DNA of 30,588 nt from Nitrospiraceae bacterium. GTDB taxonomy: Bacteria > Nitrospirota > Nitrospiria > Nitrospirales > Nitrospiraceae. Shown one piece after another: positions 1 to 30,588 of this stretch. A program made the position numbers and the translations under genes. The notes under the pieces are model-generated. The model saw nothing but the letters and a program-made list of their open reading frames with translations, did no database searches and was not told the DNA's origin. The DNA lies in assembly GCA_050246315.1 (NCBI GenBank), contig JBFWWG010000022.1, positions 1 through 30,588 of the forward strand, written 5' to 3'. Numbering within the stretch: the first letter of the stretch is position 1; each line of letters starts with the position of its first letter.

Positions 1-173
1 ACCTCCAGCCGTTCATTCGTATGCGCGTGGCAGAGGGCCAGACGGCCTTCCGGCAGACGACCGGCCGACACGTCCGTCGGCCACAACGTGCGCGTACAGC
101 CCAGCAGCGCCGCGGCAAGCGACGTTCGCAAAAATGACCGCCTCGAACAATCTGTTCGCAACAGCTCATCCAT
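1..173 (-). CDS. Partial (5' end only) Tat-exported YcbK/DUF882 (peptidase M15-like) family protein
   Basis: Manual translation from ATG at 173: MDELLRTDCSRRSFLRTSLAAALLG...GRLALCHAHTNERLEV. Twin-arginine motif SRRSFL and HTxERL segment typical of YcbK/DUF882. Runs off the window edge; not in the ORF track. Confidence 0.7.
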   Translation of the reverse strand, partial: MDELLRTDCSRRSFLRTSLAAALLGCTRTLWPTDVSAGRLPEGRLALCHAHTNERLE

Positions 174-266
174 GATGATTCGTGAAAAGAGAACGAGCGA
201 AGGCTCTATGGGGAGATACCGGCTTCTACCAGATACAGCCGATCAGGTCAAGCCGAAATGTGTGGC

Positions 267-1958
267 TCATCCATGGCCCTGGGCCTTTTCGATTTTGGCC
301 CACGTGTCGCGGAGCGCCACCGTCCGGTTGAAAACCAGTGTCTGCGCCGTCGAATCCGGATCGACGCAAAAATATCCGAGCCGCTCGAATTGCACGCGCA
401 GCCCCGGCTTCGCCTGAGCCAGACTGGGTTCGACCAGACAGCGCCGAAGAATCTGGACCGAGTCCGGATTAAGGCTGGAGACGAAGTCCCGTTCCTCGCC
501 GGGCCCCGCCTCGTTCAGGAGATGCTCATACAGCCGCACCTCAGCAGGAAGGGCCCCCGCGGCTGACACCCAATGGATGGTGCTCTTGACCTTGTGGCCG
601 GCACCCGACCCGCCGCTTCGCGTTTCGGGATCGTAGGTACATCGGACTTCGACGATCTCTCCGGTCCGTTCGTCCTTGATGACCCCGACGCATTTGATGA
701 TGTAGGCGTACCTCAGGCGCACCTCGCGTCCCGGGGCCAGACGAAAGAATTGCTTGGGCGGATCCTCGCGAAAGTCGTCCTGCTCGATGTAGAGGTCGCG
801 CGAAAATGACACGAGTCGCGATCCCGCCGTGGGATCTTCGGGGTTGTTGATCGCTTCCAACTCATCGGATTTTCCATCGGGGTAATTCTCGATGACCAAT
901 TTTAACGGACGCAGGACGCCCATGACCCTGGCCGCACGCCTGTTCAAGTCTTCTCTGATGAAGTGTTCGAGCAGCGCCATTTCGACCACCGACTCCCGCT
1001 TGGAGACACCGATGTGCTCACAAAAGGCACGAATGGCCTCCGGGGTGTATCCGCGCCGGCGGAGGCCCTTGATTGTTGGCAGTCGCGGATCGTCCCATCC
1101 GGCTACATGTCCCTCTTCCACCAATCGAAGCAATTTTCGCTTACTCATCACGGTATGGGTCAAATTGAGCCGGGCAAATTCGATTTGTTGAGGAGTCGAA
1201 GGCGCGCATGATTCCCTCACGACCCAGTCATACAAGGGACGATGATCTTCGAACTCCAGCGTGCAGATCGAATGCGTGATGCCTTCGATCGCGTCCGACA
1301 GGGGATGGGCGAAGTCGTAGGTGGGATAGATCAGCCAGGCATCGCCAGCTCGATAGTGCGCCACGCGCCGAATCCGATAGAGGATCGGATCGCGTAAGTT
1401 GATATTGGGCGAGGCCATGTCGATCTTTGCCCGCAACACATGGCTGCCTTCGGCGAAATCTCCCGCCCGCATACGCCGGAATAGGTCGAGATTCTCCTCG
1501 ATCGTCCGCGAACGATGGGGGCTGTCCTTGCCGGGCTCCGTCAGCGTGCCCCGATATTCCCGGATCTGATCGGCATTCAAACTGTCCACATAGGCGCGGT
1601 CCGACCGGATCAAGTGAACCGCGAATTGATAGAGTTGCTCAAAATAGTCGGAGGCGTAGTGTTCCTGGTGCCACGCGAACCCAAGCCATCGCACATCGTC
1701 CTTGATCGATTCGACGTACTCCAAGTTTTCCGTGGTGGGATTGGTGTCGTCGAACCGCAGGTTGCAGGTCCCCCGATGCACCAACGCCAGGCCGAAGTTC
1801 AGGCAAATCGATTTAGCGTGGCCGATATGGAGGTAGCCATTCGGCTCCGGAGGAAAGCGCGTAGCCACACGCCCTCCGTGCTTACCGGTGGCTTGATCTT
1901 GAGCCACGATCTCTTCGATGAAATTCGAAGCGGAAGAACCGGTTGGTTCGCTGATCAT
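267..1958 (-). CDS. glnS: Glutamine--tRNA ligase (GlnRS)
   Basis: [18 protein letters not shown] (HIGH), [17 protein letters not shown]-terminal QFERLGYF..D. Start set at MISEPT (ATG 1958). Confidence 0.97.
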
Positions 1959-2055
1959 ACTCTCGCCACGGCTTCTCGCGAATCGCACTTCACCCCAAAA
2001 TACAAAGAGCCGGCTGGTGTGGCCGGCTCCTCTCCCCATACCCGGATCAACAAAT

Positions 2056-2129
2056 TGGCTGGGGGACCAGGAATCGAACCTGGGTAGTCAGATCCAAAGT
2101 CTGACGTCCTACCGCTAGACGATCCCCCA
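2056..2129 (-). tRNA. tRNA-Gln(TTG)
   Basis: TGGGGGATCGTCTAGCGGTAGGACGTCAGACTTTGGATCTGACTACCCAGGTTCGATTCCTGGTCCCCCAGCCA; 74 nt cloverleaf, anticodon TTG, encoded CCA. Confidence 0.97.
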
Positions 2130-2228
2130 GCGCGAACCTTCACCCGAACGCGCGCTTGGAGCACATTCTGCTCCACCGAGCGGTATCTGGCGACACACAA
2201 CTGGCCGGTGAAACGCCGAAAGACAGAA

Positions 2229-2302
2229 TGGCTGGGGGACTAGGAATCGAACCTAGGTAGTCAGATCCAGAGTCTGACGTCCTACCGCTAGACGATCCCC
2301 CA
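2229..2302 (-). tRNA. tRNA-Gln(CTG)
   Basis: 74 nt near-copy of the adjacent tRNA with anticodon CTG and a compensatory T-stem change (CTAGG/CCTAG vs CCAGG/CCTGG); encoded CCA. Confidence 0.97.
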
Positions 2303-2324
2303 ACCAACATGCGAGCCTAATATA

Positions 2325-3752
2325 TCACCGACCGTCAGTCAAGCTGTCGGCGCGAGAGGCCGCATGGCGCAACCGTTCAAGCGTCCGATCCCGCCCGAGT
2401 AAATCGATCACCTCGAACAGGCCGGGGCTGGCCGTCCGTCCCGTCAGCGCCACGCGTACCGGTTGCGCCAGCTCGGCCATTTTGATTCCCGCTTCGGCCA
2501 CCGTGGCTTTGAATACGGTCTCCAGGTTCTCTTTCTTGAATTCCGGGACCGCGGCGAACCGCTCCGCCAAAAGTTCCAATAGGGGCGCGACAGCCGCCGT
2601 CAGGAATTTCTTGGCAGCCGCCCCGTCCATCTGAAGATCGGACTGAAGGTAGGGGACCGCAGCCTTGGCCATATCATCTAGCGTCTGGGCTCGCTCCCGA
2701 AAGGCCAGCACCAGTCGCTCCATCCAGCCGTTAGGCATTCCCGCCGCCTCGGTTCCGACCCCGGCCCGTTCCAGGAAGGGCTGCAACTGCTCCGCCACCC
2801 GTTTGGGTTCGCTCTGCTTGATGTACTGTGCATTCAGCCACAGCAGCTTTTCGGGATTGAACACCGCGGACGATTTATGGACATGGTCAAATGAAAATTT
2901 TTCGACCATTTCTTGAAGCGAGAAGACTTCCTGGTCCCCGAATGACCAACCCAGCCGCACGAGATAATTGATGAGAGCCTCGGGCAAATATCCCATGTCG
3001 CGATAGGCCAGCACCGACGTCGCCCCGTGCCGTTTCGACAGCCTGGCCTTGTCGGAACCCAGAATCATGGAGAGATGGCCGAATTGCGGCACCTGAAATC
3101 CCAACGCCTGGAAGATCGGGACCTGTCGCGGCGTGTTGGTCAGATGGTCATCTCCGCGCACGACATGCGTGATCCCCATCAGGGCATCATCGACCACGAC
3201 AGAAAAGTTGTAGGTCGGGTATCCGGTGGAACGGAGGATGATCAAGTCGTCCAGCACCGCGTTATCGAACACCACGCGACCCTTGACGAGATCCTCGATG
3301 ACAGTCTGCCCTTCTTGCGGAGCGCGGAACCGCAGGGCGGCGTCACCCGCCGGATTCATAATTCCCCGCTCCCGGCACCGCCCGTCGTATCTCGGTTGCA
3401 GCCCCTTGGCCAGGGCCTCCTTTCTCCTCTCCTCTAATTCCTCGGCGGTGCAGACGCACCAGTACGCCTGTCCGGCATTCAGCAGGCGCAGCGCGTGCTC
3501 GCGGTACAGATCCATGCGCTCGGTCTGGCGGTAGGGTCCTTCGTCCCAATCCAGTCCCACCCAACGCATTCCGTCGAGAATGGCCGTAATCGCTTCTTCC
3601 GTCGATCGGCTCTGGTCGGTATCTTCGATCCGAAGAATAAAAACCCCGTGATGTCGCCGCGCATACAACCAGTTGAAGAGGGCGGTCCGAACACCTCCGA
3701 TATGTAAATAGCCCGTAGGGCTCGGTGCAAACCGCACACGAACGTGACTCAT
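2325..3752 (-). CDS. gltX: Glutamate--tRNA ligase (GluRS)
   Basis: VRVRFAPSPTGYLHIGG, LRIEDTD, RLSKRHGA (KMSKS-like), C-terminal PVRVALTG..SPGLFE anticodon-binding domain. Confidence 0.97.
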   Translation of the reverse strand: MSHVRVRFAPSPTGYLHIGGVRTALFNWLYARRHHGVFILRIEDTDQSRSTEEAITAILDGMRWVGLDWDEGPYRQTERMDLYREHALRLLNAGQAYWCVCTAEELEERRKEALAKGLQPRYDGRCRERGIMNPAGDAALRFRAPQEGQTVIEDLVKGRVVFDNAVLDDLIILRSTGYPTYNFSVVVDDALMGITHVVRGDDHLTNTPRQVPIFQALGFQVPQFGHLSMILGSDKARLSKRHGATSVLAYRDMGYLPEALINYLVRLGWSFGDQEVFSLQEMVEKFSFDHVHKSSAVFNPEKLLWLNAQYIKQSEPKRVAEQLQPFLERAGVGTEAAGMPNGWMERLVLAFRERAQTLDDMAKAAVPYLQSDLQMDGAAAKKFLTAAVAPLLELLAERFAAVPEFKKENLETVFKATVAEAGIKMAELAQPVRVALTGRTASPGLFEVIDLLGRDRTLERLRHAASRADSLTDGR

Positions 3753-3953
3753 GCCGTCATCCTCTTCAGCACTCGCTTCCTCATCGTCTTCATTCCATGA
3801 GAACAGTTGCTGTAGGTCACGGGATCGCGAGCCTTCGGCATCGCTTGATACGCGCCCCTCTTAACATGCAAGGGAGAGGTTGTAAAGGTAATGGATCGGG
3901 GACGGTTGGAAAAACGGAACCCGCCGTTGGCACAACACCCTGGTTTACGGTGA

Positions 3954-4373
3954 TTAGTGGCCTTCCTTCACCAAGTTCTTGTTCACAGCGGGGATTTCCA
4001 CGTGAACATCTTTCGTCCCATTGGGCACACACTGACATCCCAAACGGGAATGCAACGTGATAGCCGGGGCTTCGTCCAATTGATCGAATTCGTCGTCGGT
4101 TCCTTCGTTGCAAGTCTCCAGCCCTTGTTTCACATAAACGTGGCAAGTCGAACAGGCGCAGACCCCGCCGCAGGCGTGCTCCAAATCAACCCCATGAGCC
4201 ATCGCAATATCAAGAATGCTGCCGGGCAGACCAGTTTCTCCATAGGGGATCTTGTCCGGGTCTACCTGGATCACGACGGTCTCGTTGGTCGCCTGCTTCA
4301 CAAACGTGATCGTGTAGGTCTTCGTCGGTAACTGATATTCAGTCTTTTCGATATAAGGATTCGTTCCACCCAT
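3954..4373 (-). CDS. fdx: ISC-type [2Fe-2S] ferredoxin (adrenodoxin family)
   Basis: LEHACGGVCACSTCHVYV ... SRLGCQC motif; divergent from the isc operon. Confidence 0.92.
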   Translation of the reverse strand: MGGTNPYIEKTEYQLPTKTYTITFVKQATNETVVIQVDPDKIPYGETGLPGSILDIAMAHGVDLEHACGGVCACSTCHVYVKQGLETCNEGTDDEFDQLDEAPAITLHSRLGCQCVPNGTKDVHVEIPAVNKNLVKEGH

Positions 4374-4493
4374 TTGTTACAATCCTTTCTCGTCATTCAC
4401 TTGAACGATGCTGTGCCGGGATAGGCCACCCCACCTCAGGGCCCTAAATCCTCGATGGACAATCATCCGATTCCTATTGCTCCCGGACTCCGG

Positions 4494-4521
4494 TTGACAT
4501 TCCTAAAATCATGATGATACT
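4494..4521 (+). promoter_or_regulatory. Putative sigma70 promoter of the isc operon
   Basis: TTGACA at 4494-4499, 16 nt spacer, GATACT at 4516-4521. Confidence 0.55.
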
Positions 4522-4523
4522 CT

Positions 4524-4580
4524 ATATACGACTTTTCTGGTCGGAGATCAATACGATCTCCGATTAAACTACTCGGATAC
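4524..4580 (+). promoter_or_regulatory. Two tandem IscR type-1-like operator boxes
   Basis: ATATACGACTTTTCTGGTCGGAGAT (4524-4548) and ATCTCCGATTAAACTACTCGGATAC (4556-4580) resemble the IscR type 1 consensus ATASYYGACTRWWWYAGTCRRSTAT; they lie between the promoter and the rrf2 ATG. Confidence 0.6.
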
Positions 4581-4589
4581 GCATTCATC

Positions 4590-5075
4590 ATGCTGAAGTT
4601 TTCGAAAAAGGCAGACTACGGACTGATGGCCCTACAGTACATGGCATCGCGGCAGAACCAGTATGGGGAGTTGTCAGTCCCCCGCATCGTCAACACAAAG
4701 GAGATCGCGGAAGAGTACAACATTCCATCCGAGTTGCTTGCCAAGGTCCTGCAGGCCCTGGCGAAGAACGGCCTGATCGAAAGTCATAATGGACCGAAGG
4801 GCGGATACCTGCTGGCACATCAGGCCAAGGCCATTACAATCGCCCAGGTATTGGAAGCGCTCGAGGGGCCGCTGGGCATCACCGACTGTTCTCATGAAAA
4901 TCATGACGGGATCCCCTGCTCGCAACAGGAGCATTGTACTATCCGGACACCGTTGCTCAAGCTCCAGGACAGCATCTATCAACTGTTGAACAACATGACC
5001 CTCCAGGACATGATGGGGGGGACGCCGCTCATTACCGTGCAATCTCTTACGACCGGCCAAGGAGTGACAAGATGA
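4590..5075 (+). CDS. iscR: Rrf2-family Fe-S cluster assembly regulator (IscR-like)
   Basis: [36 protein letters not shown], three C-terminal Cys; first gene of the isc operon; TGA overlaps the iscS ATG (ATGA). Confidence 0.88.
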
Positions 5076-6289
5076 AGTTGCCGATCTACCTCGATAACCA
5101 TGCGACCACCAAGGTCGATCCACGCGTCGTGGAAGCGATGCTGCCGTACTTTACGGAGAAATATGGCAATGCAGCCAGTCGCAACCACGCCTTCGGGTGG
5201 GCCGCCGAGGAAGGCGTCGAACAGGCGCGTCAGCAAATCGCCGAAGCGATCCATGCGGACGCCAAGGAAATCGTCTTCACCAGCGGAGCCACAGAATCGA
5301 ACAACCTCGCTCTCAAGGGCGTCGTCGAGATGTACCGAGAGAAGGGAGATCACATCATCGTCAGCTCGACAGAACACCGTTCGGTGTTGGACACCGCCAA
5401 GACACTGGAAACCAAACGGGGCGTGAAGGTCACGTACCTACCGGTCGATAAATACGGCATGGTGAGTCCGGATGATGTTCGATCTGCCTTGACGGACAAG
5501 ACAGTGCTCATTTCCGTTATGCTGGCCAACAACGAAATCGGCACGATCAATCCGGTAGCGGAGATCGGCAAGGTCGCCAAGGAAAAAGGGGTGCTCTTTC
5601 ACTGTGATGCGACCCAGGGCGTCGGGAAGATCCTCGTGGACGTCCAGACCATGGGCATCGATCTCTTGTCCTGTACTGCGCATAAGATTTACGGTCCCAA
5701 GGGCATCGGCGCGCTGTACGTTCGAAAGAAGGGGCCCCGCGTGCGTCTGGCACCGATCATCGACGGGGGCGGGCACGAACGAGGCATGCGGTCGGGAACC
5801 CTGGCAGTGCCGTTGATCGTCGGGTTCGGAGCCGCTGTGGCTCTCTGCCTGCAGGAGATGCCGGTGGAATCAGTTCGTCTGGCCGCGCTGCGGGACCGAC
5901 TTCAGAAAACCATCACGTCCGCCCTGGAGGAGGTCTATCTCAACGGACATTCCATCCAACGGCTGCCCCATAATTTGAATCTGTCCTTTGCTTACGTGGA
6001 GGGGGAGTCGCTGTTGATGGGGATGAAGGAGATCGCGCTCTCCTCTGGATCGGCCTGTACGTCGGCTACCCTGGAGCCCTCTTATGTGCTCAAGGCGCTG
6101 GGGGTGGGAGCGGAGCTGGCTCACTCCTCGATTCGGTTCGGTATCGGCCGGTTCAACAGCGAAGAGGAGATTGACTACACTGCCAAACGGATGATCGAGA
6201 CGGTCACGAAATTGCGCGAGATGTCCCCGCTGTACGAGATGGCGAAGGAGGGCATCGATTTGAAATCCGTCCAGTGGGCGGCGCACTAA
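5072..6289 (+). CDS. iscS: Cysteine desulfurase IscS
   Basis: [31 protein letters not shown] (PLP Lys), SSGSACTS (catalytic Cys), [20 protein letters not shown]-terminus. Start at ATG 5072. Confidence 0.97.
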
Positions 6290-6350
6290 CCTCCATACGG
6301 ATGCCGAGACGTTATAGAATTCTACAGGAAGACAGAGAGGAGGACCGACG

Positions 6351-6755
6351 ATGGCATACAGCGACAAAGTCGTTGATCATTTCAATAACCCTCGCAACAT
6401 GGGTTCGTTCAAGAAGGAGGAGGATGGCGTTGGGACCGGGATCGTCGGCGCCCCCGAGTGCGGCGACGTCATGAAGCTGCAGATCAAAGTGCAGAACGAC
6501 ACCATCGTGGACGCCAAGTTCAAGACGTTCGGCTGCGGATCGGCCATCGCCAGCTCCAGCCTGGCCACGGAATGGCTCAAAGGAAAAAGCGTCAATGAGG
6601 CCGCCCAGATCAAGAACACGGATATCGTGCAGGAGCTGAACCTGCCGCCCGTCAAGATCCACTGCTCCGTGCTGGCAGAAGACGCGATCAAGGCCGCGCT
6701 CAACGACTATAAGAAGAAGCAAGGGGGCTCTGCCCCGGACGGCAAGGAAGGGTAA
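6351..6755 (+). CDS. iscU: Fe-S cluster scaffold IscU
   Basis: MAYSDKVVDHFNNPRN, GAPECGDVM, FGCGSAIAS, LPPVKIHCS (HscA-binding motif); SD GAGGAGG. Confidence 0.97.
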   Translation: MAYSDKVVDHFNNPRNMGSFKKEEDGVGTGIVGAPECGDVMKLQIKVQNDTIVDAKFKTFGCGSAIASSSLATEWLKGKSVNEAAQIKNTDIVQELNLPPVKIHCSVLAEDAIKAALNDYKKKQGGSAPDGKEG

Positions 6756-6774
6756 CCACTGAGAGGTAACAGCG

Positions 6775-7122
6775 ATGGACAGCCAGGCTACCACACCGGT
6801 CATCACACTCACCGAGTCCGCGGTCAAGGAAGTCAAGCGCCTGCTCGACCTGCAGGGCATCACCGAAGGCGGGTTGCGCTTGGGGGTGAAAGGCGGGGGC
6901 TGCTCGGGGTTGAGTTATACCCTCAACTTCGACGAGAAGATCGGTCCGCATGATCAGGTGTATGACATCGAGGGGATCAAGGTGATTGTGGACGTCAAGA
7001 GCGCCATCTATCTCCAAGGGACCCAGCTTGATTATTACAAGGATCTCATGACCGGGTCGTTTCGGTTCATCAATCCGAACGCATCGAAAACCTGCGGCTG
7101 CGGCGAATCCTTTTCCGCTTAG
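6775..7122 (+). CDS. iscA: A-type Fe-S carrier IscA
   Basis: GVKGGGCSG..Y, NPNASKTCGCGESFS; position within the isc operon. Confidence 0.95.
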   Translation: MDSQATTPVITLTESAVKEVKRLLDLQGITEGGLRLGVKGGGCSGLSYTLNFDEKIGPHDQVYDIEGIKVIVDVKSAIYLQGTQLDYYKDLMTGSFRFINPNASKTCGCGESFSA

Positions 7123-7182
7123 GCCGGACAGGACACATCTCGCGAGTCTGCGACGATGTCGCGACTCCTAAGGCTGGAACCC

Positions 7183-7911
7183 ATGGAAGAGACCGTCAAC
7201 ATGCCTCCTCGGCGCACCGAGCTCCACATGGCTCGGAGTATGTGTTGGCACTGTCAATCCCAAGTCACGGGAGAGTATTTTTGCGACCGCTGCGTCAAGG
7301 TCCAGCCGCTGTCCAAGGAGAGCGACTACTTTTCCTGCTTGGGGCTCCCGCGGCGTCTGATGATCGACGCACAGGACCTGGAACGCCGGTTTTACGACAT
7401 GAGTCGCGCGTTCCATCCGGATTTCTTCCACACCAAAACGGACACGGAACGGACGATCAGCCTCGGCAATTCGGCCCTGTTGAACAATGCTTACCGTACG
7501 TTGAAAGATCCGATTCAACGGGCTGAATATCTGGTCGGCCTGGAGGCCGGATCCGTCAAGAACATCCGATCGGCCCCGCCGGCCGAACTGTTTGAAGAAA
7601 TCCTCTCTTTGCAAGAGGATCTCGAAAACTACCGGCAAGGCTTGGCAGAGGGATCCTCCGACAAGCTGGCTGGCTTGCGCGCCAAGCTCGACTCGGACCG
7701 CCGAGGCCTGGAAGAACGCCAGCAAGAGCTGGAGTCGAGCCTCTTCGGGCTGTTCAGAAAATGGGATGCGCTCCACCAACAAGAGGAGGGAGGCGCCGCA
7801 ATGCGCGTTGAAAAGGATGCTGTGCTCAAGGAGATGCGCGAGGTTCTGTCCAATCGCACTTATGTCTGCAACATTGTCACCGACGTGGCCAACACCCTGG
7901 AATCCAATTAG
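7183..7911 (+). CDS. hscB: Fe-S co-chaperone HscB with N-terminal tetracysteine domain
   Basis: J-domain HPD (FHPDFF), LNNAYRTLKDPIQRAEYL; N-terminal CWHC-x9-FCDRC. Start uncertain (7156, 7183, 7201 or 7228). Confidence 0.92.
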   Translation: MEETVNMPPRRTELHMARSMCWHCQSQVTGEYFCDRCVKVQPLSKESDYFSCLGLPRRLMIDAQDLERRFYDMSRAFHPDFFHTKTDTERTISLGNSALLNNAYRTLKDPIQRAEYLVGLEAGSVKNIRSAPPAELFEEILSLQEDLENYRQGLAEGSSDKLAGLRAKLDSDRRGLEERQQELESSLFGLFRKWDALHQQEEGGAAMRVEKDAVLKEMREVLSNRTYVCNIVTDVANTLESN

Positions 7912-7949
7912 GGACCGGCCGACCTGTACATCTCTTAGGCTAGGACATT

Positions 7950-9770
7950 ATGGCACCCATCGTCGGCATAGATCTCGGCACCACCAATTCACTGATCGCC
8001 TACATGGACGGCTCGACGCCCCGCGTGCTCGCGGACCGTCATGACCGCACCATGGTGCCGTCGATCGTCGCACTCACCGACAATGGATTGATTGTCGGCG
8101 ATGCGGCCAAGGAATTTCTCGTACGAAGCCCGGACCGCACGGTCTATTCCGTGAAGCGCTTCATGGGCAAGAGCTTGCAGGACGTGTCCGATGAACTGAC
8201 CTATTTCCCTCATCATCTTGAGGAAAAGAGCGGGGTCATCCGCATTCGGATCGGCGAGAAGACCTACTCCCCACCGCAAATTTCCGCCATGGTGCTGAAG
8301 GAGCTGAAACAACGGGCGGAGGCGTTTTTTGGAGAGGACGTGAGACAAGCCGTCATCACGGTCCCTGCCTATTTCAACGACAGCCAGCGCCAGGCGACCA
8401 AAGACGCCGGGACAATTGCGGGCCTCGAAGTTCTGCGGATCATCAATGAACCGACGGCTGCGTCGCTGGCTTACGGATTACAGGAGCGGACCCAGGGCAC
8501 GATCGCGGTTTACGATCTCGGCGGCGGCACGTTCGATCTGTCGATTCTCAAGTTGAAGGACGGCATTTTCGAGGTGTTGTCCACCAACGGCGACACGCAC
8601 CTTGGCGGCGATGATTTCGACCGGCGTCTGGCGGACGTGATGGTGAAGGAGATTCGCGAGCAGCAGGGACTGGACTTGAGCCAGTTTCCCGATGCAATGC
8701 AGGAGGTTCGGCTCGAAGCCGAACGGGTGAAGATCCGGCTATCGGATGACCACAAGGCCGCGGCGACCGTGGAGTTGCCGGATTCCAAAGACCGATACCA
8801 GCGGGAGTTCACCCGCGATCAATTCCACGCCTTGACCGCGGATCTCGTCGAGCGCACCTTGAAACCCTGTCGCCTGGCCTTGAAAGATGCGGGGCTCAAT
8901 CCATCCGAGATCGACGAGGTCGTGCTGGTCGGCGGCGCAACCCGCATGCCGGTCGTGCGGCAACGCGTCCAGGAACTGTTCGGCAAACGCCCGCATTGCG
9001 AATTGAATCCCGACGAAGTCGTCGCGCTGGGGGCCGCCGTCCAGGCCGGCATCCTGAGCGGTGTCACCCAGAATCTTCTGTTGTTGGACGTCACACCCCT
9101 CTCGCTTGGGATCGAGACCATGGGCGGCGTCATGAGCCCATTGATCCGGCGCAACACGACGATCCCGACCAGTGCGAAAGAAATGTACACCACGTATGTG
9201 GACGGACAAACCTCCGTGGATCTGCACATTCTGCAGGGTGAGCGTGAACTCGTCAAAGACAACCGGAGCTTGGGGCGCTTTCAACTCAAGGTTCCGCCGT
9301 TGCCGGCTGGCATCCCTCGTATCGAAGTCACGTTCCTCATCGACGCCAATGGCATTCTCAACGTGTCGGCCAAGGACGTGCGCACCGGTGAAACCCAATC
9401 GATCCAGGTCAAGCCCTCTTACGGCCTCTCGGACGATGAGGTCGAGCGCATGATCAACGAATCCTATACCTTTGCAGCCGAAGACCTGAAAGCGCGTCAG
9501 GTCATTGAGGCCAGAACGGAAGCCGATGCCATTCTCGCGGCAACCGAGAAGGCCCTCCACATGGGTGCCCAGCTGATTGAGGCCCGTGAGATCGAGCAGA
9601 TCCGCCAGGCGCTGGTCACTCTTCGCACCGCAAAGCAGGGAGACGACCATCGGGCGATTCGGGCCCAGATCGGCGAAGTGGAAAAGGTGACTCACCACCT
9701 GGCCGAAGTGTTGATGGACAATTCGCTCAAGGAAGCGCTGCAACACAAGAAGCTCTCCCAAGTCACGTAG
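7950..9770 (+). CDS. hscA: Fe-S chaperone HscA (Hsp70 family)
   Basis: [46 protein letters not shown]; follows hscB. Confidence 0.94.
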
Positions 9771-9837
9771 CCGACTCTCATTGCTCAGAGGAGATCTGGC
9801 GTGAGGCGAAGCCCGCGCCACCCTCAAGGACGACCTC

Positions 9838-10050
9838 ATGCATGTGACATGGCAGGATACCGAAGAGATCGCGATTCAGTTGACAGAAGCACACCCGGAC
9901 GTGGACCCGCTCACGGTCCGATTTACCGACCTGCATGCCTGGATCACCGCCCTCCCGGACTTCAAAGACGATCCCAAGAAATCCAACGAGAAACTGCTCG
10001 AAGCGATCCAGATGGCCTGGTGGCAGGAGTACAAGGACGCTCGTTCGTAA
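9838..10050 (+). CDS. iscX: Fe-S assembly protein IscX (YfhJ)
   Basis: WQDTEEIAIQL..HPDVDPLTVRFTDLHAWI..LPDF.DDP..SNEKLLEAIQMAW. Confidence 0.95.
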   Translation: MHVTWQDTEEIAIQLTEAHPDVDPLTVRFTDLHAWITALPDFKDDPKKSNEKLLEAIQMAWWQEYKDARS

Positions 10051-10077
10051 CGACGCCGCCTCCCTCCGCAACCCAGC

Positions 10078-12525
10078 TCAGTTCACAAGGTTGTCGGCCG
10101 GTTGCCCCATGGGGGCTGGCATCGGGGCCTGAGGCTCGGGGAGTTGGTCCAATTTGTAGAAATCGGCAGGATCGATGCGCGGAGGCGCGACTTGGGTGGG
10201 CTCGGTCCCTTTGGCGAAGAGTTCGACGGTGCTGCGCTCGCCTGCATCTTCAGCCAGGAGGCCGGTGGACGGGTCCACCTTCACGAACATGATGTCGTCG
10301 GGAATCTGAAACGGTTCGACGGGAAGTTGCTTGAGGGCTTGCTTCATGAACGCGACCCAGATAGGAAGCGCCGCATGGGCGCCCGATTCCGTCTCCCCCA
10401 ACGATCGCCGGTCGTCGAACCCGACATAGGTCCCCACTGCCAGATTGGGTGTCATGCCTAAAAACCACGCATTGGTGAAATCGTTGGAGGTGCCTGTTTT
10501 CCCGGCCACCGGCCGATCCAATGACTTGGCCAATTGGCCCGTCCCACGCTGGACAACGTCCTCCATCATGTTGGTGATGAGGTAGGCCGTTTCCTTCGAC
10601 ATCACCGGTTTCGTCTGGACTTGGGTCTCTTCCAATGTTTTCCCGGCGCTGTCCTTCACTGAGACGATGGTATACGGCTCCGCCCGGATCCCCTGATTCC
10701 CGAACACCCCATAGACTTCGGTCAGTTCCAACAAGCTCACGCTCGACGAGCCCAGGGCCAGCGAGAGATCCGGGGCAAGCGGGCTGGTCACCCCGATTGA
10801 TTTGGCGAATTCGACCACATTGCGGATACCAACCTGGTCCAGCAGCCGCACCGTGGCGAGATTGTGCGACTGGGCCAACGCATCCCGGAGCGTGACCATG
10901 CCGTGGAAGCGGCGTCCGTAGTTTTCCGGCTTCCAGATTTTCTCTTCTTTCTCGTCCTCGTAGACTACCGGCGCATCCAGAATGAGGCTTGCAGGGCTGA
11001 GCCCCTGCGCCATGGCGGCCGCGTAAATGACGGGTTTGAACGCCGACCCCGGCTGCCGCTGCGCCATCACCGCACGATTGTATTCGCTGCGAGTGAAATC
11101 GTAGCCTCCGACCATCGCCCGAATGGCTCCGGTCCGCGGATCGGTCGCGATCAACGCGCCTTCGACCGCCGGAGTCTGCTCCAGGCGGAAATGAATCGTA
11201 TCCCGTTCGATCTTCTTGACGGCGACTTCAATCACATCGCCCGGTTTCACGAGCTGTTTGGGAGACGGTACGGTCTTCACATCCTTCACGACATCGCGCC
11301 CGATGAGCTGCCGCTGCGCCCATGCCATGTCGTCGAATGTCAACCGACCGGTCTTGTTGCCGATCTGTACCACCACATGATCCTTTGCGATCTTAATCAC
11401 GACCGCCTGCACAATGTCGCCGGGATTCGGCAACGGCGCGTCTGTCGCTCCCGCAGATAGGTCTTTCAAATCAACCGTGCTGACCGGTCCACGCCATCCT
11501 TGCCGCTTGTCCAGTTCCCGCAACCCTTCACGGACCGCCTGTTCCGCCGCCTGCTGCATGGGAAGATGCAACGTGGTATAGACCTCCAATCCTCCTTTAT
11601 ACGCAGCGGTCTCTCCGTATTTGGCTACCAGATATTGGCGGACATATTCCACGAAATAGGGCGCCACGCTGTCGGCGCTGGGTTTGCGGAACGCCAGGGC
11701 TTCATTGACCGCTTCCTCCCGTTCTAGCGGCGTAATGAATCCCGCTTCCTCCATCCTGGTCAGTACATGCTCTTGTCGCTTCTTCGCGCGCTCCGGCGAC
11801 CGAAACGGCGAATAGTGATTCGGCGACTTCGGCAATCCTGCCAGCAACGCCGCCTCCGACAGGGTCAGGTCTTTGAGGGGTTTGCCATAATAGGTCTGGG
11901 TCGCTGCGGCCACCCCATACGCCCCTTGGCCAAAGTAGATCTGATTGAGGTACAGTTCGAGGATCTGTTCTTTGCTGAGGATCAGTTCGATCTTGTAGGC
12001 TAAAATCAATTCCTTCACCTTCCGGCTGAACGTCCGCTCAGAAGAGAGAAAGAGCGACCGCGCCAGTTGCTGGGTGATGGTACTGGCGCCCTCGACACGC
12101 CCGCCTCGGCGAAGATTCGTCCACGCCGCGCGCGCGATGCCGACAACATCAAGGCCGGGATGTTCGAAGAACCGGGCGTCTTCGACTGCAATGACCGCGT
12201 TGACGAAATTCTTGGGAATCAAGTTGATCGGGGTCAGGATGCGGCGCTCGACATAGAATTGTCCGATGACCTGATGATCGTCCGAATAGACTCTCGTGAC
12301 CTGACTGGGTTGATAACCCTGCAGGATGTCCAACGAGGGCAGATCCTGCGCAAAGTAATAGAGAGTCCCCGCCGCGGAGGCTGCACCCAGGCACAGCCCG
12401 CCCATGACGACCATCGTCGCGATCTGCCACCAGCGGAATCGGCGACGACGCTCCCGGACTTCAGGCAGCGGTCCCGATGGTGGTCCTGGCGGCGGTGAAG
12501 CAGGTGGCTGGGGAAGGAGTGCCAT
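10078..12525 (-). CDS. mrcA: Class A penicillin-binding protein 1A
   Basis: N-terminal TM; transglycosylase motifs EDARFFEH and GASTITQQL; OB insert; transpeptidase motifs SAFK, SHN, KTG. Confidence 0.92.
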   Translation of the reverse strand: MALLPQPPASPPPGPPSGPLPEVRERRRRFRWWQIATMVVMGGLCLGAASAAGTLYYFAQDLPSLDILQGYQPSQVTRVYSDDHQVIGQFYVERRILTPINLIPKNFVNAVIAVEDARFFEHPGLDVVGIARAAWTNLRRGGRVEGASTITQQLARSLFLSSERTFSRKVKELILAYKIELILSKEQILELYLNQIYFGQGAYGVAAATQTYYGKPLKDLTLSEAALLAGLPKSPNHYSPFRSPERAKKRQEHVLTRMEEAGFITPLEREEAVNEALAFRKPSADSVAPYFVEYVRQYLVAKYGETAAYKGGLEVYTTLHLPMQQAAEQAVREGLRELDKRQGWRGPVSTVDLKDLSAGATDAPLPNPGDIVQAVVIKIAKDHVVVQIGNKTGRLTFDDMAWAQRQLIGRDVVKDVKTVPSPKQLVKPGDVIEVAVKKIERDTIHFRLEQTPAVEGALIATDPRTGAIRAMVGGYDFTRSEYNRAVMAQRQPGSAFKPVIYAAAMAQGLSPASLILDAPVVYEDEKEEKIWKPENYGRRFHGMVTLRDALAQSHNLATVRLLDQVGIRNVVEFAKSIGVTSPLAPDLSLALGSSSVSLLELTEVYGVFGNQGIRAEPYTIVSVKDSAGKTLEETQVQTKPVMSKETAYLITNMMEDVVQRGTGQLAKSLDRPVAGKTGTSNDFTNAWFLGMTPNLAVGTYVGFDDRRSLGETESGAHAALPIWVAFMKQALKQLPVEPFQIPDDIMFVKVDPSTGLLAEDAGERSTVELFAKGTEPTQVAPPRIDPADFYKLDQLPEPQAPMPAPMGQPADNLVN

Positions 12526-12689
12526 GCAAGTCTAGCCGAGGCGATCGTCTCGCATGCGGGGGGCAAGCGGCACGCTCGGTCACCTTACAATGGGTTGTCC
12601 CAAACTGCAAGCAACTGCGGCGCTTGGCGCGACGAGCGACCGCGGGATTCCGCCCCCTTGCTTGTGGACGCGGTCGCGCATCCAGTATA

Positions 12690-12726
12690 CTGTGTGCCGA
12701 CGCCGGCACACAGGCGTCTTTTTTTT
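12690..12726 (+). promoter_or_regulatory. Overlapping hairpins with a U-tract in the typA leader (possible attenuator)
   Basis: CTGTGTGCCG-ACGC-CGGCACACAG (12690-12713) overlaps GACGCC-N8-GGCGTC-T8 (12699-12726); TATACT at 12686-12691. Confidence 0.4.
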
Positions 12727-12759
12727 GAGCCGACCTTGCGACCTCTTGGAGCCGAGTCG

Positions 12760-14658
12760 ATGACAACCTCTCAACAGCACCCGCTTTCCCCGAAGGAATT
12801 GGACCGTCTCGGATGGGCCAAGCGTGACGACATCCGCAACCTCGCGATCATCGCCCACGTCGATCACGGTAAAACGACGCTGGTCGACGCTCTGCTTCGG
12901 CAGACCCATGTCCACCGAAAGATCGAGGATATGGGCGAGCGCATCCTGGACTCCATGGACCAGGAACGGGAGCGCGGGATCACGATCAGGGCCAAGAACG
13001 CGAGCATCACCTACAACGGCGTGAAGATCAATATCGTGGACACGCCCGGCCACGCGGACTTCGGCGGCGAAGTTGAGCGGACCTTGCGGATGGTGGACGG
13101 CGTTCTCCTGCTGGTCGATGCCAAGGAAGGCCCGATGCCTCAGACGACCTTCGTGCTGAAAAAGGCCCTGGCACTCGGCCATAAAGCCATCGTCGTCGTG
13201 AACAAAATTGACCGTCCCGACGCCGTGATCGACGATGTGGTGAACAGGACCTTCGATCTCTTCGTCCACCTCGGCGCCACCAATGAGCAACTGGATTTTC
13301 CCATCATCTATGCCTCCGCCCTTAAGGGGGTCGCGACGCTCGACGTCAACAAGCCTGGGACCGACATCACACCACTCTTGGAAGCGATCCTCGCGCACCT
13401 GCCGGCCCCGTCCATCCATCAACACATCTCGCTTCAACTTCTGGTGCTTGCGCTGGCCCAAGATCCCTACAAAGGGAAAATGGGCATCGGCAAACTGCTC
13501 GCCGGCTCCCTATCCCGCCGCCAGCAGGTGTGCGTGATACGGCGGGACGGCACCCCCGCGGTCGGCCGCGTTTCTGATCTCTCAATCTTTTCCGGGCTCG
13601 AGCGCATCGACGTCGAGCAAGTCGAGGCGGGAGAAATCGTCGCGATCGCCGGATTGCCTGACGTTCAGATCGGCGAAACCGTCACCGACCCGGTGCAACC
13701 AGCCGCCTTACCGCCCGTTGCCATCGACGAGCCGACCGTGCAAATGACTTTCGGGGTGAACACCAGCCCCTTCGCCGGTCGAGAGGGCAAATACTTGACG
13801 TCACGGCACCTCCGCGAGCGGCTCTACAAAGAGTTGGAGACGAACGTCTCGCTGCGCGTGCAGGACACGGACAGCGCCGACCGTTTTCTCGTCGCGGGCC
13901 GCGGAGAGCTCCATCTGGCTGTGTTGATCGAGCAGATGCGGCGAGAAGGCTATGAATTGCAGGTGTCTCAGCCGGAAGTGATTTTTCGCAAGGACGGTGA
14001 CGTGACGACCGAGCCCTATGAGGATCTTTCCATTCAGGTCCCCTCCGAGTATCAGGGGGCGGTCATCGAAGAGGTCGGTCGGCGACGCGGCGAGCTCCGA
14101 CACATGAAGCTGGTCCATTTCGATAGCGGGGGCAGCGAAACGCATCTCGATTACTCGATTCCGACCAGGGGCCTCATCGGCCTGAAGACCTACCTGCTGG
14201 CAAAGACGCGCGGGACGGTCATTCTCCATCACGTGTTCAAGAACTACGAACCCGTTGCGGTCCAGGACTTGGATGTCGCGCCCCACGGGTCGCTGGTCGC
14301 GTTCGAAGACGGCACCAGCACCGCCTATGCCCTGTTCATGACGCAAGAACGAGGCACTCTGTTCATCGGCCCCAGTGTGGACGTGTACCGCGGCATGGTG
14401 GTCGGCCAAAACAACCGGGATGAAGATTTGGACGTCAACGTGTGCAAGGCGAAGCATCTCACCAATATGCGAGCGTCCGGATCGGATGAAGCGTTGGTGC
14501 TGACCCCTCCGCGTGAAATGAGCCTCGAATTCGCGCTGGAGTATATCGGCCAGGACGAACTCGTCGAAATCACGCCCGAAAGCTTGCGCATCCGTAAGCG
14601 TCTTCTGAACCCTGAAGATCGCCGAAAGGCCCGGAAAGATCGCAAGGGGCAGACCTGA
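12760..14658 (+). CDS. typA: Translational GTPase TypA/BipA
   Basis: [61 protein letters not shown]. Start at MTTSQ (12760). Confidence 0.97.
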
Positions 14659-14662
14659 CCGT

Positions 14663-15475
14663 GTGGGCTCGACCGCCTTCCGCCTGCACCCCATCGTGAA
14701 AATCAAACGCAAAGCCGGCCGCATCGCGAAGCCGGGACGGCCCGTCTTTATTGTGGGCTACTCGTTCGCTTCTCCCACGATCACGGACCTCCGATTCTGG
14801 TTTGATCTCGAATACGGAGGTCCGCTGAAGATCCATCCTGGACAGCCTCCGTCCTCACTCACTGAATGGATCGACGTGTCCCATACCACATGGGCGGCCA
14901 CGCTCTGTCTCGCCCTCCCAAACGAGGAGACCGAACCCTGGAAGGAACAACTGGGATGGCGGCATCCCCTGGCGGCCATGATCATGCAGCGTCAGGTGCC
15001 GCCGGGAGAGGCCATCGAGGCGCATCTGTTCGGAAGCCGGCTGGCACGAGGCCTGACCCTGCTCACAGACGGCACCGCCTACGACCTCACCGCCGGCGCG
15101 TTCTTGAATCCATCTGATTGGCGCGATCGTCCGCTGGCGTCGTTCTGTCTGGCCGATCATGTCTCGGTCGTGCAGGTGGATTCTAGCGATCCGGCTCATG
15201 AGTGTTTCCAAACACACGGCCTATCCAAATTCGGGATGGATGAACTGGAAGTCCTGAGTCCCAGAGGATTGCCCGGTCAACACACCATCGACCGACTGCT
15301 CCGAATTGCCGAAGCCTTGATGCACGGCGTTCGGACTCCGACGGTCGGCTCGACCGTTTCCCTGCCTCTCCTGGCTCTCGATCTCCATGTGATCTCGCAC
15401 CGCACGATTCCCCATGTCCGTGGTCCTCTGTCCGTTCGACGCATCGGCTGGTCTACAGGCTCTCCCGAGCGGTGA
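14663..15475 (+). CDS. Hypothetical protein (THGLxKFGxxELE motif, DUF4261-like)
   Basis: 270 aa ORF starting 4 nt after typA; protein-like composition. Family call is tentative. Confidence 0.65.
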   Translation: MGSTAFRLHPIVKIKRKAGRIAKPGRPVFIVGYSFASPTITDLRFWFDLEYGGPLKIHPGQPPSSLTEWIDVSHTTWAATLCLALPNEETEPWKEQLGWRHPLAAMIMQRQVPPGEAIEAHLFGSRLARGLTLLTDGTAYDLTAGAFLNPSDWRDRPLASFCLADHVSVVQVDSSDPAHECFQTHGLSKFGMDELEVLSPRGLPGQHTIDRLLRIAEALMHGVRTPTVGSTVSLPLLALDLHVISHRTIPHVRGPLSVRRIGWSTGSPER

Positions 15476-15611
15476 CTGCCTCAGGACGGCACGCTCTGCC
15501 TGAAGCCTGTCCACCCGGTAGGTCTTTTGCCCCGTTGACATAGATTTTCGAAGAGTGGTACCAAATTCACTTGGGTGCACCGGGTGGGTCTTCAACCAGA
15601 AGGAGGATTCG

Positions 15612-16082
15612 ATGGGTGATGTGGCAGCAGAAATAAAAGTGGGAGATACGGCTCCGGATTTCACGCTCAAGGATCAGGATCAAAAGGATGTGAAGCTCAG
15701 CGACTATCGGGGGAAGAAGAATGTCGTGTTGGCGTTCTATCCCCTTGACTGGAGCCCGGTCTGCACGAACGAAAACAAGTGCCTGACCGATGATTTCCCG
15801 AAATTTACCTCGGCCAACGCCGAGCTGTTCGGGATCAGCACGGACAGCTTCTTTTCCCACAAGGCTTGGGCCGACCACTTGGAGCTCAAGCACCGGCTCC
15901 TGGCTGATTTCAACCGTGAGGTGGTCAAGAAGTATGGCCTGTATTTCGAGCCGCTGAACTGCGGCAAGCGCGCCACGGTCATCGTGGACAAGAACGGGAA
16001 GGTCGCGTATGTGAAGGTTCAGGAGATCAAGACCGCCCGAGAGGACAAGGAGATTCTTGACGCGCTGGCGAAGCTGAACTAA
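15612..16082 (+). CDS. Peroxiredoxin (AhpC/TSA, AhpE/BCP-like)
   Basis: [24 protein letters not shown] (peroxidatic Cys), [24 protein letters not shown] at 15601; TTGACA at 15535. Confidence 0.93.
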
Positions 16083-16093
16083 CAACCAGCCCA

Positions 16094-16156
16094 GAGTGCT
16101 GGGTGCTGAGGGTCGAGCTTTTGGCTGCCTCAGCACTCAGAACTCGGCACTCAGTA
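16094..16156. repeat. Inverted array of heptamer repeats (CTCAGCA-type)
   Basis: GAGTGCTGGGTGCTGAG (16094-16110) is the inverse of CTCAGCA-CTCAGAA-CTCGGCA-CTCAGTA (16129-16156). Confidence 0.75.
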
Positions 16157-16161
16157 CCACC

Positions 16162-16494
16162 ATGTCAGGCACCGTCGAAGACGTCAGCGATCAGAATTAT
16201 GCGCAGTTCACCGGCGCACCGGCCGCCCTAGTAGCCTATGGGTTGGCAACCTGCGAACCCTGCAATCAATACGATCCGATCTTGGAGGAAGCCGCAGCAA
16301 AGTTTCCTCAGGTGAAAGTCGGCAAGGCCAAGATGCACATTCCAGGCCGATGCCGAGAAATCAAAAAAATGCACAGCTTCGAGACCTATCCCACGACCCA
16401 CTTTTTTGCCAACGGAAAACTCTTGCTGACGCGTGAGGGCATGGTCGAAGCCGCCGAACTCTCCGCGCTCATTGCCGATCACCTCTTGAAATAG
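16162..16494 (+). CDS. Thioredoxin-fold protein (CEPC)
   Basis: CEPC active site, YPT cis-Pro motif, F.NGK; 110 aa, downstream of the peroxiredoxin. Confidence 0.85.
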   Translation: MSGTVEDVSDQNYAQFTGAPAALVAYGLATCEPCNQYDPILEEAAAKFPQVKVGKAKMHIPGRCREIKKMHSFETYPTTHFFANGKLLLTREGMVEAAELSALIADHLLK

Positions 16495-16660
16495 TGTCTC
16501 GGCGGAATTCCTCCTTCCCTCTCGCGAGGAGGAGCCCGCGCAGCGACCAGTTTCGCGAGAGAATCCCTGCGCGAGCCGTCCCGGCCTCCACCCACCTCAC
16601 CTTAGCGGATCATCGTGGCATGACCGCTTGCCGCCGAGCGACGGAGACCCTCTCCCGTCC

Positions 16661-17146
16661 TCATTTCACCAGAAACACTGACCCAGCCCGGCTAGTCCTG
16701 TGCAGCGGGCAAAACACCGCGATCGTTTCTGAATAGGATGCACGAGCCTTAAATGAGCTGTTGCTGAGCCGGACCCGATACACCTGTCCCGGCTCCACCG
16801 TTACCGAGATTGGCGCGGTGTATTGGAGTACCGTCTCGGTCGGCACCATCGAGTCGACCGGTCGGATGATCTGCTCACGTATCACAGCCTGGAGTTGTGG
16901 CATCGCAAATCCATGCGAGACATCTGTCGGATTCTCCAACACCAGCACGATCTCCTCTTGAGGAACCGCCGAGAGATCAATCGTCCCTGAAGCCGCCTCC
17001 CAGATGGGCTGATCCGCCGAAGGAATCCGCGCCACAAATCGATATTCCGCGCCAGCAGCGGGATTGAACGTCCCTGTGAGGCCCAGGAACAACCCGAGCA
17101 CCACGCTCAACGCACAGCATCGCTCGATGGTCTTCGCCGTCATCAT
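16661..17146 (-). CDS. Secreted cupredoxin-like protein, paralog 1 (diverged)
   Basis: Signal peptide; LENPTDVSHGFAMP, VTVEPGQ, FCPLH..RAGS. Collinear with the paralogs at 17343 and 19456. SD GAGGA before ATG 17146. Confidence 0.75.
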   Translation of the reverse strand: MMTAKTIERCCALSVVLGLFLGLTGTFNPAAGAEYRFVARIPSADQPIWEAASGTIDLSAVPQEEIVLVLENPTDVSHGFAMPQLQAVIREQIIRPVDSMVPTETVLQYTAPISVTVEPGQVYRVRLSNSSFKARASYSETIAVFCPLHRTSRAGSVFLVK

Positions 17147-17230
17147 CAAGAGTTCCTCTTCACTTTGATGGAACAAATGATTCGACGGTTGCGCCGTGAT
17201 CTCCGCGATCGCTTCGCAGGACCTTCGTCA

Positions 17231-17246
17231 CGCAACCGCCGAACCA
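17231..17246 (-). promoter_or_regulatory. sigma54 (-24/-12) promoter for paralog 1
   Basis: Minus strand TGGTTCGGCGGTTGCG (GG-N10-GC with TTGC), about 85 bp upstream of the ATG. Confidence 0.55.
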
Positions 17247-17342
17247 TGCTCACGCACGCTCATCAATCATCGAGCGTTCGCATCGCCCGCCGATCCCTCC
17301 AGGACTAAACGGAGGCGGCAGGGCCGACACCGCGCGAGACGC

Positions 17343-17813
17343 CTACATGACGAACATCGATCCGGCTTGATGCACATCCTTATGGATCGTGCAGAAGAAC
17401 CGGAAGGCCACGCCCGTGGATTTCGGAGCGAACAGTTCGGTCGTGTGAACCTGTAACCGCTTGCTCTCTCCCGGCTTGACAGACACCGTCATCGGCTCCA
17501 CGTACGGAATCCTCATCGGCTCGGCGATATCGCTTCCGCTTTCAGGCATCAGCACCTGCTCCCGAATAATCCTCTGGACTCCCGGCATCACGAAGACGTG
17601 CTCCGTATCGGTCGGATTCTCCAGCACAAACGTCAGACCTTCCGCGCTGTCGGCCGGCCGCTCCAACAACATGCTCTCCGTATGCCACACCGATCGATTC
17701 CCTTCAAAATCTCTCGCGACGAAATGAATTTCCTTCCCCCAAGACGGAGCGTTGAAGCTCAGCAGGAGCAGGCCAGTCAGAGCGGCGAACGAGATGCGAG
17801 TCACATGAGTCAT
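17343..17813 (-). CDS. Secreted cupredoxin-like (nitrosocyanin-like) protein, paralog 2
   Basis: Signal peptide ending PSWG-KE; LENPTDTEHVFVMP, VSVKPGE, FFCTIHKDVHQAGSM. SD AAGGAGGT before ATG 17813. Confidence 0.85.
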   Translation of the reverse strand: MTHVTRISFAALTGLLLLSFNAPSWGKEIHFVARDFEGNRSVWHTESMLLERPADSAEGLTFVLENPTDTEHVFVMPGVQRIIREQVLMPESGSDIAEPMRIPYVEPMTVSVKPGESKRLQVHTTELFAPKSTGVAFRFFCTIHKDVHQAGSMFVM

Positions 17814-17896
17814 AGCAGCAACCTCCTTCGATACAGTGAGTACGCGCCAACGGCGCGAGGTGATGATCGATCGAATCGCGGACAGCACAAGGAATG

Positions 17897-17912
17897 AGCA
17901 AGAGCGATGCCA
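17897..17912 (-). promoter_or_regulatory. sigma54 (-24/-12) promoter for paralog 2
   Basis: Minus strand TGGCATCGCTCTTGCT, near-consensus TGGCAC-N5-TTGCW. Confidence 0.85.
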
Positions 17913-18027
17913 TCCCGCCCTGCCGCATCCTTCGATGCATCTCAAGACGGAACCCACGCTGTGCCAACGTTTCTCTGCGCCGGATGTTTCAATCGGTCGG
18001 TAGAGAAGGTAAACGATGCCGATCGTC

Positions 18028-18063
18028 CCGTGGGATAGCACGGTGAACCACGAAGGATCACGG
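18028..18063. promoter_or_regulatory. Tandem enhancer-like sites (UAS): CCGT-N8-ACGG and CCAC-N8-ACGG
   Basis: CCGTGGGATAGCACGG-TGAA-CCACGAAGGATCACGG; the same architecture recurs at 20123-20158. Confidence 0.7.
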
Positions 18064-18171
18064 TTGCTCGTCGGAATCTCCTCAGCAGTGATGCCTCGCG
18101 TCCCTGGTCGGAGCCGCGCCGACACAGCAGCGACGGAATGGTTACACGGAAGGCGCCGCCTGTCGCCGGTG

Positions 18172-18187
18172 TGGCACCACGTTTGCT
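18172..18187 (+). promoter_or_regulatory. sigma54 (-24/-12) promoter, divergent from paralog 2
   Basis: TGGCACCACGTTTGCT, full match to TGGCAC-N5-TTGCT. Confidence 0.75.
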
Positions 18188-18383
18188 AAAACCTCTTGAG
18201 CGCTGTTGTCCGGATCTCATGGAATGTCCGCCAGAGCCGCAACTGCATCTGGAGGCGCCGGTCCGACGGATGGACCAGGGTGACAACCCGAATTTCAGGG
18301 GTCTACCCGCTTCCAATTCAATCAATGCTGGATAAGCTCCTCGCCCAGAATATTCGTGATCGCTTCTCCGACAACCATAAGGG

Positions 18384-19463
18384 TTGGGTTCAGGGGTGGC
18401 TCGGGCAACGGACGAACCACGCGGACCGGACAACAGCATGCTCGGAGACATCGTGCCCGACGCCGTTACGGTTTTGAATCGGTGGAACGACTTATCAAGC
18501 ACACAGGCCAGGTACACCATGGGTGCAATGGGTCACAGCCTTGATATCAGCTCCAGTGCCAATCAGACGACCCCACTGAAGGTGAATACCTCCTCGGTGA
18601 CTAAGGGAGGGCTCGATGGGTTAGGCTTCTATTGTCGCGCTCCGTCGCAACATCGACTGCAGTGCTTCATCAGGCGGATGTGGGAGAGGACCCAGGGCGT
18701 CGCCTATCACCAGAATCAGTGCCCCAACGTCAACAAATCAGGGCGGATCGGCCCGCGAGGCTATGCCTTCGAGTATGCCTGCTTGGGCAGGACCTCTCCA
18801 ACCGTCTCCGAGGACCGAAGTGGAGTGAACGGCAACCACGGGCGAAACAGCGCGCACCTGGCTTTGGTGGATCTTCGCGACAGGTTCAACCTACCGACAG
18901 ACGTCTCCGAACGGCCAGCCCCCCTCGCCCAGAGTGCGACATTCCGATTCGGCGGTAGGGACGATGACTCCGACAATACGAGGAAGCGCCGTCTTGGCAG
19001 CCTCCTCCGGGTCGAACCTGCATCCCGTTACGATCTTGTGCTCCCGGACAATCTCCGCAGGTTTAACGGCAGGAGGTTCGACAGACGACACGGTAGGGGC
19101 TTCACCAACGTAACCTTCCTACGACCCTATGCCATCCTCTCTCGTCTCGAGCAGATTTCCAGGCCAAATGTGTCTGAATCTCTCCACGGGCGTCGATCGC
19201 CCATTGGCCCGAACTCGCAGCCTTGGGGCGCCCCGGGCCCTTCTGCATCCGGCCCTCTTCTTTGGCCGGACAGCCGCCGGGAAGCCGACCAAACCATCGA
19301 CCGGGTATTCCATGTTCTGGTCGATTATGTTCGTGGCCCGATCGGCCTGTTCTCCAACCTCGGCTTGTTCCCTTTTGGTTGTCTCCATGCACCCCGTCAA
19401 GACTCTTCGCTGAAGTATGAAGTCGGCGTGGCATCTCGATTCCGGCGACGATGGATCACATGA
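18384..19463 (+). other. Long orphan open frame (359 codons); real gene or eroded pseudogene
   Basis: Stop-free 1080 bp frame with no recognisable gene on the opposite strand, downstream of a sigma54 promoter; no recognisable domain; first ATG at 18438. Confidence 0.35.
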
Positions 19464-19920
19464 TGTACAGGGAACCGGCCAGATGAATGTCTTTGTGGAT
19501 CTCGCAATAGTAGCGAGCGGCCTGACCCGCCGCCTTGTCGGCCAAGAGACTAATGCCGTCAACTCTTACTCTCCTGCGTTCTCCCGGCTTAACGGCCACC
19601 GTCATCGACTGGGCATAGACCAACCTGATAGGCTCGGCAAGATCGCTGCCGCTCTCAGGCCAGAGCACATGTTCGCGAGTGACGAATTGCACCCCCGGCA
19701 TCGCAAAGGTATGCTCGACGCTCGTTGGATTGGTCAGGATAAAAATGAGGTCTTCCTCCTTGTCGAACGCACGCTCCAACAGCACCGTGTCAGTTCGCCA
19801 GATAGGCTGATTTTCTTGAGACTCAGCCGCGACGAAATGCACCTCCTTACTCCAAGACGGCTCGGCGGCAACTATCGCGAACAGCGCCAGAAGAATGGTT
19901 CGAGACAGGAACATAGACAT
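19456..19920 (-). CDS. Secreted cupredoxin-like (nitrosocyanin-like) protein, paralog 3
   Basis: Signal peptide ending PSWS-KE; LTNPTSVEHTFAMP, VAVKPGE, YYCEIHKDIHLAGSL. SD AAGGAGGT before ATG 19920. Confidence 0.85.
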   Translation of the reverse strand: MSMFLSRTILLALFAIVAAEPSWSKEVHFVAAESQENQPIWRTDTVLLERAFDKEEDLIFILTNPTSVEHTFAMPGVQFVTREHVLWPESGSDLAEPIRLVYAQSMTVAVKPGERRRVRVDGISLLADKAAGQAARYYCEIHKDIHLAGSLYIM

Positions 19921-19991
19921 GAGTCGCACCTCCTTCGATGATAGGGGCGAGAGCCTGACCGTACGATCGCTCTCGATTGACCAGCGTCATG

Positions 19992-20007
19992 AGCAAGGGC
20001 GATGCCA
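19992..20007 (-). promoter_or_regulatory. sigma54 (-24/-12) promoter for paralog 3
   Basis: Minus strand TGGCATCGCCCTTGCT(CAT); 18/19 identical to the paralog 2 promoter. Confidence 0.85.
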
Positions 20008-20122
20008 ATCAATCGAACCTGTGCCGCGATCGGCCGAAGACAAGAAACACCTGGAGTTAGAAGGAGTTTAGGCCGATCGCTCGACACCTCCAAAACAGGG
20101 GATCGATCGCGATGAATTCGAA

Positions 20123-20158
20123 CCGTGAACGACAACGGTGGGCCACGAAGACAGACGG
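20123..20158. promoter_or_regulatory. Tandem enhancer-like sites (UAS): CCGT-N8-ACGG and CCAC-N8-ACGG
   Basis: CCGTGAACGACAACGG-TGGG-CCACGAAGACAGACGG; 116 bp from the -24 element, the same offset as at 18028. Confidence 0.7.
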
Positions 20159-20324
20159 GATGCGGTGCAACTGCCTGTGTGAAGATGCCTCGATCACGAA
20201 GATGGTAGCGGCCCGGACATCGCTCCTACCGGAGCGCGGCAAGGTGGGAAACGGCTTCTAGGGACTGTATGATAAACGGAAGTGGCGCGTCCGAGGTGCC
20301 GACAGATGATCAGAGGACGGTGAC

Positions 20325-21866
20325 ATGACTAAGAACGAATTGAATTACGAAATCCTGCTTGAGGTCACCAACGTCCTGAACCTGCAGCGCGATTGGGAAG
20401 GGCTCTGGAAGGCCGTGACCAAACAGATCCAGCGGGTCGTTCCCTGGGATCGAGCGGGCATTCTGCTCTACGACCCCCAACAGGACGGATTCCGATTTTA
20501 CGCCGTCGTGACCAATGCGCCACCGGCATTGAGCGCCGACACCATCGTGCCGCGCCGGGGAAGCGCCATGGGTTGGGTGTACGATCACAAGGAGGTCCAC
20601 GTGCGCCCCAACCTGCATCAACAGCAGGTTTTCCTGGAAGACAAGTATTACCTGGAGGAAGGGCTCGGACGCATGATCAATTTCCCGCTCCTCGTCCAGG
20701 ATGAATGTCTGGGCACTCTAAACATCGGAAGTCGCCAGACCGGGGATCCGGACCCGGACGATGTCAAGTTTCTCCAACTGGTCGCCACCCACATCGCCAC
20801 GGCAATTGCTCAGGTGCGCGCGTACGAAGAGATCAAGCGCCTGAGCGAGCAGCTTAAGCGGCAAAATGAATACCTGGCGGAAGAGGTCAAGCTCAGCCGC
20901 AATTTTGGAACCATGGTGGGCCAATCCCCGGCATTCCGCCATGTGCTCGATCTCATTCGAGCGGTCGCCCCAACCTCCACGACCGTCCTGTTATTGGGCG
21001 AAACCGGGACCGGCAAAGAACTCTTGGCTAGGGCCGTTCACGACGGAAGCCCCCGCCATCACAAACCGTTCATCCGCGTGAACTGCGCCGCCCTGCCCGG
21101 AGGGTTGGTCGAGAGCGAGTTGTTCGGACATGAGCGAGGCGCCTTCACCGGCGCCAGTTCCCAGCGACCGGGACGCTTCGAACTTGCCAACAGTGGTACG
21201 CTGTTCCTCGACGAAATCGGGGAGATGCCGCTAGAGGCCCAGGCCAAACTCCTCCGCGTCCTGCAAGACGGGATGGTCGATCGCATAGGGAGCACCGCGC
21301 CCGTCCCCGTCGATGTCCGCATCGTGGCGGCGACCAACGCCCATCTTCAGGACGCGATCAAGAAGGGAACGTTTCGCTCGGACCTCTTCTACCGTCTACA
21401 CGTCTTTCCCGTCTCAATACCTCCGCTCCGCGAACGGCGGGAGGACATCCCGCTTCTCGCGGACCATTTCCTCGCGCAAGCGGCCATCAAACTGAAGCGG
21501 CGTCACCTGAAGCTGGGCCGTCAGTCGCTGGAACGGCTACAGGAGTATGCTTGGCCGGGCAACATCCGAGAACTGCAGAGCCTGATCGATCGGGCGGTCA
21601 TCCTTTCGACCGGCGATACGGTCGAGATTGACGAGGCCTTCTTCCCCAAAGCGTCTTACACGCCGGAGCCGACGGTATCGGAAGCGATGCCGACAACCCT
21701 CCATCAGCTTGAGCATGAGCACATTATCGCCGTCTTGAACAGGACCGGCTGGCGGATCTACGGTCCGCAAGGCGCTGCCGCCCAATTGGGGCTCAATCCG
21801 GAGACGCTGCGGAGCAAGATTCGTAAATTGGGTCTCAAGAAGCCCTCGCCGACCCTGTCCACCTGA
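20325..21866 (+). CDS. sigma54-dependent activator (GAF-AAA+-HTH; FhlA/NifA-like bEBP)
   Basis: N-terminal GAF; GETGTGKE (Walker A), ESELFGHERGAFTGA, LFLDEIGE, RSDLFYRL, WPGNIREL; Fis-type HTH GAAAQLGLNPETLRSKIRKLG. Confidence 0.95.
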   Translation: MTKNELNYEILLEVTNVLNLQRDWEGLWKAVTKQIQRVVPWDRAGILLYDPQQDGFRFYAVVTNAPPALSADTIVPRRGSAMGWVYDHKEVHVRPNLHQQQVFLEDKYYLEEGLGRMINFPLLVQDECLGTLNIGSRQTGDPDPDDVKFLQLVATHIATAIAQVRAYEEIKRLSEQLKRQNEYLAEEVKLSRNFGTMVGQSPAFRHVLDLIRAVAPTSTTVLLLGETGTGKELLARAVHDGSPRHHKPFIRVNCAALPGGLVESELFGHERGAFTGASSQRPGRFELANSGTLFLDEIGEMPLEAQAKLLRVLQDGMVDRIGSTAPVPVDVRIVAATNAHLQDAIKKGTFRSDLFYRLHVFPVSIPPLRERREDIPLLADHFLAQAAIKLKRRHLKLGRQSLERLQEYAWPGNIRELQSLIDRAVILSTGDTVEIDEAFFPKASYTPEPTVSEAMPTTLHQLEHEHIIAVLNRTGWRIYGPQGAAAQLGLNPETLRSKIRKLGLKKPSPTLST

Positions 21867-22007
21867 CCGCACCTGCCGGCTCCACCTCCTCTTCCCTCCC
21901 CGAGGGCTGAACGGGACAGTCCGCACGCGATCAGCGGCCACCCGGCCAAGTCGAGTCCTCAAGAAGATCGAAGCTGTCTTGGGAAGCGGAAGGAACGGAA
22001 CAACCGC

Positions 22008-22775
22008 TCAGCTCGGCTGGTCTCCGGAATAGTCGTAGAATAGGTCGCGGGATTCCACCAACCGAACCAGTTCGAGTTGTGCGCCGGAGAGGGACGGTGT
22101 CAGTAAGTGCCAGGCCCGCTGGGCGAGTTGCTCGCCGGTCATGGATGGCGGAGCAGATTGCAAGCCGGGAAGGACCTGTTCCCGGACGAGTTGGTCAAGG
22201 CGACGAAGGTCCGTGACCATGCCGGTGATCTCGTCGATCGCCCCCTCCACTGTGATAAAGAGGTCGCTGTCATAGGCGCGGAGGTCAGGCCCGGCCGATC
22301 GCCCTCCCCGACCTACCCCCCGTAAGAAGCTGTAGCGTCTCGTCACAGCCGCGCGATCAAGGCCGACTGATCCGCGCACGGCGGCAGCAAGGTCCTCATC
22401 CTCGACCAATTTGACCGTATGGAGCCGGCCGATATTGCGATGGCGCTCAAGGCAGCGCCACAAGACACGGGCAATGTTCTCGGTCGTGGGAATCCGGTCC
22501 TTGAAATAAGGCGTGTCCAGGTTCAGGTGCTTATGGTCGAACTCTTCGAGCACCTGCTTGAGCACGACTTTCAAATCGTAGAGGTTCACGACCATCCCGG
22601 TCTGGCGATCGACTGCTCCGGCCACCGTCACTTCGAGAAAATAGTTATGGCCGTGACCCGGATCGTTGAAACAAGCCCCGAAGGCCTCGCGGTTTCTGGC
22701 CTCGCTCCATTCTTCGCGCGCATAGCGGTGCGCCGCAGCAAACTCGATCCCCTTGGTTAGCAATACCTCCGACAT
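22008..22775 (-). CDS. 6-pyruvoyl/6-carboxy-tetrahydropterin synthase family protein with two T-fold domains
   Basis: FAAAHRY, CFNDPGHGHNY, TGMVVNL..LK, FDHKHLN, PTTENIA; degenerate second repeat (ITVEGAIDEITGMVTDL, TGEQLA). Confidence 0.88.
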   Translation of the reverse strand: MSEVLLTKGIEFAAAHRYAREEWSEARNREAFGACFNDPGHGHNYFLEVTVAGAVDRQTGMVVNLYDLKVVLKQVLEEFDHKHLNLDTPYFKDRIPTTENIARVLWRCLERHRNIGRLHTVKLVEDEDLAAAVRGSVGLDRAAVTRRYSFLRGVGRGGRSAGPDLRAYDSDLFITVEGAIDEITGMVTDLRRLDQLVREQVLPGLQSAPPSMTGEQLAQRAWHLLTPSLSGAQLELVRLVESRDLFYDYSGDQPS

Positions 22776-22805
22776 GGCAGTACTTTTCTAAGCCTTATGA
22801 GCTCG

Positions 22806-22861
22806 AAAAAAGGACAAGGGCCAGGAGATCACGACGCTGACCGTCCTGACCCTGGCCCTTG
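22806..22861 (-). terminator. Probable intrinsic terminator after erpA
   Basis: CAAGGGCCAGG/CCTGGCCCTTG 11 bp stem followed on the minus strand by TCCTTTTTT. Confidence 0.6.
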
Positions 22862-22917
22862 CATAGATTGGATGATCGGCATGGGGGCGAGAACGACAAC
22901 TCCCATGGCGGTCTTGC

Positions 22918-23238
22918 TTAGGCGCTGAAGGAACTGCCGCAACCGCAGGTCGTCTTCGCCTGCGGATTCTTGATCGAAAACCCGGACCCCTGAAGGCTAT
23001 CCACATAATCCACCTCCGCTCCGTTCAGAAGCGGGGCGCTTTGCGGATCCATAATGACCTTGATGCCGCCCTTTTCGATGATCGTATCGTCCTCTCCGAT
23101 CTTGGACTCGAAGGCCATGCCGTACTGATAACCGTGACAGCCTCCGCCTCGGACGTAGATGCGCAGACCCTCCACATCCGGCTCTTCCTTCATGAGTTCC
23201 CGAATCTTACTCTCCGCGGTATCGGTGATGGTGACCAT
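22918..23238 (-). CDS. erpA: A-type Fe-S insertion protein (ErpA/HesB family)
   Basis: LRIYVRGGGCHGYQYG, LQGSGFSIKNPQAKTTCGCGSSFS; SD AAGGAGG; own TTGACT/TATACT-like promoter at about 23285-23315. Confidence 0.9.
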   Translation of the reverse strand: MVTITDTAESKIRELMKEEPDVEGLRIYVRGGGCHGYQYGMAFESKIGEDDTIIEKGGIKVIMDPQSAPLLNGAEVDYVDSLQGSGFSIKNPQAKTTCGCGSSFSA

Positions 23239-23375
23239 TGCGCGCTCCTCCTTTGATCCATGAAAAGGACCGGACCGTTGGGTTAGTATATAATGCTGGC
23301 TTAGCCCTCAGTCAACGTCACGGCCGTAATTTACCTCTTCCTCTGAGAAGGCGCCCCAACCCGTCAGATTCAGGA

Positions 23376-23963
23376 TCACTCACCGGTCAAATCCGTCAAC
23401 CACTCTTGCTGCATCTCCCGAGGCACCACTGCCTCAGCCCGATAGTTCGAATGGTCAACCCGAAGGGACACAAGTGGCGTCCCCTGCTGCAAGATCTTGA
23501 TAAATCGAGGACTTGGACGAAATCGCACGAAATGCACCGCGCTGATTTTGTCCTCTTTGCTATGTCCGCCTTCGAACGTGCCCTCAACGCCCTCCGTGTC
23601 CGCAACCAACCAGACCGTTCGGCCTCGATCGATGCCTTGAAACGCATCGAGGTCCCGCTTCACGTCGGCCGATTCGGTCACCTCGATAAAGAGCGTAGCG
23701 CTTAACTCACCAGGACCGGGCAACAGGGCATTGTACACATCCAGTTCCTCTTGAACCTTCACAGGATCGACGATCCGTTCTGCCCGGATCATCTCCTGCA
23801 CCTGAAATTGCAGGGTGTCGCGATTTTCAAAGAGGAGCGTCACTTTGTCGCCGACCGACAGTCGGCGGCGGGCCTTCAGCGCGATGAGACGCCGGCGAAA
23901 TGCTTCCCGTTGGCGCTCGTATTCCTCATAGGGGATCAGATGTTCCTTGCTCAGCGCCTTCAT
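23376..23963 (-). CDS. DUF3501 family protein
   Basis: LLFENRDTLQFQVQEMIRAERI, ELDVYNALLP, LSATLFIE, KISAVHFVRF; adjacent to rubrerythrin and the Fe-S oxidoreductase. Confidence 0.9.
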   Translation of the reverse strand: MKALSKEHLIPYEEYERQREAFRRRLIALKARRRLSVGDKVTLLFENRDTLQFQVQEMIRAERIVDPVKVQEELDVYNALLPGPGELSATLFIEVTESADVKRDLDAFQGIDRGRTVWLVADTEGVEGTFEGGHSKEDKISAVHFVRFRPSPRFIKILQQGTPLVSLRVDHSNYRAEAVVPREMQQEWLTDLTGE

Positions 23964-25237
23964 GAGGGCAATCCATAGGCGTTACGGACAATCTGAATCG
24001 GATGGAGTGTCCGTTTCCCGGCGAACGCGGTCGAGTCGCCGCCGGCCTGGTCCAACTGTAACCCGGCGAGCGGGCAATCAGATGCGACCAGATCGGCGGG
24101 TACCTGATCGATCTCGCGGACCGCCTTCTTGGCAATCTTCATGGAGAGATCGAAGAACTCCGTCTTGGCCGCCCAAGTGCCGTCGTGCCCGGAACAACGT
24201 TCGATGACCTCCACCTGCGCCCCCGCCGTTTCCATCAACTCCTTCGATTTGAAACCGATGTTCTGGTCTCGCAGGTGGCAAGGAATTTGGTAGGCCACCC
24301 TGCCCGGCTTTCGTACAAAATCCGTCGCAAGCCGGCCGGCGCGCTTGGCGCGCATGAGATACTCGCAGACATCGAATGTGCGTTCGGCAACCGCGTCAGC
24401 CTCCCCGCCGGGGAACAGATAGGGATATTCCCGTTTCAGCATCAAACTGCAGCTCGGCACGGGGACCACCACGTCATAGCCTTGCTCGACGTATGGACGG
24501 AGCGATTGTAAATTCGCACGCGCAGCCTGGCGGATCGCGTCGATATCGCCGATGTCGAACGCGGGCATGCCGCAGCAGCGCTGTTCCGGGAACGCCACTT
24601 CATAGCCGTTCTTCTCCAGCACTTGCACGGTCGCTCGTCCCACATCGGTGGCCTGGTAATTCACTAGACAACTGGCAAAGAGGGCAACTTTCCCGTTGGC
24701 CATGTCCGGCCGATTGGCGGGAGCCCTCCGTTCCCACCACCGAGCGAACGTTTCCCGCTGGAACGGCAGGAGTCGTCGCTCTCGATGAATCCCCAGCATC
24801 TGATCGAAAAGGACTCGAAACCACGGAATCCGGAGCGTCCAATTGACCATCCCCGCGAACCGGCTACTGATTGACCCGATGAAATCCGTCTTCACGAGGA
24901 GACGATCCCTCCAGGAGGCTCCCTGCTCTTGAGCTTTCTGCTGCTTCCAGACGATCATCAACCGCGGGAAATCGATCTCATACTGGTGCGGCGGCGTGTA
25001 GGGACAGTGGTTGTAACAGAGCTTGCAGTAGTAACACTCATCCACTACCCGATGGTAATCGTCGGGGTGAAGCTTGGTCAGATCGCCTTCCTGCGCGTCG
25101 ATCCGATCGAAGAGCGTATTAAACGACGGGCATAGGTTGAAACAACGCCGGCACCCGTCGCAGACCTCGAAGATGCGATCTGTTTCACGTTTGACATCGG
25201 CTGGGGAGGCCGGCGTCAGCAGGCTCAAGCCCTTCAT
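23960..25237 (-). CDS. Rubrerythrin-associated Fe-S oxidoreductase (GlpC/HdrD-like, CCG domains)
   Basis: [12 protein letters not shown] and [12 protein letters not shown] ferredoxin motifs; QRCCGMP, PSCS, CHLR, RCSG, SDCP. Confidence 0.9.
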
Positions 25238-25360
25238 CGTCGAAACTCACCACAAGAGGGCCCGGGGTCTTCAGCGTCGCCCCAGGCCCGGTACGGTTAT
25301 GATTGTTGTCTTAACCAAAATTGTCCGCCGGCGGCGAATGCCGCTGCGGCCCTTCGTCAC

Positions 25361-25789
25361 TCAACCCTTGTTCAATCCTTCCAATCCCTTGGTGAACCGG
25401 TTCGCATGCGAACGCTCGGCCTTGGCCAACGTTTCAAACCATTCGGCCAGTTCGGCAAAGCCTTCGTCCCGCGCGGTCTTGGCCATGCCCGGATACATCT
25501 GCGTGTATTCGTAGGTTTCGCCCTCGATCGCCGCCTTCAAGTTGGCTTCGGTGTTCCCGATTGGAACGCCGGTCGCCGGATCCCCGACCTCTTTGAGAAA
25601 ATCCAAATGGCCGAACGCATGACCGGTCTCCGCCTCCGACGTATCCCGGAAGAGGCCACCCACGTCCGGGTACCCTTCGATGTCCGCCCGGCGGGCGAAG
25701 TACAGGTACCGGCGATTGGCCTGGGATTCGCCGGCAAACGCGTGCTTGAGATTTTCATGGCTCTTGGTCCCATTCAAACTCTTTCCCAT
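25361..25789 (-). CDS. rbr: Rubrerythrin (short, no rubredoxin domain)
   Basis: [41 protein letters not shown] di-iron ligands; SD AAGGAGGT. Confidence 0.95.
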
Positions 25790-25896
25790 CTCGAACCTCC
25801 TTCTGTGTGAATCGTCACCAGTGCTCCTCTCATCACGGATCGGCTACACGCCGAGAGCCCTTGTCCATCCGACGACCAACGTTGTGGTCTGGATGA

Positions 25897-26358
25897 TTAT
25901 GTCCGGCCTTTGCGGCCTCGCCGCCCACGACGACAGCTCTCGCAGACCCCATGAAATTCCACCCGATGCCGGCGGACCTCAAACCCTTTCGCAACGGCGG
26001 ATGACAGCGAGAGGTGGTCCAACCGTTCGTCCATCACATCCTCAATCCGCCGACAGTCGACGCAAATGAGGTGGTGATGGGGAGCGAGGTTCCCGTCGAA
26101 TCGCGCTCCATCGTGTCCAAGATTGACCTCTTGCACCAGCCCCGCCCGCCTCAGCGCGCTCAGGGTGTAATAGACGGTATTCTGTGAAATATTCGGACAG
26201 GTCCGTCTCACGGACATATAGAGCGCCTCCGCCGTCGGATGGCTTGTCGTCGTCACCAACGCGCGGTAAATGGCGGCTCGCTGAGGGGTCAGTCGCAATC
26301 CGCACTCGCGAAACCGACGACGAACCTGCTTCTCTATTGGTACGGCCTTCGTCGCCAT
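25897..26358 (-). CDS. perR: Fur-family regulator, PerR-like
   Basis: GLRLTPQR, HPTAE, TVY.TL, RFDGNLAPHHHLICVDCRRIEDV (Asp ligands as in PerR), CESC. Confidence 0.85.
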   Translation of the reverse strand: MATKAVPIEKQVRRRFRECGLRLTPQRAAIYRALVTTTSHPTAEALYMSVRRTCPNISQNTVYYTLSALRRAGLVQEVNLGHDGARFDGNLAPHHHLICVDCRRIEDVMDERLDHLSLSSAVAKGFEVRRHRVEFHGVCESCRRGRRGRKGRT

Positions 26359-26359
26359 A

Positions 26360-26378
26360 GTTAGGAATGATTCCTAAC
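26360..26378. promoter_or_regulatory. Perfect 9-1-9 palindrome (Per/Fur box)
   Basis: GTTAGGAAT-G-ATTCCTAAC, one base from the perR ATG; TTGACC on the minus strand at 26395-26400. Confidence 0.8.
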
Positions 26379-26529
26379 ACGTGCATGACGGGAAGGTCAA
26401 GGCGACAGCGAAGGATAGGCCGGATAAGGAGCGATCGCCCTCATCCGTCATGCAAGACGGACCGCGTCAGATCCGAGATGCGCTCCACTAAAGGCCATCG
26501 GCCTCGTCCGAATCGCGTCTTTCCGACAG

Positions 26530-27114
26530 TTACCGTTTGGTGGCTGGGGTTTCCTGCACGGAGGGATAGTACTGGGGAAGTTCTTCCTGCATCTCCTTTA
26601 GAGGGCGATAGGCATGATCCTTCGGCGAGAGCAGAGGAGTGGCAATGGGCCAGGCGATAGCCAAATCCGGATCGTTCCAGAGAATGCCGCGTTCGTCCTT
26701 CGGCGAATAGACATCCGTGCACTTGTAAAGAAAATCAGCGCTATCGCTCAACACGCAGAACCCATGTGCAAAGCCAGGTGGGACGTACAACTGCGCCGGC
26801 TCGTCTCCGGACAATTCATAGCCCACCCATTGGCCGAACGTGGGTGATCCAACCCGAATATCGACCGCCACATCGTACACCCGGCCGGACAAGACCGTCA
26901 CCAGCTTGCCCTGTGGATGCCCCAACTGATAGTGCAGCCCCCGCAATACGCCCCTCAGTGATCGGGAGAAATTGTCCTGGACGAATACGGCGTCGATCCC
27001 CAATTCGGCATATCGGTCTGTCCGGTGGATCTCAAAAAACGAGCCGCGGGTATCGCGGTACAGGTTCGGCTCGATCAGCAGCACCTCCGGTAATGACATC
27101 GGACGAATGCGCAC
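26530..27114 (-). CDS. rfbC: dTDP-4-dehydrorhamnose 3,5-epimerase
   Basis: DTRGSFFE, FVQDNFSRS..GVLRGLHYQ, DVAVDIRVGSPTFGQW, PPGFAHGF, LLSPKD. GTG start at 27114 after SD GGGGAG. Confidence 0.95.
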   Translation of the reverse strand: MRIRPMSLPEVLLIEPNLYRDTRGSFFEIHRTDRYAELGIDAVFVQDNFSRSLRGVLRGLHYQLGHPQGKLVTVLSGRVYDVAVDIRVGSPTFGQWVGYELSGDEPAQLYVPPGFAHGFCVLSDSADFLYKCTDVYSPKDERGILWNDPDLAIAWPIATPLLSPKDHAYRPLKEMQEELPQYYPSVQETPATKR

Positions 27115-27150
27115 GGTATGCTCCCCCTTCGGCTGTTGTGCCACCCGCTC

Positions 27151-27370
27151 CTTAGCCCGCATTAATCATGACGGTTCGTCACGAAATGGCGGAGGCGCAC
27201 AGCGAAACGAGCGCGCGGCGGCGCAAGACCTCGAAGCATACTTGAAACAGTATGTTGAGGAGGCGAGCGGCGAGCCCGCCCGCCTGCACCGTGGAATACG
27301 TGTGCAGGCTTGTCGCAGCAGCGAATCCGCAATTATTGTAGTAGAAACATTCATGAATAATGCGGCTGAG
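27151..27370. mobile_element. MITE-like element (about 220 bp) with terminal inverted repeats
   Basis: CCGCATTAATCATGA (27157-27171) vs TCATGAATAATGCGG (27351-27365), 14/15 inverted match; internal hairpin CATACT-TGAAAC-AGTATG; intergenic, no transposase. Confidence 0.65.
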
Positions 27371-27406
27371 GCCAGGCCATCGCCGCGCAGCCCATTGCGA
27401 ATATGG

Positions 27407-27802
27407 TTAGGAATTCGACGTCTTGGTTCCCGGAAAGGGAGGTTCCCATCCCTTCAAACGATCAATCAACGGCTGCGCCCCGGGCGAACTGGAGAGGCGC
27501 GGCTCGCTCGCCGGATGTTCCCAGATGAGCATTGTGATCCCGGCCTCCGCCAGCATGGTACGAATGGTTTCGACCAACGCTTCCAACGTCACCTCCGTAC
27601 CCCATCGCAAGTCAAGTACCCGTTCTTGTTGCGTGGTCGGAGGCGGCCCCTCGTGCACCAACGCCCAGCACCGATCGAAGATCTCACCGCGCAGGGCCTT
27701 GGGGATATTCAACGTCGGCAATTCGGAGGTGCAGAGAGCCGTGACGAACAAGACAAATTGGAGATCCTCCATCTCTGGCCGGTTGACATCGAGGCGAGGC
27801 AT
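27407..27802 (-). CDS. Hypothetical protein (131 aa)
   Basis: MPRLDVNRPEMEDLQFVLFVTALCTSEL...; protein-like composition; divergent from the MoaD-like gene. Confidence 0.7.
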   Translation of the reverse strand: MPRLDVNRPEMEDLQFVLFVTALCTSELPTLNIPKALRGEIFDRCWALVHEGPPPTTQQERVLDLRWGTEVTLEALVETIRTMLAEAGITMLIWEHPASEPRLSSSPGAQPLIDRLKGWEPPFPGTKTSNS

Positions 27803-27901
27803 ACGGTTTCCTATAGCGCCAGGCGCACCGACTTCCCAGGGTGGCTTGACCAACACCCCGGCCCGGAATCTGGCATCCACCCGTTCAACGGAGTGACGGC
27901 A

Positions 27902-28180
27902 ATGGTCACGATTACGCTCATGGGGCAACTGCAAACCGATGATGGGGAACGGGATTTCACCTGCGAAGTTCCCGGCCCCGTCAGCGTCAAACAACTCATT
28001 CAGCGCCAAGGTGTGACCTTGCGCCCGGTGCTGCAATTATTGCGCGAGAAGAAAGTGCTTGTCACCGTGAATAAAAAGATCGCCAGCGAAGATTCGCTGG
28101 TGAACGATGGCGACGCGGTTCGCCTCGTCGGCCATGACGGCATGGGCGGCACCGGGCTTGGTCCATCCTCTTTTTATTGA
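27902..28180 (+). CDS. MoaD/ThiS-like ubiquitin-fold protein with an internal GG
   Basis: MVTITLMGQL..., SVKQLI, LVTVN....DSLVNDGDAVRLV beta-grasp pattern; GG at residues 82-83 followed by TGLGPSSFY; SD GGAG. Confidence 0.78.
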   Translation: MVTITLMGQLQTDDGERDFTCEVPGPVSVKQLIQRQGVTLRPVLQLLREKKVLVTVNKKIASEDSLVNDGDAVRLVGHDGMGGTGLGPSSFY

Positions 28181-28262
28181 GGGCCTACCGCCTCGCTCGG
28201 GCCCTCGCTCCAGCCCGCCGACGATTCCCTATTGGTCGCCCTGCATCACCAGGCACGGAATG

Positions 28263-28305
28263 CAGCGGGCCGACTCCCCACCATGAGGAAGGAGTCGGCC
28301 CGTTG
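28263..28305. terminator. Strong hairpin between convergent genes
   Basis: CAGCGGGCCGACTCC / GGAGTCGGCCCGTTG 15 bp stem; no clear U-tract. Confidence 0.5.
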
Positions 28306-28404
28306 ATGTCGGAATCACGAACAGGAGGATGAGGGCGGAGGTTTATCGGTTAGAACCTTCGTCGCTGTCGCATCCACTCCAGCGTTACTCCACCTGACAT
28401 CTGG

Positions 28405-28692
28405 TTACTTCTTTCCGAGGATCGCATCCTTGGCCATCTTGGCGACTCGAAATTTGACGACGCGCTTGGCCGGAATTTTGATGGGTTCGCCGGTCTGAGG
28501 ATTGCGGCCCATACGCGCCTTTCGGTTCGCCAACACCAGCTTGCCGATCCCCGGGAGGACAAACGTGTTCTTCGCCTCCTTGTATGCCAACGCGGACAGA
28601 TCCTCAAGGATCTGCACGGCGGTCTTCTTGGTAATCCCCGCCTTGTTTGCCAGGTGATCGGCGATCTGCGACTTCGTCATCGATTTGGCCAT
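28405..28692 (-). CDS. hup: HU-family DNA-binding protein
   Basis: MTKSQIADHLA, LPGIGKL, RKARMGRNPQTGEPIKIPAKRVVKFR. Confidence 0.95.
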   Translation of the reverse strand: MAKSMTKSQIADHLANKAGITKKTAVQILEDLSALAYKEAKNTFVLPGIGKLVLANRKARMGRNPQTGEPIKIPAKRVVKFRVAKMAKDAILGKK

Positions 28693-29011
28693 TGAGAACC
28701 TCCTTGGAAGAGAGTAGGTGATTGATGAACAGCTCAGTTGTTGATGTGGATGAGCAGGTTTCGAGTTAGGCTCGAACGTCACAATTGGGAAGGGAACCGA
28801 GTGGTCCCGCTACGAGCCGGGCGAGAGTGTATCGAACACCTCCCACCCTGTCAACGAGAAAAACGGGCCTAGGGCGCGCCAGATGCTGTGTTCATCAAGG
28901 TCCGAGCCCCTTGCAGGTGAGGCAGGCCGAGGGGTACCATATCTCTCCGCGTCTCCGGTGAGCCATCCGGAGGGAGGACACAACCCAGAAAACGAATGAG
29001 ACGAAACCACC

Positions 29012-29566
29012 ATGGGGAAAGAACTTCCAGTTGTCCCGGCACCGTCATCCGTTGATCCGAAAAGCGGTGAAGCCTACATCTTCACGCGCGTCTTCTGCCT
29101 GCGCGAGAATTCCCCGCCGTTGAAATTGCTCTTTGATTTTCTCAGATCTCGCAATCAACAGCCGATCCTCCCGCCGGTGGAGCCCGAGGCATTAGAGGAT
29201 TGGGCCTGGGTCCAGGTGTCGCTCGGGTACAACAGCGAGCGGAAACCTATCCAAGTTTTCTGCTTGAGAGACCGCGGCACATACAAGGACGCATTGGAAC
29301 AGGAGCGGGCTCACTTTCTGGATCAGCTCTCGGTCCTCGACGACGTGGAAGCCCAGCTCGTCCGCGAATATGTCTCCCGTGCCAAATTTCTCCTGACCAC
29401 GCGCATGGCGAAGAACGACATCACCGACGAAGGTTACGACTTCAACGGGTGGATCCTTCAGTTCTACCAGGAAAATTGCGACGGCATCGTGCAGGTGGAC
29501 GGGCAAGGGTTCTATTCGCCCTCCGGCGAACTCGTGGTGGAGTTTTACGAACCCACCACCGAATAG
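29012..29566 (+). CDS. Hypothetical protein (184 aa)
   Basis: ATG start, protein-like composition, genome-typical codon usage; no domain recognised. Confidence 0.78.
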   Translation: MGKELPVVPAPSSVDPKSGEAYIFTRVFCLRENSPPLKLLFDFLRSRNQQPILPPVEPEALEDWAWVQVSLGYNSERKPIQVFCLRDRGTYKDALEQERAHFLDQLSVLDDVEAQLVREYVSRAKFLLTTRMAKNDITDEGYDFNGWILQFYQENCDGIVQVDGQGFYSPSGELVVEFYEPTTE

Positions 29567-29572
29567 ATTCGA

Positions 29573-30193
29573 TTGTCCTTCCATCTCGAAGGCCTGATCC
29601 GGCTCACCAGACAAGCGGACCTGTGGTTTCAGCGGGCACGGGCCTCGTTGTCGGGCACGATCCCTTGCGGGAAGGGTTGCCATCGCTGCTGTATCGGCCC
29701 CTTCGCCATCACGCGACTGGATGTGGAGCGGTTGCAGCGGGGACTCCGTTGTTTGGCGGTGGAAGATCGTCGGGCTATTCAAGACGAAGCGGCCCGCCAG
29801 GTGTCCGTCATGGAACGGGCCTTCCCCGCCCTACGGCATTCTCCCTCGCTCGACGACTGGGACGATTTGGATATCGACAGCCTCGTCGAACAGTTCGCCT
29901 CTCTCCCTTGTCCGGCGCTCCGCCCCGATGGGAGTTGCCGAGTCTATGAAACCCGACCGCTGACCTGCCGCCTCATGGGCATTCCAACGGACGACGGCGA
30001 GATGGCGCGGGGCGCCTGTGAGGTGCAGACCTCCGTGCCGATCATTCGTCTGAGCCAATCGTTCCGCCGAGAGGAGGAACGTCTCGCTGAACTCGAATCG
30101 GCCCTGCTGTCGGTCCGACACACGAAGGTCGATGACTCGTTGCAACAAGGCGAAGAGGTCCTGCTGCCCTATGGCTTCCTCGATCAACCGTGA
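29573..30193 (+). CDS. YkgJ-family (CxxCxxCC) cysteine-cluster protein
   Basis: IPCGKGCHRCC, CPAL..DGSCRVYETRPLTCR; TTG start uncertain. Confidence 0.88.
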   Translation: MSFHLEGLIRLTRQADLWFQRARASLSGTIPCGKGCHRCCIGPFAITRLDVERLQRGLRCLAVEDRRAIQDEAARQVSVMERAFPALRHSPSLDDWDDLDIDSLVEQFASLPCPALRPDGSCRVYETRPLTCRLMGIPTDDGEMARGACEVQTSVPIIRLSQSFRREEERLAELESALLSVRHTKVDDSLQQGEEVLLPYGFLDQP

Positions 30194-30327
30194 CCGACAT
30201 GGTCTCGACGATTGAAGCGAGCGCTCGTCGGATGCCTATGAGGCTATAATCGGATCACGCGGAAAGCGCCCTCCCCATCCTAGACAGTCAGATCAAGGCT
30301 ATGGTATGGTCCTTCGCTCGACTCGCT

Positions 30328-30403
30328 GCGCCTGTAGCTCAGTGGATAGAGCACTGGCCTCCGGAGCCAGGGGCCACAGGTTCAAATCCTGTCAGGCGCG
30401 CCA
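30328..30403 (+). tRNA. tRNA-Arg(CCG)
   Basis: GCGCCTGTAGCTCAGTGGATAGAGCACTGGCCTCCGGAGCCAGGGGCCACAGGTTCAAATCCTGTCAGGCGCGCCA, 76 nt. Confidence 0.97.
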
Positions 30404-30512
30404 TACCAAGCTTGCTGATCTCCCCGGCTCATCGGGTAAAGTCTCCTTCCTGCGCCGGTGGGATGACACTTGGTTTGATCGAATTACGGCATAGTCGAAA
30501 TTGAACTTGGTG

Positions 30513-30588
<76 letters not shown>

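Follow-up and report, generated by a model that had tools for sequence, protein, structure and literature searches.

The window, a 30,588-nucleotide stretch from a nitrite-oxidizing Nitrospiraceae bacterium, carries a sigma54 activator gene, three genes for small exported proteins (P1, P2, and P3), and the remains of an outer-membrane porin gene:

16661..17146, minus strand: P1 (161 aa), an exported protein of cupredoxin fold; its only candidate ligands are His78, Cys146, and His149, with neither a loop His nor an axial Met; dN/dS 0.12 against G001
17343..17813, minus strand: P2 (156 aa), likewise exported and of cupredoxin fold; His72, Cys141, His144, and His148 are candidate ligands, with Gln149 at the axial-Met position; dN/dS 0.08 against G001
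18204..19445, plus strand: decayed gene for an alginate-export-type outer-membrane porin; it has lost its 5' end and an internal stretch and contains frameshifts; intact (590 aa) in G001 and G003
19456..19920, minus strand: P3, exported P2 paralogue, 154 aa; candidate ligands His70, Cys139, His142, and His146; Leu147 at the axial-Met position; dN/dS 0.20 against G001
20325..21866, plus strand: sigma54 activator of GAF-AAA+(GAFTGA)-HTH layout (513 aa), whose recognition helix reads LGLNPETLRS; dN/dS 0.04 against G001

The P1, P2, P3, and activator ORFs are intact and under purifying selection, and their synteny is kept in all three same-genus genomes (G001, G002, and G003). The initial annotation had described three exported paralogues and a GAF-AAA+-HTH activator, and both descriptions hold: each small ORF has a ribosome-binding site and encodes a hydrophobic amino terminus, and the activator contains GAF, Sigma54_activat, lid, and HTH_8 domains along with the GAFTGA motif. 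P2 and P3 are 51% identical; P1 shares 30–34% identity with either.

The 1.6-kb gap between P2 and P3 aligns to the 590-aa porin gene. The G001 orthologue matches PF13372 at 31.1 bits (cut-off 25.2) and ends in YRF; a Pfam scan of the window copy, a relic, returned no match. Porin dN/dS is 1.06 between this genome (G000) and G002, versus 0.15 for the intact pair. The former value rules out a 359-aa ORF at 18384–19463 as a live gene. A large non-coding RNA in the gap was also ruled out: Rfam gave one chance match, and the gap aligns to the porin gene. The cupredoxins have been kept in this genome despite the loss of the porin, so they do not need it. In six of six other-genus genomes, the fetched flanks of the porin orthologue hold neither a cupredoxin-family member nor an activator of this subfamily.

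Sigma54 sites, a shared upstream element, and the activator

Five sites between the genes bear on regulation:

17897..17912, minus strand: sigma54 −24/−12 site for P2 (likely also P1); predicted start near 17886
18028..18063, no strand assigned: 36-bp upstream element A, with palindrome CCGT-N8-ACGG at 18028–18043; it separates the divergent promoters of P2 and the porin gene and is a candidate site for activator binding
18172..18187, plus strand: perfect sigma54 site directed toward the porin relic, with a start predicted near 18198
19992..20007, minus strand: sigma54 −24/−12 site for P3; predicted start near 19981
20123..20158, no strand assigned: upstream element B, the second and only other genomic copy, with palindrome at 20123–20138; 115 bp from its −24 site, as for element A

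A GG-N10-GC motif had been noted before each of the three small genes. The motif is present at all three places, but the pattern alone occurs 14.5 times per kb genome-wide. Strict TGGCAY-N5-TTGCW sites number 17 in the genome, with three of them within 17897–20007 (0.02 expected per 5.2 kb). The P2, P3, and porin sites, the last absent from the initial annotation, each combine a near-consensus −24/−12 sequence with a conserved element within 80–150 bp upstream; all three are retained in G001, G002, and G003. The genome encodes rpoN.

Each of the three strong sites has, 115–128 bp upstream, the palindrome CCGT-N8-ACGG, likewise newly recognized here. The 36-bp element that contains it has two genomic copies only (self-trained profile score 48–55; next best, 9.5), and is kept in G001, G002, and G003 as well as in a 58%-identical metagenome locus, L051. 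The exact palindrome precedes all three strong sites here and 1 of the genome's 25 other sites, and occurs in 0.3% of 5000 windows chosen at random, counts made on the same loci from which the palindrome was read off and among genomes that are kin. A scan of 401 genomes across the phylum for the long element found it twice in G000, with three single one-mismatch matches elsewhere; the control gave two matches. In other genera, two boxes with at most one mismatch precede a sigma54-like site in nine of nine loci whose activator carries the NPETLRS helix. Among four activators with other helices, one is accompanied by just one box, an imperfect one, and the remaining three lack a box or a site. 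Because the palindrome recurs beside every one of these nine orthologous activators with the same recognition helix, the activator can be tied to these promoters, and the CCGT-N8-ACGG element is, judging from sequence, very probably its binding site. The original proposal that the neighboring activator controls P2 and P3 through sigma54 now has a common upstream element in its favor.

The description of the regulon as self-contained is roughly right, but needs amendment: the porin gene belongs to the module; a further sigma54 site with an exact box lies outside it, on contig C15; and four further cupredoxin paralogues, encoded elsewhere in the genome, lack such sigma54 sites. The pairing of activator and cupredoxins, suggested for a synteny search across Nitrospirota, was found only in this genus, and the promoter plus element also on two short metagenome contigs. 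No strict sigma54 site precedes the family gene in any of 20 other-genus family loci.

The activator has the features expected of a bacterial enhancer-binding protein: an AAA+ domain with GAFTGA, a carboxyl-terminal HTH, and rpoN in the same genome. It shares with the GAF activators NorR, NifA, and FhlA this domain layout, the GAFTGA motif, and palindromic sites about 70–130 bp upstream of −24 sites. However, it falls below all three NCBIfam cut-offs (375/476, 413/529, and 391/830, respectively), and represents a Nitrospiraceae subfamily, present in 120 of 300 genomes, with its own candidate box. A PDB search with the GAF domain found generic GAF domains only, with no effector indicated. Four invariant residues of this domain, His92, Glu105, Asp106, and Cys128, are candidates for contacting a ligand. 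Sigma54 regulators are described as flanking nxrAB in N. moscoviensis (PMC6606698). One activator gene of the present subfamily (L078) has nxrAB on one side and the gene for a large multicopper oxidase on the other; this member differs in its helix and lacks the box.

The spacer between P2 and P1

The initial annotation assigned each small gene its own sigma54 promoter. This stands for P2 and P3; P1 is more likely carried on the P2 transcript, and the spacer contains a conserved structure:

17177..17247, minus strand: hairpin with arms 17230–17247 and 17177–17194; the 5' arm coincides with the weak sigma54-like site 17231–17246

The P1 site, TGGTTCGGCGGTTGCG, has three mismatches to the sigma54 consensus, a quality of site found 1.1 times per kb, and no element upstream. 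Moreover, it forms the 5' arm of an 18-bp stem in which pairing is kept at four of four variable positions, on the mRNA strand only (folding z −4.45; opposite strand, −3.05). The equivalent spacer in L051 contains hairpins, and no sigma54-like site. Because the P1 site is weak, lacks an upstream element, and is one arm of a conserved mRNA-strand hairpin, P1 is probably co-transcribed with P2 from the P2 promoter. These same features make it unlikely that P1 is transcribed from a weak sigma54 promoter of its own, driven from element A or by a different activator, with the hairpin serving as a P1 5' leader or regulator. Such a promoter would account for the GG and TTGC in register, and for the 5' arm and its 16-mer site, which are invariant in four genomes, as expected of a protein-binding site. 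(The hairpin is not a REP-like repeat; its exact arms occur nowhere else in the genome.)

RNA runs, eight of 20 listed, provide some weak hints; all are contigs that possibly include DNA, so that their depth does not rank the genes. One contig (X3, 16400–17844) covers P1, the spacer, and P2, and three others (X6, X7, and X5) run across the P1 site. Contigs end at 17830–17874 in four runs (predicted P2 start, 17886), and start at 18195–18220 in six runs from four studies (predicted porin start, 18198), although the latter place is also the porin deletion junction; contigs from X2, X7, X8, and X19 cross the 17886/18198 places.

Cupredoxin folds and candidate copper ligands

The cupredoxin fold first suggested from sequence motifs, a Greek-key β-sandwich, is borne out by AlphaFold models of P1 (pLDDT 88) and P2 (pLDDT 89), whose best matches are cupredoxin domains (Z up to 9.5 and 10.1, respectively); all 50 VIA matches listed for P2 carry such domains. 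Nitrosocyanin matches P2 with Z 9.3 (rmsd 2.5, 93 aligned) and P1 with Z 8.6 (rmsd 2.8, 91 aligned). FtrB (Z 9.6 with P2) and the Bacillus Cupredoxin_1 protein 4hcf (Z 9.4 with P2) are level with nitrosocyanin; over both models, matches to these three kinds of protein span Z 8.6–9.6. In both models the Cys/His loop lies between the last two strands, and a long extra β-hairpin is present. From its 51% identity to P2, P3 is inferred to be cupredoxin-like.

As the initial annotation anticipated, none of the three proteins has a Pfam or NCBIfam match. A Pfam search of 58 family rows gave a best E of 0.12, in one row, with Copper-bind and Cupredoxin_1 below cut-off. TIGR03096, the nitrosocyanin model, did not match the proteins at E 0.01, and its genome search returned only an unrelated sub-cut-off stretch on contig C13. 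A PDB sequence search found nothing significant. The ESM Atlas auto-name for the top cluster is "putative EfeO-type cupredoxin-like". Family members turn up in 91 of the 227 Nitrospiraceae genomes searched; most are not under sigma54 control.

Across the 58-row alignment the upstream His and the Cys are invariant, and the first loop His is present in at least 90%. A further His, three positions before the closing Gly, is found in P2 and P3 and in 36 rows; P1 and 22 rows lack it. The plastocyanin Met aligns one position past this extra His, where no row has Met: this axial position, two before the closing Gly, is Gln in P2, Leu in P3, and Arg in P1, and varies among Q, L, I, V, A, and P in the family. 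(Met occurs at C+6 in three rows.) The family displays natural variation of the fourth ligand: His, Asp, Arg, or none. On these residues, the proteins very likely bind copper. For P2 and P3, a His3Cys, red or type-2-like site with an exchangeable position has about an even chance of being correct; this arrangement was not found in the literature searched. Alternatively, P2 could use Gln149 as its fourth ligand, in the manner of stellacyanin. It is doubtful, if conceivable, that P1 serves P2 as a three-ligand, high-potential electron partner.

The type-1 blue copper proteins plastocyanin, amicyanin, and stellacyanin share the fold and the His...Cys-x2-His core; the present family differs in that no row has the axial Met and most have the extra loop His. 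The three proteins might nevertheless be ordinary one-electron shuttles, whose type-1 sites are tuned to different potentials, the axial ligand being Gln in P2, Leu in P3, and absent from P1, and whose extra His is structural. The His-Cys-His core is indeed the most conserved part, a profile match to the plastocyanin loop is present albeit weak (E 0.39), and Gln and Leu are described as natural replacements for axial Met (PMC4059628). This seems improbable, however, given that the extra His has been retained in 36 of the 58 rows despite variation at the axial position, that the long β-hairpin is unlike small shuttles, and that the module has no oxidoreductase gene.

Likenesses to nitrosocyanin (NcyA of Nitrosomonas europaea, PDB 1iby) are a single exported cupredoxin domain in a nitrifier and, by sequence in P2 and P3, a C-x2-H motif with another loop His after it and no Met (PMC13746201, PMC10804444). 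Its ligands are given as Glu60, Cys95, His98, and His103 plus water, and NO oxidation is its proposed role (PMC13746201); according to a 2024 paper it was the only natural red cupredoxin found (PMC10804444). Nitrosocyanin-like spectra are reported for engineered type-1 sites upon addition of imidazole (PMC6115626). Differences are nonetheless several: the upstream ligand here is His, not Glu; the P2 and P3 loop is C-x2-H-x3-H, with x4 in nitrosocyanin and some paralogues; and the present proteins have a long extra β-hairpin, no HMM match, 16–17% identity, multiple copies, and a sigma54 link. Nitrosocyanin is a homotrimer with a red type-2 spectrum. A trimer prediction of P2 with zinc scored 0.00, which speaks neither for nor against.

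A proposed inducible periplasmic module

Together, these features suggest a mechanism in which the GAF sigma54 activator likely binds two CCGT-N8-ACGG copies and would turn on three promoters: that of P3; that of P2, with P1 likely co-transcribed; and that of the porin gene, now decayed here. The products would be exported cupredoxin-fold proteins, predicted to bind copper and most likely to conduct nitrogen-oxide (NO/nitrite) redox chemistry in the periplasm. We give this explanation as a whole a probability of about one half. A nitrogen oxide as inducer or substrate, with the porin as its entry route, is a more tentative proposal.

The same regulation could instead serve periplasmic carriers or buffers of copper (or another metal), with the porin acting in uptake, that supply many copper enzymes. 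Single-domain EfeO/FtrB/CupA-type proteins (PF13473) tie for the best structural match with P2, and the closest such neighbors include metal-handling FtrB, EfeO, and CupA as well as Cu-bound Cupredoxin_1. The porin is co-regulated; at L041, L044, and L067, further family genes immediately follow other porin-like genes; each genome has seven family paralogues with varied ligand loops; and this genome encodes large multicopper oxidases. Unlike the EfeO/FtrB/CupA type, however, the module has no EfeU/FtrC permease or peroxidase gene, and keeps a full His-Cys-His site. Moreover, a scan of 30 window ORFs turned up neither a copper exporter nor a TonB receptor nor a Cu regulator; outside its site, P1 lacks any Met or His cluster; and we know of no precedent for Cu sensing by a GAF sigma54 activator. 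The carrier function is rather unlikely, and nitrogen-oxide redox chemistry is preferred.

The literature searched, in which coverage of subscription papers is thin, contains no paper on this family or module, and the main text of an order-wide genome comparison (PMC12342949) mentions neither copper, cupredoxin, sigma, nor porin. At its boldest, and speculatively, the preferred reading would make P2 and P3 the first natural His3Cys "red" cupredoxins and a second class next to nitrosocyanin, forming, with the three-ligand P1 as their electron partner, an inducible periplasmic NO/nitrite-converting system of nitrite oxidizers under a Nitrospiraceae-wide GAF activator subfamily with candidate box CCGT-N8-ACGG.

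The decayed porin gene with its intact promoter shows a module being trimmed in one lineage. The role of nitrosocyanin in NO oxidation is itself only proposed, and the family, whose proteins are small, soluble, and easy to express, lends itself to tests of how copper sites are tuned and of how nitrite oxidizers deal with NO or copper. Nitrospira gene regulation is barely mapped; the candidate box is a starting point for work on a large activator subfamily that has yet to be studied and counts a regulator next to nxrAB among its members.

A probable σ54-dependent cupredoxin module

The three small open reading frames and the divergent activator lie where the initial annotation placed them. The module that it proposed is real, and better supported as a σ54 regulon than first described; nevertheless, one of its promoters (that of P1) is probably wrong, and one promoter, one upstream element, and one relic gene were missing.

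16661-17146 (-), P1, small exported protein with predicted cupredoxin fold
17177-17247, hairpin in the P2-P1 spacer
17343-17813 (-), P2, paralogue of P1
17912 (-), strict σ54 site (pattern search), before P2
18028-18063, 36-bp element, copy A
18172 (+), strict σ54 site (pattern search), before the porin relic
18204-19445 (+), porin relic
19456-19920 (-), P3, paralogue of P1 and P2
20007 (-), strict σ54 site (pattern search), before P3
20123-20158, 36-bp element, copy B
20325-21866 (+), GAF-AAA+-HTH activator, recognition helix LGLNPETLRS

P1, P2, and P3 each have a ribosome-binding site and a hydrophobic amino-terminal stretch, read heuristically as a Sec signal peptide. None matches Pfam or NCBIfam, and the named homologues (from Ca. 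Nitrospira bockiana and a Nitrospiraceae bacterium) are "hypothetical". P2 and P3 share 51% identity, and P1 is 30-34% identical to either; contigs C1 and C25 of the genome encode four more paralogues. All four module genes are under purifying selection in comparison with the same-genus genome G001 (dN/dS: P1, 0.12; P2, 0.08; P3, 0.20; activator, 0.04).

The genome contains rpoN, and nxrB ends are found at two contig edges. RNA contigs, which cannot show starts or levels, cover the region. Ordinary redox-stress neighbours (22918-26358 and 4934-9770) include a Fur-family regulator, rubrerythrin, a CCG Fe-S protein, DUF3501, a HesB-like protein, and an isc-type Fe-S operon; peroxiredoxin- and thioredoxin-like genes lie at 15555-16494.

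The predicted fold and copper site

Structure models bear out the cupredoxin fold suggested initially. Mature P2 and P1 (pLDDT 89 and 88) are modelled as beta-sandwiches with a long inserted hairpin; all 50 VIA matches listed for P2 contain cupredoxin domains, and Foldseek (laccase domains) and ESM Atlas concur. Among the matches listed for P2, three single-domain structures tie: FtrB, nominally the best (Z 9.6, rmsd 2.2, 87 aligned); Cupredoxin_1 4hcf (Z 9.4, rmsd 2.3, 88 aligned); and nitrosocyanin (Z 9.3, rmsd 2.5, 93 aligned). The same three head the P1 matches.

All 58 aligned family members, a set that includes close orthologues and two rows with aberrant tails, keep the upstream His and the Cys. 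Unlike plastocyanin, whose axial Met aligns two residues before the closing Gly, no row has Met at that position (Gln in P2, Leu in P3). One residue earlier, 36 of the 58 rows, P2 and P3 included, have His. Ten rows have an acidic loop; P1-type rows lack both this loop and the extra His. By sequence, the extra His is a candidate counterpart of the second loop His of nitrosocyanin, whose copper ligands are listed as Glu60, Cys95, His98, His103, and water (PMC13746201), and which has been termed the only natural red cupredoxin (PMC10804444). However, P2 and P3 are not nitrosocyanins, either by ligand or by HMM. Rather, they look like hybrids, in which the upstream His is of the type-1 kind and the second loop His resembles that of nitrosocyanin. 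When imidazole is bound to engineered type-1 sites, the spectra are nitrosocyanin-like (PMC6115626), which sets a precedent for the predicted site.

Promoters, elements, and the activator subfamily

The GG-N10-GC pattern alone is uninformative (14.5 per kb in the genome). The genome (4.39 Mb) has 17 matches to the strict pattern TGGCAY-N5-TTGCW, and the three within the module are retained in the three same-genus genomes. P2 and P3 have their own -24/-12 sites, as claimed, and the site at 18172 had been overlooked. The putative P1 site (17231-17246) carries three mismatches, and sites of this class number 1.1 per kb. It also forms one side, the 5' arm, of a stem of 18 bp. Spacer folding gives z -4.45 for the mRNA strand versus -3.05 for the opposite strand. 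A comparison of three genomes shows variation at 4 of the 18 pairs, each switching between G-U and Watson-Crick; none of these changes is compensatory. The more distant metagenome locus L051 has a P2-like/P1-like spacer with hairpins and no σ54-like site. P2 and P1 are therefore probably transcribed together, with a structured spacer between them. A weak P1 promoter is possible, because the 5' arm is invariant, but the mismatches and the site's double use as a stem arm count against it. A conserved block with TATGAT (20243-20277), kept in four genomes immediately before the activator, is a candidate housekeeping promoter.

The 36-bp element has no other copy in the genome; it is retained in G001-G003 and L051 (58% protein identity), and partly in locus L052. 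The distance from the end of its core palindrome, CCGT-N8-ACGG, to the σ54 site downstream is 115 bp for P2 and P3 and 128 bp for the plus-strand site. The exact palindrome precedes 4 of 28 σ54-like sites in the genome, three in the module and one on contig C15; its frequency in random windows is 0.3%. The C15 site (84050, minus strand), a strict σ54 site with an exact box 138 bp upstream, precedes two ORFs, one small and Cys-rich and one of 189 aa that looks exported, and is a possible extra target of the activator.

Relatives of the activator GAF region (E 1e-30 or better) are present in 120 of 300 family genomes. We examined 14 of these loci, selected chiefly for their top scores; one (L092) is split and was excluded from the activator tree. 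All nine loci with the NPETLRS helix have two boxes (at most one mismatch) about 70-115 bp before a σ54-like site, strict in six and relaxed in three. The remaining four differ in the helix: a single imperfect box is present at L079 and none at L078, and L083 and L084 lack a strict site. This match is concordance and not a blind test, because the motif was derived from the very loci on which it was scored, in genomes that are related to one another. Even so, it links the element to this activator type more strongly than mere neighbourhood would.

Distribution and exchangeable partners

Matches to the family profile, weak ones counted, occur in 102 of 401 genomes of the class and in 91 of 227 genomes of the Nitrospiraceae. 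The pairing of cupredoxin and activator genes holds within the genus: gene order is the same in G001, G002, and G003 (the last spread over two contigs). In 20 other-genus family loci, no strict σ54 site precedes the family gene. Many members belong to PAS-LuxR clusters that also encode other exported proteins, which makes the σ54 version a lineage-specific re-wiring. The same genome holds two such clusters:

L034:7853-13363, PAS-LuxR-linked cluster
L035:5152-9646, PAS-LuxR-linked cluster

They hold three more cupredoxin-family members, a two-GAF activator whose helix differs, and a second cupredoxin-like family with a carboxyl-terminal WCDIHPEV motif.

In G001 and G003, the plus-strand promoter precedes a gene whose 590-aa product has a signal peptide, matches PF13372, and carries YRF at its carboxyl terminus. 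The copies in this genome and G002 have lost the 5' part and an internal part, and the remainder is frameshifted and drifting (dN/dS 1.06, versus 0.15 for the intact pair). Orthologues occur in 10 of 301 genomes. The examined flanks of the six outside the genus hold no cupredoxin-family member or subfamily activator; two of the six have an NMT1-type ABC transporter nearby (Pfam for L090, gene-end similarity for L091).

In other genera, the orthologous activator accompanies a helical exported protein, and most loci also have a different PF13372 porin. The combination of activator, small exported protein, and porin therefore recurs with its parts exchanged.

L073-L077, L080-L082, L085, conserved other-genus module: σ54 site with tandem boxes, helical exported protein, PF13372 porin, orthologous activator

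The helical protein (165-185 aa, no Pfam match) is homologous to proteins of ~145 aa encoded in the PAS-LuxR cupredoxin clusters of contig C1 in the module's genome. At L041, L044, and L067, a cupredoxin-family member directly follows a porin-like gene of 500-540 aa; the operon also encodes a TAT metallophosphoesterase and a SoxA/TsdA-like cytochrome c.

In the mechanism we propose, a small effector would bind the GAF domain, and activator dimers on elements A and B would open σ54 complexes at three promoters, with element A serving both divergent ones. The apo-proteins would be exported and loaded with copper in the periplasm, and the hairpin would tune P1 relative to P2. Nitrogen-oxide chemistry is narrowly favoured as a candidate role, because of the nitrosocyanin-like loop, the nitrite-oxidising host, the subfamily activator next to nxrAB at L078, and published σ54 regulators at nxrAB (PMC6606698); copper trafficking and plain electron transfer are only narrowly less favoured roles.

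L078:1276-13990, nxrAB-side activator locus

Here, nxrAB and the gene of a 1723-aa multicopper oxidase flank a subfamily activator, and a σ54-like site precedes the oxidase; the module's genome has two close homologues of this oxidase (73% and 65%).

No description of the family or module was found in the literature searched. Sequence and models place the small proteins in a cupredoxin family that is not catalogued and whose copper site is predicted to be unusual, and the activator that would control their genes belongs to an unstudied subfamily of σ54 activators.
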